This document shows, piece after piece, positions 1 through 64,000 of a DNA stretch of 64,000 nucleotides (its first letter is position 1; the number at the start of each line of letters is the position of its first letter). Source of the DNA: Erysipelotrichaceae bacterium (lineage in GTDB: Bacteria; Bacillota_I; Bacilli_A; RFN20; CAG-449); NCBI GenBank assembly GCA_015059045.1, contig SVBD01000001.1, forward strand, positions 66,165-130,164, in the 5' to 3' direction. The notes beneath the pieces are model-generated. The model made no database searches. It was not told the origin of the DNA and saw only the letters and a program-made list of their open reading frames with translations. A program made the translations under genes and the position numbers.

Positions 1-660
1 ATGATTGAACTTGATAACCCTGCTAAGTTCCCTGATATTACTAAAGTAAAGGAAATTCAAGAACCTTATGTTGAGGCTAAAATCATGACTCCGAAAGAGT
101 TTGTTGGTCCAATTATGCAACTATGTCAAGAAAGAAGAGGAATTTATTCTGATTTACAATATCTAGATGACACAAGAATGCAAATGGTATATCAATTACC
201 ATTAAGTGAAATCGTTTATAACTTCTTTGATAAATTAAAATCATATTCTAAAGGATACGCTTCATTTGATTATCAATTAATTGGCTATCAAGCAAGTAAA
301 TTAGTCAAAATGGACATTTTATTAAATGGTGAACCAATTGACGCATTAAGTAGTATCGTCTATAAAGAATTTGCTTACACAAGAGGTAATGCAATTGTAA
401 GAAAACTTAAAGAAGTTATTCCAAGACAACAATTCGAAGTTCCAGTTCAAGCGGCAATTGGAGGAAAAGTAATTGCACGTAGTGATATTAAAGCTGTAAG
501 AAAAGATGTTTTAGCAAAATGTTATGGTGGAGATATCTCTCGTAAAAAGAAATTGTTAGAAAAACAAAAAGAAGGAAAGAAGAGAATGAAATCTATTGGT
601 ACAGTTGATGTACCTCAAGATGCATTTATGGCAATCCTTTCAGTTGATGAAGATGAATAG
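1..660 (+). CDS. lepA: Elongation factor 4 (LepA), C-terminal part; 5-prime end cut by window edge
   Basis: LepA C-terminal domain residues ([33 protein letters not shown]). Conserved lepA-hemW-hrcA-grpE-dnaK-dnaJ synteny. Hairpin terminator follows. Confidence 0.9.
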
Positions 661-692
661 TCACACAAATTGTGTGACTTTTTATTTTTTTA
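660..692 (+). terminator. Rho-independent terminator of lepA
   Basis: Stem gtcacaca/tgtgtgac with loop aat, followed by tttttattttttt. Confidence 0.7.
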
Positions 693-805
693 TGCGATAT
701 ATAATATTTTTTGTCGAAATTTGTTAGTAGTTTTTTAGTAAATATTTAGCAGTCATTATTGAAGTAGTTAGACTTTTTATATAAAATATAAATGTATAAG
801 GAGAA

Positions 806-2200
806 ATGATTATGGAAAAAGATTTTGGTATTCGTTTTACTGACGAAAATTATGCAACTCGCGATGATGTAAAAAAAGCATTAAATATTTCAAGTATTGA
901 TTCAATTTGGGATAAAGTAACTCAATTTAGAGCCTATTATACACGTCAAACAAGTTTGAAAAATATTGAACGTGTTCCTTTTTCTTTTGTTTTACCACCT
1001 AAATTAACATCCAAAATCGTTTCATTAGAAAAGAAATTATCAAAATTATTAGTAAAAACTTCTTTAGCAAATATTCAAAATTCTTCAAACTATAATTCTT
1101 TTAAAAATCAATGCTATTTTACGATTTTAGAAGAAATCGCAAAAGGTTATGGAATTAATTATAATCAAGATACACTAAATGCAATTATTACTAATTCAAT
1201 TCCTACTTTACCAATTGAATATTTAATGTTAGAACGTTATTTAAACTGTTTAAGACATGTTGAAACTCGTTATAATGGTTCTTTTAATGAGTTTGTTATT
1301 TTATCGTTATACGCTAAATTAAGGGGCTTAGAATTAGATGTAAATAATTTAAATCAATATTATCGAACAACTGATTTATTAGATAGAGGAGATCACGTAT
1401 TCGTTGGTCAACACTATGAAGCAGCACCACTTGAAAAAATTCCTGATTTAATTAATCAATTATGTGATTTTTTAAATGATTCAACTCTTTTTAGCGTATG
1501 TAAGGCTTCAATTTGTTTCTTCTTTATTAATTACATTAAACCATTTGAATATTACAACGAAGAAATGTCTGTTTTATTATTTAAATATGTATTGTCAAAA
1601 GAAGATTTTGAATCTTTACCATCTTTAGTAATGTTTGAAGATATTCTTTCTAAATCATTTGAAAGCAAATTACAAGTTTTATCAAGGGAAAGTGAAATGA
1701 AACTTGATTTAACATATATTTCTAATTTATTAATTGATCATTTGTTAGAACATGTTATTGACTTTGAAAATGAATTAGCTTCACTTGATTTAAATATGGT
1801 AGTTCAAGAACAATACGCTAGTGAGTTACCTAAAACTAGACATGTTGTAAGTGAAACACCTATAGTTAATCACGATTCAAGTAATGTTGAAGTGGAAGGT
1901 GTTACATTTAAACAAAGTGTATCTTTACCAACTATGCCAGTAGGATTAGATGAAAAAGATGCCGATGTAGTTGCTAAAAATTTAATTGAAATTTATCCAT
2001 CGATGAAAAAAGGACAAGCTGAATTCTATTCTAGACATTGTACAGTTGGGAAATATTATACAATTGCTCAATATAAAAAAGAGCAAGATGTTGCTTATGA
2101 AACTGCAAGAACTAGTATGGATAATCTAGTAGCATTAGGTTTCTATAAAAAAGAACAAATTAAAAATAAATTTGTTTATACACCTGTAATTAAAAAATAA
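806..2200 (+). CDS. Fic-fold protein with degenerate active-site motif (Fic_N-like N-terminus with LPP motif, Fic core, C-terminal winged-helix-like tail)
   Basis: RBS aaggaga upstream. The core INYIKPFEYYNEEMSVLLFKYVL aligns to the Fic motif hhHPF(D/E)GNGRxxRll, with catalytic His, Asp and the GNGR residues replaced. FVLPPKL resembles Fic_N. C-terminal ETARTSMDNLVALGFY resembles the wHTH of Fic-family proteins. Sits as an insertion between lepA and hemW. Confidence 0.45.
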   Translation: MIMEKDFGIRFTDENYATRDDVKKALNISSIDSIWDKVTQFRAYYTRQTSLKNIERVPFSFVLPPKLTSKIVSLEKKLSKLLVKTSLANIQNSSNYNSFKNQCYFTILEEIAKGYGINYNQDTLNAIITNSIPTLPIEYLMLERYLNCLRHVETRYNGSFNEFVILSLYAKLRGLELDVNNLNQYYRTTDLLDRGDHVFVGQHYEAAPLEKIPDLINQLCDFLNDSTLFSVCKASICFFFINYIKPFEYYNEEMSVLLFKYVLSKEDFESLPSLVMFEDILSKSFESKLQVLSRESEMKLDLTYISNLLIDHLLEHVIDFENELASLDLNMVVQEQYASELPKTRHVVSETPIVNHDSSNVEVEGVTFKQSVSLPTMPVGLDEKDADVVAKNLIEIYPSMKKGQAEFYSRHCTVGKYYTIAQYKKEQDVAYETARTSMDNLVALGFYKKEQIKNKFVYTPVIKK

Positions 2201-3291
2201 TGGAAAGAGGTTTATATATTCATATTCCATTTTGCGATAATATCTGTGCCTATTGCGATTTTGCAAAGTTCTTTTATAATGAAAATTTAGTCGATCAATA
2301 TTTAGATGCATTGATAAATGAAATAGAGGATCGTAAATGTAATAATGTTTGTTCTATTTATATTGGAGGAGGAACTCCTTCTTCTTTAAATATTAATCAA
2401 TTAGAGAAATTATTAAGTTATTTAAATACCAATTTTTATAAAAAAGATATTCCTTTTACAATTGAAGCAAATTGTGAAAATTTAAGTGAAGAGAAAATTA
2501 TATTGTTTAATAAATATGGAGTTAATCGAGTTAGTTTAGGTGTTCAATCTTTTAATGATGAATTAATCAAAAGAATGAATCGTAAACATAATTTTGATAT
2601 GGTCGTTAACACTATATCTTTATTAAAAAAACATCATATTGATAATATTAGTTGTGATTTAATTTATGGACTTCCTAATGAAACTAAAGAAATTTTATTA
2701 GATGATATTAAAAAATTAATTAATTTAGATATTAAACATATTTCTACATACGCTTTACAAGTATCTAAACATACAGTTTTTTACAATCAAAAAATAATAG
2801 AAGCAAGCGAAGATAAATATCGTGAATTTTATGACTTAATTGTTGAAGAATTATTTAAAAATGGCTTTTCTCGATATGAAGTAAGTAATTTTTCTAAACC
2901 TGGATACGAATCATTTCATAATTTAATTTATTGGTTAAATAAGGAATATTATGGAGTAGGATTAGGTGCATCTTCTTATATTGATAGTGTAAGATTTGAT
3001 AATACTAAATCTTTAAATAAATATTTAACTGGAGAAAGAGTATTAAATAAAGAAGAATTAGATATAGAAGATAAAGAATTCTATGAACTAATGTTAGGGT
3101 TAAGATTATCAAAAGGAATTAATATCAATGAATTTAATAATAAATATAATAAGGATATATTATTAGATTATAAAGATAAATTAGATTCTTTATTTAATAG
3201 AGGATTAATTGAACTTAAAAATAATCACATTAGAATTACAGATGATAATGTTTTTATAATGGATTATGTCTTAAAAGAATTATTGTTTTAG
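2200..3291 (+). CDS. hemW: Radical SAM heme chaperone HemW (coproporphyrinogen III oxidase-like)
   Basis: CxxxCxxC radical-SAM motif (CDNICAYCDF). Length 363 aa. Position between lepA and hrcA as in Bacillus. Confidence 0.85.
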   Translation: MERGLYIHIPFCDNICAYCDFAKFFYNENLVDQYLDALINEIEDRKCNNVCSIYIGGGTPSSLNINQLEKLLSYLNTNFYKKDIPFTIEANCENLSEEKIILFNKYGVNRVSLGVQSFNDELIKRMNRKHNFDMVVNTISLLKKHHIDNISCDLIYGLPNETKEILLDDIKKLINLDIKHISTYALQVSKHTVFYNQKIIEASEDKYREFYDLIVEELFKNGFSRYEVSNFSKPGYESFHNLIYWLNKEYYGVGLGASSYIDSVRFDNTKSLNKYLTGERVLNKEELDIEDKEFYELMLGLRLSKGININEFNNKYNKDILLDYKDKLDSLFNRGLIELKNNHIRITDDNVFIMDYVLKELLF

Positions 3292-3310
3292 ATAAAATAT
3301 AAGAAAATTA

Positions 3311-3371
3311 ACACTCTTATCATAGGAGCGCTAAAAGGTAAAAAGACTCTGAATAAGAGTTTTTTTCTTTT
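3311..3371 (+). terminator. Putative terminator after hemW (long-loop hairpin plus T-run)
   Basis: actcttat...ataagagt inverted repeat followed by ttttttctttt. Confidence 0.45.
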
Positions 3372-3443
3372 AATATTAAAAATTATTAACTTTTTTAATA
3401 AGTAAAACTTATTATAAAGAAAATTTAAAAAAAAATTTAATTT

Positions 3444-3470
3444 TTAGCACTAAAATGTTGACAGTGCTAA
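3444..3470 (+). promoter_or_regulatory. CIRCE element 1 (HrcA operator) overlapping the hrcA promoter
   Basis: TTAGCACTA-N9-CAGTGCTAA matches the CIRCE consensus TTAGCACTC-N9-GAGTGCTAA. TTGACA lies inside the spacer. Confidence 0.85.
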
Positions 3471-3485
3471 TATAATGGTTATAAT
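3458..3485 (+). promoter_or_regulatory. Sigma-A type promoter of the hrcA-grpE-dnaK-dnaJ operon
   Basis: TTGACA (3458-3463), 16-nt spacer, TATAAT (3480-3485). Embedded between the two CIRCE repeats. Confidence 0.55.
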
Positions 3486-3489
3486 AGAA

Positions 3490-3516
3490 TTAGCAATACT
3501 TGAAAAAGAGTGCTAA
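3490..3516 (+). promoter_or_regulatory. CIRCE element 2 (second, slightly degenerate HrcA operator) just upstream of the hrcA RBS
   Basis: TTAGCAATA-N9-GAGTGCTAA. Followed by RBS aaaggaggt and the hrcA ATG at 3531. Confidence 0.75.
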
Positions 3517-3530
3517 AAAGGAGGTACGGT

Positions 3531-4565
3531 ATGGATCTATCAAGAAGAGAATTAATCTTGAAATATATCGTCGAGTATTTTATTAAGAATGCTCAACCTG
3601 TTGGTAGTCACACATTAATTGATACATATGGATTACATTATTCCAGTGCAACAATTAGAAATGAAATGATGGAACTTGAGAATCTAGGTTACTTAGAGAA
3701 GACACATACTTCAAGTGGTAGAGTTCCTTCAAGTAAAGGTTATAAATATTATATTGATCACTTAAGAGAAAAGACAATCGATGATTCAATTAAACATAGC
3801 TTATCTGTTATCTTTAATGAAAAGAATAAAAGTATCGATGATGTAATTAAAGAATCATGTCAAATCTTATCTCATATGACTAACTTAGCTTCAGTTGTCC
3901 TAGGACCAAACGCTAATGAAGAACATCTAGTATCAATTCAATTTATTCCATTAAGTCAAAATAGTGCAACAGCAGTTTTTGTTACTGATAAAGGTTATGT
4001 CGAAAATAAAACATTTATCTTACCAAGGAATATGAATATTTCCGATATTGAAAGTTGTATGAAGATGCTTAATGATAGATTAAAAGGAACACCTATCAGT
4101 GGCTTAGTTGAAAAAACCGAGTTATTAAAACCAATTATCACTGAATATGTAAAAAACAATGATGCGGTATATCAGCAAATTGCAAAAGTATTATTAAATT
4201 TCTCAACTCAAAGAGTTTCAATGTTTGGATCTAATAAGCTATTAGAACAACCAGAATTCGCATCTGATATATCAAAACTTGCAAAGTTAATGAAAATCAT
4301 TGAATCGCCTGAATCTATGTCGAATATTCTTGAAGATGATGAAGAAGGATTTGGAATTCACATTGCAGAAGATAATGGAGATCACTTCCAAGATGTTTCA
4401 ATTATTACAAGTGATATTAATGTTCAAGGAGAAAATAGAGGAAAGATTGCTTTAGTTGGACCAAAAAGAATGGATTACAATAAAGTATTATCTGCTTTAG
4501 AATATCTAGTAGAACAAATTAATAAACTATATGACGAGGAGGATGAAGATGGAAGAAAGAACTAA
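3531..4565 (+). CDS. hrcA: Heat-inducible transcription repressor HrcA
   Basis: N-terminus MDLSRRELILKYIVEYFIKNAQPVGSHTL matches the HrcA wHTH. Start chosen at the ATG 8 nt after RBS aggaggt. CIRCE elements upstream. Confidence 0.9.
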   Translation: MDLSRRELILKYIVEYFIKNAQPVGSHTLIDTYGLHYSSATIRNEMMELENLGYLEKTHTSSGRVPSSKGYKYYIDHLREKTIDDSIKHSLSVIFNEKNKSIDDVIKESCQILSHMTNLASVVLGPNANEEHLVSIQFIPLSQNSATAVFVTDKGYVENKTFILPRNMNISDIESCMKMLNDRLKGTPISGLVEKTELLKPIITEYVKNNDAVYQQIAKVLLNFSTQRVSMFGSNKLLEQPEFASDISKLAKLMKIIESPESMSNILEDDEEGFGIHIAEDNGDHFQDVSIITSDINVQGENRGKIALVGPKRMDYNKVLSALEYLVEQINKLYDEEDEDGRKN

Positions 4566-5130
4566 CGAAGTAAATTTAGATGAGAAAAATATCGACGAAG
4601 AAGCTCCATCTAAAGAATCAAGAAAAGATAAAAAATCAAAAGAAAAAGTTAAAGAATTAGAAGAGCAAGTTGCTGAATGGAAAAATAAATTCTATCAAGC
4701 ATACGCAGATATGGATAACCTAAGAAAATTGATGGAAAAAGATCATCAACAAATGGTTAAGTATCGCGGACAAGGATTCTTAGAATCCTTACTTCCAGTT
4801 CTAGATAACTTCTATATGGCTTTTAAAGTTACCCCTACAGATCCAACTTTAGCAGCTTATTGTAAGGGATTTGAAATGATTTACAATCAAATGGTATACA
4901 CTCTTGAAAATGAAGGAGTTAAGGAAATTTCACCACAAATTGGTTGTAAATTTGATCACAACACTATGCAAGCGGTAGATGTTGTTGAAGGAGAACAAGA
5001 TGATGTAGTTGTTCAAGTGGCAAACAAAGGATATCTATATCATGAACGCTTGGTTAGACCAGCAATGGTTATAGTTTCAAAAATTAAACAAGAAGTAAAT
5101 AATGAATCTGATGATTCAAAATTAAATTAA
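4549..5130 (+). CDS. grpE: Nucleotide exchange factor GrpE
   Basis: GrpE C-terminal motifs (YRGQGFLESLLPVLDNF, GFEMIYNQ, LVRPAMVIVSK). RBS gaggagga. Overlaps the hrcA stop. Confidence 0.9.
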   Translation: MEERTNEVNLDEKNIDEEAPSKESRKDKKSKEKVKELEEQVAEWKNKFYQAYADMDNLRKLMEKDHQQMVKYRGQGFLESLLPVLDNFYMAFKVTPTDPTLAAYCKGFEMIYNQMVYTLENEGVKEISPQIGCKFDHNTMQAVDVVEGEQDDVVVQVANKGYLYHERLVRPAMVIVSKIKQEVNNESDDSKLN

Positions 5131-5142
5131 AAAAGGAGATAG

Positions 5143-6981
<1,839 letters not shown>

Positions 6982-7037
6982 TTTATGTGATTTGGAGGCA
7001 TAGCCTCCTTATTGCGTATTTAGAAAGGATGTATTAA

Positions 7038-8183
7038 ATGGCTAACAAACGTGATTATTATGATGTCTTAGGTCTTTCTAAAACTGCAACTGATGATGAA
7101 ATTAAATCAAATTATCGTAAACTAGCAAAAAAATATCACCCAGACTTAAATAAAGAACCAGGTGCTGAAGAAAAATTTAAAGAAGTTCAAGAAGCATATG
7201 AAGTCTTATCTGATTCAAAGAAAAGACAAACTTATGACCAATTTGGTCATGCTGCTTTTGATCAAAACGGTGGCGCAAGTGGATTTAATAGTGGATTTGG
7301 AGGCTTTAGTGGTTTCCAAGATATGGATGTTGATTTAGGAGACATTTTTGGTTCTTTCTTTGGTGGCGGAAGAAGACAAAACCGCGCAAGTGGACCAATG
7401 AAGGGGAATGATTCATTCCTATCTATTAAAATTAGTTTCATGGACTCAGTAAAAGGTAAAAAGATTGAATTACCTATTACATTTGATGAACCATGTTCTT
7501 CGTGTAAAGGCACAGGAGCTGAGTCTCCAAATGATATTACAACATGTACTAACTGTAATGGTACTGGTCATGTTAGACAAAGAACTCAAACAATCTTTGG
7601 TACTATGGAATCACAAGCTGTATGTCCAACTTGTGGCGGAAGTGGTAAAGTAATTAGAAATAAATGTACAAGTTGTGGCGGTAAAGGATATAAGAAAACA
7701 AAAACTAAGATTGATGTTAATATTCCAGCAGGAATTAATAATGGCCAACAACTTAGAGTTTCTGGTAAGGGTGAAAGAGGACTTAATGGCGGTCCTAATG
7801 GAGATTTATATATCGAAATTAATGTCACACCAGATAGTTTCTTCCAACGTAAAGGAAATGATATCCACGTTGAATTAACTATGAATATGATTGATGCATG
7901 TTTAGGAAGTGTTGTTGAAATTCCAACGGTATATGGTAAAGTAGACTTAACAATTCCAGAAGGTTCACAAAATGGTCAAGTATTAAAAATGAGAGGTAAA
8001 GGAATTAAAGATTTACGTAGTTCTTCTTACGGAGATCAATATGTACATTTAAAAGTAGAAACGCCTAAAAATTTAAATAGTGAACAAAAAGAATTATTAA
8101 ATAGATTCCAAGAAATTGAATCAAAGAAAAAAGGTAGATCAGAATCATTCTTTGATAAAATTAAGAAGACATTTAAAAAATAA
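7038..8183 (+). CDS. dnaJ: Chaperone DnaJ (Hsp40)
   Basis: J-domain with HPD (YHPDLNK), G/F-rich region, four CxxCxGxG zinc-finger repeats. Confidence 0.97.
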
Positions 8184-8184
8184 T

Positions 8185-8210
8185 AAAGGGGTAACACCCT
8201 TTATTTTTTT
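8185..8210 (+). terminator. Rho-independent terminator of the dnaK operon
   Basis: aaaggg-gtaaca-cccttt followed by attttttt. Confidence 0.75.
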
Positions 8211-8261
8211 ATTGATTTTCACTAAAAAATAATACAAAATAGTAATATAGAGGTAAAGTAT

Positions 8262-8651
8262 ATGAAAAAATGTCCTTATTGTAAAACATTGAATAATGAT
8301 GAACAAGAAACATGTGTTAATTGTTTACATGATATAACTGAAGTAAGTGTAATGGCACCTCCGTTAAGTAAAAAATTCAGTGCGCAAATTACTATTATGA
8401 TTTTTGGACTAATCATGTTAGTAGGTGGAATCGCTGCATTCTTTAGTCAAAGAGATGTTTATTATAATTATTTGGATTTAATGAAAATTCCTGATTTGAC
8501 ATCTCAACAAGTTGCTAAATTCCAAGAATTAGCTAATCAAGCTTCATTTGAAATGACAGCAATGTTAATTATTAGTATTGTAGGTGTAGCAACTTTTATT
8601 GCAGGAGCTGTATTCTTAGCAATCAAATATTTCAAACAGCAAAGTAAATAA
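8262..8651 (+). CDS. Small membrane protein with N-terminal zinc-ribbon (CPYC...CVNC) and two predicted TM helices
   Basis: CxxC-x9-CxxC at the N-terminus, two hydrophobic stretches, own RBS and terminator. No homolog recognised. Confidence 0.5.
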   Translation: MKKCPYCKTLNNDEQETCVNCLHDITEVSVMAPPLSKKFSAQITIMIFGLIMLVGGIAAFFSQRDVYYNYLDLMKIPDLTSQQVAKFQELANQASFEMTAMLIISIVGVATFIAGAVFLAIKYFKQQSK

Positions 8652-8682
8652 AGACTATAAAAAAATATAGTCTTTTTTTTAA
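8651..8682 (+). terminator. Rho-independent terminator
   Basis: aagactata-aaaaaaa-tatagtctt followed by tttttttt. Confidence 0.75.
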
Positions 8683-8815
8683 TATTGGAATATACTAATA
8701 AAAGAGGTGATGGTAATTATGGAACAGCCGAGTAGTAATTTAATCTATGTAAGTACTAAGAGTGCTGTTTTTACCATTGGAGTAAATAAATAGCGCTCAT
8801 TAAGGAGGGTTATTT

Positions 8816-10204
8816 ATGGAAGAATTCTTAAATGAAATCTTATTGATCATTAGATCAAGTAAAAATAATAAAGAAAAGTATAATGAATTGACTCAATATC
8901 ACGATTCTGATATTGCGGATGTTTTTACTTTGCTTGATGATGAAGAAAAAATTCATTTAGCTAAAATTTTAGGTAAAGAGAAATTATCAGATATTATCGC
9001 GTATTTAGAAGATTCTGAAGACTTTTTAGATTTGTTAAAAGATGAAGATGCGGCTGATGTTATTGAATTAATGGATGCCGATGATGCTGTTGACGTACTT
9101 GAAGATTTAGACAGTGAAGATAGAGAAAAAATCATCGAATTATTAAGTGAAGACGCTAAAGAAGACGTAAAATTAATTTTATCGTTTGAAAAAGATCAAG
9201 TTGGTTCTTTAATGACTACTAATTTCATCCAAGTAATTAAGGGAGATGGAGTTAAAGGAGCAATGAAAAAATTAATTGAGCAAGCAAGTGAAAATGATAA
9301 TATTTCTACTTTAATTGTTCTTAATCCTGATGAAACGTTCTATGGATGTATTGATTTAAAAGAATTAATTATTGCTCGTGAAGGAGAAGATTTAACTCAA
9401 AGAGTTAAAACTAATTATCCAACGGTATATGCTGATTCATTAATTGATGATGTAATTAATGACTTAAAAGAATATGCTGAGGATATTATTCCAGTACTTG
9501 ACCACGAAGAACACTTATTAGGTGTTATTACTTCACAAGATATTGTTGAATTGGTTCAAGAAGAAGCGTATGAAGACTTAAATCGTATGGCTGGTTTGAT
9601 TACTCATGAAGATGAAAAAGAAAATTTCTTTGGATCTATTAAAAAGAGAATTCCTTGGTTAATTACTTTATTGATTTTAGGTTTGTTAGTTTCTAGTGTT
9701 ATATCAGCATTTACTGATATTATCGCAGAAGTTACTGCAGCAGTATTATTTCAATCTGTAGTATTAGGTATGGCTGGTAATGGTGGAACTCAAGCTCTTG
9801 CCGTTACTTTAACAACACTAACTCAAGATGATGATATTAACCGTAAAAAAGTAATGAAAATGCTTGGAAAAGAAGTTGCTATTGGCTTTCTAAATGGTGT
9901 TATTTTAGGAGCAATTTCTTTTGGTATTGTTTTATTGTTCTTAGTTGGAAAACAACAACCAATTACATCTAACGGTGTATACAACATTAATGATTGTTTG
10001 TTAGTTGCAATGTCTGTAAGTTTATCTTTAGTAATCGCTTTAATTTTCTCATCATTACTTGGACTACTTTTACCAGTATTATTTAAGAGAATTAAAATTG
10101 ATCCAGCTGTTGCAAGTGGTCCAATGATTACTACAATTAATGACTTACTTTCTTCATGTATTTACTATGGATTAATCGGATTGCTATTTGGTTTATTAAT
10201 TTAA
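8816..10204 (+). CDS. mgtE: Magnesium transporter MgtE
   Basis: MgtE N-domain, CBS pair, C-terminal TM domain with DPAVASGPMITTINDLLS. RBS aaggaggg. Confidence 0.9.
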   Translation: MEEFLNEILLIIRSSKNNKEKYNELTQYHDSDIADVFTLLDDEEKIHLAKILGKEKLSDIIAYLEDSEDFLDLLKDEDAADVIELMDADDAVDVLEDLDSEDREKIIELLSEDAKEDVKLILSFEKDQVGSLMTTNFIQVIKGDGVKGAMKKLIEQASENDNISTLIVLNPDETFYGCIDLKELIIAREGEDLTQRVKTNYPTVYADSLIDDVINDLKEYAEDIIPVLDHEEHLLGVITSQDIVELVQEEAYEDLNRMAGLITHEDEKENFFGSIKKRIPWLITLLILGLLVSSVISAFTDIIAEVTAAVLFQSVVLGMAGNGGTQALAVTLTTLTQDDDINRKKVMKMLGKEVAIGFLNGVILGAISFGIVLLFLVGKQQPITSNGVYNINDCLLVAMSVSLSLVIALIFSSLLGLLLPVLFKRIKIDPAVASGPMITTINDLLSSCIYYGLIGLLFGLLI

Positions 10205-10315
10205 TTAATATTTCTTTAAGAAAATTAAAAAAAATTCAAAAATTTTAATTTTATTATTGATTATTTTCTAAAATTTGGTATTATCTATATTGCGTCAAGT
10301 AATTTAACGCAAAAT

Positions 10316-10392
10316 GGCGGTGTAGCCCAGTTGGTTAGAGCGACCGGCTCATACCCGGTAGGTCGAGGGTTCAAGTCCCCCCGCCGCTACCA
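10316..10392 (+). tRNA. tRNA-Met (elongator, anticodon CAT)
   Basis: Cloverleaf with anticodon loop ctCATac, CCA end encoded. Near-identical to B. subtilis elongator tRNA-Met (GGCGGTGTAGC...CCGCCGCTACCA). Confidence 0.85.
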
Positions 10393-10412
10393 TTTATATA
10401 TTAGATTTTGTA

Positions 10413-10488
10413 GGACCCTTAGTTCAATGGTTAGAGCCCCCGTCTCATAAACGGGTAGTTGTAGGTTCAAGTCCTACAGGGTCCACCA
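10413..10488 (+). tRNA. tRNA-Ile2 (anticodon CAT, lysidine-type) or tRNA-Met-like
   Basis: Acceptor ggaccct/agggtcc. Anticodon stem cccgt/acggg with loop ctCATaa. T-arm GTAGGTTCAAGTCCTAC as in Bacillus tRNA-Ile(CAU). CCA encoded. Confidence 0.75.
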
Positions 10489-10494
10489 AATACT

Positions 10495-10585
10495 GGAGAA
10501 ATACCCAAGTGGCTGAAGGGGTCGGTCTTGAAAACCGATAGGGGGTGCAAGCTCCGCTAGGGTTCAAATCCCTATTTCTCCGCCA
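10495..10585 (+). tRNA. tRNA-Ser (anticodon TGA), class II with long variable arm
   Basis: GGAGAAATACCCAAGTGGCTGAAGGG...CTCCGCCA. Anticodon stem tcggt/accga with loop ctTGAaa. 91 nt. Confidence 0.85.
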
Positions 10586-10596
10586 GTAAAAAAATT

Positions 10597-10620
10597 AAGA
10601 CGCTATTATGCGTCTTTTAT
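10597..10620 (+). terminator. Terminator of the tRNA cluster
   Basis: aagacgc-tattat-gcgtctt followed by ttatttt. Confidence 0.7.
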
Positions 10621-10638
10621 TTTATTAGGAGAATAATT

Positions 10639-11301
10639 ATGAGATATGTCGTATTAACGTTTGATGATGGAACTATATATGATAAGAGATTCATTGAAAT
10701 ATTGAATAAATATAATATTCCATGTTCGTTTAATCTTAATTCGGGTCTAGATGATTTTATTTGGTATTTTAATGAAGAAAAAGAAATTCGTAGATTAAAT
10801 CTAGAAGAAAACAAAAATATATATGAAAATCATGAAGTTTGTTCTCATTCTTATACTCACCCATATTTTATTGACTTAAACGAAAATCAAATAATAGAAC
10901 AAGTAAATAAAGATATTCAAAGATTGGAAAAAATATTTAATAGAGAAATAACTACATTTGCATTTCCTTTCACAGAATGGAATGATGAAATTATAAATAT
11001 TATCAAAGAAAAAACTAAAATAAAAAATATTAGAATCTCGAAAATTAGTAATGATTATCTTCCACAAGATAGATTTCATATTCATTTGAATGCTTTTTAT
11101 GATGATTATGATATTTATAAAAAACTAGAAGAATATTCAAAAAATAATTTAGAAAACGCTTTATTCACAATAGTTGGTCATTCATATGAATTTGAAGTAA
11201 AAAATGATTGGAATAAGATTGAAAATCTATTAAAGTATTTATCCTCAAATAAAGATATATTAGTTACTACTCTAGAAGAAGCAATTAATAATATTTATTA
11301 A
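10639..11301 (+). CDS. Polysaccharide deacetylase (NodB-homology) family protein, apparently cytoplasmic
   Basis: NodB motif 1 TFDDG and motif 2 HSYTHP. No signal peptide. 220 aa. Confidence 0.6.
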   Translation: MRYVVLTFDDGTIYDKRFIEILNKYNIPCSFNLNSGLDDFIWYFNEEKEIRRLNLEENKNIYENHEVCSHSYTHPYFIDLNENQIIEQVNKDIQRLEKIFNREITTFAFPFTEWNDEIINIIKEKTKIKNIRISKISNDYLPQDRFHIHLNAFYDDYDIYKKLEEYSKNNLENALFTIVGHSYEFEVKNDWNKIENLLKYLSSNKDILVTTLEEAINNIY

Positions 11302-11327
11302 AAAAATCCGCATTTTTGCGGATTTTC
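11301..11327. terminator. Bidirectional terminator between deacetylase (+) and thrS (-)
   Basis: aaaaaa-tccgca-tttt-tgcgga-ttttc, flanked by A-run and T-run. Confidence 0.75.
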
Positions 11328-11329
11328 TT

Positions 11330-13084
11330 TTACTTTCTTAATAATTTATTTTTGATTTCATCAAGAATTAAGTTAATGAATTCCTCTTTTGATACATTAA
11401 TTTGTTCTTGGTGAGAGAAGATACGATATGTGACTGATTTATTTTCTACTTCTTTATCACCAATTACTAGAGTATAAGGGGTTTTCTTGATTTGAGATAA
11501 TCTTAATCTGTAGCCAAGTTTTTCAGATGAGTCATCAAGTTCGCATCTAATACCAAGAGCTTCTAATTCTTTTTTAACACTTCTTGCATATTCATTATGA
11601 ACTTCGGCAACAGGAAGAATATTTACTTGAACTGGAGATAACCATGTTGGGAATGCTCCTGCAAAGTGTTCAATTAAGATACCAATAAATCTTTCAATTG
11701 ATCCAAATATTACACGGTGTAACATAACAGGACGAACCTTATTACCGTGATTATCAACATATGTTAAATCAAATCTTTCAGGCAAGTTCATATCTAATTG
11801 AATAGTACCACATTGCCAAACTCTTCCTAATGAATCTTTTACGTGGAAGTCAAGTTTTGGACCATAGAAAGCTCCATCACCAGGATTGATTTTATAATCT
11901 TTTCCTGCAGCTTTACAAGCATCTGCAAGAGCTTGTTCGCTACGATTCCATACTTCAATATCACCAATGAATTTTTCTTCAGGACGAGTTGATAATTCAA
12001 TATCATAAGGTAATCCTAAAGCAGAGTATACACGATCGATAAATGCAATTAATCTAACAACTTCGCTTTCAATTTGATCAATTGTCATAAAAATATGAGC
12101 GTCATCTTGAGTAAATGTTCTAACTCTGAATAATCCATTTAGAGCACCACTTGCTTCATGACGATGTACTAGACCAAGTTCACCAACTCTTAAAGGTAAA
12201 TCTTTATATGAGTGTAAACTATTTTTAAATACTAACATTCCACCTGGACAGTTCATTGGTTTAATTGCAAATTCTTTATCGTCAACTAAAGAAACATACA
12301 TATTTTCTTTGTAGTTTTGCCAGTGTCCCGAAGTTTCCCAAAGTTCTTTACTCATCATTACAGGTGTTTTAACAAATAAGTAACCTTCTTTTGTGTGTTC
12401 TTCATACCAATAATTTTCAAGAACATTTCTTAAAATCATACCTTTTGGTAAGAAGAATGGCATACCTGGAGCGTATTCACTCATCATGAATAAGTCTAAT
12501 TCACGACCTAATTTTTTATGATCTCTTTTCTTTGCTTCTTCTAGTAGAGCAAGGTGTTGATCTAAATCTTCTTGAGAATAGAAACAAATTCCATAAACTC
12601 TTTGTAACATTTTTTTAGAAGCATCACCTTTATAATAAGCACCACTTGCTTTTAATAATTTAAAGAATTTAATTTCTTTACATGATTCTACGTGAGGACC
12701 TCGACATAAATCTGTATAATCTCCTTGTCTATATGCAGTAATAACAGCATCTTCTGGTAGATTTTCGATTAAATCTAATTTGTATTCATCATCTTTAAAC
12801 ATTTCTAAAGCTTCTTGTTTAGAAATTTCAATTCTAGTAATTCTTTTTCCATCTTTAGAAAGTTTTTTCATTTCCTTTTCAATTTTAGGGAAATCTTCTT
12901 CCTTAATAACATCATTACCTAAATCGATATCGTAGTAGAAACCTTCTTCAATTACTGGTCCAACCCAAAATTTAGCATGAGGGTAAAGATGTTTAATTGC
13001 TTGCGCCATTAAGTGAGCACAGCTGTGATTAAGAGTATTTAATTCTAAATTTTCTTTAATATTGATCATAATAACCTCCAACAA
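11330..13084 (-). CDS. thrS: Threonyl-tRNA synthetase lacking the N-terminal TGS domain
   Basis: Starts at the editing domain (HSCAHLMAQAIKHLYPHAKFWVGPVIEEGFYYD), then class II catalytic and anticodon-binding domains. 584 aa, versus about 640 with TGS. Confidence 0.92.
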   Translation of the reverse strand: MLEVIMINIKENLELNTLNHSCAHLMAQAIKHLYPHAKFWVGPVIEEGFYYDIDLGNDVIKEEDFPKIEKEMKKLSKDGKRITRIEISKQEALEMFKDDEYKLDLIENLPEDAVITAYRQGDYTDLCRGPHVESCKEIKFFKLLKASGAYYKGDASKKMLQRVYGICFYSQEDLDQHLALLEEAKKRDHKKLGRELDLFMMSEYAPGMPFFLPKGMILRNVLENYWYEEHTKEGYLFVKTPVMMSKELWETSGHWQNYKENMYVSLVDDKEFAIKPMNCPGGMLVFKNSLHSYKDLPLRVGELGLVHRHEASGALNGLFRVRTFTQDDAHIFMTIDQIESEVVRLIAFIDRVYSALGLPYDIELSTRPEEKFIGDIEVWNRSEQALADACKAAGKDYKINPGDGAFYGPKLDFHVKDSLGRVWQCGTIQLDMNLPERFDLTYVDNHGNKVRPVMLHRVIFGSIERFIGILIEHFAGAFPTWLSPVQVNILPVAEVHNEYARSVKKELEALGIRCELDDSSEKLGYRLRLSQIKKTPYTLVIGDKEVENKSVTYRIFSHQEQINVSKEEFINLILDEIKNKLLRK

Positions 13085-13340
13085 TATAAAAAGCGCCCAT
13101 ATAAATAAGGACGCTTGGATAAACGCGGTACCACCTTAATTCGTATATGAAACATATACGCTCTTAATTGTTATTCTTAACGGGAATAAACGTCTAGTTA
13201 CCTAGAAAGCTCCAAAGTGGTATTGTAAGAGTTGTATATTTCTTTCACCAAATGAAATAATCTCTAATGTTTTCTTACAACATGTCTTTTTCATTGCTTA
13301 TATAAAGTATATAACTTTTGTTTTTTTATTTTCAATAAAA
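13085..13340 (-). promoter_or_regulatory. T-box riboswitch leader of thrS
   Basis: Minus strand reads AGAGA...GGTGA (stem I), then T-box AATTAAGGTGGTACCGCG, then terminator AAGCGTCC...GGGCGCTTTTT, then RBS GGAGG. Candidate specifier ACU. Confidence 0.85.
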
Positions 13341-13344
13341 ATTT

Positions 13345-14205
13345 TTATTTAATGTGAAGTGCAACACTTACAGCACCCATTAAACCAGCATCTTGATCGA
13401 ATTGAGCAAGTACTAAGTTAATTGGTTTAAGAGGGAAACGTTCAATTAATTTGTTTGATCTAACTTTTAAATCTTCAAAGAATAAGTCAGAAGATTTCAT
13501 AACACCACCAGATAAAACGATTTTATCTGTGTTAAATTCCATTTGGATATTTGCTAAGTATAAAGCAACGATTTCTTTCCATTGGTTTAATATGTTTAAT
13601 GCAAGACCATCACCTTTTTTACATAAATCAAAGAATTCACCAGCATGTTCGACTTGAAGATAATTATCTGAGCATAATTTAACTAGGCCATTACCAGAAG
13701 CAATTTTTTCAAATTCTTCGTACCCATTTCTATAGCTAATTAATTGATGACCAATTTCAAAAGCTAAGTCAACCATTTCACCATTATAGATTAAACATCC
13801 GCCAATACCAGAAGAAATAGTGATGAAATATGAATCTTTAACATCTTTTGTAGAACCAAATGTTGCTTCTGCTAAAGCAGTGCAATTAGCGTCATTTTTG
13901 ATTTCGCATTTTAAACCATATTTATCTTCGATAACTTTTTGTAAATCTAAATCTTTAATGCCTAAATTAGCTAGGATTTTAATTTTGTTTCTTTCAACTA
14001 GACCACATGCAGAAATACCTACTTTTTTTACATTGTATTTTTCATATGGTAATGATTCGATTAATCTACAAATTTGTTTTACTAATAAATCAGGATCGTT
14101 TTTTGTTGTTTTTTCGCGATTCACTTCAATAATGTCTAAATTACTTGAAACAATACCAACTCTAAGGTTAGTTGCTCCCATATCAATAGCAATTACGTAT
14201 TCCAT
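13345..14205 (-). CDS. glcK: ROK-family sugar kinase (glucokinase-like)
   Basis: N-terminal IAIDMGATNLRVGIV ATPase motif and ROK-type glycine-rich segments. Co-oriented with pyk-pfkA. Confidence 0.65.
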   Translation of the reverse strand: MEYVIAIDMGATNLRVGIVSSNLDIIEVNREKTTKNDPDLLVKQICRLIESLPYEKYNVKKVGISACGLVERNKIKILANLGIKDLDLQKVIEDKYGLKCEIKNDANCTALAEATFGSTKDVKDSYFITISSGIGGCLIYNGEMVDLAFEIGHQLISYRNGYEEFEKIASGNGLVKLCSDNYLQVEHAGEFFDLCKKGDGLALNILNQWKEIVALYLANIQMEFNTDKIVLSGGVMKSSDLFFEDLKVRSNKLIERFPLKPINLVLAQFDQDAGLMGAVSVALHIK

Positions 14206-15656
14206 TATAGTTCTACCTCCTTGAATTCTCTAACTGTAATGATTTTCATAAAGTTATTTTTATTAGTTCCTGTTGGAGTACCACCAGTTAAAATAATAGG
14301 TGAGCCTTCAGGAAGTTTTAATTCACGAGCTTTTAATAAGGCTAAAACTTCCATTTCTTCAATGAATTGAGGAAGATAAGGAATATAGATAGGGTAAACG
14401 CCCCATGTTAAACAATTTGTTTTACAAATGTTTAAATCATTACTTACTGATAGAATTGGACAGCAAGGTCTTGATTTTGCAATGCGTGAAATTGTTTCTT
14501 CACTTTCAGTTAAGCATACAATCAATTTAGCGCCAATTAATAATGCTGTATTAGCAACAGAGTTACTAATTGCATCATTGTTGTTTTTATTTGATGTTTC
14601 AAATGCTTCTTGAGCTAATTTATCATATGGTAAATATGTTTCCATTTTTGAAGAAATTTTTGCTTGCATTGAAGCTGCTTCAACAGGGTATTCACCAGAT
14701 GCTGATTCTGCAGATAACATTACTGAATCTGTTCCCTCTAATACGGCGTTAGCGACATCGCTAACTTCCGCTCTAGTTGGGTTTGGATTAGTTTTCATTG
14801 AATCTAACATTTGAGTAGCAGTAATAACTGGTTTTCCAGCAAGTCTACATTTATGAATAACTTCCTTTTGAATAACTGGAACTTCTTCAGCAGGTACTTC
14901 AACACCTAAGTCACCACGAGCAATCATAATGCCATCACTTACTTTGATGATATCATCAATTAATCTAACAGCTGTTGGGTTTTCAATTTTAGAAACAATT
15001 TTGATATCTTTTCGATTGTTTTCTAATAAGATTTTTCTAATTTCTAATACATCTTCAGGAGTTCTAACAAATGAAGCTGCAATTAAAGAAATGTTATTTT
15101 TACATCCCCAAATTATATCGTTATAGTCTTTTTCAGAAATATAAGGCAATTGAATATGTGTGTCAGGGCAATTAACACCTCTTTTGTTTTTAATTACATG
15201 GTGATTTAAAGCTCTAGTGATAATTTCACGATTAGCTTCATCTTTTTCTGTAACTAATAATGTCAAATTACCATCATCTAGTTTAATTCTTTGTCCTACT
15301 TCAACATCATCAAATAGATTTTCATATGTAACAGAGAATTTATCCTTGTTACCCAACATTTTTTTCATTGTGATTACTACTTTTTGATCTGTTTCAATTG
15401 AAGCAGCACCATTTTCAAAATCGTGAGTTCTGATTTCTGGTCCTTTTGTATCTAACATGACAGGAATTATAATTCCTTTTTCTTCGAATAATTTATCAGC
15501 AATTTCAATTTTCTTTAAATGTTCAGCATAATCACCATGAGAGAAGTTAATTCTCATGACGTTCATGCCTGCGTTATATAAATCTAAACAAGTTTGAAAA
15601 TTGTCACTAGCAGGACCAATTGTGCAAACGATTTTTGTTTTCTTTGAAATATTCAT
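14205..15656 (-). CDS. pyk: Pyruvate kinase
   Basis: KIVCTIGPAS, MNVMRINFSHG, MIARGDLGVE motifs. 483 aa. Confidence 0.95.
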   Translation of the reverse strand: MNISKKTKIVCTIGPASDNFQTCLDLYNAGMNVMRINFSHGDYAEHLKKIEIADKLFEEKGIIIPVMLDTKGPEIRTHDFENGAASIETDQKVVITMKKMLGNKDKFSVTYENLFDDVEVGQRIKLDDGNLTLLVTEKDEANREIITRALNHHVIKNKRGVNCPDTHIQLPYISEKDYNDIIWGCKNNISLIAASFVRTPEDVLEIRKILLENNRKDIKIVSKIENPTAVRLIDDIIKVSDGIMIARGDLGVEVPAEEVPVIQKEVIHKCRLAGKPVITATQMLDSMKTNPNPTRAEVSDVANAVLEGTDSVMLSAESASGEYPVEAASMQAKISSKMETYLPYDKLAQEAFETSNKNNNDAISNSVANTALLIGAKLIVCLTESEETISRIAKSRPCCPILSVSNDLNICKTNCLTWGVYPIYIPYLPQFIEEMEVLALLKARELKLPEGSPIILTGGTPTGTNKNNFMKIITVREFKEVEL

Positions 15657-15667
15657 AAATTAACTCC

Positions 15668-16627
15668 TTATCTAGTTCTACATAACATGTGTTTAATGAA
15701 TTTGTTTGATTTATTTGTCATTTGTAAAGCTTCTTCAATTGGAGTAGCAACTAATTCGTTTTGAACGATACCAATACAAACACCTGTTTGACCATTCATT
15801 AATGTATCAACGGCAAATACACCCATACTTGATGCTAAATATCTATCTAACGCAACTGGAGTTCCGCCTCTTTGAATTCTTCCTAGAACTTCTGATTTAG
15901 CTTCAATATTACATTCTTTTGTAATTTTATCAGCTAATTCATGAACATTGAGGATTTTTTCAGTAACTAAAACCATGATATGGTGTTTTCCCATTTTTAA
16001 TTGTTTTTTGATTTCTTCAAATAAATCTTCTTCTGTCATTGGGTTTTCTCTAGATATAACAATATCTGAACCAGATGCAAGAGAAGCATATACAGCTAAG
16101 TCTCCACAATATCTACCCATTACTTCGATTACTGAACATCTTTGGTGTGAAGATGATGTATCTCTTAATTTGTCAATACAATCAACAACAGTTTGTAAAG
16201 CAGTAGCAAAACCAATAGTATAATCAGTTGAAGCAACATCATTATCAATTGTGCCAGGGATAGCAACACATTTAATACCTTTTCTTGATAAAGCTAGAGC
16301 ACCTTTATATGTTCCATCGCCACCGATTGTTACTAATGCATCAATTCCATAATTGTTTAAAATTTCAACAGCTTTATCTTGGACTTCACTTTGTGCGAAT
16401 TCTGGTAATCTAGCTGTTCCAAGTTTAGTTCCACCACGATTGATGATATCTGCAGCATATCTACGATCGACTTTTTCAATTCTATTGTCAATAATTCCTT
16501 TATATCCATCATAAATTACATACATTTCTAATCCAGCATTTAAACCTGCTCTAATTACAGATCTAATAGCTGCGTTCATTCCAGGAGCATCTCCTCCTGA
16601 TGTTAATATTCCGATTTTTTTAATCAT
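15668..16627 (-). CDS. pfkA: ATP-dependent 6-phosphofructokinase
   Basis: MIKKIGILTSGGDAPGMNAAIR, TIGGDGTY, GTIDNDV motifs. 319 aa. Confidence 0.95.
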   Translation of the reverse strand: MIKKIGILTSGGDAPGMNAAIRSVIRAGLNAGLEMYVIYDGYKGIIDNRIEKVDRRYAADIINRGGTKLGTARLPEFAQSEVQDKAVEILNNYGIDALVTIGGDGTYKGALALSRKGIKCVAIPGTIDNDVASTDYTIGFATALQTVVDCIDKLRDTSSSHQRCSVIEVMGRYCGDLAVYASLASGSDIVISRENPMTEEDLFEEIKKQLKMGKHHIMVLVTEKILNVHELADKITKECNIEAKSEVLGRIQRGGTPVALDRYLASSMGVFAVDTLMNGQTGVCIGIVQNELVATPIEEALQMTNKSNKFIKHMLCRTR

Positions 16628-16789
16628 TTTAAAATCCTCCGATTTCTAACACATTTATTATAAATAAAATTATTTGTAAAGAAAACAATTTTATAAATAA
16701 AGATTATAAAAATTTCAATTAAAAATAATTCCATATACTTTAATTTTCAGTTAAAATAAATTAGACTATAGAGTAGTGTGGTGAATTAA

Positions 16790-18007
16790 ATGATTTATTT
16801 ATTAAAAGATGATTATTTTGAAGTATATTTGGCTTCAATGATTACAAGTAATGACAAAGATGTAATTTATATGTTATATCAACCTATATTAGGTCATGAT
16901 GCAGTTTCTTTGTATTTTTCTTTATATTCAGAATTTAAAAAACAAGAATCTGTCATGTTTTCAACTCATGAATCATTATCCGAATTAATGAATTTACCAC
17001 TTAATAGAATTCAAGAAGCAAGAAGAACTCTTGAAGGTATTGGTTTATTAAGAACATATTATTTAAAAAAGGATGATCAAGTTAATTATAAATATGTATT
17101 ATTTGCTCCTAAATCACCTAGTGATTTCTTTAACGATGTTTTATTAAAAGGATTATTAGTTAGAAATATAGGGGCTAAAAAAGCTAATCAATTAGCAAAT
17201 ATGTATAAATCAAAAGAACTAGATTTAGAAGGGTATGAAGAAATTTCAGAAAAATTCACTAGTGTATTCCATCCTGATTTAGATTCAAATGCTTTTTCAA
17301 CAAATATTGAAATAGATAAATCTTTTAAAAGAAAAACTATGGATATTACTAAAGAGTTCGATCGTGGATTATTCTTAGATAGTTTAGAAAAGAACTTTAG
17401 AATTAAGTCTAAAGCAATTAAAAAAGTAGAATTAGATGAATTATCTAAACTAGCATTATTATATGGAATCGAAGAAGTTGTATTAAGTGACTATGTTGCT
17501 CAATCTGTTAGACCAAACGGCATTGATTTTGATATGGTTAAAAAACTATGTTTAAGAGATCAAAATTATTCGTTTATTGGGAATAAAGCATTCCAATCAA
17601 AAGATATTTATGGCGGTAAAAGTGATCTAGCAAAAAAGATTGAATTAATGTCTAGTATTTCTGCTTTTGATTTTTTGAAAATTAAACAAAATAATACTTC
17701 TCCTTCTCCAAGTGATTTGAAATTAATTGAAGAATTGTCTTCTGAATTTGGACTAACTTCTCAAGTAATTAATCCACTTGTGGATTATGTTTTAGAAAAC
17801 TATAATAATACTTTACCTAAAAATTTAGTATTAAAAATAGCTGCTTCTTTAGTTAGAAGTAATATTAATTCAACTTTAGATGCAATGAATTATTTGCATA
17901 AAGTTAAAAATAGAAAATCTGCTAAATTAGTAGAAGATAAACCAGTTGAAATTAATAGCGAAGATAATGATTTATCAATATTATTAGATGAAATAGGGGA
18001 TAATTAA
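16790..18007 (+). CDS. dnaB: Replication initiation / membrane attachment protein DnaB (Firmicute DnaD-like family)
   Basis: C-terminal DDBH2-like region (LIEELSSEFGLTSQVINPLVDYVLE). Immediately precedes dnaI as in Bacillus. Confidence 0.7.
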   Translation: MIYLLKDDYFEVYLASMITSNDKDVIYMLYQPILGHDAVSLYFSLYSEFKKQESVMFSTHESLSELMNLPLNRIQEARRTLEGIGLLRTYYLKKDDQVNYKYVLFAPKSPSDFFNDVLLKGLLVRNIGAKKANQLANMYKSKELDLEGYEEISEKFTSVFHPDLDSNAFSTNIEIDKSFKRKTMDITKEFDRGLFLDSLEKNFRIKSKAIKKVELDELSKLALLYGIEEVVLSDYVAQSVRPNGIDFDMVKKLCLRDQNYSFIGNKAFQSKDIYGGKSDLAKKIELMSSISAFDFLKIKQNNTSPSPSDLKLIEELSSEFGLTSQVINPLVDYVLENYNNTLPKNLVLKIAASLVRSNINSTLDAMNYLHKVKNRKSAKLVEDKPVEINSEDNDLSILLDEIGDN

Positions 18008-18008
18008 A

Positions 18009-18920
18009 ATGGAACTTAAAATACCTCATATTGATGAATCAGAGCTTCATAATATTAAAAAAGAAAAATATCGTGAAATTATAAATGATCCAGAAATTCT
18101 TGAAATTATTAAAGAATATAATTTTACTGAGCGTGAAATTTTAGATAATTTGTACTATTTTTCCCAATATTTCAATCAAAGAAAATTATGTAGAAATTGT
18201 AAAGGGATTGAACATTGTAATAAAAATGGAGATCATTTAATTTTTAAATTGAAAATTGATAATAATAAGAAAGTTACATTAGGTCTTACTAAATGTGATT
18301 ACCAATATGAAGTTGATAAAATCAAAAGTAAATTTACTAAAATGCAATTTGAAGAAAAATATTTATACAAAAAACTTAAAAATTGCTTAGATTATTTTGC
18401 TCATGAAAGACAAGGTTTAATAAAAAAATTACTAGAATTTAAAAATAACCCTAATGCAAAAAGTGTTTATACATATGGTTCTAGCGAAAATGGAAAATCA
18501 TATATTTTAACTGTTTTTTCGGTCTTTTTAGCAAAATTAGAGACAACTAAAGAAATTTCTTTCATTTCCGCACCTGATGAATTTAAGTCTTTAGAAGAAT
18601 TATATGCTACTGATATTAATTATTTTGATTATTTAATTGAAGAAATGCAAAATGTTCAATACCTTTTTATTGATGATTTAGGAAAAGAAAATTTTAAAAC
18701 TAAATTTTCAGTAGAAAAGATTTTATTACCTATTATTACTTATCGTAACGAAAAAGGATTGCCAACTTTCATTACATCAAAATATAGCCCAACAGATTTG
18801 GTTTCTGTATATGGATATGGGAAAGAAACAAAATCTTTTATTCAAGAAGTTGCCAAAACGATAAAAAATAATTATTCTTGTATTTTACTAGAGGGTCTTA
18901 ACTTTTCAATTTTGAAATAA
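18009..18920 (+). CDS. dnaI: Primosomal helicase loader DnaI
   Basis: N-terminal zinc-binding Cys cluster (CRNCKGIEHC). AAA+ Walker A GSSENGKS and Walker B FIDDLGKE. Confidence 0.8.
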   Translation: MELKIPHIDESELHNIKKEKYREIINDPEILEIIKEYNFTEREILDNLYYFSQYFNQRKLCRNCKGIEHCNKNGDHLIFKLKIDNNKKVTLGLTKCDYQYEVDKIKSKFTKMQFEEKYLYKKLKNCLDYFAHERQGLIKKLLEFKNNPNAKSVYTYGSSENGKSYILTVFSVFLAKLETTKEISFISAPDEFKSLEELYATDINYFDYLIEEMQNVQYLFIDDLGKENFKTKFSVEKILLPIITYRNEKGLPTFITSKYSPTDLVSVYGYGKETKSFIQEVAKTIKNNYSCILLEGLNFSILK

Positions 18921-18944
18921 AATAATAAATTTAATCATACAATT

Positions 18945-18971
18945 AACCATGGGGGAAGCCATGGTTTTTTT
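18945..18971 (+). terminator. Rho-independent terminator of dnaB-dnaI
   Basis: Perfect palindrome aaccatgg-gggaag-ccatggtt followed by ttttttt. Confidence 0.8.
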
Positions 18972-19161
18972 ATTTGATAAAGAATGTAAAATCACTGATT
19001 TTGATAAAATATTAATAGTTAAAAATGATTTAATTTCTATTAAATTAAAGAAAAAAACATTAACCATTAATGGTGAATTTTTAAAATTAACATATTTTTC
19101 AAAAGAAGAATTAGTAATTAAAGGTGTTATTAATATGGTTAAATTTAAATATGAAAATTAG
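18949..19161 (+). CDS. yqfC: Sporulation protein YqfC-like
   Basis: LKLTYFSKEELVIKGVINMV resembles the YqfC core (FSQEEL...G). Start uncertain because the first ATGs lie inside the dnaI terminator hairpin. Followed by yqfD as in Bacillus. Confidence 0.5.
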   Translation: MGEAMVFLFDKECKITDFDKILIVKNDLISIKLKKKTLTINGEFLKLTYFSKEELVIKGVINMVKFKYEN

Positions 19162-20080
19162 ATCTAAATATATTGTTTCTATTTGCTATTATTCTAAAGA
19201 AGAACTACTAAATTTTATTTCGAAAAATTCTATTGAGATATTTTTGTTTAATGCAGTGGATGATTATCATTTTGAATTTGAAATTAGCAAGAAAGACTAT
19301 AAAAAGTTATCCAATCATTTTAGTGATCTTAAAATTGAAAAAATATATGGGTTTGAATCTATTATTAACTCAATTTTAAAAAATAAAATTACTGCAATTT
19401 CAATGGTTATTTCACTATTGTTTTATATGTTTTTGAATACAAGAATCTATTCCATTAATATTCAAGGGACTAATGATTTTATTAATAATTATATAGAATC
19501 TAGATTTGATGAATTTTCATTAAAAAAGTATCAAAAAATGCCAAATATCAATGAAATTAAAAAAATAGAAGAAATATTAAAAATGGATTTATGCGATAAG
19601 GTTGATTTAATTTCTATTACTAGTAAAGGTACATATATATTTGTTAATTATGTGAAAAAAGGAGATGAAATTATTTTAGAACAAAAGCATGGGAAGATGT
19701 ATGCAAAAAAAGATGGAGTAATAAAATCTATAAATATTGAAAGTGGCAAAGTAATGATAGATGTTAACGATTATGTAAAAAAAGGTGATTTACTTGTTGA
19801 TGATACACTTTATTATAAAGATAAACCAATTGTGGTTGGAACATTAGGAAGAGTAATGGCATATACATATGGCAGAATTAATGTATCTTGTATTTCTACT
19901 AATATGGAAAAAGCGGAAATATATCAATTACTTTTATCTAAAGCTAGATATGAAATAAGCAAATCTTTTGATATATATTCTTATATTGAAAAAGAAATTG
20001 TATTATCTTATGTAAACCAAAATAATATAGCTACAATGGATATACATTATACCTTGGTAGAAAATATAATAAAATTTTAG
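19151..20080 (+). CDS. yqfD: Sporulation protein YqfD-like (stage IV)
   Basis: N-terminal MKIRSKYIVSICYY...EIFLFNAV, a single TM (ITAISMVISLLFYMF), then IYSINIQG, paralleling B. subtilis YqfD (VWKIDVTG). ATG at 19151 preferred over the GTG at 19124. Confidence 0.65.
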   Translation: MKIRSKYIVSICYYSKEELLNFISKNSIEIFLFNAVDDYHFEFEISKKDYKKLSNHFSDLKIEKIYGFESIINSILKNKITAISMVISLLFYMFLNTRIYSINIQGTNDFINNYIESRFDEFSLKKYQKMPNINEIKKIEEILKMDLCDKVDLISITSKGTYIFVNYVKKGDEIILEQKHGKMYAKKDGVIKSINIESGKVMIDVNDYVKKGDLLVDDTLYYKDKPIVVGTLGRVMAYTYGRINVSCISTNMEKAEIYQLLLSKARYEISKSFDIYSYIEKEIVLSYVNQNNIATMDIHYTLVENIIKF

Positions 20081-20127
20081 TATTTTTATGATTTTCCCCG
20101 TAATTAATATATAGGGGGAAATTAAAA

Positions 20128-21282
20128 ATGAAATATTTTATTTATCAAACAGAAAATAATGGATGCGGTTTAGCATGCGCTAAAATGCTTTTAGGATACT
20201 ATCATAGAAACAAAAGATATTTATTTGATGAACATGAAAAAATATCGTCGTTGTTAGATATTAAAAGGTATCTAGAAAAAAGAGGATTAAAAACAACAGG
20301 TGTTAAAGTAGAAAGAAAATATTTTAATAAAGACTTTAACAATTCTATCGCCCATATTATTGAAGGCGAAAATAAACATTTTGTCGTTCTTAAAAAAATA
20401 GGCAAAAAATGTATAAAGATTTATGATCCAAAAAGAGGATTAAGAATTATTAAAAAAGAGAGTTTTTTTAATATTTTTGATGGAATATTACTAATTGTAG
20501 AAGATGTTTGCAAACACACTTGTTCTTTTATAGAAAAGAAGAATATTAGTTATTCAATTGCATATATTTCGTCTTTGGTTATTGATTTTTCAATAGTGTA
20601 TTTTTTCACTTATATCATTAATACAAAGAATCTTTTTTTAGTGCTGTTACTTTCTTTAATTGCTTTATTTAATTTTGCTTTCAAATTGTTAATTGTTTTT
20701 GGATTTAATTCATATTTAGATAAAAAAATAATTGTACCATATATTAACGGTTTAGATTTGAGTCAATTAGAATTGTTTGTAAAATATAAATCTGAATTAT
20801 TACAAAATAAATTCAAAAAAATATCATATCTTCTTATATCTATTTTTGGAATGGTATTATTAACTATTAATTCAATATTTAATTTAGTTATTTTATTTGA
20901 AATCATTACATTTATTATTTTGAAAAAAGGGGTAATTAAAACATATTTATTATTAAAAAAAGAGGACGGCTATCGTATCCAAAGAAATTATCTTAGTGAT
21001 AGGAAAAATAATTATGTTTTGTTGAATAAAATTAGTAATAGATATGCATTTATAAGCATTTTTTATTATATTTTAATAATTATTGTCTTATTTATTACAA
21101 TTGTGATAATTGGTAAAATCGATAATAAGTTTAGTCTTTCATATATTCTTTTTAGTGTAATGTCTGCATCGACAATTTATGAATTAATTAACCGTTATTT
21201 ATATTTGATTTCAGATGGGAATGATAATTTAAATTTACTTAAAAATAAAGTTTATGGTATAAAAAATAAAACAAAAAAATGA
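20128..21282 (+). CDS. C39-family cysteine peptidase domain fused to a polytopic membrane domain, with no ABC ATPase domain
   Basis: QTENNGCGLACAKMLLGYYH (Q-x5-CGxxC, catalytic Cys), KHFVVLKK (His) and IYDP (Asp) reproduce the C39 bacteriocin-processing triad. About 250 aa with at least 5-6 hydrophobic helices follow. No Walker A/B anywhere in the ORF or downstream. Confidence 0.65.
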   Translation: MKYFIYQTENNGCGLACAKMLLGYYHRNKRYLFDEHEKISSLLDIKRYLEKRGLKTTGVKVERKYFNKDFNNSIAHIIEGENKHFVVLKKIGKKCIKIYDPKRGLRIIKKESFFNIFDGILLIVEDVCKHTCSFIEKKNISYSIAYISSLVIDFSIVYFFTYIINTKNLFLVLLLSLIALFNFAFKLLIVFGFNSYLDKKIIVPYINGLDLSQLELFVKYKSELLQNKFKKISYLLISIFGMVLLTINSIFNLVILFEIITFIILKKGVIKTYLLLKKEDGYRIQRNYLSDRKNNYVLLNKISNRYAFISIFYYILIIIVLFITIVIIGKIDNKFSLSYILFSVMSASTIYELINRYLYLISDGNDNLNLLKNKVYGIKNKTKK

Positions 21283-21291
21283 GGTAGGTTT

Positions 21292-21597
21292 ATGAAATAC
21301 AAGATTACTAAACCTCATTTTAGAACTCATAAAAAGAATGGACATCCTTCTTATATTTATGCAGATAATGGTACTGAATATAAGTATATAGGTATAACTC
21401 ATTCTAATAAAACTTATGGCCAATATAATAAAGTTTTAAAATATAATCCAAATTCTAAAGATTCTAGGATTAGTTATATGAGAAAATTTAGTACACATGA
21501 TCTTAAAAAGAATTTTAAGAAAAAACTTTTAAAAGGATATAAAACACATAAAGCTGATAAAAGAATGATTTCTAAAATAAAGAAAAATTATAAATAA
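21292..21597 (+). CDS. Small very basic protein with GIY-YIG-like N-terminal motif (YIY-x8-YIG), possibly a degenerate YazA/YhbQ-like fold
   Basis: HPSYIYADNGTEYKYIGITHS fits the GIY-x(8-11)-YIG pattern. About 30% Lys/Arg/His. Canonical catalytic Arg and Glu not evident. RBS gaggtagg and an 8-nt gap to the upstream gene. Confidence 0.4.
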   Translation: MKYKITKPHFRTHKKNGHPSYIYADNGTEYKYIGITHSNKTYGQYNKVLKYNPNSKDSRISYMRKFSTHDLKKNFKKKLLKGYKTHKADKRMISKIKKNYK

Positions 21598-21602
21598 AAA
21601 AA

Positions 21603-21643
21603 GATACATCGCAACTCTATTTCTAGGCGCATATCGATGTATC
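21603..21643 (-). terminator. Hairpin (9-bp perfect stem gatacatcg/cgatgtatc, 23-nt loop) with A-run on its + side, i.e. terminator-like in minus orientation
   Basis: Seen directly. A T-run is present only on the minus-strand reading. No convincing minus-strand gene upstream of it. Confidence 0.35.
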
Positions 21644-21754
21644 TATAAATAGTATATGTCATTCAAATTTATAAATCAATATTTTAGTTAATTTTAATAA
21701 GTTTATTTTGTTAATAATATCACTATGTGATATAATAGATTCGAGGTAACAAAT

Positions 21755-22219
21755 ATGGATATTGAAATGAGTTTTTATAACGAAACAAATTATGAAAAGT
21801 ATAATGAAGAGTATTTTTTTAATTTGGCTCAAGTGATTTTTAATCATTTAAAATTAAATAATTACTTTATATTTGATATTACAATTGTTACACTAGATGA
21901 AATTCATAGAATTAATAAAGAATACAGAAATATTGATCGTCCAACTGATGTAATCTCCTTTGCATTTGAAGATGAAGTTGAAGGTGAAAATAAGATTATT
22001 AGAAATGATAATTTACCAAGAACTTTAGGAGAAATCTTTATTTGTTATGAAAAATGTCAAATGCAAAGTGAGGAATATGGTCATTCACTTGATAGAGAAA
22101 TGGCGTTCTTATTTACACATGGTTTATTACATCTACTTGGTTATGATCATATGAATGAAGAAGATGAAAAAATTATGTTTAAAATTCAAGATGAAATTAT
22201 GGATTTATTGAAATTATAA
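21755..22219 (+). CDS. ybeY: Endoribonuclease YbeY (16S rRNA maturation)
   Basis: HGLLHLLGYDH zinc-binding motif. 154 aa. Precedes cdd-era-recO. Confidence 0.92.
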   Translation: MDIEMSFYNETNYEKYNEEYFFNLAQVIFNHLKLNNYFIFDITIVTLDEIHRINKEYRNIDRPTDVISFAFEDEVEGENKIIRNDNLPRTLGEIFICYEKCQMQSEEYGHSLDREMAFLFTHGLLHLLGYDHMNEEDEKIMFKIQDEIMDLLKL

Positions 22220-22230
22220 AGGAGTATGTT

Positions 22231-22635
22231 ATGAAAATTGAAGAAATGTTACAACATGCAAAAGAAGCTAGAGAATTATCTTATTCTCCTTATTCTAAAT
22301 ATGCAGTAGGTGCAGTTATTGTTACTAAGGATGATAAATTTTTCTATGGCGCTAATATTGAAAATGCCGCATATCCTTCTGGTATTTGTGCTGAAAGATG
22401 TGCTTTATTTCACACTTATATGCATGGTTATAAAAAAGAAGATATTGTTGCCCTTTGCCTAGTTGCGGATAGCGAATTATTCCCATATCCTTGTGGAGCA
22501 TGTCGTCAAGTTATTGATGAATTAATGCCAAAAGATGCAAAAATTATTGTTGGCAATTTAGAAAATAAATATATGGAAACTTCAATTAGAGAACTACTTC
22601 CATATTCTTTTGACTCAGCAAATTTGGAGAAATAA
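22231..22635 (+). CDS. cdd: Cytidine deaminase
   Basis: CAERCAL and PCGACRQ zinc-binding motifs. 134 aa. Confidence 0.92.
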   Translation: MKIEEMLQHAKEARELSYSPYSKYAVGAVIVTKDDKFFYGANIENAAYPSGICAERCALFHTYMHGYKKEDIVALCLVADSELFPYPCGACRQVIDELMPKDAKIIVGNLENKYMETSIRELLPYSFDSANLEK

Positions 22636-22637
22636 AT

Positions 22638-23522
22638 ATGAAGTCAGGCTTTATTTCTATAATCGGTAAAACAAATGCCGGTAAATCAACATTAATTAAT
22701 TTAATTACTAAAAATAAAATTTCAATTTGTACACCTAAACCTCAAACTACTAGAAATTCAATTCAAGGAATTTACAATGATGAGGATTCACAAATTGTTT
22801 TTATTGATACTCCAGGTTTTTTGTCTCCTCATCAAAAATTAGATGAATATATGAATAAACAAGCTTTTTCATCTTTAAATGGTATAGATGGAGTAATTTT
22901 GCTTGTCGATGCAGGAGTTTCTTTTAATAAGGAAAAGGATTCAGTAATTCAAAACAATTTAAAGACATTAGATGTGCCATTATTTGTTGTTTTTAATAAA
23001 ATAGATTTAACGAATATATATCTAGTAAATAATTTGAAAAAAGAATATTTAGAAATGTTTCCAAATGCGCAAATTATTGAAATTTCAGCGCAAAAAAATG
23101 TGAATGTTGATGTGCTTTTATCTAAAATAAAAGATATTTTACCAGAAGGATTTAAATTCTATCCAGATGATATTAAATCTGATCATCCAGTATCTTTCTT
23201 AATTGGAGAAATTATTAGAGAGAAAATACTATTATTCACTCGTGATGAAGTACCCCATTCTTGTGCGGTTAAAGTAGAAAAAATGGTCAAAAATAATAAT
23301 AGCATATCTATTAATGCGACTATTATTTGTGAAAGAAATTCTCAAAAAGTAATTATAATTGGCAAGCAAGGATCGATGTTAAAAAGAATCGGTATTGCCG
23401 CAAGAAAAGATATTGAGAAATTGTTAAATAAAAAAGTTAATTTAGAAACATTTGTTCGTGTAGAAGAACGATGGAGAAACAGCGATAACTATCTAAAAGA
23501 ATTTGGTTATAAAGACGAATAA
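22638..23522 (+). CDS. era: GTPase Era
   Basis: GKTNAGKSTL (G1), DTPG (G3), NKID (G4), C-terminal KH domain. Confidence 0.95.
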   Translation: MKSGFISIIGKTNAGKSTLINLITKNKISICTPKPQTTRNSIQGIYNDEDSQIVFIDTPGFLSPHQKLDEYMNKQAFSSLNGIDGVILLVDAGVSFNKEKDSVIQNNLKTLDVPLFVVFNKIDLTNIYLVNNLKKEYLEMFPNAQIIEISAQKNVNVDVLLSKIKDILPEGFKFYPDDIKSDHPVSFLIGEIIREKILLFTRDEVPHSCAVKVEKMVKNNNSISINATIICERNSQKVIIIGKQGSMLKRIGIAARKDIEKLLNKKVNLETFVRVEERWRNSDNYLKEFGYKDE

Positions 23523-23524
23523 TT

Positions 23525-24250
23525 ATGAAGATTGATATAGAAGGAATTGTAATTAGTCAAAACCCATACAAAGAAAAAGACGCAATGGTTTCAGTGCTTA
23601 CTAAAGACGGAATTGTGTCTTTTTTGGCACGTTCAATCTTATCGTTGACTAGTAAAAATAAATCTAGTTGCCTTCCATTTTCATATTCGAGTTTCTCGCT
23701 TTCCTCAAAGCAAGATAAGCTTTCATTAACTCAAGGAAAATTAATTAAATCATACTATCATTTTTTTAATTCATTAGAAAATCTATCATCAATTAACTTG
23801 ATTAATGAATGCATTTTAAAATTTGTCGATGAAGAAAATACAATATTGTTTGATTACTTAAAAAATTATTTAGAACTACTTGATAGAGGATTTGATGAAA
23901 CAACATTGACATTGATTATGATGGCTCAAATTGTCAAAAGTAGCGGTTATAATTTAGAATTCAATTCGTGTGTTATATGCGGGTCTAAAACTAATATTGT
24001 AGGTATTTCATATGATGAAGGTGGATTTGTTTGTAAAAAGTGTCTTAACGATACAAATAAGAAAGTAAGTAGAGAATACTTAAAGACATATCGTTATGTT
24101 TTCATGGTTCCGTTTGATATGATGGCACACTATGTAGTGAACTCTTCAATTGGATATGAATTAATAGTAAATTTTTGCGAATATTTATCTAAATCTTTTG
24201 GATTTAGAGAGATAAAAGCCTTGGAAATTTATAAGACAGTGAAAAAATAA
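23525..24250 (+). CDS. recO: DNA repair protein RecO
   Basis: N-terminal OB region, C-terminal CxxC...CxxC zinc finger (CVICG...CKKC). Position after era. Confidence 0.85.
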   Translation: MKIDIEGIVISQNPYKEKDAMVSVLTKDGIVSFLARSILSLTSKNKSSCLPFSYSSFSLSSKQDKLSLTQGKLIKSYYHFFNSLENLSSINLINECILKFVDEENTILFDYLKNYLELLDRGFDETTLTLIMMAQIVKSSGYNLEFNSCVICGSKTNIVGISYDEGGFVCKKCLNDTNKKVSREYLKTYRYVFMVPFDMMAHYVVNSSIGYELIVNFCEYLSKSFGFREIKALEIYKTVKK

Positions 24251-24273
24251 AGAAAATATATAAAATACACTCA

Positions 24274-24302
24274 TAGTAGGTTGACAGACCTACTATTTTT
24301 TT
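24274..24302 (+). terminator. recO terminator (tagtaggt-tgacag-acctacta followed by ttttttt)
   Basis: Seen directly. The loop carries TTGACA, which could act as a -35 for glyQS together with TATCAT at 24305-24310 (18-nt spacer). Confidence 0.65.
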
Positions 24303-24350
24303 ACTATCATAAATTCGATTTTGCTTTAGCAAATAGGAAGAAGGAATAGT

Positions 24351-25718
24351 ATGGCAAAGAGTAAATTTGAAGAAATTGTTAGCCATTTACAAGTGTCAGG
24401 TTATGTTTATCCTGGTTCGCAAATTTATGGCGGTTTAGCAAATGCATGGGATTATGGCCCATTAGGTGTATTAATCAAGAACAATTTAAAGAATGCATGG
24501 TGGAAAAAATTCGTTCAAGAACAAACAATGAACGTTGGTTTAGATCCTGCAATTATTATGAATTCAAAGGTATGGGAAGCAACAGGGCACTTATCTAATT
24601 TCTCTGATCCATTAATCGATTGTAAATCATGTAAATCAAGACATAGAGCAGATGATTTAATTGAAAGTCAAGCAGGAATCGAAGTAAGTCAATGGACCAA
24701 TGAAGAAATGGTTGATTACATTCGTTTAAATAATATTAAATGTCCAAGATGTGGCAATTGTAATTTTACAGACGTAAGAAAATTCCAATTAATGTTTAAA
24801 ACACATATGGGTGTTACTGAGGAAGCTAAATCTGAAGTATATTTAAGACCAGAAACTGCTCAAGGTTTATTTGTTAACTTCAACAACGTAGTTAGAAGTA
24901 TGAGAAAGAAACTTCCAGTTGGATTATGCGATATTGGTAAATCATTTAGAAATGAAATTACTCCAGGTAACTTTATTTTTAGAACAAGAGAATTTGAACA
25001 AATGGAAATGGAATTTTTCTGTAAACCAGGTGAAGACTTAGAATGGTTCAAGTATTGGAAAGATTATTGCTGGAATTTCTTAATTTCATTAAACATTAAA
25101 GAAGAAAATTTAAGATATAGAGATCATGATCCAAAAGCATTAGCGTTCTATTCTAAAGCAACAACAGATATTGAATATTTATTCCCATTTGGTTGGGGTG
25201 AATTATGGGGTATTGCTGATAGAACTGATTATGATTTAAAACGTCATATGGAACATTCTGGTGAAAATATGATGTATACAGATCCAGTTACAAGAGAAAG
25301 CTTTATTCCTTATTGTGTTGAACCAGCTCTTGGTGTAGATCGTTTAGTATTAGTTGCTTTATGTGACAGCTATGATGTAGAACAACTTGAAAATGATACA
25401 AGAACAGTTATGCGTTTACATCCAGCAATTGCTCCTTATAAAGCAGCGGTATTACCACTTTCAAAACAATTAAATGAAAATGCGCAAGAATTACTAGCTC
25501 AATTAAGTAAAGAATTCTCAGTCACATATGATGAAACAGCATCAATTGGTAAACGTTATCGTAGACAAGATGCAATTGGAACTCCATTCTGTATCACATA
25601 TGACTTTGACTCATTAAATGATAATTGCGTTACAGTTAGAGAACGTGATTCTATGAAACAAATTAGACTTCCAATTAGTGAAGTTGCTTCTTATATTAAC
25701 GAAAAAATTAAATTCTAG
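24351..25718 (+). CDS. glyQS: Glycyl-tRNA synthetase (dimeric class II, GlyQS type)
   Basis: Class II motifs, [22 protein letters not shown]-terminal anticodon-binding domain. 455 aa. Confidence 0.92.
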
Positions 25719-25726
25719 AGGTAAAA

Positions 25727-27517
25727 ATGGTATCAGAAAACATTATTGAAGAAATTAGACAAAGGGCCGATATAGTTGATGTAATTTCAACATATATTAA
25801 CGTTATCAAAAAAGGTAACTCTTTTGTTGCTGTTTGTCCTTTCCATAATGATAAGAATCCATCACTTCAAATATCTAGATCAAAACAAATTTATAAATGC
25901 TTCTCTTGTGGAGCTGGTGGTAATGTATTTACCTTTGTTCAAGACTTTGAGAAGATTAGTTTTATTGAAGCAGTAAGAAAAGTCGCTAGTATTATTGGCT
26001 TTGAACATAGTGAATTAAATGAACCTGTAAGAAAAGTTAATGATGAAACTAAAGACGTGTTATTTGCATTAAATAATGCATGTGAATTATATTCATATGT
26101 ATTAAACACTCAAGAAGGAATTCAAGCTTCTGAATATTTGAAAAAACGTAATATAGAAGAAGATATGATTGAATATTTTTCTTTGGGGTATTGTCCTAGT
26201 GATGGAGAAAGTTCAATTAAATTATTAAGAGGAAAAAATATATCAATTGAAGCATTAGATAAAGCAGGAATTATTCAAAGAAATAACAATGTATTTGTTG
26301 ATAGATTCAAAGGTAGATTAATTTTCCCATTATTTAATGAATATAAAGAATGTATTGGCTTTTCTGCAAGAAGAATTGTTGATAATGATGAAGCGAAATA
26401 TGTCAACTCTATTAATTCAGTTGTATTTAATAAGTCAAAAGTATTATATAACTATCAAAACGCATTAAAAGAAGCTAAAAAAGAAGGATATGTATACATC
26501 ACCGAAGGGTTTATGGATGTATTTAGTTTATATAAAGTTGGAATTAAATCTTCTGTAGCAATTATGGGAACAGCGTTTACTGAATATCATGCCAAAATGA
26601 TTAAGAAATTAAATGTTGAAGCTAGACTTTGTCTTGATGGCGATGATCCTGGTCAACATGGAATATTAAATATGATTCCATTATTACAAAAAGAAGGAAT
26701 TAAATTTAAAGTAGTAAATTATAAAGATTGTACTTTAGATCCTGATGAAATATTGCAAAAGTATGGTCCTGATGTATTAAGAAAATTCTTAAATAGATTA
26801 ATATCGCATGATGAATTTATCTTCCAATATCATTTGAAAAGAAATGATGTTTCTACCAGTGAAGGTAAAAGAGTTTTCTCTAATTTAATTATTGATCATT
26901 TGAAAAATGAAAATGACTTTGTAAATAGAGAAATTATGCTTAAGAGATTAAGTGATATTACTTCTATTAGCGTTGATTCATATTTGAGAATGTTAGGTAG
27001 TATTTCTCATGATAATCAAGAAGAGGTTTATCAATCTAGTGATATTCATGATGATACATCGACTAATAGCGCTAATAGATATCAAAGAGTACAAGATAAA
27101 ATCATTAAATTAATGTTAAATTATGAATCTGCAATTGAAGATTTTAATAATGGTAATAACTATTTTAATGATAAATTATATGATGATTTAGCGAATTATA
27201 TAGTTGATTATTATTCAATTAATAAAAACATGAAAATATCAGATTTTATCACTTATTTAAGTAAAATTGATAATGATAATTCTAAGTTATTATTAAAGAA
27301 AGTTATTGAATCTCAAGATTTAAATGAGACAGATCCTAATTATAGTAAAGAACTAATGAATGAATTTTTGAAAGAATTAGCGAAAGAAAATGATAAATCA
27401 AATATTAAAAAGAAAATTTCTGACCCATTTAATGGTTTGACAAACGAAGAAAAGGCGTTAGAATTACAAAAATATTTAGAAAGAAGAGGTAAGAAGAATG
27501 GAATTAAAGAAAAATAA
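25727..27517 (+). CDS. dnaG: DNA primase DnaG
   Basis: Zinc-binding [10 protein letters not shown]...[14 protein letters not shown] (EGFMD), C-terminal helicase-interaction domain. Confidence 0.93.
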
Positions 27518-28769
27518 TCAAGATTTCTTAATTGACGACGAAGATGAATTAATAGATGATTCACCAGTTTTCATTAGCGATGATAAAGAAGATGTTGAAA
27601 CATTAGATCAAATCAAAAAAAGATTTGAAAAAATGGCTAAAACAGATAAACAAATCTCCCAAGAAGATTTGTTAGATGCTACATCACATTTAGATTTAAC
27701 TGATGAAGATATCAATGCATTAATCGAACATTTTAAAAATAAGGGAATTGATGTTATTTCTGAAGAAAGTGATGAAGGTTTAGATGATTTAGAATTTAAT
27801 GAAAATGATCTAAATAGTGGAGCTATAGATGATGATGCAGATATTTTTGATGAAGATTTCGTAAGTGAAGGTTCCGAAGAAGAAAGTATTGATTTTGATT
27901 TTGATAGTATTGCTGCTTCTGACAATATAAAAGTTAATGATGGCGTTAAAATGTACCTTAAAGAAATTGGTAGAGTTAAACTTCTTAATGGTGATGAAGA
28001 AATTGAACTTGCTAAACAAATTCTTGAAGGAGATCAATATGCTAAAGATGAATTAATTAGAGCTAACTTACGTTTAGTTGTCTCTATTGCTAAACGTTAT
28101 GTTGGAAGAGGGATGCAATTATTAGACTTAATTCAAGAAGGTAACTTGGGTTTAATTAAAGCTGTTGAAAAATTTGATTACACAAAAGGATTTAAATTCT
28201 CAACATATGCTACATGGTGGATTAGACAAGCAATTACTAGAGCAATTGCAGACCAAGCTAGAACAATTAGAATTCCAGTTCATATGGTAGAAACAATTAA
28301 TAAAATTAATCGTTATCAACGTTCTTTAATTCAAGAATTAGGACGTGAACCTACTGCTCAAGAAATTTCTGATAGAATGGATCCTTCTTGTAGATTATCT
28401 CCAGAAAGAATTCGTGAAATTCAAAAAATTGCTATGGATCCTGTTTCACTTGAGACTCCAATTGGTGAAGAAGATGATTCACATTTAGGTGATTTCTTAG
28501 AAGATAAAGAAACAGAAACACCATCTCAATTCACAACTAAATCTTTATTAAAAGATCAATTATATGCTGTTATGAAAGATTTAACAGATAGAGAAGAAAG
28601 AGTTTTAAGATTACGTTATGGTTTAGATGATGGAAGACCAAGAACTCTTGAAGAAGTCGGTAAAGAATTTGGTGTTACTAGAGAAAGAATTAGACAAATT
28701 GAAGCTAAAGCAATTAGAAAATTACGTCATCCAACACGCGCTAAAAGATTTGGAGATTATAGAGATTAA
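27498..28769 (+). CDS. sigA: Primary sigma factor RpoD/SigA
   Basis: Acidic region 1.1, regions 2.4 ([19 protein letters not shown]), 3 and 4.2 ([30 protein letters not shown]). Confidence 0.97.
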
Positions 28770-28771
28770 TA

Positions 28772-29440
28772 ATGAAATTATCTAAAAGATTATTAACAAT
28801 TGCCTCAATGATTCCTCAAGGGATTCCATGCGCTGATATTGGTTCTGATCATGGTTTATTAGTAGAGTATCTTTTAAAAAATAAATTAGTTCCATCTGCT
28901 TATGCAAGTGATAATAAAAAGGGTCCTTTTTCTAGACTAAATGAAAATTTAAAAAAATATATTGATTTAGGACTTGTAGAAACAAATTTATCTGATGGAC
29001 TAGATAATTTACCTTGTAAATATAAAACAGTTGTAATCGCCGGAATGGGCGGAGAATTAATCGGTGAAATTATATCAAAAAATATTAATTTATTAGAAAA
29101 TATTGAATATTTACTTCTAGCACCTCATGGTAGAGAAAAAGAAATTAGGAATTTATTAGTAAATCATGGATTTAGAATTAAAGATGAAAATGTTATATTT
29201 GAAGGTCATTTCTATGAAATAATTCTTTTTGAAAAAGGTAGTCAAAATTATTCGGAATTTGAATTAAAATATGGTCCAATAAATTTAATGAAAAAGAATC
29301 AAAACTTCATTAATAAATATCAAGCGAGAATTAATTCAAATAAAGAAATACTTGTAAATCCTCATTTGACAAATGAACGTAAACAAGAGGTAAAATCATT
29401 AATTGAAGAAGATATATATCTTCTTAATAGTTTAAAATAG
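28772..29440 (+). CDS. trmK: tRNA (adenine22-N1)-methyltransferase TrmK (YqfN-like)
   Basis: MKLSKRLLTIASMIPQG...DIGSDHGLL start typical of TrmK. Immediately follows sigA as in Bacillus. Confidence 0.75.
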   Translation: MKLSKRLLTIASMIPQGIPCADIGSDHGLLVEYLLKNKLVPSAYASDNKKGPFSRLNENLKKYIDLGLVETNLSDGLDNLPCKYKTVVIAGMGGELIGEIISKNINLLENIEYLLLAPHGREKEIRNLLVNHGFRIKDENVIFEGHFYEIILFEKGSQNYSEFELKYGPINLMKKNQNFINKYQARINSNKEILVNPHLTNERKQEVKSLIEEDIYLLNSLK

Positions 29441-29461
29441 GGACTGTTTGTCCCTTTTTTT
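29440..29461. terminator. Terminator between trmK (+) and the convergent minus-strand gene
   Basis: gggac-tgttt-gtccc followed by ttttttt. Confidence 0.7.
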
Positions 29462-29462
29462 C

Positions 29463-29837
29463 TTATCCAAAAAATGGTGATGAAGGTCCATTATTTTCAA
29501 AATTAATATTACTTTGAGCATTTGTGTTATTTTGATTAAAAGAATAAGTAGATGTACTATTTCCATTTGCATTTCTTTGATTAAAAATAGGGAAATTTAA
29601 GTATTTCTTAATTGAATTAAAAGATGATTTTGCTTGTTGATAAATAGGCTTAATTTGTTTATACATTGGAATAATTTGGTTAATTGTATTGATTCCTTTT
29701 TGAGCGGTGTTTAACAAAGTGTTAAAGTTAAACGATTGAGAAACTATATTTCTCGATGCTTGATTTTGAAATGAATAAAATGCTTTAGGAATGTTATTTA
29801 TATAAGGGTTTCTATTAAAATAGAAATAATTTTGCAT
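29463..29837 (-). CDS. Small Asn/Gln/Phe/Tyr-rich low-complexity protein (possible spore-coat-like or prion-like)
   Basis: 124 aa, about 35% N+Q, many F/Y/S. RBS aggtga 4 nt before the ATG. No homolog recognised. Confidence 0.4.
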   Translation of the reverse strand: MQNYFYFNRNPYINNIPKAFYSFQNQASRNIVSQSFNFNTLLNTAQKGINTINQIIPMYKQIKPIYQQAKSSFNSIKKYLNFPIFNQRNANGNSTSTYSFNQNNTNAQSNINFENNGPSSPFFG

Positions 29838-29959
29838 AATATCACCTATTTATTTGTATGTATTTATTGTCGCAATGTTAAAGATTTTAATGAAAATATT
29901 ATTTTTTACTTTAAGTAAAAAGTATATTGATTTATCATAAAGATTGTGAGGTTAGTATT

Positions 29960-30487
29960 ATGAGATTAGAAGATTATATTGCAACAGTGCCTGATTGGCC
30001 TTTAAAAGGTGTTCAATTCCAAGATATTACACCACTTTTACAAGATGGAGAAGCTTATAATTATGCGATTGAACAAATGGCTAAATTAGCTATTGAAATG
30101 AAAGCAGATGTAGTCGTAGGTCCTGAATCAAGAGGATTTATGTTTGCTTGTCCAGTCGCTAATAAAATTGGTAAAGGATTTGTTCCAGTAAGAAAGAAAG
30201 GTAAATTACCAAGAGAAACAGTTTCTTACACATATGAATTAGAATATGGTACAGATACTTTATTCATGCATAAAGATTCTATTAAAAAAGGTCAACGTGT
30301 CGTTATTTGTGATGATATTGTAGCAATTGGGGGAACACTAAATGCAACCGCTAAAATGATTGAAGAATTAGGCGGTGTAGTTGCAGGTATGATTTGTTTA
30401 ATCGGACTAACTAGTTTACCTGGTGTAAAAAAATTAGAAAAATATAATTTAAAATGCTTAATGCTTAATGATGTAAAGGATGATTAA
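29960..30487 (+). CDS. apt: Adenine phosphoribosyltransferase
   Basis: MRLEDYIATVPDWPLKGVQFQDITPL, VICDDIVAIGGT PRPP-binding motif. Precedes relA as in Bacillus. Start moved to the internal ATG at 29960. Confidence 0.92.
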   Translation: MRLEDYIATVPDWPLKGVQFQDITPLLQDGEAYNYAIEQMAKLAIEMKADVVVGPESRGFMFACPVANKIGKGFVPVRKKGKLPRETVSYTYELEYGTDTLFMHKDSIKKGQRVVICDDIVAIGGTLNATAKMIEELGGVVAGMICLIGLTSLPGVKKLEKYNLKCLMLNDVKDD

Positions 30488-30492
30488 TTATT

Positions 30493-32685
30493 ATGGATGA
30501 ACGAGGAAATCACACATATCTGGATATTGAAGATATATTCACTCGTTATATTCACAAAAAAGAAGATATTGCATTAATTAGAAGTGCTTATGAATATGCT
30601 GAAGAAAAGCATAGAGGGCAATTTAGAAAATCAGGAGATCCTTATATTGTTCATTTAATTGAAGTAGGATATATTTTAGCATCACTTCAAGGTGGACCCT
30701 CTACTATTGCCGCAGGTTTCCTTCATGATACAATTGAAGATTGTGATGTAACAAAAGATGAGATAAGTGAAAAATTTGGCGAGGATATCGCTGAAATAGT
30801 TTTTTGTTTGACTAAAATTAAAGCTTTATCTCATAATAGACGTCACGATAAAGACTTTGTCGCAGAAGGTCATAGAAAAATTTTCCTTGGAATGGCAAAA
30901 GATGTTCGTGTAATTATTATTAAACTAGCAGATAGATTACATAACATGAGAACACTTGATTTCCAAACTCCTGAAAAGAAACGTTCCATCTCTAAAGAAA
31001 CATTAGATGTTTACGTACCAATTGCTGATAGACTAGGTTTGAGCTCAATTAAAGGTGAACTAGAAGATTATTGCGTAAAATATTTACATCCAGAAGAATA
31101 TGAAGAAATTTGTAAATATCTTGATGAAAACATGAAAAATAGACAAGAATCTATTTTATATTTACAAAAGAAAATTGCAGACTTATTAATTCCAACTAAG
31201 ATTCCTTTTGATATTTATTCAAGAGTAAAACACGTTTCTTCAATTTATAGAAAATTAATTAACAAAGAAAAAACATTAGATCAAATTTATGATATTTTTG
31301 CTTTGAGAATTATTACTGAAAGTGAATTAAATTGTTATGAAATTTTAGGTTTAATTCATAGTGAATATCGTCCTCTTCCTGGACGTTTTAAAGATTATAT
31401 TGCAGTTCCAAAAAGAAATATGTATCAATCTTTACACACAACAATTATTGATAGAGATTCAACTATTTTGGAAGTTCAAATTAGGACAAAAGAAATGGAT
31501 GAAATTGCAGAGGGTGGGGTTGCCGCTCACTGGAGATATAAAGAAAATAAATCATATGATCCTAAGAAGGAACAACAAGATATTATGGAGAAACTACACT
31601 GGTTCTCTGATTTTATCTCGATTTCTAGTCAAGATGAATCCGCAATGGATTATATGACAACTCTTCAAAATGAAATTTTTGGTGCAAGTATTTATTGTTT
31701 CACACCTCATGGAAAAGTTATTAATTTACCTACTGGTTCAACTCCTTTAGATTTTGCTTATAAGATTCACTCAAAAGTTGGTGATCAAGCAATTGGAGCA
31801 ATTGTTAATAATGTCTTAGTTCCATTAAGTACTGAATTAAAAACAGGTGATGTAATTGAAATTAAAACAAATGCTCAATCTAATGGACCTAATGAAGGTT
31901 GGCTAAAATTAGTAAAAACTACTCAAGCTAGAAACCATATTAGAAGATTCTTAATGAAAAAGAATGCAAATTATCTTCGTGATACAGTTATTGAAAAAGG
32001 TAAAAATGCAATAGTTGAAATGTTTAGAGAATTTGAAATTTCAGAACAAAAAATGGTTGAATTGATCACAGATTCTGTATTAAAACAATTCCAAGTAGAA
32101 TCTTTAGAAGATCTTTATTATGCAATTGGTAATAAAACAGTTCAACCTTCTGATATTACTAAATTCTTAAACATTAGAAGAGAAAGTTTTGTAGAATCTT
32201 TAATGAAGAAAACTGTAAAACCTAGAGGTACTGCTTCTGCAAACCAAGCGGTTTTAGTTAAGGGTGAAAGTAATATTTTATGTAACTTAAGTAGCTGTTG
32301 TTCTCCAATACCAGGAGATGATATTGTTGGTTATATTACTCAAGGTAAGGGTATTAAAGTTCATAGAAAAGATTGCCCTAATATTTTAAAAGAAACTAAA
32401 CGTTTAATTGATGTTTGGTGGAATCCAGAATATAAGGCTAATAATTGTCCAGTAGAGCTAGCAATTAAAGCCACCGATAGAGATAACCTTGTTATCGATA
32501 TTTTAAATGTTCTAGCTCAAAATAAGATTAACTGTTCTAAATTAATTACTAAATTACATGCTGAAACAGGTACTGTTTCAATTTATATTACAATTAATGT
32601 GTCTAGTTTAGAAAATTTAAATATTATCAAAAACATTTTAGTAAATATTTCTCATGTTTATTTAGTTGAAAGGGTAACTCATTAA
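30493..32685 (+). CDS. relA: Bifunctional (p)ppGpp synthetase/hydrolase Rel
   Basis: HD hydrolase domain (HLIEVG...HD), synthetase domain, TGS and ACT domains. 730 aa. Confidence 0.95.
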   Translation: MDERGNHTYLDIEDIFTRYIHKKEDIALIRSAYEYAEEKHRGQFRKSGDPYIVHLIEVGYILASLQGGPSTIAAGFLHDTIEDCDVTKDEISEKFGEDIAEIVFCLTKIKALSHNRRHDKDFVAEGHRKIFLGMAKDVRVIIIKLADRLHNMRTLDFQTPEKKRSISKETLDVYVPIADRLGLSSIKGELEDYCVKYLHPEEYEEICKYLDENMKNRQESILYLQKKIADLLIPTKIPFDIYSRVKHVSSIYRKLINKEKTLDQIYDIFALRIITESELNCYEILGLIHSEYRPLPGRFKDYIAVPKRNMYQSLHTTIIDRDSTILEVQIRTKEMDEIAEGGVAAHWRYKENKSYDPKKEQQDIMEKLHWFSDFISISSQDESAMDYMTTLQNEIFGASIYCFTPHGKVINLPTGSTPLDFAYKIHSKVGDQAIGAIVNNVLVPLSTELKTGDVIEIKTNAQSNGPNEGWLKLVKTTQARNHIRRFLMKKNANYLRDTVIEKGKNAIVEMFREFEISEQKMVELITDSVLKQFQVESLEDLYYAIGNKTVQPSDITKFLNIRRESFVESLMKKTVKPRGTASANQAVLVKGESNILCNLSSCCSPIPGDDIVGYITQGKGIKVHRKDCPNILKETKRLIDVWWNPEYKANNCPVELAIKATDRDNLVIDILNVLAQNKINCSKLITKLHAETGTVSIYITINVSSLENLNIIKNILVNISHVYLVERVTH

Positions 32686-33635
32686 TGAAAGAAAATAAAA
32701 GAAGAGTTAAGTCTAGAAATAGTTCACCTAGAACTAGACCTAATCAAAAATTATTTAAAGAAAAGAAAGTAAATTCAAATGTTGAATTACTTACTTTTTT
32801 ACTAGATAATTTTACTTCTATGTCTAGAAATAACATTAAAAAATTACTTGCTAATCAACAAATATTAGTTAATGGAGCTGCAGTAAGACAATTTGATTTC
32901 TTATTAGCAAAAGGTGATATTGTTTCAATTTCTCCTTACAAAGTAAGGAAAGATGGGAAAAGAGTTTCTAAATTAAAGATTCTTTATGAAGATGATGAAT
33001 TAATTGTTATTAATAAACCTGCTGGATTATTAACTATTGCAACAGATAAAGAAAAAGAACAAACAGCATATCGTTTAATGATGGATTACGTAAGAGAAGA
33101 AAATCCTAAAAATCGAGTTTTTGTTGTCCATAGATTAGATAAAGAAACATCTGGTGTTTTATTATTTTCTAAAAGCGAAAATTTAAAAGATTTACTTCAA
33201 GATAGATGGAATGACTTAGTTCAAACTAGAGAATACATTGCTATTTGTGAAGGAATTTTTAACAAAAAAGAAGGAACTAGAGTTTCATATCTACTTCCAA
33301 CTAAGACTAATTTAATGTTCTCCTCACATAAACCAAATGATGGACAAAAAGCAATTACTCATTATCAAGTAATTGAGGAAAATGAAGAATATTCAATTTT
33401 AAAAGTGAAAATTGATACTGGTAGAAAAAATCAAATTAGAGTCCATATGAAGGATTTAGGGCATAATGTTGTTGGGGATGATAAGTATGGAAGTGAAAAA
33501 AATCCAATTAATCGTTTAGGCTTACATGCAAGAGTTTTAGAATTTGAACATCCTGTTAATGATAAGCATTTTAAATTCATTGCGGATGTACCAAAAGAAT
33601 TTTTAGATTTATTTTGCTTAAAAAAGATTAAATAA
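32685..33635 (+). CDS. RluA-family pseudouridine synthase with N-terminal S4 domain and basic extension
   Basis: HRLDKETSGVLLFSK catalytic motif. S4-like region. 316 aa. Confidence 0.8.
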   Translation: MKENKRRVKSRNSSPRTRPNQKLFKEKKVNSNVELLTFLLDNFTSMSRNNIKKLLANQQILVNGAAVRQFDFLLAKGDIVSISPYKVRKDGKRVSKLKILYEDDELIVINKPAGLLTIATDKEKEQTAYRLMMDYVREENPKNRVFVVHRLDKETSGVLLFSKSENLKDLLQDRWNDLVQTREYIAICEGIFNKKEGTRVSYLLPTKTNLMFSSHKPNDGQKAITHYQVIEENEEYSILKVKIDTGRKNQIRVHMKDLGHNVVGDDKYGSEKNPINRLGLHARVLEFEHPVNDKHFKFIADVPKEFLDLFCLKKIK

Positions 33636-33682
33636 CGTTTAAAAACATTGTTTTTAAATAAAAATGTTAATATAATTGAGTT

Positions 33683-33905
33683 AATTCTATGAAATAGAGG
33701 GTTTATATTGAAGTTTGTAGAGAGAGTTTGGTAGGTGAAAAAACTCAATAGAGATATAAACTTGACACTATGGAGAATGTGAAGTGAAATTAGTAGCGGA
33801 TCCGGTTGTTACGTTAAAACTATAAAGTGCATCAAGATTTTGATGAACTAAGGTGGTACCGTGCTTTATAGCACCCTTAGAGGTACTTTTTTTATTTCAA
33901 GGAGG
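33683..33905 (+). promoter_or_regulatory. T-box riboswitch leader of the hisS-aspS operon
   Basis: Extended -10 tgtTATAAT at 33668-33676. Stem I AGAGAG...GGTGA. T-box AACTAAGGTGGTACCGTG at 33846-33863. Terminator gcacccttagaggtac followed by tttttttat. RBS ggagga. Confidence 0.85.
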
Positions 33906-33911
33906 AAAATT

Positions 33912-35189
33912 ATGGCAAATTATCAATTACAAAGAGGTACATATGATGCTTATTATGAAGATGCTTTAAATATTGAAAAAATCGTTTCAATTTTAAAAAG
34001 AATCTCAAAGAGCTATGGGTACGCTCCAATTCATACTCCAATGTATGAACAAACAGCTCTATTTGCTCGTTCTGCAGGTGAAACAAGTGATATTGTCACA
34101 AAAGAAATGTTTAATTTTTTAGACAAATCTGGAAGAGACATCTGTTTACGTCCTGAATTAACTGCAGGTGTTATGAGAGCAATTGTAACTAATAAATTAT
34201 ATGCTACAAAAGATTTACCATTAAAATTGTCTTATTATGGTTCTGCATTTAGATATGAAAGACCACAAGCTGGTAGATATCGTCAATTCAATCAATTTGG
34301 TATTGAAAACGTTGGTGCAACTTCATATTTAAATGATGCTGAAACAATTATTTTTGGTTACAACTCATTAAGGATTTTAGGTTTTCCTCATATTATTTTA
34401 AAAATAAATTCAATTGGTGATGAAGAAAGTAGAAATGCTTACAGAACAGCATTAAAAGAATTCTTCCAAAACAAAATTGAAAATATGTGTCCTGATTGTA
34501 AAAGAAGATTTGAAACAAATCCTTTAAGAATCTTGGATTGCAAGGTTAAAGAAGATCAAGAAATAATTAAAGGCGCTCCAAAAATGAGCGATTACTTAAA
34601 TGAGCAAAGTAAAGAATATTTAAATAACATTTTAAAAGTATTAGATGAACAAGGAGTGGAATATGAAATCGATGACACACTTGTTAGAGGTTTAGATTAT
34701 TATTCTCACGTCGTATTTGAATATCACTTTATTACAGAAAATGGCACTTCATTAGGCGCCGTTGGTGCTGGTGGTCACTATGATAATTTATTAAGAGAAG
34801 TTGGTGGTCCTCAACTTTCAAGTGTTGGATTAGCTTTTGGTGTTGAAAGATTAAATTTATTATTAAAAGAAATTAATCCAGAAGAATACGCTAAAGTTGA
34901 ATTAGATGCTTACTTAATTTGTTTAGGAAAAGAAAATTTAGATAAAGTATTTAGCTTATGCACAACTTTAAGAAACAATGGATTTAATGTTGATATGTCC
35001 TTTGAAAATAAATCAATGGGTGCATCATTTAAAATTGCCACAAGAAAAAATGCAAAATTTGCACTTATTATTGGAGAGAATGAAATTGCAAATAATATTG
35101 TTAAATTAAAAGATTTAAATACACAAGAACAATGCGATGTCTCTTTAGAAAACTTAGTAGAAGTTCTTGATGAAAAATTAGTTGACTAG
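33912..35189 (+). CDS. hisS: Histidyl-tRNA synthetase
   Basis: Class IIa motifs. Start at MANYQLQRG after RBS ggagga, since the track ORF begins inside the T-box leader. Confidence 0.93.
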   Translation: MANYQLQRGTYDAYYEDALNIEKIVSILKRISKSYGYAPIHTPMYEQTALFARSAGETSDIVTKEMFNFLDKSGRDICLRPELTAGVMRAIVTNKLYATKDLPLKLSYYGSAFRYERPQAGRYRQFNQFGIENVGATSYLNDAETIIFGYNSLRILGFPHIILKINSIGDEESRNAYRTALKEFFQNKIENMCPDCKRRFETNPLRILDCKVKEDQEIIKGAPKMSDYLNEQSKEYLNNILKVLDEQGVEYEIDDTLVRGLDYYSHVVFEYHFITENGTSLGAVGAGGHYDNLLREVGGPQLSSVGLAFGVERLNLLLKEINPEEYAKVELDAYLICLGKENLDKVFSLCTTLRNNGFNVDMSFENKSMGASFKIATRKNAKFALIIGENEIANNIVKLKDLNTQEQCDVSLENLVEVLDEKLVD

Positions 35190-35200
35190 GAGGTGTAATT

Positions 35201-36946
35201 ATGTATCGTACACATAATAATGGAGAATTAAGATTATCTCATGTCAATCAAGAAGTAACACTTGTTGGTTGGGTTAGTAAAAAAAGAAATTTAGGATCTT
35301 TAGTCTTTATCGATTTAAGAGATAGATATGGTTATACTCAAGTTTTACTTGAAGAAGATAAATTTCCTAATGCAAAAGAAATTAAATCAGAATATATCAT
35401 TCAAGTAAAAGGTATTGTAACTAAAAAAGATGTTCCAAATCTAAAACTTGAAACTGGAGAAATTGAAGTAGTCGCTAATGATTTAAAAATTGTTAATACA
35501 AGCGAATTACCTCCTTTTATCATTGCAGATGAAACAGATGCATTAGAAGATACTAGATTAAAATATCGTTATTTAGATTTACGTAGACCAGTAATGCAAA
35601 ACTATTTAAAAACAAGAGCTAAAATTGTTCGTGCTTGTCATGAATTCTTAGATTCAAACGACTTTATTGAAATTGAAACTCCTATTTTAACTCTTTCTAC
35701 TCCTGAAGGAGCAAGAGACTATTTAGTGCCTTCAAGAACTAGAAAAGGATCTTTCTACGCTTTACCTCAATCTCCTCAATTATTTAAACAAATGCTTATG
35801 GTCTCTGGATTTGAAAGATATTATCAAGTGGCTAGATGTTTCAGAGATGAAGACTTACGTGCTGATAGACAACCTGACTTCACTCAATTAGATATTGAAA
35901 CAAGTTTCTTATCTCAAGATGAAATTTTAACTTTAACAGAACAATTAATTGCTAAGATTATGAAAGATGTTAAAGGAATTGATATTGAATTGCCATTTAG
36001 AAGATTCAAATATGATTATTGTATTGACACATATGGTTCTGATAAACCAGATACTCGCTTTGGTTTAGAGTTAAATGATGTTAAAGATGTCTTAAATACA
36101 ATTAATTTTGAAGGATTTAAGTTAGCAAAAGTAATTAAAGCTATTGTTATCCCAAATCACGCTAGTGTAACAACAAGAAAAGTAATAGATTCTATTAACT
36201 TACACGCTAAAAAGTTTGGTTTAGGCGGTTTAACAGTACTTAAATTTGTTAACGGACAATTAGAAGGATCATTCTTAAAATTCTTTGAAGAAAGCCATAA
36301 AGATGCTTTAGTTAATGCTTTAGCATTAAAAGAAGATGATTTAATTATTATTGGAGCAGGTAATAGAATGAAAGTTTGTTCTTGTTTAGGTGCATTAAGA
36401 ACATCATATGCTAAAGAAATGAATTTAATTAAACCTAATACATTTGACTTCTTATGGGTAGTTGATTTCCCATTATTTGATTACAATGAAGAAACAAAAG
36501 AAATCTCTCCAAGTCATCATCCATTCACTCAACCTAAAGAAGAGGATATTTGTAAATTGAAAGATCATCCAGAACAAGTTTATGCAGCTGCTTATGATAT
36601 CATTGTTAATGGTTATGAAGCTGGTGGAGGATCATTAAGAATTTATGATCAAAAATTACAAAAACAAATTTTTGAATTATTAGGATTTACAGAAGAAGAT
36701 ATTCAAAGAAAATTTGGTTTCTTCGTTAACTCTTTAAAATATGGTACACCTCCTCATGGTGGACTTGCTTTCGGGTTAGATAGATGGGCAATGATTTTAG
36801 GTGGTACAGATAATATTAGAGATGTTATTGCATTCCCTAAAAACTTATCAGCGGTTTGTCCTATGTCAAACGCACCATTACAAGTTGATGAAGCTCAATT
36901 AGAAGATTTAGGTATTCTAGTTAAAGAAGAATACTTAGAAAAATAG
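35201..36946 (+). CDS. aspS: Aspartyl-tRNA synthetase
   Basis: OB anticodon-binding N-domain, class IIb motifs (FRDEDLRADRQPDFTQLD, GGGSLRI). 581 aa. 11-nt gap from hisS. Confidence 0.95.
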   Translation: MYRTHNNGELRLSHVNQEVTLVGWVSKKRNLGSLVFIDLRDRYGYTQVLLEEDKFPNAKEIKSEYIIQVKGIVTKKDVPNLKLETGEIEVVANDLKIVNTSELPPFIIADETDALEDTRLKYRYLDLRRPVMQNYLKTRAKIVRACHEFLDSNDFIEIETPILTLSTPEGARDYLVPSRTRKGSFYALPQSPQLFKQMLMVSGFERYYQVARCFRDEDLRADRQPDFTQLDIETSFLSQDEILTLTEQLIAKIMKDVKGIDIELPFRRFKYDYCIDTYGSDKPDTRFGLELNDVKDVLNTINFEGFKLAKVIKAIVIPNHASVTTRKVIDSINLHAKKFGLGGLTVLKFVNGQLEGSFLKFFEESHKDALVNALALKEDDLIIIGAGNRMKVCSCLGALRTSYAKEMNLIKPNTFDFLWVVDFPLFDYNEETKEISPSHHPFTQPKEEDICKLKDHPEQVYAAAYDIIVNGYEAGGGSLRIYDQKLQKQIFELLGFTEEDIQRKFGFFVNSLKYGTPPHGGLAFGLDRWAMILGGTDNIRDVIAFPKNLSAVCPMSNAPLQVDEAQLEDLGILVKEEYLEK

Positions 36947-36954
36947 GTGATATT

Positions 36955-38292
36955 ATGAAATTTTCATCCTATAACTTATCAAAAGATTTATTAGAGGTTA
37001 TTAATAATCTTGGATATATTGATTTGACACCAATTCAAGAAGCGACGATCACTAAAGTTTTAAAGGGTAAATCATTAATTTGTAAAAGTGAAACTGGTTC
37101 TGGAAAGACTCATGCATTTTTAATACCAACATTAAATAATGTTGATCGTGATTTGAACGCTATTCAAGTATTAATTGTCACTCCTACAACAATATTAGCT
37201 AATCAAACCTATGAATTTGCTCGTGCAATTTGTGAACAAATTGAGGGCTTATCTTGTAAGGTATTTACTTCAAGCAAAGACAAAAATAAAAATCTAGAAG
37301 AATTATCTTATGGAAAAGAAATGCCGAAAGTTGTAATTGGAACACCAGGTCGTATTGTTGATTTATTAATTAACAATAAGACAAATATTTCAAGAATTAA
37401 TACTATCGTTTTAGATGAAGCAGATATGCTTTTAGATGATTCATATATTAACGATATTGTTACATTAATGGAAAGAATTAATCCAAAGCAAAGATTGATT
37501 TTCACTGCAACAATGAAAAATCATTTAATTTCTGATACTTATAAATTTATTAAGGCCGAAGAAATTATTGATATTGATAAAAAAGTAAAAGTTAATCGAA
37601 ATGTTAAACATCACTTAGTTGATATTAAACATAAAGATATCGTCGAACAACTTATCAATTTTTTAAATATTGAAAATCCATATTTCACATTAATTTTTGC
37701 TTCAGAAAAGACAAAGGTTGAAAAAATTTATCGTCAGTTAAATCAAAATGGTATAACTTGTTCTATTCTTAATGGAAATATGCAATCTCGTGAAAATAAA
37801 ATTAATTTAAGAAGAATTAAGCAAGGTGAATTTAACGTTGTAGTATGTTCTGATATGGTGTCAAGAGGACTTGATTTAGAAGATGTTAGTACAGTAATTT
37901 CATGTGATTTACCAAAAGATTTAGATTACTATCTTCATCGCGCTGGAAGATGTGGAAGAAATAATAAAAAAGGAGATTCTTATATTTTCTATAATGATGA
38001 TGAATTGACTCTAGTAAAAAAATTAATCGAATCTAAATTAGGCTTTGATTATTATATCTTAAGAAAAGATTCTTTAAAAAAGGTTGACACAATTGAAGGA
38101 AAACCAAAAAAGAAAAACGAAGAATTAGAGAAAGAAATTCGTAAAGAAGTAAGAAAAGTAAAAACCAACAAAGTTAAACCTGGATATAAGAAAAAAATTT
38201 CTAAAGCTATTGAAAAAGCAAAGAAAAATCATAAAGAGAAAATCATTAGGAAAAATCTAAAAGAAAAACGTAAATTAAATAAATCTCTTTAA
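36955..38292 (+). CDS. DEAD-box ATP-dependent RNA helicase (CshB-like) with Lys-rich C-terminal tail
   Basis: Q-motif (TPIQ), Walker A TGSGKT, DEAD (VLDEAD), SAT (TAT), HRAGRCGR. Confidence 0.9.
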   Translation: MKFSSYNLSKDLLEVINNLGYIDLTPIQEATITKVLKGKSLICKSETGSGKTHAFLIPTLNNVDRDLNAIQVLIVTPTTILANQTYEFARAICEQIEGLSCKVFTSSKDKNKNLEELSYGKEMPKVVIGTPGRIVDLLINNKTNISRINTIVLDEADMLLDDSYINDIVTLMERINPKQRLIFTATMKNHLISDTYKFIKAEEIIDIDKKVKVNRNVKHHLVDIKHKDIVEQLINFLNIENPYFTLIFASEKTKVEKIYRQLNQNGITCSILNGNMQSRENKINLRRIKQGEFNVVVCSDMVSRGLDLEDVSTVISCDLPKDLDYYLHRAGRCGRNNKKGDSYIFYNDDELTLVKKLIESKLGFDYYILRKDSLKKVDTIEGKPKKKNEELEKEIRKEVRKVKTNKVKPGYKKKISKAIEKAKKNHKEKIIRKNLKEKRKLNKSL

Positions 38293-38508
38293 TATTTTAT
38301 ATATTTGTTCTTTCTTTTGAATATTTAATTTAAGTTCCCTAGAGAATAAATATGATTGAAAATTGTTATTTTTAATAGAATTTTGGTGTTTTTTGATATA
38401 ATTATATAAAATGTCAAGTTCGTCATTATTTAAATAAACTTGATTATTGTAAAAAAATTTATAAAGAGTTTGTTTACTTGTTTTATTTAAAATAAAATTA
38501 AAATAATC

Positions 38509-38548
38509 CAAAAAAATCACCCATATTAATATATGAGTGATTTTATTT
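38509..38548. terminator. Bidirectional terminator downstream of ispG (minus) and at the 3-prime side of the helicase gene
   Basis: 12-bp stem aaatcacccata/tatgagtgattt with one mismatch, 6-nt loop, flanked by A7 and a T-run. Confidence 0.65.
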
Positions 38549-38550
38549 TT

Positions 38551-39606
38551 TTAATTATTATTTATAAAATAATCTAATTTAGATACTACTTCTTCAGGCT
38601 TACATGTGCCAATTACTTGTCCTTTGACAAACATAGTACATGTTGTTTGATTATTAAATGCAAATCCAATATCTGCTTGTTTTCCTTCACCAATTCCATT
38701 AACTACACATCCCATGACGGCAACAGTAATTTTTTTATTGGCTTTTTGAAGATATGCATCTACTTTTCTAGATAATTTCATAATATTAGCGTTAGCTCTT
38801 CCACACATTGGACAACTTATTAAAGTGTAATAAGATGAGTAAAGATTTAATTCATGAAGTAATCTTTTGCACGCTCTAACTTCTTCTATAGGTTGATCGG
38901 ATAGAGAAATTCTAATTGTATTTCCAATTCCTTCTAATAATAATGGGACAAGAGCTACACAAGAACGAATTAATCCAATATCTTTGTATGATGTTTCAGT
39001 AACTCCAATGTGAAGAGGATAGTCATACTTTTTACTTGCAATTCGATATGCTTCTAAAGTATCTAATGGATTACTAGATTTTAAGGCAAGGACAAGATTA
39101 TAGAATCCGCGATCTTCAAATATTTTGATATATTTATCAAGTGATTCAATCATTAAGTCTAGGGTAACTTTATTATTGTTATTTTTAACCATTTCTGGAT
39201 CGATTGAACCGGAATTTACTCCAATTCTAATTGGAACATCGTATTGTTTACAAATATCTATTACTTGATTAATTTGGTCTTCATTTTTCAGATTTCCTGG
39301 ATTTAATCTAATTTTATCTGCACCATTTTCTACAGCTTTTAAAGCAAGGCGATAGTCATAGTGAATATCTGCAACTAGAGGAATATGAATTCTTTTTTTA
39401 ATTTCCTTAATTGCTTCTGCATCTTTAAAGTCTAAAACTGATACGCGAATTAATTCTAATCCTTCTTTTTCCATTTTAAGAATTTGATTTACAACTTTAT
39501 TTACGTATTCAGTTTTAATATTACACATTGATTGAATAATAACTTTGTTATTACCACCAATATAAATGTTTCCAACTTTAATCTGTTTTGTGTTTTCTCG
39601 AATCAT
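38551..39606 (-). CDS. ispG: 4-hydroxy-3-methylbut-2-enyl diphosphate synthase IspG (GcpE)
   Basis: TIM-barrel N-domain and C-terminal 4Fe-4S domain with CPMCGR...C motif. 351 aa. Confidence 0.93.
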   Translation of the reverse strand: MIRENTKQIKVGNIYIGGNNKVIIQSMCNIKTEYVNKVVNQILKMEKEGLELIRVSVLDFKDAEAIKEIKKRIHIPLVADIHYDYRLALKAVENGADKIRLNPGNLKNEDQINQVIDICKQYDVPIRIGVNSGSIDPEMVKNNNNKVTLDLMIESLDKYIKIFEDRGFYNLVLALKSSNPLDTLEAYRIASKKYDYPLHIGVTETSYKDIGLIRSCVALVPLLLEGIGNTIRISLSDQPIEEVRACKRLLHELNLYSSYYTLISCPMCGRANANIMKLSRKVDAYLQKANKKITVAVMGCVVNGIGEGKQADIGFAFNNQTTCTMFVKGQVIGTCKPEEVVSKLDYFINNN

Positions 39607-39654
39607 ATTATCACCTAAAAATTATTATAATGACTTTTATAATTAAATAAAAGA

Positions 39655-39690
39655 GTAAAATAAAAATGCATGTTTTACATGCATTTTATT
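39655..39690 (-). terminator. Terminator of the small P-loop gene (minus strand)
   Basis: aaaatgcatg-tttta-catgcatttt palindrome followed on the minus strand by a T-rich run. ispG promoter/RBS lies downstream of it. Confidence 0.65.
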
Positions 39691-39696
39691 GAATTA

Positions 39697-40002
39697 TTAT
39701 CTTTTATCTAAGTCGACTACTTCTAAATCTTCGTCGCTGTTTACTGTGATCCCTGCTAAAGAGGTATGTAAGACTGCATCTAAAACTCTCTTTATATCAT
39801 CAATATAAACTTCTTTTACATCTTCTGATAAACTATTCATTGTAATTGGTAATGGGATATCATATCCATAACCTTTTGCTTTAACTAATAAGCGTTCTAC
39901 ACGAGCTTGTGATTCGCAAAGAACTGGGATATTATTCTTTGCACTTAGTTCTAAAAGTGCTTTTGTTTTGCCACTCCCTGGGTTTCCAAAAATTAATTTC
40001 AT
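39697..40002 (-). CDS. Mini P-loop NTPase (101 aa: Walker A GNPGSGKT, Walker B-like VYIDDI, nothing else)
   Basis: Seen directly. Own RBS (gagaggtat) and own terminator. Divergent from the DUF1538/PII operon. Confidence 0.55.
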   Translation of the reverse strand: MKLIFGNPGSGKTKALLELSAKNNIPVLCESQARVERLLVKAKGYGYDIPLPITMNSLSEDVKEVYIDDIKRVLDAVLHTSLAGITVNSDEDLEVVDLDKR

Positions 40003-40189
40003 ATTATTATACCTCTCTATCTATTTAATTTAATTATATATTATTTTTTTTAGATGTCTAGTATTTTTTATTTTTCAATTGGATTATTTTTATAAAAATA
40101 ATAATTATTAATATAAATCTAAATTTCAAAACTTAAACTTTTTATAATGTGTGATTCATGATATAATTTTAAATTGAGGTGAAAATAGA

Positions 40190-41716
40190 ATGCTACATCA
40201 TTTATTAGAAAAAATTAAAGAAGCAGTAATATCTGTTTTACCACTGTCACTAATAATTATAATATTTTCATTAACACCAATGTTCACTTTTGGTACAAAT
40301 GAAATATTAGTATTTTCAGCATCCACTATTTTACTTATTATTGGTATTTCATTATTTACTCTTGGAGCAGATGTTGCTATGCGTCCAATGGGGGAACAAA
40401 TTGGTTCTTCATTAATAAAAACTAAAAAAATATTCTTAATTTTATTTGTGTGTTTTGTACTTGGCTTATTAATTACTATCGCAGAACCAGATTTAAGCGT
40501 ATTAGCAAATCAAGTTAAAGAAGCAATTAATTCGACTTTATTAATTGTTACTATTGGTATTGGTGTTGGATTATTCCTAGTTCTAGCAGTTTGTAAAATT
40601 ATATTTAAGATTGAACTAACATCTTTATTAATGTTGTTCTATCTTGTTGTTTTCGGTCTTACTTCTATATTGATAGCAAATGGTAATAGTGCATTTTTAC
40701 CATTATCGTTTGATTCTGGTGGGGTAACCACTGGTCCAATTACTGTTCCATTTATAATGGCATTAGGTGTTGGTATTGCAATGACTATAGGTGGAAAAAA
40801 TGCATCTGAAAATAGTTTTGGTCTTATTGCGCTTTGTTCTGTAGGACCAATTTTAGCATTGCTATTACTTGGTTGTTTCTCAAAAGGAGATGTGAACTAC
40901 GCAATTCCTAATTATGAAATTACTGATAATTTCTTTAAAACTTTCTTTGAAGAAATTTTTGTTACGATGAAAGAAGTAAGTTTGGCATTAATTTTAATCG
41001 TTGCTTTCTTCTTAATCGTTAATTTTATTTATATTAAACTGCCAAAGAAAAAATTAATTCAAATTGGCATTGGAATTTTGTATACTTTCATCGGTTTAGT
41101 ATTATTTTTAACAGCTGTAAAAGTAGGTTATATGCCAGTTGGATTCCAAATTGGTAAAGAAATCGCTGAAAAAGGTGAACTAATTCTTGTTATTTTTGCC
41201 TTTATGATTGGTCTAGTTGTAGTTTTAGCGGAGCCAGCTATTCATGTATTAACAAAACAAGTAGAAGATTTAACAAATGGTAGTGTATCAAAACGTTCAT
41301 TATTAATTGCATTATCAGTTGGTGTTTCATTATCAGTTACATTATCAATAATTAGAATTATATTTGATTTTTCAATTTTATATTACTTAGTTCCTGGATA
41401 TTTATTATCAATTGCATTATCATTCTTTGTTCCAAAAATTTATACTGCAATTGCATTTGACTCTGGTGGAGTTGCATCTGGACCTTTAACTTCAAGTTTT
41501 ATTCTACCTTTTGCTATCGGTGCTTGTTTTGCATTGCAACCTGTAGATAAAATTTTGCTTGATGCTTTTGGTGTTGTTAGTATGGTTGCATTAACTCCAC
41601 TTATTTCAATTCAAGTTTTAGGCTTTAGATCAGTTCTTTCTAAGAAAGTTAAAAAACAAATTCGTATTCGTAAAATTAATGAAAGCGAAGACGATAAGAT
41701 TATTGAATTTAATTAG
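40190..41716 (+). CDS. Polytopic membrane protein with internal duplication (DUF1538-like permease, two repeats each containing FDSGGV(T/A)(T/S)GP)
   Basis: 508 aa with about 12 hydrophobic helices. Repeated motifs PLSFDSGGVTTGPITVPF and AIAFDSGGVASGPLTSSF. Followed by two PII-like genes. Confidence 0.65.
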   Translation: MLHHLLEKIKEAVISVLPLSLIIIIFSLTPMFTFGTNEILVFSASTILLIIGISLFTLGADVAMRPMGEQIGSSLIKTKKIFLILFVCFVLGLLITIAEPDLSVLANQVKEAINSTLLIVTIGIGVGLFLVLAVCKIIFKIELTSLLMLFYLVVFGLTSILIANGNSAFLPLSFDSGGVTTGPITVPFIMALGVGIAMTIGGKNASENSFGLIALCSVGPILALLLLGCFSKGDVNYAIPNYEITDNFFKTFFEEIFVTMKEVSLALILIVAFFLIVNFIYIKLPKKKLIQIGIGILYTFIGLVLFLTAVKVGYMPVGFQIGKEIAEKGELILVIFAFMIGLVVVLAEPAIHVLTKQVEDLTNGSVSKRSLLIALSVGVSLSVTLSIIRIIFDFSILYYLVPGYLLSIALSFFVPKIYTAIAFDSGGVASGPLTSSFILPFAIGACFALQPVDKILLDAFGVVSMVALTPLISIQVLGFRSVLSKKVKKQIRIRKINESEDDKIIEFN

Positions 41717-41727
41717 AGGTATTAATT

Positions 41728-42117
41728 ATGAAAGAAAGTAAGAAAAAGAATGGGAATTTAAAAGCACCTGAAAAATTAATGATTCTAGTTACAATTGTTG
41801 ATAGAAGAAAAACAGAATTTTATTTAGATGTTTTAACTGGATATGAGGTTAATTTACAAACTGTTGCTTATGGATATGGTACTGCTCCTGTTGAATTTGA
41901 TGTTTTAGGACTTGGTGGTGAAGGTAAAGCAGTTATCTTCAGCGTGATAAAAAAATCAAATGTTAAGTCTGCATTAGAAGCATTAGATGAAAAATTTAAA
42001 ACAATAAGACACGGGAAAGGAATTGCATATACTCTTCCAATAAATAGCATGATTGGAGTTTATATCTATCAGTTCTTATCAAATCAAAAGGACACATTAT
42101 TAGGGGAGGCAAATTAA
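41728..42117 (+). CDS. PII-like (GlnB-fold) small signalling protein 1
   Basis: Beta-alpha-beta ferredoxin-like pattern KLMILVTIVDRRKTEFYLDVLTGYEV...GYGTAP...GKAVIFSVI. 129 aa. 12-nt gap from the membrane gene. Confidence 0.6.
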   Translation: MKESKKKNGNLKAPEKLMILVTIVDRRKTEFYLDVLTGYEVNLQTVAYGYGTAPVEFDVLGLGGEGKAVIFSVIKKSNVKSALEALDEKFKTIRHGKGIAYTLPINSMIGVYIYQFLSNQKDTLLGEAN

Positions 42118-42118
42118 T

Positions 42119-42430
42119 ATGAAAAAACAATATGAAAATATATTTTGTATAGTTAATGAAGGATTCCAAGATGCGGTTATGGAAGCTGCTTGGGAAGAAG
42201 GGGCAACTGGTGGAACTATTTTAAGTGCTAGAGGAACTGGCTCGAAAAATGCAGAAAAGGACTTTGGAATTGTCATTCATGATGAAAAAGTAATTGTATT
42301 AATTATTGTTCCTAGTGCGATTAAAGAAAAAGTTATGCATGCAATTTACAAAAAATGTGGGTTAAATACTCCAGGTCAAGGCATTGCTTTTTCAATGCCA
42401 GTTAGCGATGTAGTTGGAATTAATAGTTAA
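42119..42430 (+). CDS. PII-like (GlnB-fold) small signalling protein 2
   Basis: IFCIVNEGFQDAVMEAAWEEGATGGTILSARGTG...GQGIAFSMPV resembles nitrogen-regulatory PII. Translationally coupled (ATG 1 nt after the upstream stop). Confidence 0.65.
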   Translation: MKKQYENIFCIVNEGFQDAVMEAAWEEGATGGTILSARGTGSKNAEKDFGIVIHDEKVIVLIIVPSAIKEKVMHAIYKKCGLNTPGQGIAFSMPVSDVVGINS

Positions 42431-42521
42431 AAATAATAAAATTTATTTAATTGAAAATTATTTTGTAGTAATTTATTAAACAATATGATAATATAAACAA
42501 GGTAAAGATGGAGGTGTACTT

Positions 42522-42674
42522 ATGCCACGCGATAATATTATTTATAAATGTACTGTTTGCGGTGAAGAAAATTATATTGGAACAAAAAATAAACGTAACC
42601 ACCCAGAAAGAATGGAAATTAAAAAATATTGCTCAAGATGCAATAAAATGACTGTACATAAAGAAAAGAAATAA
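42522..42674 (+). CDS. rpmG: 50S ribosomal protein L33 (zinc-ribbon type); absent from the ORF track because it is under 60 aa
   Basis: [53 protein letters not shown] aaagatggaggtg. Terminator follows. Confidence 0.9.
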
Positions 42675-42693
42675 GAGCATTTGCTCTTTTTTT
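42674..42693 (+). terminator. Short terminator after rpmG
   Basis: agagc-attt-gctct followed by ttttttt. Confidence 0.5.
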
Positions 42694-42700
42694 ATTTATT

Positions 42701-43333
42701 ATGATTATTAAACAATTTAACTCATCAAAGTCATTTTCTTGCAATGTTTACGTTTGTTCCAAAAACAATATTAATTTTATTATCGATCCAGGTTTCTTTA
42801 GTGAAAAGATGAAATGCTATATTGATTCTATTGGTGGACTTGATTTTATCTTATTGACACATGGTCATTTTGATCATTTTTTAGGTGTTGATGAATTAAT
42901 TAATATTTATCCTAATTGTAAAGTTTACATCCATGAAGAGGAAATTGATTTATTATTTGACTCTAGAAAAAATGGTACGAAAATGTTTTTAAATCAAAAT
43001 TATCAACCTTCATTTGAAATTAATTCTATTCAATCTGGAAATTTAAATATTGATGGAATAGATTTAGAAGTAATCTACAATCCTGGACATACTAACGGAT
43101 CTTGTAGCTATTATTTTAAAGATGATAATGTCATATTTGTTGGTGACTTTATATTTAGCAATTCAATTGGAAGATGTGATTTACCAACAGGTAGTGTTAA
43201 GCAAATGAATCAATCATTAGAATCATTCAAATTAAAAGAATTCGATTTAGATTTAATAATTTATCCTGGTCATGATAATTTTATTAAATTAAGAAAATTG
43301 CTATTAATTAATCCTTATTTAAATAATTTTTAG
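42701..43333 (+). CDS. MBL-fold metallo-hydrolase (glyoxalase II-like)
   Basis: THGHFDHFLG (HxHxDH) motif and later His/Asp ligands. 210 aa. Confidence 0.75.
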   Translation: MIIKQFNSSKSFSCNVYVCSKNNINFIIDPGFFSEKMKCYIDSIGGLDFILLTHGHFDHFLGVDELINIYPNCKVYIHEEEIDLLFDSRKNGTKMFLNQNYQPSFEINSIQSGNLNIDGIDLEVIYNPGHTNGSCSYYFKDDNVIFVGDFIFSNSIGRCDLPTGSVKQMNQSLESFKLKEFDLDLIIYPGHDNFIKLRKLLLINPYLNNF

Positions 43334-43353
43334 ATTTTGAGTAATAATATCAT

Positions 43354-43752
43354 ATGATATTTATGAAAAAATCACTTGAAACTAGTTTAATTAGCGCATT
43401 TATATTTATTCTATTAAATGAAATATTATATTTTTTTAATTTTACAAATTTAACTTTTAACAATATATTTCATTTTCAAAAAGCATTTTATAATTATTTA
43501 ATACTTTTTGTATTAATATTTATAATGCTTTTTTTGTTATCATTTTGTTTATCCTTTATTCGGTTAAAAGACTGTAATACTTATTGGTTTTATATTATAA
43601 GTTGCTTTATCTTCATTATTTTATTAATTGTATTTTCAAGGACAAATCACCTAGAATTTACTTTTCAAAGCGCAATTTCTTTGTTTTTACTAGTAATTTT
43701 AACTAGTTATTTATTTTTTTATTCCATATTTTATGGAAATGGTGTAAAATAA
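43354..43752 (+). CDS. Small hydrophobic membrane protein (about 4 TM), unknown function
   Basis: Hydrophobicity pattern only. Weak RBS. Could be spurious in AT-rich DNA. Confidence 0.35.
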   Translation: MIFMKKSLETSLISAFIFILLNEILYFFNFTNLTFNNIFHFQKAFYNYLILFVLIFIMLFLLSFCLSFIRLKDCNTYWFYIISCFIFIILLIVFSRTNHLEFTFQSAISLFLLVILTSYLFFYSIFYGNGVK

Positions 43753-43776
43753 ACAAGGATTTTAGGAGGAACAAAC

Positions 43777-44334
43777 ATGATTAACATCACAGAATTAAGA
43801 CCTGGAAATACTTTTGAATATGAAGGAAATATCTTTACTTGCTTAGACATTGATTTGAACAAAACTGCAATGGCAAAAATGAAAGTTAAAGTTAAATCTA
43901 AAAATGTTAAAACTGGTTCAGTATTAGATTTATCTTTCATTGGTGGAGATAAAGTTGAATTATTACGTTTAGACAAAAAACAAATGCAATATCTTTACGA
44001 TGATGGCGTAGGTTTCGTTTTCATGGATATGGAAACATATGATCAAATTTCTATTGATAAAGCTAGATTAGAATGGGAAAGCAATTTCTTAGTACCTGAA
44101 GCAATGGTTACAATTACAATGTATGAAAGTGAAATTATTGGTATTGAATTACCAGCAAAAATGACTTTAAAAATCGTTGAATGTGAACCAGCTGTTAGAG
44201 GCGATACAGTTAACAAAGCTATGAAAGATGCTTACCTAGAAACTGGTTTAAAAGTTAGAGTTCCATTATTCGTTGAAAATGGAGAATCTATCATCGTTTA
44301 TACAAACGATGGCACTTATGATTCAAGAGCATAA
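43777..44334 (+). CDS. efp: Elongation factor P
   Basis: MINITELRPGNTFEYEGNIFTCLD. KOW-like N-domain and two OB domains. 185 aa. Confidence 0.95.
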   Translation: MINITELRPGNTFEYEGNIFTCLDIDLNKTAMAKMKVKVKSKNVKTGSVLDLSFIGGDKVELLRLDKKQMQYLYDDGVGFVFMDMETYDQISIDKARLEWESNFLVPEAMVTITMYESEIIGIELPAKMTLKIVECEPAVRGDTVNKAMKDAYLETGLKVRVPLFVENGESIIVYTNDGTYDSRA

Positions 44335-44350
44335 TTTAATTTAATAAAAT

Positions 44351-44376
44351 AGTCGATTTTAATCGACTTTTTTTTA
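44351..44376 (+). terminator. efp terminator
   Basis: agtcga-ttttaa-tcgact followed by tttttttt. Confidence 0.65.
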
Positions 44377-44426
44377 TATAAGTATTATCATAAACATAAA
44401 ATAAATAAAAATAGGAGGATATAATT

Positions 44427-46982
44427 ATGAAAGCAAAGAATTTGCTAGTATCTTTAAGCATATTAGGAGGTCTATTATACGTTACTTCTTGTGGTGAAGG
44501 TACAAACAATCCATCTTCTAATTTTACAATTAATGATATAGTTTTTGAAGATACTGTTGTTGAATATAATGGTGAAGTTCAAGACTTATTAATTAATAAT
44601 TTACCAGATGGATGGAAAGTTACTTATAAAGGAAATGGTAATAGCGCTCCAGGCGAATATTATATTACCGCAACAATTACAGATCCTAAAGGTAATAATA
44701 CACGTAAATCAGCAATTCTAACTATTGAAAAATGTAGTTCTGTTTTAACTGCTGAAACTGTTCAAGAAGCTTTTTGTGTAAATGGAGTAGGAGTCACACC
44801 AAGTTATACTCTAAACAACACTACTCAAAAAGTTGTAGTTGACAATTATTTTAAACCAGGTGTTTATACTGTAGAATTATATGCTGAAGAAAATGAATTC
44901 TACAAAGAAAGTAATCATGTTGTTGTAGAATTTACAATTAAAGAGGGTAATGAATTAGGTATTCTTTTCGAATCTAAAGAATTTGAAGTTGATGGAACAG
45001 AAAAAGTTATTACTGCATCTAACATTCCTGCTGGTTATTCTGTTGAATATAGAAATAATAAAGGAACTAAACAAGGAAAATACAATGCTAGTTGTGATGT
45101 ATTTAATGCTGATAATGAAAAAGTATTAACTTTAAATGCAATTTTAGAAATTGATAATCCAAAACATGAAGGATTTGAAGAATATTTAGATCAATTTTTC
45201 GTTGATTATTTAGGTAATGATTACATTGCGTGGAATATTTTTATGGCAAATCCAAGTTCTTTCGGATTTGAAAGAGATTTAACAGATAAAGCTAGTTGGT
45301 ATACTTATACAGCTGATTTATTTGCTGGAGACTATCTAAAAGATTCGTATGAAGGTATGTTAGAATCAAAAGGATACTTAGATGAGTTTAATAAAGATGA
45401 ATTATCATATGAACAACAAATTTCATATGTTGCAATTGAAAAATTAATCGATTCTTATTTGGAAGAATACAATCCAGATAATAATTTTAATCCGTATATG
45501 GAATTATTATATATCGATTCATATGGAGGATATGCTGCAAACTTTACAACATATATGGAATCATATGAATTTAGAACTAAGCAAGATATTGAGGATGTTA
45601 TTTCTTTAATTGAAAGCCTTCCAGAAGCTTTTGCTTCATATATCATCTATGCTGAAGAAAAAACTGAAGCAGGATTCCCATACAGTGATTATACTCTTAA
45701 TGAAATGATTTCTTATATTGATGGTGTTGTAAGTGATGAAAATTACTATTTACCTGACTTTATGGAAAATAGAATTAATATGGTATCTTACTTAACTCTT
45801 GATGAAAAACAAGCTTATATTTCACGTATCAATGATGCAATCGAAAATGAATTTATGAGCGCTCATAATAAACTAAAAGAAGATTTAAATAAATTCATAG
45901 GTACTTGTAGTGAAGATAAAGCTGGATATTTACAAGATTATGAAAAAGGTAAAGAATACTATGTACATCAATTATCTTCATTATTAGGTTACAGTGATTT
46001 CGATCCAGAAGCATATGGTGCATACTTAGAAGAAAATTTAAATAAATATTCACGTAAAGTAAATGATATTGTAAAACAATATCAAGATTTAAATAGTACT
46101 GATTCAAAAGCTTATAATCGTTTTATAGCATATGTTGAAGGCGAATCAATGGTTGGAATTCAAGATCCTAATAAAATGATTGCTTACTTAAAAGAATTTG
46201 CTAAAACAATCGTTCCTGAATTAAAATCAGAACCAACTATTAATATTAAATATATGGATGAATCAGTTGCTGAATTCTCAAGCGCTGTTGCTTATTATAT
46301 GAAATCACCATTAGATAGTGATTTAATGGAAAATATTACATTAAATGGTGTCACATTAGGTCAAGATTATAACTCCGCTTTATCAACAATGGCACATGAA
46401 GGGTATCCAGGTCACTTATATGCTTATGTATTCTCAAAAGAATTAGATATTTCTAATGTTGCAAAAGTTATGACTAGCACAGCTCACGCTGAAGGTTGGA
46501 CAACATATGTTGAATCTCAATTATGGGAATATATTAAAACTCATAATGCTGCTACAAATGCTGGAGAGCAAAAAGCAATTGAAATCGCTTGTGATTACTT
46601 CAAATATCAAGACTTATTAGTCTATACATTATACTCATTAGCAGATTTTAATATCCACTATAATAATTATGGTGTAAGTGATTTATCTAAGTTATTGATG
46701 AAAGCTGGATTAAATCAAAGTGCAGCTCAAAATGTATATGATTCTTTAATTGAATCACCAACTACATATGCTTCATATGGTTTTGGTAGATTACATTTCC
46801 TAGAATTACACGAAGAAGCTCAAGAAAAACTTGGTACAATTTACAATGAAATAGAATTTAATGCTTTAATTTTATCTCATGGATGGTGTTCATATGATGA
46901 ATTAGATGCATTAGTTGAAGAATATATTGAAGAGCAATTATTCTTATACAATCCAACAGCTATTCTTGAAGGAACAAATTAA
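44427..46982 (+). CDS. Large lipoprotein: N-terminal Ig-like repeats plus DUF885-like domain with HE..PGH metal-binding-like motif
   Basis: Signal peptide with lipobox LYVTSCGEG. Repeats around KGNGNSAPGEYYITATITDPKGN and KGTKQGKYNASCDVFNADNEK. MAHEGYPGHLYAY and EGWTTYVESQ resemble DUF885 conserved motifs. 851 aa. Confidence 0.55.
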   Translation: MKAKNLLVSLSILGGLLYVTSCGEGTNNPSSNFTINDIVFEDTVVEYNGEVQDLLINNLPDGWKVTYKGNGNSAPGEYYITATITDPKGNNTRKSAILTIEKCSSVLTAETVQEAFCVNGVGVTPSYTLNNTTQKVVVDNYFKPGVYTVELYAEENEFYKESNHVVVEFTIKEGNELGILFESKEFEVDGTEKVITASNIPAGYSVEYRNNKGTKQGKYNASCDVFNADNEKVLTLNAILEIDNPKHEGFEEYLDQFFVDYLGNDYIAWNIFMANPSSFGFERDLTDKASWYTYTADLFAGDYLKDSYEGMLESKGYLDEFNKDELSYEQQISYVAIEKLIDSYLEEYNPDNNFNPYMELLYIDSYGGYAANFTTYMESYEFRTKQDIEDVISLIESLPEAFASYIIYAEEKTEAGFPYSDYTLNEMISYIDGVVSDENYYLPDFMENRINMVSYLTLDEKQAYISRINDAIENEFMSAHNKLKEDLNKFIGTCSEDKAGYLQDYEKGKEYYVHQLSSLLGYSDFDPEAYGAYLEENLNKYSRKVNDIVKQYQDLNSTDSKAYNRFIAYVEGESMVGIQDPNKMIAYLKEFAKTIVPELKSEPTINIKYMDESVAEFSSAVAYYMKSPLDSDLMENITLNGVTLGQDYNSALSTMAHEGYPGHLYAYVFSKELDISNVAKVMTSTAHAEGWTTYVESQLWEYIKTHNAATNAGEQKAIEIACDYFKYQDLLVYTLYSLADFNIHYNNYGVSDLSKLLMKAGLNQSAAQNVYDSLIESPTTYASYGFGRLHFLELHEEAQEKLGTIYNEIEFNALILSHGWCSYDELDALVEEYIEEQLFLYNPTAILEGTN

Positions 46983-47076
46983 TTTACTTCGACAAATTGC
47001 ACGATTCATAAGTGTTAACATTATTTTGGTTATATTTATCATATTAACTGAATATAACTTAAAAGGGAGATAGCTT

Positions 47077-47565
47077 ATGAATCGTCAATTAGTTGCATTT
47101 TTATCTTTATTTAGCCTAGTGCTAGTCCTATCGGTTTATTACGTAATGATGCCTTCTACAACAACGCAATTAAAGGAGAACGCACAAAATGTAAATCTAA
47201 ACGTTAAGGACGCTACAACGCTCTATTTTGAATCTTTAGATTTAGAAAGAGACAATGCTCATCAAGAATATATTGATGAAATGATTAAAGTATATGAAGG
47301 ATTAAATCAAGAATATACATTAGAAGAAGCATTCTATAATATCAATAATCGTAATAATATTATTGAAGAAGAAAAGAAAATTGAAGAATGTATTAAAAGT
47401 TTAGGGTTCACATCTTGCTATGCAGAAGTAGAAGGAGACGATTACATTAAAGTTATCGTTTATTCAACTACTAAATCTCTACTTGAAGTGGATCAAATAA
47501 TGTATCAAGTTCAATTATTATTAGAAAGAGAAGTGTCTACTTTTATCGTAGAATTTCAAGAGTAG
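47077..47565 (+). CDS. spoIIIAH: Stage III sporulation protein AH homolog, with no other spoIIIA genes nearby
   Basis: N-terminus LVAFLSLFSLVLVLSVYYVMMPST versus B. subtilis SpoIIIAH VWLLTMLSLVVVLSVYYIMSP. C-terminal LDLERDN...CIKSLGFTSCYAEVEGDDYIKVIVYS versus LDLEDAR...LIKTQGYEDALVNAEGDKINITVKS. Confidence 0.6.
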   Translation: MNRQLVAFLSLFSLVLVLSVYYVMMPSTTTQLKENAQNVNLNVKDATTLYFESLDLERDNAHQEYIDEMIKVYEGLNQEYTLEEAFYNINNRNNIIEEEKKIEECIKSLGFTSCYAEVEGDDYIKVIVYSTTKSLLEVDQIMYQVQLLLEREVSTFIVEFQE

Positions 47566-47626
47566 TAAAATTTAATTGAAATAATTGATTAATTCGTATA
47601 CTATAAATATGTTGAGGAGATCAATT

Positions 47627-47848
47627 ATGAATATCGAAATTTGGCAATTTATTTTATTTATTATCTTAGCTGTCATTGGTGGCTTAGTTGCAGGATTCTT
47701 TATCACTAGAAAAATCTTTACTAAACAATTAGAAAAGAATCCACCAATCAACGAAAAAATGATTAGAGCAATGTTTATGCAAATGGGTAGAAAACCATCT
47801 GAAGCTCAAATCAAAGCTGTAATGAAAAGCATGAACCAACATAGATAA
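47627..47848 (+). CDS. yneF: UPF0154 family small membrane protein YneF
   Basis: MNIEIWQFILFIILAVIGGLVAGFFITRKIF...NPPINEKMIRAMFMQMGRKPSEAQIKAVMKSM. Start set at the ATG 7 nt after RBS gaggaga. Confidence 0.8.
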   Translation: MNIEIWQFILFIILAVIGGLVAGFFITRKIFTKQLEKNPPINEKMIRAMFMQMGRKPSEAQIKAVMKSMNQHR

Positions 47849-47857
47849 TATAAAAAC

Positions 47858-47892
47858 ACGGGCTTGAAAATAAATCAAACCCGTTTTATTTT
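47858..47892. terminator. Bidirectional terminator (yneF + / plsY -)
   Basis: acgggcttga-aaataaa-tcaaacccgt followed by tttatttt. A-run on the other side. Confidence 0.7.
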
Positions 47893-47903
47893 AGACTATA
47901 TTT

Positions 47904-47956
47904 ACTAATATTCTACTAATTATCTACTAAAAGTAATAAATTAGTAGTTTTTTAGT
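47904..47956 (+). repeat. Phased pentamer array A: ACTAA x3 at 47904/47915/47926, then inverted TTAGT x2 at 47941/47952, all at exact 11-bp spacing, dyad centre 47935.5
   Basis: Seen directly. Ends 3 nt before the plsY stop codon (47959-47961). Confidence 0.8.
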
Positions 47957-47958
47957 TA

Positions 47959-48618
47959 TTACATCCATTTAATTTTTCTTTCTTCATGATTTATTAATCT
48001 TTTAATATTGCTTCTATGCATAATGATTAATAAGATACCTGATATAGCAATTGTTAATGTGTAGAAATAAGAATACGATGCATAATACATCCCAATTGGA
48101 AGATTTACTATTGTGAATACCAATGCAATAATAGGCAATATTAATGCACAAGAAATTGAAGATAGTGAAACGTATTTTTTAAGTTTCAATACTAAGAAGA
48201 AAATACATAATCCTATGATTGTTAATAACCAGTTTGTACAAAATATTATCGCGGCAAATGAACTAACTCCTTTTCCACCTTTAAATTGAGCAAAAATAGG
48301 AAAACAATGACCGATAACACAAAATATAGCAGAGAATTGGTAGGCATAATCTGTAACACCATAATTATTCAATGAGGTATATTTACAGATAAAATAAGCC
48401 GCTATAATTGGGATAATTGTTTTAATAATATCGATAATAATTACAATTAATCCTACTTTTTTTCCAAAAACTCTTCCGGCATTAGTACCTCCTGCATTTT
48501 TTGATCCGTACTCCCTTATGTCTTTTTTAAAAAATATTTTCCCTATAACAATAGATGTAGGAATTGAACCAAATAAGTATCCTATGAGTGAACATATTAA
48601 TAAAATAACAGCTTTCAT
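47959..48618 (-). CDS. plsY: Glycerol-3-phosphate acyltransferase PlsY
   Basis: YGSKNAGGTNAGRVFGKK motif. Multi-TM. 219 aa. Adjacent to parE-parC as in Bacillus. Confidence 0.92.
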   Translation of the reverse strand: MKAVILLICSLIGYLFGSIPTSIVIGKIFFKKDIREYGSKNAGGTNAGRVFGKKVGLIVIIIDIIKTIIPIIAAYFICKYTSLNNYGVTDYAYQFSAIFCVIGHCFPIFAQFKGGKGVSSFAAIIFCTNWLLTIIGLCIFFLVLKLKKYVSLSSISCALILPIIALVFTIVNLPIGMYYASYSYFYTLTIAISGILLIIMHRSNIKRLINHEERKIKWM

Positions 48619-48730
48619 TTCAAATAACTCCTATTCAATATCATATAGTATAAATTATCTTAATTTATATTTATAGATTTATTTTAATTTTTTTGATATA
48701 ATTTTATTTTGAGTGGATAGGAGTGTAATT

Positions 48731-50689
48731 ATGGCTGAAAAGAAGAATAATTATGGTGCTTCATCATTAAAAATCTTAAAAGGGTTGGAACCAGTAAAGA
48801 AAAGACCTGGTATGTATATCGGATCTACTGACTGGAGAGGAACTCACCATTTAGTATGGGAAATTGTTGATAACGCAATTGATGAAGCTATCGCAGGATA
48901 TGGTAAGAAAATTACGGTTACGATTCACAAAGATGGTTCTTTATCTGTTCAAGACGAAGGTAGAGGAATCCCTTGTGATTACAACGAAAAAGAAAAAATG
49001 GATGGTTTAGACATCGTTTTCTGCACTTTACATGGTGGAGGAAAATTTGATGGTGAAAACTATAAATCTGCAGCAGGTCTACATGGTGTAGGGTCTGCAT
49101 GTGCAAACGCATTATCTGAGTGGTTAAAAGTTACTGTTTATAAAGATGGTAAAGAATATTATGCATCTTATAAAGATGGTGGTAATAAAGATGTTTCAAC
49201 TAAATTAATTGGCGAAACAACTAAAAGAGGTAGTATTGTTACTTTTAAACCGGACAAGAAAATGCTTCCAGAGCCAGAATTTAAATTCGATCTAATTGCT
49301 GAAAGATTGAATAACTCCGCAAGCCAATGTAATGGTGTAAAATTTGTTTTAATTGATGAAAAACAAAATAAAAAACAAGAATTTTTATATACTGAAGGTA
49401 TTAAAGAATACTTAGAAAATAAAAATAAAAATCATTCAAGCGTAAATCCTATTGTTTATTTTAATGATGATAAGAATGAAATTAAAGCAGAATTTGCTTT
49501 CCAATTCCTTTCAGATGTTTACACAGAAGTAGTCTATTCGTTTGCTAATAGTATTTTTACAGTAGAGGAAGGTAGCCACGTTAGAGGTTATCGTTCTGGT
49601 TTTACTAAGGCATTTAATGAATTTGCTTCTAAAAATAATTTAATTAAAGGCAATCAAAAATTAGATGGTAGTGATATTCGTGAAGGTCTATCATGCGTAG
49701 TAAGCGTTAGAATCCCAGAAGAAAAAATTCAATTTGAAGGGCAAACTAAAGAAAAACTAGGAACTCCTGAAGCTGCAACTGTTGTAGAAACATTAGTCTA
49801 CGCTAATGTAACTCGTTATTTAATTGAAAATAAAGAATACGCAAATAAGATATTTACTAGAATTTTAGAAGCTCAGAAAGCTCGTTTGGCGGCTAGAAAC
49901 GCTAAAGAAGAAGTAAGAAATAAGATGCCAAAAGATGTTGAGAAATCAACTCTTATGCTTTCAGGTAAATTAGTTCCACCTCAATCAAAAGAATATAACA
50001 AATGTGAATTATTTATCGTAGAAGGTGATTCTGCTGGTGGAAGTGCTAAAAAATGTCGTGATAAGAAATATCAAGGACTATTACCACTTCGTGGTAAACC
50101 AAAAAATATTTCTAATGATGCTGAAGACGCATTCATGAAAAATGAAGAATTATCTACTCTTGCTTTTACAATTGGTACAGGTACAGGCAAAGAGTTCAAT
50201 ATCCGTAATCTACATTATGATAAAGTAATTATTATGACCGATGCTGATACCGATGGTGCGCATATTCAAAACTTATTAATCAATTTCTTCTATAAGAAGA
50301 TGAAACCATTAATTGAATTAGGACATGTTTATGTGGCTTGTCCACCTTTATATCGTGTATTTAAAATGGTTAAAAAGACTACTATTGAAGAATTTGCTTG
50401 GAACGAACAAGAATTAGAAATTGCTAAAAAGAAAATCGGAGCAGGTTATACTGTTTCTCGTTATAAAGGTCTTGGTGAAATGGATGCAGATCAACTTTGG
50501 AGAACAACTATGGATCCAAGAAATCGTAAATTAATTAAATTATCAATTCAAGATGATAAAGTTGCTGGAGATATGGTTGAATTATTTATGGGTAAAAATC
50601 CAGCTCCAAGAAATGCTTGGATTTCAGAAAATATCGATTTCTCAAATAAAGGTGATTTCTTTATCGAGGAGGTGAAGAATAATGGCTAA
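48731..50689 (+). CDS. parE: Topoisomerase IV subunit B (ParE)
   Basis: GHKL ATPase (EIVDNAIDE), TOPRIM (EGDSAGG), PLRGK. Followed by ParC. Start set at the ATG after RBS ggataggag. Confidence 0.9.
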   Translation: MAEKKNNYGASSLKILKGLEPVKKRPGMYIGSTDWRGTHHLVWEIVDNAIDEAIAGYGKKITVTIHKDGSLSVQDEGRGIPCDYNEKEKMDGLDIVFCTLHGGGKFDGENYKSAAGLHGVGSACANALSEWLKVTVYKDGKEYYASYKDGGNKDVSTKLIGETTKRGSIVTFKPDKKMLPEPEFKFDLIAERLNNSASQCNGVKFVLIDEKQNKKQEFLYTEGIKEYLENKNKNHSSVNPIVYFNDDKNEIKAEFAFQFLSDVYTEVVYSFANSIFTVEEGSHVRGYRSGFTKAFNEFASKNNLIKGNQKLDGSDIREGLSCVVSVRIPEEKIQFEGQTKEKLGTPEAATVVETLVYANVTRYLIENKEYANKIFTRILEAQKARLAARNAKEEVRNKMPKDVEKSTLMLSGKLVPPQSKEYNKCELFIVEGDSAGGSAKKCRDKKYQGLLPLRGKPKNISNDAEDAFMKNEELSTLAFTIGTGTGKEFNIRNLHYDKVIIMTDADTDGAHIQNLLINFFYKKMKPLIELGHVYVACPPLYRVFKMVKKTTIEEFAWNEQELEIAKKKIGAGYTVSRYKGLGEMDADQLWRTTMDPRNRKLIKLSIQDDKVAGDMVELFMGKNPAPRNAWISENIDFSNKGDFFIEEVKNNG

Positions 50690-53255
50690 GAAAAATGTCA
50701 ATATTGAAGAAGTATTTGAACAAACAATTATTGAATCTCCAATTGATGAAGTCATGAGTCAAGGATTTGGTCGTTATTCTAAGTATGTATTACAAGAAAG
50801 AGCCGTTCCTGATGTAAGAGATGGCTTAAAACCAGTTCAAAGAAGAATTGTATATACAATGACTTTAGAAGGTAATACTTCTAATAAACCAACTAGAAAG
50901 TGTGCTAGAACAGTTGGAGCCGTTATCGGTAGATTCCATCCACATGGTGATGCTTCTGTTTATGATGCAATGGTTAGACTATCTCAAGATTGGAAAATGA
51001 GATATCCTTTAGTCGACTTCCAAGGTAATAATGGTTCAATTGATGGCGATGGCGCAGCAGCATATCGTTATACTGAAGCGCGCTTATCTGAATTAAGTGA
51101 ATTATTAGTTCAAGATTTAAATAAAAATGTCGTAGATATGGAATTAAACTTCGACGATCAAGAACTCGAACCAACAGTTCTTCCATCTCGATATCCAAAT
51201 TTATTAGTAAATGGTTCTTCAGGTATTGCAGTAGGGGCTTCTACTGATATTCCACCTCATAATTTAGGTGAAGTAATTGATGCAATTTGTTATAGAATTT
51301 CTCATAAAAACGCTAAAATTGATGAATTATTTGAATTTGTTAAGGGTCCTGACTTCCCAACAGGAGGCATCATTAAAGAGGGAAATTCTTTAAAGGAAAT
51401 ATATTCTAAAGGTCAAGGATCATTTAAATTATATGCTAGAACTCATATTGAAGAGGGAAAAGCAGTCAATCAAATTATTATTGAGGAAATCCCTTACGGA
51501 AAAGATAAATCTGAATTTGTTAATAACATTGATAGAGTAAGATTTGCAAACAAGTTAGATGCAATTGTTGAAGTTAGAGACGAAACTGGCATGGAAGGTT
51601 TAAAAATCGCTATCGATGTTAAAAAAGATGCTGATATCAATAACTTATTAAACTTCTTATATTCAAAAGGATGTTTATCTACAACTATTAAGTTTAATAT
51701 GTTAGTTATTGATCACTTCAGACCTAGAGTATGTAATTTATTAGAGGTAATTGATTGCTATATTGAACATCAAGTTGATGTATTAACTAGACGTTCTCAA
51801 TATGATTTAAATAAGGCTAAAGCAAGATTACATATTGTTTCCGCATTAATTCGTGCTGTTTCAATCATGGACCAAGTTGTATCATTAATTAGAAGCAGTA
51901 AAGATAAGCAACACGCTAAACAACGTTTAATTACTGAATTAGATTTCACAGATATTCAAGCAGAAGCTATTTTAAATCTTCAATTATATAGATTGACTAA
52001 CTTAGATGTTACTACTCTAGTTAATGAGAAAGCTGATTTAGAATCTCAAATTGCATATCACGAAGCTTTACTTGGCTCATCTACTAAGATGAATAACTTA
52101 ATTAAGAGCGATTTAACTAAAATCAAAGAAAAATATGCTGATGAAAGAAGAACTTCAATTGAAGAAGAAGAGATTTCATTTAACGTTGATAAAAGAGCAT
52201 TAATTACAAAAGATGAAGTAATGGTTGCATTTACTCGCGATGGATATTTCAAACGTACGCAAATGAAATCGTATAATTCTTCTACAGTTGATTTACCTGG
52301 AATTAAACAAGGTGACGTATTTAAAGGTATAACAAAGGCATATACAACTGATTTCTTAGTTATTTTCACTAATTTTGGTAATTTCTTAAATATTCCAGTT
52401 TATATGTTAACTGATAATAAATGGAAAGATGAAGGCCAACACATTAATCAAATTGGTCAATTAAATCCAAACGAAAAAGTTGTTAATGGTATTTTAATAA
52501 GTGAATTTAGAGAAGATGTTAATCTTACATTTGTAACAAAATTAGGTCAAATTAAACGTTCACCAGTTAATGAGTTAAATGTTAGTAAGTTTGCTAAGCC
52601 AGTCAAATGCTTCAGATTATTAGATGGTGACGAGCTTGTAGATGTTAAAGTAGTGAATGGTGATACTAATTTATTAGTAGTTAACTCAAATGGTACATCT
52701 TCATTCTTTAATGAAAATGATGTTTCGTTAGTTGGTATAAAAGCTGGTGGCGTAAAAGCATTAAGTTCTACTAAAGAGAAGATTGATGTAGTTTCTTTAT
52801 TAACGTATAGAACAAATGAAAGATCTAAAATCATTATTTTGACAGATGAAAAAGGTGTAAGAATTGTTGATTCTTCACACTTAATTAAGACAAATAGATT
52901 AGGTGCAAAACAACAATTATTCAAATCATTTAAAGCTTACCCTCAAGAAGCAATTTATGTTGAAAAATCATCAAAAAATAATGAAATTTCAACAATTTAC
53001 GCAATTCTAGAGAATAATGCGTTGTCAAAAATTTCACTTGATGAAGTTAAATCTCAACCAATTGAAAGTTTCTTAAAAACTAACTTAGAAATCGATAGTC
53101 CTTTCAAATTTATTGACTCTTATACTTTTGATGTAGAAAGAGTAGATGAAACATTAGAAGTAGTCGAAATCAAAAAGACTATTGAAATAGTTAAAAAAGA
53201 CATTTTAGAAGATTATGAACAATTATCATTATTTGATTTTGTAGATGATGATTAA
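50682..53255 (+). CDS. parC: Topoisomerase IV subunit A (ParC)
   Basis: Active-site Tyr region (AAAYRYTEARL). GyrA/ParC N-terminal domain. C-terminal domain lacks a clear GyrA-box. 857 aa. Confidence 0.88.
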   Translation: MAKKNVNIEEVFEQTIIESPIDEVMSQGFGRYSKYVLQERAVPDVRDGLKPVQRRIVYTMTLEGNTSNKPTRKCARTVGAVIGRFHPHGDASVYDAMVRLSQDWKMRYPLVDFQGNNGSIDGDGAAAYRYTEARLSELSELLVQDLNKNVVDMELNFDDQELEPTVLPSRYPNLLVNGSSGIAVGASTDIPPHNLGEVIDAICYRISHKNAKIDELFEFVKGPDFPTGGIIKEGNSLKEIYSKGQGSFKLYARTHIEEGKAVNQIIIEEIPYGKDKSEFVNNIDRVRFANKLDAIVEVRDETGMEGLKIAIDVKKDADINNLLNFLYSKGCLSTTIKFNMLVIDHFRPRVCNLLEVIDCYIEHQVDVLTRRSQYDLNKAKARLHIVSALIRAVSIMDQVVSLIRSSKDKQHAKQRLITELDFTDIQAEAILNLQLYRLTNLDVTTLVNEKADLESQIAYHEALLGSSTKMNNLIKSDLTKIKEKYADERRTSIEEEEISFNVDKRALITKDEVMVAFTRDGYFKRTQMKSYNSSTVDLPGIKQGDVFKGITKAYTTDFLVIFTNFGNFLNIPVYMLTDNKWKDEGQHINQIGQLNPNEKVVNGILISEFREDVNLTFVTKLGQIKRSPVNELNVSKFAKPVKCFRLLDGDELVDVKVVNGDTNLLVVNSNGTSSFFNENDVSLVGIKAGGVKALSSTKEKIDVVSLLTYRTNERSKIIILTDEKGVRIVDSSHLIKTNRLGAKQQLFKSFKAYPQEAIYVEKSSKNNEISTIYAILENNALSKISLDEVKSQPIESFLKTNLEIDSPFKFIDSYTFDVERVDETLEVVEIKKTIEIVKKDILEDYEQLSLFDFVDDD

Positions 53256-53944
53256 TTATTTTTCTTAAATTCATTTAATAATTTAATTAAAGCTCGTTTC
53301 TCAATTCGAGAAACATAACTACGAGATATTTTATATTTTTTACTAATCTCCTTTTGTGTATGTTCGATTTCATTATTGAGTCCATACCTTAAGGAGATTA
53401 TTTTATATTCACGTTCATCTAATACATGAAGGTGTTTTCTAAGCGATTCAATTTGTTGCTTTTTTTCATATTGTTCTTCAATTGGTATTTCATCATTTGG
53501 CAATACATCTATTAAATTAATATCTGTACCATCTTTATCGACTGCAATACTTTCATTTATAGAGATATTTTTCGCTAGTTTTTTATTCGATCTAAAGACC
53601 ATTAATATTTCATTTTCAATACATTTAACGCTATAAGTTGCTAGTTTTACATTTTTATCTAAAGAGAAAGTATCAATTGCTTTAATTAATCCAATTGTTC
53701 CAATTGATATTAAGTCGTCAAAATTTTCATCTTTTGATTCATATTTTTTAGCGATATGTGCAACTAATCTTAAATTGTGTAAAATAAGTTTTTCTCTGGC
53801 ATTTTTATGGGTTTTTTCATCAAATAGTTCTTTGATGTATTTTTCTTCCTCCATATCGCTTAATTTTTCAGGATATACATTGTTATAAACAATTCCATGA
53901 AGAAAGGAACAATCAAAAATTGATAATAATAGTTCTAATAACAT
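53252..53944 (-). CDS. sigK: Sporulation sigma factor SigK, made as pro-sigma-K with an N-terminal pro-sequence
   Basis: KLILHNLRLVAHIAKKYE, DLISIGTIGLIKAIDTF, KLATYSVKCIENEILM and ISRSYVSRIEKRALIKL closely match B. subtilis SigK. N-terminal SFLHGIVYNNVYPEKLS parallels the pro-sigK pro-peptide. Uninterrupted, no skin-like element. Confidence 0.8.
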   Translation of the reverse strand: MLLELLLSIFDCSFLHGIVYNNVYPEKLSDMEEEKYIKELFDEKTHKNAREKLILHNLRLVAHIAKKYESKDENFDDLISIGTIGLIKAIDTFSLDKNVKLATYSVKCIENEILMVFRSNKKLAKNISINESIAVDKDGTDINLIDVLPNDEIPIEEQYEKKQQIESLRKHLHVLDEREYKIISLRYGLNNEIEHTQKEISKKYKISRSYVSRIEKRALIKLLNEFKKNN

Positions 53945-54061
53945 AAAATCACCTAGTTAAATGTATTTTTTCATTATATTTTTAATTCATATTTTAGAAA
54001 AATTATTTAATATATTTATTTTTTACAAATAAATAAGCTATAATAAAAATAAGGAGAATTT

Positions 54062-54583
54062 ATGGGATTATTTACACCGACTTATTACGCTAAAAGTTTA
54101 TATGAGATTCCAATTTCTTTTTATAAAGAAAACGGTATTAAAATTCTATTTTGTGATTTAGATAATACCTTAGATGCATTTTATGAACAAGACCCTACAG
54201 AAAAAGCTATTAAGCTTGTTAGGGAATTGGAAGAAAATGGTATTAAAGTTATTATTACTTCAAATAATCATGGAGATAGGGTAACTAATTACGCAAATAA
54301 ATTAAATGTAATTTGTCATTATTCTTCTAAAAAACCGTTGGGCTATAAATTACGTCGATTTATTAAAAGTAATAATTTTAATAAAGACGAAATTGTAATG
54401 GTTGGTGATCAACTCTTAACTGATGTAATTTGTAGTAAAAATACAAAAATAAGAGTGATATTAACAGAACCTTTAGTTAATAAGGATTTACCTGTAACTA
54501 AAGTGAATCGTTTCTTCGATAAAATTATTAGAAGAATGATGAAAAAGAAACTTACAAAATTGGAGGTAAAAAATCATGAGTAA
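54062..54583 (+). CDS. yqeG: HAD-IIIA phosphatase YqeG
   Basis: KILFCDLDNTL motif I. 173 aa. Precedes yqeH. Confidence 0.8.
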   Translation: MGLFTPTYYAKSLYEIPISFYKENGIKILFCDLDNTLDAFYEQDPTEKAIKLVRELEENGIKVIITSNNHGDRVTNYANKLNVICHYSSKKPLGYKLRRFIKSNNFNKDEIVMVGDQLLTDVICSKNTKIRVILTEPLVNKDLPVTKVNRFFDKIIRRMMKKKLTKLEVKNHE

Positions 54584-55682
54584 AATTAAATTTACATGTT
54601 TCGGATGTGGATGCGAATTACAAAATACAGATCCATATCAAAAAGGATATACTCCTAAAGTTCTAGAGCATGGAACAATTTTATGTCAACGTTGTTATCG
54701 TTTACAAAACTATGGTGATCATAAAGATGAAGAATTTGTAAAACCAGATTATAAGAGAGTATTTGAAAATGTAATCAATAAAAAATGCTTAATTTTATAT
54801 GTAATCGACTTGTTTTCAGTTGAAGCTAGTATGATTAGAGATTTATTTCCATTTATTCAAGATTGTCCAATTTTAGTAATTGCAAATAAGAGAGATATTT
54901 TGCCAAAGAGTATTAATGATGATAAATTAAAACAATTTATTTATAATAAATTCAAAATGGAAGGATTAAATATTAAAGGTATTATTTGTTCTTCTGCATT
55001 TAAAAATTATAATATTGACGAAATTATCGAAGCATGTAATGAATTAAGATACGGTAAAGATATTTATATTGTCGGAGCAAGTTCAGTAGGTAAATCTTCT
55101 TTAATTAATGTTTTATTGAAAAATATTAAAAATGAAACTAGAGATTTAATTTCTACTTCACCATATCCAGGTACTACAATTGCTACAATTACAATTCCTT
55201 TAGATAATAAATCAAAGATTTATGACACTCCTGGTATCGTATTGCCAAATTCAATGTATTATTGCATGGAGAAGAGTGTATTAAAATTAATTATCCCAAA
55301 AAGTGAAATTAAACCTATTACATATCAATTAAATCCAAAGCAAAGTGTGTTTATGGGTGGCATTTGCCGTTTTGATTTCGAAGAAGGTTCTAGATCAGGA
55401 TTTACTTTCTATATGTCAAATAATGTAGAATTACATCGTACAAAACTAGAAAAAGCATCAACTGTATTTGATAGTTTAGTAAGTCAAGGTAAAATTAAGC
55501 CAATTTCAGGAAAAATCACATCTTCTGCTTCGTTAGTAAAACATGACTTTATTTTACCAAATGATAGGGTTGATATCGCAATTCTTGGTTTAGGATGGAT
55601 TAGTGTTAAAGGTTGCGGTCAAAAAATTAGTGTTTGGGCACCTGAAGGCGTTTCAATTGTAATTAGACCTGCAGAAATTTAG
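54576..55682 (+). CDS. yqeH: Ribosome biogenesis GTPase YqeH (circularly permuted GTPase with N-terminal zinc finger)
   Basis: CFGCGCELQ...CQRC zinc finger. G4-G1-G3 order (ANKRDIL, GASSVGKSSLIN, DTPG). Confidence 0.85.
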   Translation: MSKIKFTCFGCGCELQNTDPYQKGYTPKVLEHGTILCQRCYRLQNYGDHKDEEFVKPDYKRVFENVINKKCLILYVIDLFSVEASMIRDLFPFIQDCPILVIANKRDILPKSINDDKLKQFIYNKFKMEGLNIKGIICSSAFKNYNIDEIIEACNELRYGKDIYIVGASSVGKSSLINVLLKNIKNETRDLISTSPYPGTTIATITIPLDNKSKIYDTPGIVLPNSMYYCMEKSVLKLIIPKSEIKPITYQLNPKQSVFMGGICRFDFEEGSRSGFTFYMSNNVELHRTKLEKASTVFDSLVSQGKIKPISGKITSSASLVKHDFILPNDRVDIAILGLGWISVKGCGQKISVWAPEGVSIVIRPAEI

Positions 55683-55690
55683 GAGTAAAT

Positions 55691-55984
55691 ATGTTAAGTA
55701 CAAAACAAATTAAATATTTAAAATCACTTGCTAATACATTAGAATCAAAATATAAGATTGGCAAAAATGAAATCAGTCATAATACTATAGTATTATTAGA
55801 TAATGCATTAAAGAAAAATGAACTAATCAAAGTTAGCTTAAATAATACAGTTTCAGAAGATAAAAACGAAATTGCTAGTTCTTTAAGCGAACAATTACAT
55901 TGCGAAGTAGTGCAAATCGTTGGTAATGTAATTACATTATTTAGAAAAAATTTAAAGGATGGTAAAATCCATTTACCGAATTAA
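55691..55984 (+). CDS. yhbY: YhbY/CRS1 family RNA-binding protein (YqeI)
   Basis: KQIKYLKSLANTLESKYKIGKNEIS...IKVSL pattern. 97 aa. Confidence 0.75.
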   Translation: MLSTKQIKYLKSLANTLESKYKIGKNEISHNTIVLLDNALKKNELIKVSLNNTVSEDKNEIASSLSEQLHCEVVQIVGNVITLFRKNLKDGKIHLPN

Positions 55985-55985
55985 T

Positions 55986-57074
55986 ATGAAGTATATTATT
56001 TATGGGGGATCTTTTGATCCAATACATAATGGTCATATTCAAATGGCTTTAAAGGCAAAAGAAGTAACTAACGCTGATAAAGTCATTTTCTTATTGTCTA
56101 AAAGACCACGTTGGAAAAATCCTTTAGAAGATGAAAATCATCGCTTAAATATGCTTAAATTAGCTTTATATAACATATCTTGGGCGGAAATTGATTTAAC
56201 AGAGTATAATTCCTTAGAAGATGTTAATTACACTTACAGAACTATTTTGAAAATAAAAAATAAATATCCAGGTGATTTATATTTCTTAATTGGAGGAGAC
56301 AATGTCAACCAATTAAATGATTGGTATGAAATTGATAAGTTATCAAAGATTGTTAAATTAATTGCAATCGCAAGACCTGGAATCGAACTAAATTATAACA
56401 ATATTTCCAAATATAATGTTGAAGTAATTAATTCTTATATTAGTAATATGAGTTCTACTTCTTTAAGAAATATGAGTAATTTAGATTGTCCAATTGAAGT
56501 TTTACAATATATTATTGAAAATAATTTATATTTTGTACCAAGATTAAAAGAGTATATTTCTGAAAAAAGATTTAATCATTCATATGAAGTTGCCAAATTA
56601 GCGTATCGTATCGCTAAAAGTAATAATTTAAATGAAATTAAGGCTTTTACAGGAGGATTACTTCATGATATAGGAAAAGGTATGGATAAAGATAAACAAA
56701 GGGCTTATATGGCTTTAAATTATCCAGAATTCTTAAATGAGTTGCCACCACCTCTATATCATCAATTTATATCTAGAGATATATGTATAAATGATTTTAA
56801 TATTTCTGATCAAGAAATACTAAATTCAATTGTATATCACGCAACAGGGAATAGCGAAATGACATCATTAGGAAAAGTTATATATAGTTCCGATAAGATT
56901 GAACCTACTAGAGGTTATGATTCTTCAGATATGATAAATGCGTGCTTAGAAGACTATCAAAAAGGTTTTGAATACGTTTTAAAAGAGAATATAAAGTTTT
57001 TAAAGGAAGCAAATAAAAGTTATGACAATGTTTTAACTAGAAAATGTATCAATTATTATTTAAAGGAGAGATAA
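55986..57074 (+). CDS. nadD: Fusion of nicotinate-nucleotide adenylyltransferase NadD with HD-domain hydrolase YqeK
   Basis: N-terminal half GGSFDPIHNGH (HxGH) = NadD. C-terminal half RFNHSYEVAKLA...GLLHDIGKG = HD motif of YqeK. Single uninterrupted ORF. Confidence 0.85.
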   Translation: MKYIIYGGSFDPIHNGHIQMALKAKEVTNADKVIFLLSKRPRWKNPLEDENHRLNMLKLALYNISWAEIDLTEYNSLEDVNYTYRTILKIKNKYPGDLYFLIGGDNVNQLNDWYEIDKLSKIVKLIAIARPGIELNYNNISKYNVEVINSYISNMSSTSLRNMSNLDCPIEVLQYIIENNLYFVPRLKEYISEKRFNHSYEVAKLAYRIAKSNNLNEIKAFTGGLLHDIGKGMDKDKQRAYMALNYPEFLNELPPPLYHQFISRDICINDFNISDQEILNSIVYHATGNSEMTSLGKVIYSSDKIEPTRGYDSSDMINACLEDYQKGFEYVLKENIKFLKEANKSYDNVLTRKCINYYLKER

Positions 57075-57076
57075 AT

Positions 57077-57406
57077 ATGAATCAAGTAAAATTAAGTTTA
57101 ATTCAAAAAGCAATTGATGAAAAAAAAGGAGAAAATATTTCTATTTATGATGTTGATTCTTCTTCACCATTTTTCTCACATATTATTGTTGTAACATCAA
57201 TGAATAAAAAACATTCCGAAGCTATCGCTGATGAAGTGGATAGAGTATGCGCTAGTTTAGATGAACCAATAAAAAATATCGAAGGTAAGAATGGTTCAGA
57301 TTGGGTCTTAGTTGATGCTGGAGATATTCTTGTTCACATCTTTACAGAGAGTGAAAGAATTAGAGTTAACATTGAACAATTAATTAAAAAAAGTATTCAA
57401 GGGTAG
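57077..57406 (+). CDS. rsfS: Ribosomal silencing factor RsfS (iojap)
   Basis: GENISIYDV...SHIIVVTSMNKKHSEAIADEV...GKNGSDWVLVDAGDILVHIF. Start at the ATG after RBS aaaggagag. Confidence 0.85.
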   Translation: MNQVKLSLIQKAIDEKKGENISIYDVDSSSPFFSHIIVVTSMNKKHSEAIADEVDRVCASLDEPIKNIEGKNGSDWVLVDAGDILVHIFTESERIRVNIEQLIKKSIQG

Positions 57407-57412
57407 GGCATT

Positions 57413-58093
57413 ATGAAAGAAGTAAATTTAATAATTGCTGCCATGGATGAAGAGGTTCAAGCGCTACTTGATAATCTTCCAAATTATGAAGTAAAAACTA
57501 TCGATGATAACACTGCCTATGAATTCAAAATTAGAGATGAAAATTTCATCTTAGTTAAAGGAAAAATTGGGAAAGTTTATACATCAATATTCTTGTCTAG
57601 ATTAGCTCTAATTTTAAAGATAAAAAGAGTATTTAATATTGGTACTTCCGGTGGGGTAAACAAAGGTCTAAAAATTAATGACGTGATAGTTGCAACTAAG
57701 GTTGGATATCATGATGTAGATGTCACATTCTTCAATTATGAAATTGGTCAAATTCCAGGTGATCCAAGATACTATGAATGTGATAATGAATTTGTAGAAT
57801 CTAGAATAATTGATCCGAAATATTCTATTAAAAGAGGAATCATTTTATCAGGTGATTCATTCGTTACTAGAGAAAATATTAATTCGAAAAATATTAATGT
57901 AGAAGAATGTCTTGCTTGTGAAATGGAATCTGCTTCGGTAGGGCAAACATGTTCTCAACTTAAAATCCCATTTGTCATAATTAGATCTATTTCAGATTTA
58001 ACATTTGAACAAATAGACGTAGATAGGCACAATAATGATGTAGTATCTTCTTCTACTAACTCAGCTTTAGTTCTTCTAGAATTAATTAAATAA
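57413..58093 (+). CDS. mtnN: 5-methylthioadenosine/S-adenosylhomocysteine nucleosidase
   Basis: MKEVNLIIAAMDEEV, TSGGV, SGDSFV motifs. 226 aa. Confidence 0.88.
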   Translation: MKEVNLIIAAMDEEVQALLDNLPNYEVKTIDDNTAYEFKIRDENFILVKGKIGKVYTSIFLSRLALILKIKRVFNIGTSGGVNKGLKINDVIVATKVGYHDVDVTFFNYEIGQIPGDPRYYECDNEFVESRIIDPKYSIKRGIILSGDSFVTRENINSKNINVEECLACEMESASVGQTCSQLKIPFVIIRSISDLTFEQIDVDRHNNDVVSSSTNSALVLLELIK

Positions 58094-58099
58094 GTAATC

Positions 58100-58130
58100 A
58101 AACAATGTCTTAATTCGACATTGTTTTTTT
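58100..58130 (+). terminator. mtnN terminator
   Basis: aaacaatgtc-ttaattc-gacattgttt followed by ttttttt. Confidence 0.8.
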
Positions 58131-58203
58131 ATTACTTACAATAAAGTAGTGAATTCATACACATAATTTTTAATAATTCGAACATATTTCTAAATATATA
58201 CTT

Positions 58204-58231
58204 ACTTCGCATAATGTTTATTATGTAAACT
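58204..58231 (+). other. dif: dif-like chromosome dimer resolution site (XerC arm - 6-bp core - XerD arm)
   Basis: ACTTCGCATAA-TGTTTA-TTATGTAAACT. 23/28 identical to B. subtilis dif (ACTTCCTAGAATATATATTATGTAAACT), with the XerD arm 11/11. Left arm CGCATAA as in E. coli dif. Lies in a convergent intergenic gap at the + to - gene-orientation switch, 2.5 kb from xerD. Confidence 0.8.
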
Positions 58232-58315
58232 AAATAAGTATTTAATATGGATTTTTCCATATAATTTTAATATACATATTAGTTATCAACATTATAAATA
58301 CTTGAGTTTTCCACA

Positions 58316-58346
58316 ATAAAAAAGGCGGTATTTTCAACCACCTTTA
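58316..58346 (-). terminator. Terminator of the minus-strand lipoprotein gene
   Basis: aaaaaggcgg-loop-ccaccttt with one mismatch, plus A/T runs. Confidence 0.5.
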
Positions 58347-58347
58347 T

Positions 58348-58374
58348 ACTAAATATATACTAATTATCTACTAA
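58348..58374 (+). repeat. Phased pentamer array B: ACTAA at 58348/58359/58370, spacers ATATAT and TTATCT
   Basis: Seen directly. The last pentamer overlaps the stop codon of the minus-strand gene 58371-59516. 117 bp from dif. Confidence 0.8.
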
Positions 58375-59516
58375 CTAAGCAATTTTATATAATATTGTTC
58401 AGGAAATTCTTCATTAATAAATTGAGAGTATCCTTTTAAATAGTTTTCATCATAGTAAGTAAATATATTCTTTACATATTCTAATCTATTAATGAATTTT
58501 TCATAAGGCGCATCTTCACCAAGCCACAAATGCCATGCTTGTAATCTACTTGTTTCATTCCACGATATTCCAACAGTATCGAATTGATATTTATAAGCTA
58601 AATATGTTTGCTCTGAATTAGGATCTTCGTTTGGATCATTATATTCTTCTGACATTTCTCTAAAATGAATTCTATTGTTCGCGGCTTTTCTAACATTGAT
58701 TAAATCTATTGTTGAATTTAAATAATCAAACACTTCATACATTGCGTCTTGATTATTATTGTAGTAATCAAGATTAACAAATAAACCACATTGAGGAATA
58801 CCTCTATCATTGAGATTTAAATCATCATTATATGATAAATAAGCATCTCTTAAAGTCTTACAATATTGTTCTTTAGTATGATCATCTCCTCGATCATCAT
58901 TAAGGGTAAAATTAGCATATTTTTCATTATATAATTTTGATTCTTTTAAGGTCATTAATCTAGTCGCATAAGGCTCATTAATTAAGACATAATCATAATC
59001 ATTTTCTAAGCCTTCTTGAGAGAATAAATAATTATAAAATTCAAGGTCATTATATGATAAATAATCTACGTCAAATTTATCAATTTTATTTAATGTTTTT
59101 CCTGCACTACCAAACTCATTATTTGTTAAAACTTTATATGATTTAGATGTTGGATCTAAATTTTTTAAAGGAATAAATTGTTGGTTCCCCATTGCAATAG
59201 TACCTACATAAGCATAGTTACCATATTCCTTACATAAATCTAATCCCCTAACTGAATCGTAAACAATCATTTGATAATTGCTATTATCTTTAAATGCATT
59301 TTCAATAGATTCTAAACTATCAGTAAATGTAAATTTTTCATCTTCGTAATATGTTAAAAACGCTAAAGAAGCAACACCTTTTTGACATATTAAATTAAAT
59401 TTTAATGGCTTATAAATAATTAACCAATTTTCAAGATTACAAGAACAACTACTAGTAGTTAATAAGGTCAATGATAATAATGATATAGATAGTAATTTAC
59501 AAAATCTATTCATCAT
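58371..59516 (-). CDS. Lipoprotein of unknown function (signal peptide, lipobox LLTTSSC)
   Basis: N-terminal [26 protein letters not shown]. 381 aa. Rich in N/Y/D/E. No family recognised. Overlaps the deoB start by 11 nt. Confidence 0.6.
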
Positions 59517-60705
59517 TTAATACCTCGTTGATTAATTCACCTATTTGAGTAGATTCCTTCTCTAAATTAAAGTTTTTAGCGATAGTTCTACCAATACATG
59601 CAAAAGATTTCATATTTTTTAATTCTCTACCTTTATTTATAGAAGGTGAATAAATTAATAAAGGAACCATTTCTCTAGTATGATCACTTCCGCGATGAAT
59701 AGGATCGTTACCATGATCCGCTGTAATCATTAATAAATCATCTTCTCTCATTTTAGAAATAAATTCACCTAATTGAACATCAAATTCTTCTAAACATTTT
59801 GCATAACCTTTAGGATTTCTTCTATGACCGAATTCTGAATCAAATTCAACTAAGTTTACAAAACATAAACCTGTGAAATCTTTCTTTAATAAAGCAATAG
59901 TTTTATTCATTCCATCTTCATTTGATACAGTCTTATAAGTTTCTGTTACACCAACCCCATTGAAAATATCATTAATTTTACCTACACAGATAGTATCAAA
60001 GTGGTTATCTTTTAAGATATCCATATAAGTTCTTCCTGAAGGAGATAAAGCATAATCATGACGATTACTTGTACGTTTAAAGTTATCTTTATTTGTGCCA
60101 ACATATGGTCTAGCGATAATTCTACCTAGTAAATACTCTGGTTTTAAACAAATTTCTCTAGCAATTTCACAATATCTATACAATTCTTTTAAAGGAATAA
60201 TCTCTTCGTGACCGCAAATTTGTAATACTGAATCACTTGAAGTATAGACAATTAGATCACCAGTTTTCATTTGGTGCTCACCATATTGTTTAATTATTTC
60301 TGTCCCAGATGCCGCAATATTACCGACGATATTTCTTCCAGTTCTACTTGATAATTCATCTAATAGTTCTTGTGGAAAGCCAGTATCAGTAAAAGTTTGG
60401 AAAGCTTCAGAAGTTAAAATCCCCATCATCTCCCAGTGTCCAGTCATTGTATCTTTACCATTACTTGCTTCTTCAAGTTTTAAACAATATGAATGTGGGT
60501 GATTGACTTTTGATGTGCCTAAAATATTAGAATCTAAGTCATTTAAACCAAGTTTATTTAAATTAGGTATATTTAGTCCATTATTAGCTTCACTAATGTG
60601 TACGAGCGTATTTGCCCCTAAATCACCAAATTTTTCCGCATCATTCATTGCTCCGATTCCTACTGAATCCATTACTATTAAGAATACTCTATTAAATTTT
60701 TTCAT
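59506..60705 (-). CDS. deoB: Phosphopentomutase
   Basis: [18 protein letters not shown] start and alkaline-phosphatase-superfamily metal ligands. 399 aa. Confidence 0.92.
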
Positions 60706-60733
60706 AAAATCATCTCCAACTTATAATTATATA

Positions 60734-61612
60734 CTATTTTTTGTTCATAAACAAATCATATGCAGATATTATTCTTTTACTTGAAACATGAGTGTAAATT
60801 TGTGTAGTAGTAATATTGCTATGACCTAACATTTCTTGCACCATTCTTAAATCTAATCCATTTTCTAATAAATGTGTAGCAAAGCTATGTCGTAATGTAT
60901 GAGGTGTTACATTTATTGTTATACCCGCATCTGAAGTATATTTTTTGATAATTTTCCAAAAATATTGTCGAGAAAGAGGTTTTCCAAAGTGATTTAGAAA
61001 AACATAATTACTACGGTAAATATCATACTTTCCTCTAACTTCAAATAAATATTTTAATAAGTACTCTTTTGCAAAATCACCTATTGGTACATGTCTTTCT
61101 TTATTCCCCTTACCAATTATCTTTAAAATTCCTAAATCAATATTAACTTGTTTTAATTTCAAATTTAATAATTCACTTACTCTCATTCCTGAAGAATACA
61201 TTACTTCAAGCATTGCTCTGTCTCTAATTCCTTCTTTTTTCTTCATATCAGGTTGTTCAAATAATGCTTCGATTTCATCTGTAGATAAAACGTCAGGTAA
61301 ATGATCATTCTTCTTTGGCATTGCAATATCATTTGAATTATTAGTTAAAATATTTTCTTTTTGAAGAAAATTATAAAATTGTCTTACAGTTCCTGCTCTT
61401 CTAATAATTGTTGTAGCCGCTTTTCCTTGACTTGATAATTTCATAATATAATCTTCAATATCATAAATCGTTAATTCCTCAGAATTTTCTTTTTTTGTGC
61501 ACTCGAAAAATGACAATAGATCTTCTTTATAACAATCTAAAGTTAAAATAGAAACATTTCTTTCATAGAACATCATTTCGATAAAACGTTCATATGCATC
61601 TTTAATCTTCAT
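60734..61612 (-). CDS. xerD: Tyrosine recombinase XerD
   Basis: HTLRHSFATHLLENGLDLRMVQEMLGHSNITTTQIYTHV with R..HxxR..Y catalytic residues. N-terminal core-binding domain. 292 aa. dif site 2.5 kb away. Confidence 0.88.
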   Translation of the reverse strand: MKIKDAYERFIEMMFYERNVSILTLDCYKEDLLSFFECTKKENSEELTIYDIEDYIMKLSSQGKAATTIIRRAGTVRQFYNFLQKENILTNNSNDIAMPKKNDHLPDVLSTDEIEALFEQPDMKKKEGIRDRAMLEVMYSSGMRVSELLNLKLKQVNIDLGILKIIGKGNKERHVPIGDFAKEYLLKYLFEVRGKYDIYRSNYVFLNHFGKPLSRQYFWKIIKKYTSDAGITINVTPHTLRHSFATHLLENGLDLRMVQEMLGHSNITTTQIYTHVSSKRIISAYDLFMNKK

Positions 61613-62783
61613 CTTTATTTCCTTCTAATTCGCTTGCTTTTATAAAAACATTTTTCTTATATTTATTATTTAATTCATTAATTAGCAATTTTGTTGCACA
61701 CTTTTCACGATGTTGTTTAATATCAAAAAAAGACATTTGAACATAAAAATCTTTTATATTTGATAAATTTGATAGAGTTACACCAACTAATCTAATAACT
61801 TTACCATTAAAATTATCATCGTATAATTTAATTGCTACATTATATATATCTTCGATATTATTTGTTGGCATTTTAATAGTTTCTGATCTTGAAAATGTTC
61901 TAAATTCACTATCTTTTATCATCAAAGAAATAGTTGAACCAATTTTCTTTTCTTTTTGAGCTCTTTTACTAACATCAACAGCTTTCTCATATATCATATT
62001 ACGAATTTCTTCATAATCATCTGTATCAAATAAAAATGTAGTTGAATTTCCAATAGACTTAGGGTCTTGATATTCAGTAATAACTTCGTCACTACCCTTT
62101 CCTTCAAGCCATTCTTTTAGAACATAATACGATTTACCTAATGTTTTTTTTACCTCAATTGTGTCATTTTTTGCTAAATCACCTATAGTTTTAACACCTA
62201 ACTTTTCTAATCTAGGATAAGTTTTTTTACCTATTCCAAACATATCTTTTATTGGGAGAGGCCAAATAATATTTTTTATGTCTTTTTTCCTTATAATAGT
62301 AATGCCCATAGGTTTTTTAATATCTGATGCCATTTTTGCTAAAAATTTTGTTGGCGCTAAACCAATTGAACACATTAATTTAGTTTCATCAAATAAATGT
62401 TTTTGTAATTCTTTTAAAAATAATTCTGGATCCTTGCAATTTTTCATACATTCAGTCATATCAGCATAACATTCATCAATAGAAGCTATTTCTATAATAT
62501 CAGTATATTTTCTTACGTAATTGAAAAATTTAGTGCTTAAATCATGATATAGATTGAAATCACAATCCCTAACTATGACATTTGGACATAACTTTAATGC
62601 CATATATGTTGGCATAGCAGAATTGATTCCAAATTTCCTAGCTTCATATGAAGCGGTAGAAACAATCCCTCTCCTAGTAGATCCAGCAATAATTAGTGGC
62701 TTACCTTCTAACTCAGGTTCCTTTATTACTTGAGCACGAGCGTAAAAACAGTTTAAATCGATATGCATAATGATTCTACTCAT
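61602..62783 (-). CDS. dinB: DNA polymerase IV (Y-family, DinB)
   Basis: MSRIIMHIDLNCFYA, SIDECYAD catalytic motifs, little-finger domain. 393 aa. Confidence 0.9.
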   Translation of the reverse strand: MSRIIMHIDLNCFYARAQVIKEPELEGKPLIIAGSTRRGIVSTASYEARKFGINSAMPTYMALKLCPNVIVRDCDFNLYHDLSTKFFNYVRKYTDIIEIASIDECYADMTECMKNCKDPELFLKELQKHLFDETKLMCSIGLAPTKFLAKMASDIKKPMGITIIRKKDIKNIIWPLPIKDMFGIGKKTYPRLEKLGVKTIGDLAKNDTIEVKKTLGKSYYVLKEWLEGKGSDEVITEYQDPKSIGNSTTFLFDTDDYEEIRNMIYEKAVDVSKRAQKEKKIGSTISLMIKDSEFRTFSRSETIKMPTNNIEDIYNVAIKLYDDNFNGKVIRLVGVTLSNLSNIKDFYVQMSFFDIKQHREKCATKLLINELNNKYKKNVFIKASELEGNKDED

Positions 62784-62828
62784 ACACTCATCCTCCTAAT
62801 ACAATTATATAATTTTAGTTCATATATG

Positions 62829-62859
62829 AAAATAAAAGAATAATAAAATTATTATTCTT
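62829..62859 (-). terminator. spo0A terminator (minus strand)
   Basis: aagaataata-aaat-tattattctt 10-bp stem followed on the minus strand by ttatttt. Confidence 0.6.
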
Positions 62860-62870
62860 CTATTAAATTA

Positions 62871-62897
62871 ACTAATTATCTACTAAATATATACTAA
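62871..62897 (+). repeat. Phased pentamer array C: ACTAA at 62871/62882/62893, spacers TTATCT and ATATAT
   Basis: Seen directly. Ends 2 nt before the spo0A stop codon (62900-62902). Shares the 16-mer ACTAATTATCTACTAA with arrays A and B. Confidence 0.8.
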
Positions 62898-62899
62898 AA

Positions 62900-63694
62900 T
62901 TATGAGAAAATTACTTTTGAATTAACTTCTTTATTTTTAATTTTAATATGATCACTAATCATGGCGATAAATTCACTATTTGTAGGCTTGCACTTATATG
63001 ATGAAATTGTATATCCAAATATCTCATTAATCTTTGTGATATTTCCTCTAACCCATGCCAATTCAATCGCGTGTCTGATAGCTCTTTCAACTCTAATTGA
63101 ACTAGTATTATATTTTTTAGCAATTTCAGGATATAAGACCTTAGTAATACTTCCTAAAAAATTTTCATCCTCATAAGTAGATATAATTGCACTTCTTAGA
63201 TACGTATACCCCTTAATATGAGCAGGAATTCCTAATTCATGCATCAATTTTGTTACTTGTTCTTCTAAATGATATTTAATATTTTTATTTAAATTTGTAT
63301 CCAGTTCTTTTTTAAATGGTTGAAATTTAATACTTGAAATTAATGAATCTATTGAATATGGTTTTAAAAGAATATTAGATACATTATATTTACTTAATCT
63401 TGATATTGTTACTTCATTTGCAAATGAAGTTGTTACTATAATATCCCCGATTCTTGGATAATTATTTGGATTATTAAATATCTCTTCCAAAACTCCTAAC
63501 CCATCAACTTCTGGTAATAGCAAATCTAAGATTAACACATCTATATTTCTAAAATTATGCATTTTTCCTAATGCCTCTCTGCCACTACTGGCAAAATCAA
63601 TTATATATAATGATTCCTCCTTTGCTATTCTTGCGATGTTTTGATTTAATACATCTTTAATTGATTCGATAATAAATACTGACTTTTTATTCAT
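62900..63694 (-). CDS. spo0A: Sporulation master regulator Spo0A (receiver domain plus Spo0A-specific DNA-binding domain)
   Basis: C-terminus [20 protein letters not shown]...[65 protein letters not shown] is near-identical in pattern to B. subtilis Spo0A. Receiver Asp (ILDLLLP), Thr and Lys are present. The usual DD pair is replaced by E-S. Confidence 0.9.
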
Positions 63695-63805
63695 AAATTT
63701 TCCTTTCTAATTGCTCACTTTATCGAAATAATGCGCAATTGAATAATTTATAGCAAAATCACGTATGAATTTTTTAATATAATTTTTTTTTGATTTCTTT
63801 TCTAT

Positions 63806-63840
63806 TAAAAAGAGAATTAGTTTAACCCAATTCTCTTTTT
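63806..63840. terminator. Hairpin terminator between spoIVB and spo0A
   Basis: aaaaa-agagaatt-agtttaaccc-aattctct-ttttt. Perfect 8-bp stem flanked by A and T runs. Confidence 0.7.
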
Positions 63841-63844
63841 AATA

Positions 63845-64000
63845 CTAGAATTCTATTTGTTTGCGATACATGTTCTCTATATATAATCCATATCCATACT
63901 CAATATTGTCTACAAGAACATGTGTAACTGCTCCAATTATCATGTCATTTTGAATAATCGGTGATCCAGACATTCCGGAATATACCCCTCCAGATATATT
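63845..64000 (-). CDS. spoIVB: SpoIVB serine peptidase, C-terminal fragment (continues beyond window)
   Basis: Translation of the minus strand gives ...[50 protein letters not shown], matching the SpoIVB C-terminus ([22 protein letters not shown]). spoIVB-spo0A adjacency as in Bacillus. Confidence 0.8.

What the first reader, a model, noticed from the sequence alone, without database searches (positions are those of the whole stretch)
58204..58231. dif-like Xer site at a gene-orientation switch: window probably spans the replication terminus
The 28-mer ACTTCGCATAA-TGTTTA-TTATGTAAACT has the canonical dif architecture: two 11-bp arms around a 6-bp core. Its right arm is identical to the XerD-binding arm of B. 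subtilis dif, and its left arm shares CGCATAA with E. coli dif. It lies in an unusually long (277 bp) convergent intergenic gap. To its left about 85% of genes are on the + strand. To its right all six genes (58.3-64 kb) are on the - strand, which is the expected leading-strand bias flip at a terminus. xerD is encoded 2.5 kb away.
Basis: partly seen in the sequence, partly recalled or inferred. Interest (0 to 1): 0.6.

Follow-up and report, generated by a model that had tools for sequence, protein, structure and literature searches.

The report
Chromosome dimer-resolution (dif) site at terminus
This 28-base sequence is very likely the ordinary chromosomal dif site, where Xer recombinases separate joined sister chromosomes, and it sits at the local replication-terminus signature of an uncultured gut bacterium; this is a correct but routine annotation.

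Summary
ACTTCGCATAA-TGTTTA-TTATGTAAACT lies at 58204-58231 and is unique in the window. Both 11-bp arms equal the predicted Lactobacillus casei dif. The right arm equals the B. subtilis dif XerD/RipX arm.

Twenty-one further loci, spanning at least 13 distinct sites in uncultured Bacilli/Erysipelotrichales-like genomes (XerD 42-85% identical where seen), carry the site in the same convergent gap. The arms are essentially invariant and the inner 4 bp of the spacer vary freely, as expected for a tyrosine-recombinase core site.

The site lies between two convergent intrinsic terminators, 2.5 kb from a catalytically complete xerD. Cumulative G-C peaks at 57943, 261 bp away. Genes are 83% on + to the left and 100% on - for at least 13 genes to the right. 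Third-codon-position skew suggests that the replication strand itself flips there, not only the coding strand.

Not testable here: whole-chromosome skew, genome-wide uniqueness, and presence of xerC and ftsK/spoIIIE.

Novelty is low: a new member of a known kind. One unexplained extra is a clade-conserved set of elements on the XerD-arm side: a small palindrome, a DnaA-box-like 9-mer about 100 bp from dif, and 11-bp-phased TACTAA repeats.

The parts
58204..58231 (+). dif core site, in three parts. Left arm 58204-58214, ACTTCGCATAA, is the XerC/CodV-type arm by analogy. Central region 58215-58220 is TGTTTA. Right arm 58221-58231, TTATGTAAACT, is the XerD/RipX-type arm.
   Evidence: exact sequence, unique in the window; arms equal the L. 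casei predicted dif, and the right arm equals B. subtilis dif; arms are conserved and the spacer is variable across 21 further syntenic loci.
60734..61612 (-). xerD-type tyrosine recombinase gene (292 aa), the presumed partner for the right arm.
   Evidence: TIGR02225 XerD scores 328.0 bits (cut-off 329.6), PRK00283 scores 313.7 bits (cut-off 279), and XerC scores lower at 296.5; aligns end to end with E. coli XerD (1a0p, E=5e-53) and keeps the motifs that carry the R-K-H-R-H-Y catalytic residues (GMRVSEL, GKGNKER, HTLRHSFATH, LGHS, IYTHV); the closest named homologues are called XerD by NCBI.
58100..58133 (+). Intrinsic terminator of the + strand yqeG-yqeH-yhbY-nadD/yqeK-rsfS-mtnN operon.
   Evidence: 10-bp stem, loop of 7, then a T-run. 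Shuffles of the region gave 0 terminator-like sites.
58313..58345 (-). Intrinsic terminator of the - strand dinB-xerD-deoB-lipoprotein operon. Together with the mtnN terminator it leaves dif in an interval of about 180 bp between the two terminators.
   Evidence: 9-bp stem followed by TTTTTT; the stem is kept with different sequences in relatives.
58246..58261 (.). Small palindrome TATGGA-TTTT-TCCATA, 15 bp beyond the XerD arm. An inverted repeat of different sequence sits at the same position in relatives.
   Evidence: for the sequence. for the alignment: examples are CGATnnnATCG, AGATttaATCT, CCTAattaTAGG. Function unknown.
58307..58315 (+). DnaA-box-like 9-mer TTTTCCACA. A second, one-mismatch box TTATCAACA is at 58283-58291. 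This element is a conserved neighbour of dif, not part of the dif core.
   Evidence: for positions; a box with at most 1 mismatch lies at +89 to +115 from the dif start, on the XerD-arm side, in 15 of 22 related loci, and it is a perfect TTATCCACA in 9; perfect boxes are about 15-fold denser within 300 bp of dif than elsewhere in the 119 dif loci.
58347..58374 (+). Three direct repeats of TACTAA with an 11-bp period, overlapping the stop codon of the lipoprotein gene.
   Evidence: 10 hits in the window against 1.2 expected; present at +132 to +168 from dif in 17 of 22 related loci. The same arrays occur at three other intergenic sites in the window, so they are probably a gene-end element rather than part of dif.
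58371..59516 (-). A 381-aa predicted lipoprotein of unknown family, the last gene of the xerD operon and the gene nearest dif. It is present, absent or of different length in relatives.
   Evidence: N-terminus [24 protein letters not shown] resembles a signal peptide with a lipobox (my reading); no Pfam or NCBIfam family; absent in L205 and L207; 339-415 aa in other relatives.
48713..53255 (+). parE-parC (topoisomerase IV), 5-9.5 kb left of dif. Context only.
   Evidence: TIGR01058 parE_Gpos 783.6 bits and TIGR01061 parC_Gpos 832.6 bits; the linkage is conserved in relatives.

Best explanation
The 28-mer is the chromosomal dif site of an uncultured, spore-forming, low-GC (about 27-28%) Bacilli/Erysipelotrichales-like gut bacterium, and it marks the junction of the two replichores.

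Mechanism, inferred by homology with E. coli XerCD/dif and B. subtilis CodV-RipX/dif:
1. A XerC/CodV-type recombinase binds the left arm ACTTCGCATAA.
2. The XerD encoded 2.5 kb away binds the right arm TTATGTAAACT.
3. When homologous recombination has joined the sister chromosomes into a dimer, the two dif copies are brought together at the closing septum by an FtsK/SpoIIIE/SftA-type translocase.
4. The two recombinases exchange strand pairs one after the other across the 6-bp central region, giving monomers.

Shown here: the sequence, its uniqueness in the window, its conservation pattern, its non-transcribed setting, the nearby intact xerD, and the local strand-composition switch.

Inferred: recombinase binding, the existence of xerC and a translocase elsewhere in the genome, and actual termination of replication near this point.
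For: 1. Sequence. Both arms are identical to the predicted L. casei dif, and the right arm is identical to the experimentally characterised B. subtilis dif. The same arm pair occurs once per contig in at least 119 species genomes across many phyla. That is the behaviour expected of the widely conserved dif consensus.

2. Not chance. There are 0 matches in 100 shuffles even at 3 mismatches.

3. Phylogenetic footprint. The site lies in the same convergent gap in 21 further loci, representing at least 13 distinct sites in genomes of GC 0.25-0.54. XerD identity to the window ranges from 42 to 85% where a match was seen, and several 8-kb loci show only one flank. The flanking order is dinB-xerD-deoB-[lipoprotein] | dif | [mtnN]-rsfS-nadD. 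The arms carry 0-2 changes, while the inner 4 bp of the spacer differ in most lineages (TGTTTA, TTGTTA, TCTCCA, TGTCTA, TACATA, TGGACA, TGTTCA and others). The surrounding intergenic DNA is largely unalignable.

4. Setting. The site lies between two convergent intrinsic terminators, in the largest intergenic gap of the window.

5. Terminus signature.
- The cumulative G-C maximum of the 71.6-kb window-plus-extension is at 57943, 261 bp from dif.
- Gene strand switches from 83% + to 100% - over at least 13 genes.
- Coding-strand GC3 skew is -0.34 for the nine - strand genes on the left, which is lagging-like. It is -0.03 for the left + strand genes. It is +0.05 to +0.18 for the - strand genes on the right. 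Fisher p=6e-10 and per-gene Mann-Whitney p=0.003.

6. Partner enzyme. The nearby xerD keeps the motifs that carry the catalytic residues.

7. Replicon. The window is core housekeeping chromosome: lepA, hrcA-grpE-dnaK-dnaJ, dnaG-sigA, six aminoacyl-tRNA synthetase genes, parEC and spo0A. It is not a plasmid or prophage.
Against: - No whole-chromosome view: only 71.6 kb of this genome could be read. In this genome GC skew follows the coding strand strongly, so the raw skew peak is confounded with the gene-orientation switch.
- The GC3 test is partly confounded by expression level. The left - strand set includes pyk, pfkA and thrS, and strongly expressed + strand genes such as dnaK also have negative GC3 skew. 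The two farthest right-hand genes also have negative GC3 skew.
- Genome-wide uniqueness was not tested.
- No xerC/codV and no ftsK/spoIIIE/sftA are encoded in the window.
- Polar k-mers flip across the site but cannot be separated from coding-strand effects.
- There is no experimental evidence for this organism.
Confidence: 0.88

Rival explanations
1. The site is bound mainly or only by the adjacent XerD. In one version it is a single-recombinase Xer system, in which a site-linked recombinase gene is typical (as in XerS/difSL and XerH/difH). In another it acts chiefly as a XerD-dependent SMC-unloading site at the terminus, as described for B. subtilis XerD, rather than as a two-recombinase XerC+XerD dimer-resolution site.
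For: - xerD stays within about 1.8-3.5 kb of the site wherever both were seen. Kono et al. report that xerD is usually not near dif.
- No xerC is encoded in the window.
- The two arms are somewhat more symmetric (8 of 11 positions, read from the sequence) than in E. coli or B. subtilis dif (6 of 11).
- XerD is described as a sequence-specific SMC unloader at the B. subtilis terminus (citing Karaboja et al. 2021).
Against: - The site has the full 11+6+11 XerCD architecture, not the 31-bp difSL layout.
- The three asymmetric positions between the arms are themselves invariant across the clade, which suggests two different binding proteins.
- The left arm equals that of L. casei, for which Kono et al. 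used XerC and XerD to predict dif.
- The protein is a normal XerD by profile and length, not XerS (126.8 bits against a cut-off of 267).
- A role in SMC unloading would add to dif function rather than replace it.
Confidence: 0.06
2. The 28-mer is a dif-like attachment site belonging to, or left behind by, a mobile element that integrates by hijacking Xer recombinases. Alternatively it is a secondary pseudo-dif, with the true dif elsewhere.
For: - The gene immediately next to the site is a variable lipoprotein gene with no known family, absent in some relatives.
- dif-like sites of the looser ACTTCNNATAA-N6-TTATGTAAACT pattern occur on 69 contigs classed as viral.
Against: - Only one dif-like site is present in 64 kb. 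There is no second flanking copy such as an integrated element would create, even when 5 arm mismatches are allowed.
- The flanks are conserved housekeeping operons in the same order in all relatives.
- No integrase, phage or plasmid genes lie nearby.
- The lipoprotein gene overlaps deoB and shares its terminator, so it is part of that operon.
- None of the four viral contigs with the same arms has this spacer.
Confidence: 0.04
3. The match is a chance occurrence or a non-functional relic in AT-rich intergenic DNA that happens to sit at a local gene-orientation switch created by an inversion.
For: The window is 72-73% A+T and the site is AT-rich. Loose half-site patterns are not enriched over shuffles.
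Against: - A full 22-position arm match never occurred in shuffles.
- The site is conserved across a clade whose XerD has diverged to as little as 42% identity, while neighbouring intergenic bases are not conserved.
- The same convergent junction is conserved in all relatives, so it is not a recent inversion.
Confidence: 0.02

Closest known systems
Bacillus subtilis dif (Bsdif) with CodV/RipX (Sciochetti et al. 2001; reviewed in PMC5357621)
   Same: - The architecture is 28 bp: 11-bp arms around a 6-bp centre.
- The right (RipX/XerD) arm TTATGTAAACT is identical.
- The left arm begins ACTTC in both.
- The location is non-coding and at the terminus.
- The XerD-type recombinase aligns end to end with E. 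coli XerD.
   Different: - The left-arm inner half is CGCATAA here and CTAGAA in B. subtilis.
- The centre is TGTTTA here and TATATA in B. subtilis.
- Here xerD lies 2.5 kb from dif, whereas from my own knowledge of the B. subtilis map ripX is hundreds of kb from dif.
- No RTP homologue was seen among the window's proteins.
Predicted dif of Lactobacillus (Lacticaseibacillus) casei (Kono et al. 2011, PMC3025954, supplement 2)
   Same: Both 11-bp arms are identical (ACTTCGCATAA / TTATGTAAACT).
   Different: - The central hexamer is TATATA in L. casei and TGTTTA here.
- The organism and gene neighbourhood are unrelated.
- The L. casei site is itself a computational prediction.
Escherichia coli dif with XerC/XerD/FtsK
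   Same: - The overall architecture is the same.
- The left-arm inner 7 bp CGCATAA are identical.
- The centre differs by one base (TGTATA against TGTTTA).
- The inner palindrome CATAA...TTATG is shared.
- XerD keeps the motifs that carry the catalytic residues.
   Different: - The outer arm positions differ (GGTG against ACTT on the left, TTAAAT against AAACT on the right).
- FtsK-gamma activation of XerD is established in E. coli, but for B. subtilis the review held here reports no direct activation by SftA or SpoIIIE.
- Which regime applies to this organism is unknown.
XerS/difSL of streptococci and lactococci, and XerH/difH of Helicobacter and Campylobacter (single-recombinase systems)
   Same: The recombinase gene is genetically linked to its site at the terminus.
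   Different: - difSL is a 31-bp site with weak similarity to dif, and it directly precedes xerS.
- Here the site is canonical 28-bp dif.
- The recombinase is XerD-type (the XerS profile scores far below its cut-off).
- Two genes separate the recombinase gene from the site.

Membership tests
XerCD-type chromosomal dif site | 28 bp: two 11-bp arms in imperfect inverted repeat around a 6-bp central region. | tested here: met
   The arms ACTTCGCATAA and TTATGTAAACT match at 8 of 11 positions when one is reverse-complemented. The inner CATAA/TTATG is a perfect palindrome. The spacer is 6 bp.
XerCD-type chromosomal dif site | Sequence match to experimentally defined or phylum-consensus dif. | tested here: met
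   the right arm equals B. subtilis dif and both arms equal the predicted L. casei dif; the arm pair recurs once per contig in at least 119 species.
XerCD-type chromosomal dif site | Arms conserved, and central region free to vary, among related genomes at an orthologous position. | tested here: met
   across 21 further loci the arms carry 0-2 changes and the inner 4 bp of the spacer vary, always in the same convergent junction.
XerCD-type chromosomal dif site | Located at the GC-skew shift or replichore junction of the chromosome. | tested here: inconclusive
   Met locally: the cumulative G-C maximum is at 57943 in 71.6 kb, the gene strand switches, and GC3 skew flips. The chromosome-wide profile is unavailable, because only metagenome contigs exist.
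XerCD-type chromosomal dif site | Single copy per chromosome. | tested here: inconclusive
   Unique in the 64-kb window at up to 3 mismatches. Each relative's roughly 20-kb locus has one site. There was no exact hit in JGI metagenome contigs and none among viral contigs.
XerCD-type chromosomal dif site | Non-coding location. | tested here: met
   the site lies in the 277-bp gap, between the terminators at 58100-58133 (+) and 58345-58313 (-).
XerCD-type chromosomal dif site | The genome encodes XerD. | tested here: met
   the gene at 60734-61612 (-) is XerD-type and keeps the motifs that carry the catalytic residues.
XerCD-type chromosomal dif site | The genome encodes a second recombinase (XerC/CodV) and an FtsK/SpoIIIE-family translocase. 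| not testable with these tools
   Neither is encoded in the window.
XerCD-type chromosomal dif site | Polar translocase-guiding motifs (KOPS/SRS-like) converge on the site. | tested here: inconclusive
   GAAGAAG occurs 25/11 (+/-) on the left and 2/9 on the right, and TTAGAAGA occurs 22/2 and 0/10. These purine-rich words also follow the coding strand, and counts within lagging-strand genes are too few to separate the two effects. B. subtilis SRS GAGAAGGG is absent.
XerCD-type chromosomal dif site | Supports Xer-dependent recombination, and loss gives a segregation defect. | not testable with these tools
   This needs experiment.
XerS/difSL single-recombinase system | A 31-bp difSL consensus immediately upstream of a roughly 356-aa XerS gene. 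| tested here: not met
   The site is 28-bp canonical dif. The recombinase is 292 aa. The XerS profile NF003462 scores 126.8 bits against a cut-off of 267. The definition of difSL is from PMC1914069.
Plasmid multimer-resolution site (cer/psi type) | The site sits on a plasmid, with about 180 bp of accessory sequence beside the XerC arm. | tested here: not met
   The replicon carries core housekeeping genes. The conserved neighbouring elements lie on the XerD-arm side, and nothing is conserved on the XerC-arm side. The cer/psi definition is from my own knowledge.
Integrated mobile element exploiting Xer (IMEX) attachment site | Two dif-like sites flanking an inserted element that lacks its own integrase. 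| tested here: not met
   The window holds a single site, even when 5 arm mismatches are allowed. The flanks are conserved and syntenic.

The most novel reading that the evidence does not exclude
In this clade, dif may be one end of a conserved block of about 170 bp rather than an isolated 28-mer. On the XerD-arm side only, and at nearly fixed spacing, lie three further elements:
- a small palindrome whose sequence differs between lineages;
- a DnaA-box-like 9-mer, TT(A/T)TCCACA, at +89 to +115 from the dif start in 15 of 22 loci, perfect in 9;
- three or four helically phased (T/A)ACTAA repeats.

If DnaA or another protein really binds there, the block could link Xer/dif activity or terminus organisation to the initiator or to a nucleoid protein. 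I found no description of this in the papers searched.

The evidence does not exclude a plainer reading: these are merely the 3'-end and terminator elements of the xerD operon plus one conserved regulatory box.
Probability: 0.12. Interest if true: 0.55.

Novelty: new member of a known kind. Interest (0 to 1): 0.2.

Why it matters
For annotation, the site fixes the replichore junction of an uncultured gut Bacilli/Erysipelotrichales-like lineage known only from metagenome-assembled contigs. That helps orient contigs, interpret strand bias and read replication-rate (peak-to-trough) profiles for these organisms.

It also shows that this spore-forming low-GC clade uses the canonical Bacilli-type dif. 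By contrast, in Clostridium botulinum, C. perfringens and C. beijerinckii the published predictions either failed or fell far from the skew shift.

The mechanism itself is textbook, so the biological surprise is small. The only open thread is the conserved DnaA-box-like element and phased repeats next to dif.

Tried and rejected
1. Genome-wide uniqueness and chromosome position. An exact 28-mer scan of JGI metagenome contigs found nothing. The contigs that carry the locus (up to the 0.2-1 Mb size class) can be read only to +/-10 kb.

2. Complete chromosomes among the arm-pair hits (Luteimonas CP141262, OY776512, OY970324, OZ252103). These place the site at 17-72% of record length. The record start is not known to be oriC, so this was not used.

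3. Polar-motif (KOPS/SRS-type) analysis. The words flip across dif but are confounded with the coding strand, so I rejected this as independent evidence.

4. XerD half-site (XDS-like) enrichment. TTATGTAAACT at up to 1 mismatch gives 7 hits against 5.7 expected, and the left arm gives 1 against 1.3. There is no enrichment.

5. Fork-trap (RTP/Ter-like) reading of the TACTAA arrays. I rejected it for three reasons. Array orientation follows the direction of the adjacent gene, not the replichore: the array beside the - strand plsY on the left has the same orientation as the arrays on the right. No RTP-like protein is encoded in the window. From memory, the spacing is 11 bp here against 16 bp in B. 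subtilis Ter sites.

6. Rfam scan of the window. It found only two T-box leaders and three tRNAs, with nothing in the dif gap.

7. Prophage or IMEX origin. Only four viral contigs carry the same arms, none with this spacer or this context.

8. Family assignment of the 381-aa neighbour. Pfam and NCBIfam gave nothing.

Full report
**Observation**

The sequence ACTTCGCATAA-TGTTTA-TTATGTAAACT is at 58204-58231 on the + strand. It is the only match in the 64-kb window even when 3 mismatches are allowed, and none of 100 dinucleotide-preserving shuffles produced a match. A much looser consensus (ATAA-N6-TTATGTWAANT, 1 mismatch) is expected about 1.3 times by chance. The significance therefore comes from the full 22-position arm match, not from the general shape.

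The gap 58094-58370 is 277 bp and convergent. It is the largest of 62 intergenic gaps (median 22.5 bp), although three others are 258-270 bp.

**Comparison with known dif sites**

Kono et al. 2011 (PMC3025954, supplement 2) list these sites:
- B. subtilis 168 dif: ACTTCCTAGAATATATATTATGTAAACT. The right arm is identical to the window site.
- E. coli/Shigella dif: GGTGCGCATAATGTATATTATGTTAAAT. It shares CGCATAA, and the centre differs by one base.
- L. casei predicted dif: ACTTCGCATAATATATATTATGTAAACT. Both arms are identical.

The B. subtilis site is experimentally characterised. CodV prefers the left half and RipX the right half (PMC5357621).

Each locus held one match, and they came from Bacillota, deltaproteobacterial, Binataceae, Gemmatimonadota and other genomes. 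This arm pair is therefore a widespread form of the dif consensus.

**Gene context**

- The left flank is the 3' end of a yqeG-yqeH-yhbY-nadD/yqeK-rsfS-mtnN operon on the + strand.
- The right flank is the 3' end of a dinB-xerD-deoB-lipoprotein operon on the - strand, preceded by spo0A.
- Both operons end in intrinsic terminators, at 58100-58133 (+) and 58345-58313 (-). The region's shuffles gave 0 terminator-like sites. dif therefore lies in an interval of about 180 bp between the two terminators.
- The recombinase at 60734-61612 scores 328.0 bits on the XerD equivalog (cut-off 329.6), 313.7 on PRK00283 (cut-off 279) and 296.5 on XerC.
- It aligns over its whole length with E. coli XerD (1a0p, E=5e-53) and retains the motifs that carry the R-K-H-R-H-Y catalytic residues.
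- The rest of the window is core housekeeping chromosome: lepA, hemW, hrcA-grpE-dnaK-dnaJ, thrS, pyk, pfkA, dnaB/dnaI-type loaders, era, recO, glyS, dnaG-sigA, relA, hisS-aspS, efp, plsY, parE-parC and sigK. A plasmid or prophage origin is excluded.
- No xerC/codV and no ftsK/spoIIIE gene lies in the window.

**Source organism**

- The exact proteins occur only on metagenome contigs, for example ENA ERZ27247464 k141_741244 (174 kb). That contig is identical to the window over the 13.3 kb compared.
- The closest named XerD homologues are from 'Bacilli bacterium' MAGs.
- More distant syntenic relatives are labelled Erysipelotrichales or Erysipelotrichaceae.
- Spo0A, SpoIVB, SigK and YqfD point to a spore-former.

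**Conservation**

Using XerD homologues of 55-74% identity, I fetched the surrounding DNA from six further lineages. Among the arm-pair hits I recognised fifteen more loci of the same clade, with GC from 0.25 to 0.54. Several of those 8-kb loci show only one flank, and L117 shows only a 42%-identical XerD match.

In every locus the 28-mer lies in the same convergent junction: dinB-xerD-deoB-[lipoprotein] | dif | [mtnN]-rsfS-nadD.

- The arms carry 0-2 substitutions.
- The first and last base of the central hexamer are fixed (T....A).
- The inner four bases differ in most lineages.
- In alignments the 28-mer is an island of invariant columns in otherwise poorly alignable AT-rich DNA.

Conserved arms with a free spacer are what is expected of a tyrosine-recombinase core site. 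The arms are protein-binding sites, and the spacer needs only to match its sister copy.

**Is this the terminus?**

- Raw GC skew is positive to the left and negative to the right of about 58 kb.
- The cumulative G-C maximum of the window plus 7.6 kb of extension is at 57943, 261 bp from dif.
- In this genome skew also turns negative wherever genes lie on the - strand (11-17 kb and 38-40 kb). The raw signal is therefore confounded with gene orientation.

To separate the two effects I computed GC skew at third codon positions on the coding strand:

| Gene set | Number of genes | Coding-strand GC3 skew |
|---|---|---|
| Left, + strand | 45 | -0.03 |
| Left, - strand | 9 | -0.34 (every gene between -0.19 and -0.63) |
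| Right, - strand, inside the window | 5 | +0.18 |
| Right, - strand, reachable on the contig | 12 | +0.05 |

- Fisher's test on left - strand against right - strand genes gives p=6e-10. The per-gene Mann-Whitney test gives p=0.003.
- Genes on the same coding strand thus have opposite third-position bias on the two sides. This fits a flip of the leading strand between sigK (53.9 kb) and the right-hand operon.

Caveats:
- Highly expressed genes also have negative GC3 skew (dnaK is -0.47), and the left - strand set includes pyk, pfkA and thrS.
- Even so, poorly expressed left - strand genes (sigK, glcK, plsY) are negative, while poorly expressed left + strand and right - strand genes are mostly positive.
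- The two farthest right-hand genes are negative.

Purine-rich polar words (GAAGAAG, TTAGAAGA) flip across the site but cannot be separated from coding-strand effects.

Together with the 83% to 0% + strand gene switch, sustained for at least 13 genes, and the clade-wide conservation of the convergent junction, the local evidence for a replichore junction is good. Chromosome-scale confirmation was not possible.

**Mechanism (inferred by homology)**

1. A XerC/CodV-type protein binds the left arm and the locally encoded XerD binds the right arm.
2. The two dif copies of a chromosome dimer are brought together at the septum by an FtsK/SftA/SpoIIIE-type translocase.
3. Two sequential pairs of strand exchanges across the 6-bp centre resolve the dimer.
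4. It cannot be said whether XerD is directly activated by the translocase, as in E. coli, or not, as reported so far for B. subtilis.
5. XerD bound here might also unload SMC complexes, as reported for B. subtilis (citing Karaboja et al. 2021).

**Rivals**

- A XerD-only or single-recombinase system is suggested only by the tight xerD-dif linkage and the somewhat more symmetric arms. The canonical architecture, the invariant arm asymmetry and the XerD-type protein argue against it.
- An IMEX or pseudo-dif site is unlikely. There is one site, the flanks are housekeeping genes in conserved order, and there are no mobile-element genes.
- Chance is excluded by the shuffles and by conservation.

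**Beyond the finding**

On the XerD-arm side only, the clade conserves three further elements at nearly fixed distances from dif:
- a small palindrome whose sequence differs between lineages (window 58246-58261);
- a DnaA-box-like 9-mer at +89 to +115 in 15 of 22 loci, a perfect TTATCCACA in 9 and TTTTCCACA at 58307-58315 in the window;
- three or four (T/A)ACTAA direct repeats with an 11-bp period at +132 to +168 in 17 of 22 loci.

The TACTAA arrays also occur at three other intergenic sites in the window: 724-751, 47903-47957 and 62870-62897. That makes 10 hits against 1.2 expected. In relatives they recur at conserved intergenic positions (spo0A|dinB and xseB|recN). Their orientation follows the adjacent gene, not the replichore. 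They are therefore probably a general gene-end or operator element and not a Ter-like fork trap. TACTA/AACTA are the preferred motifs of B. subtilis Rok (PMC6212790), but no Rok-like protein was looked for or found, so this is only a lead.

I found no report of a DnaA box paired with dif in the papers searched. The element remains unexplained.

**Verdict**

This is a canonical dif site at a local terminus signature in an uncultured Bacilli lineage. It is a new member of a well-known kind and of low surprise. The neighbouring conserved elements are a modest curiosity.

Noticed in passing
window 58283-58291 and 58307-58315; also L197, L200, L201, L205, L207, L139, L173, L179, L194 and others, at +89 to +115 from dif: A DnaA-box-like 9-mer, TT(A/T)TCCACA, is conserved at nearly fixed distance on the XerD-arm side of dif in 15 of 22 related loci. 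It is a perfect TTATCCACA in 9 of them. Among the seven syntenic loci scanned in full, it is the only perfect box in four of the five that have one. Its function is unknown.
   Followed up: partly
window 724-751 (-), 47903-47930 (+), 47941-47957 (-), 58347-58374 (+), 62870-62897 (+): Arrays of two or three TACTAA direct repeats with an 11-bp period give 10 hits against 1.2 expected. All are intergenic. Most lie just after a stop codon, oriented with the gene so that the sense strand reads TTAGTA-N5-TTAGTA. They recur at the same intergenic positions in relatives (spo0A|dinB, xseB|recN, and the gene end next to dif). The binding factor is unknown; the motif resembles the Rok-preferred TACTA only as a lead.
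   Followed up: partly
window 58246-58261: A palindrome TATGGA-TTTT-TCCATA lies 15 bp beyond dif. Relatives have a different inverted repeat at the same position, for example CGATnnnATCG, AGATttaATCT and CCTAattaTAGG. That suggests a structure or a symmetric binding site.
   Followed up: partly
window 58371-59516 (-): A 381-aa predicted lipoprotein with no Pfam or NCBIfam family is the last gene of the xerD-deoB operon and the gene nearest dif. It is 339-415 aa in some relatives and absent in L205 and L207.
   Followed up: partly
window 48713-53255 (+), 60734-62783 (-), and L002 3628-7768: Chromosome-maintenance genes cluster around dif and stay syntenic across the clade: parE-parC lie 5-9.5 kb to the left, and xerD, dinB, recN and xseA/xseB lie within 13 kb to the right. 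The xerD-dif linkage contrasts with Kono et al.'s statement that xerD usually lies near the origin.
   Followed up: partly
window 13104-13303 (-), 33680-33881 (+), 10316-10582 (+): T-box leaders lie upstream of thrS and of hisS-aspS. Three tRNA genes lie between mgtE and a polysaccharide deacetylase gene.
   Followed up: no
window 55959-57074 (+): nadD and yqeK (HD-domain Ap4A hydrolase) are fused into one 371-aa ORF. Its best NCBIfam match is PRK07152.
   Followed up: no
window 29463-29837 (-): A 124-aa ORF has strongly negative coding-strand GC skew (-0.37), unlike nearly every other ORF in the window, and no family match. It is probably not a real gene.
   Followed up: no
loci L080, L083, L091, L095, L096, L099, L100, L107 and others (genome-contig hits): Twenty of the 119 loci that share this arm pair also share the same central hexamer, GAAGTA. 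Most are MAGs labelled 'delta proteobacterium' or Binataceae. The whole 28-mer is therefore conserved across many species there, unlike the free spacer in the Bacilli clade.
   Followed up: no
Kono et al. 2011, supplement 2: The published dif predictions for four Clostridium botulinum genomes lie 137-176 degrees from the GC-skew shift point. Prediction failed for C. perfringens 13 and C. beijerinckii. Canonical dif is thus not evident in Clostridium sensu stricto, in contrast to this spore-forming Bacilli-like clade.
   Followed up: no
loci L008-L076 (viral contigs): Sixty-nine contigs classed as viral carry a Firmicutes-type dif-like site (ACTTCNNATAA-N6-TTATGTAAACT). These may be prophage calls that run into host dif, or Xer-exploiting elements.
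   Followed up: no
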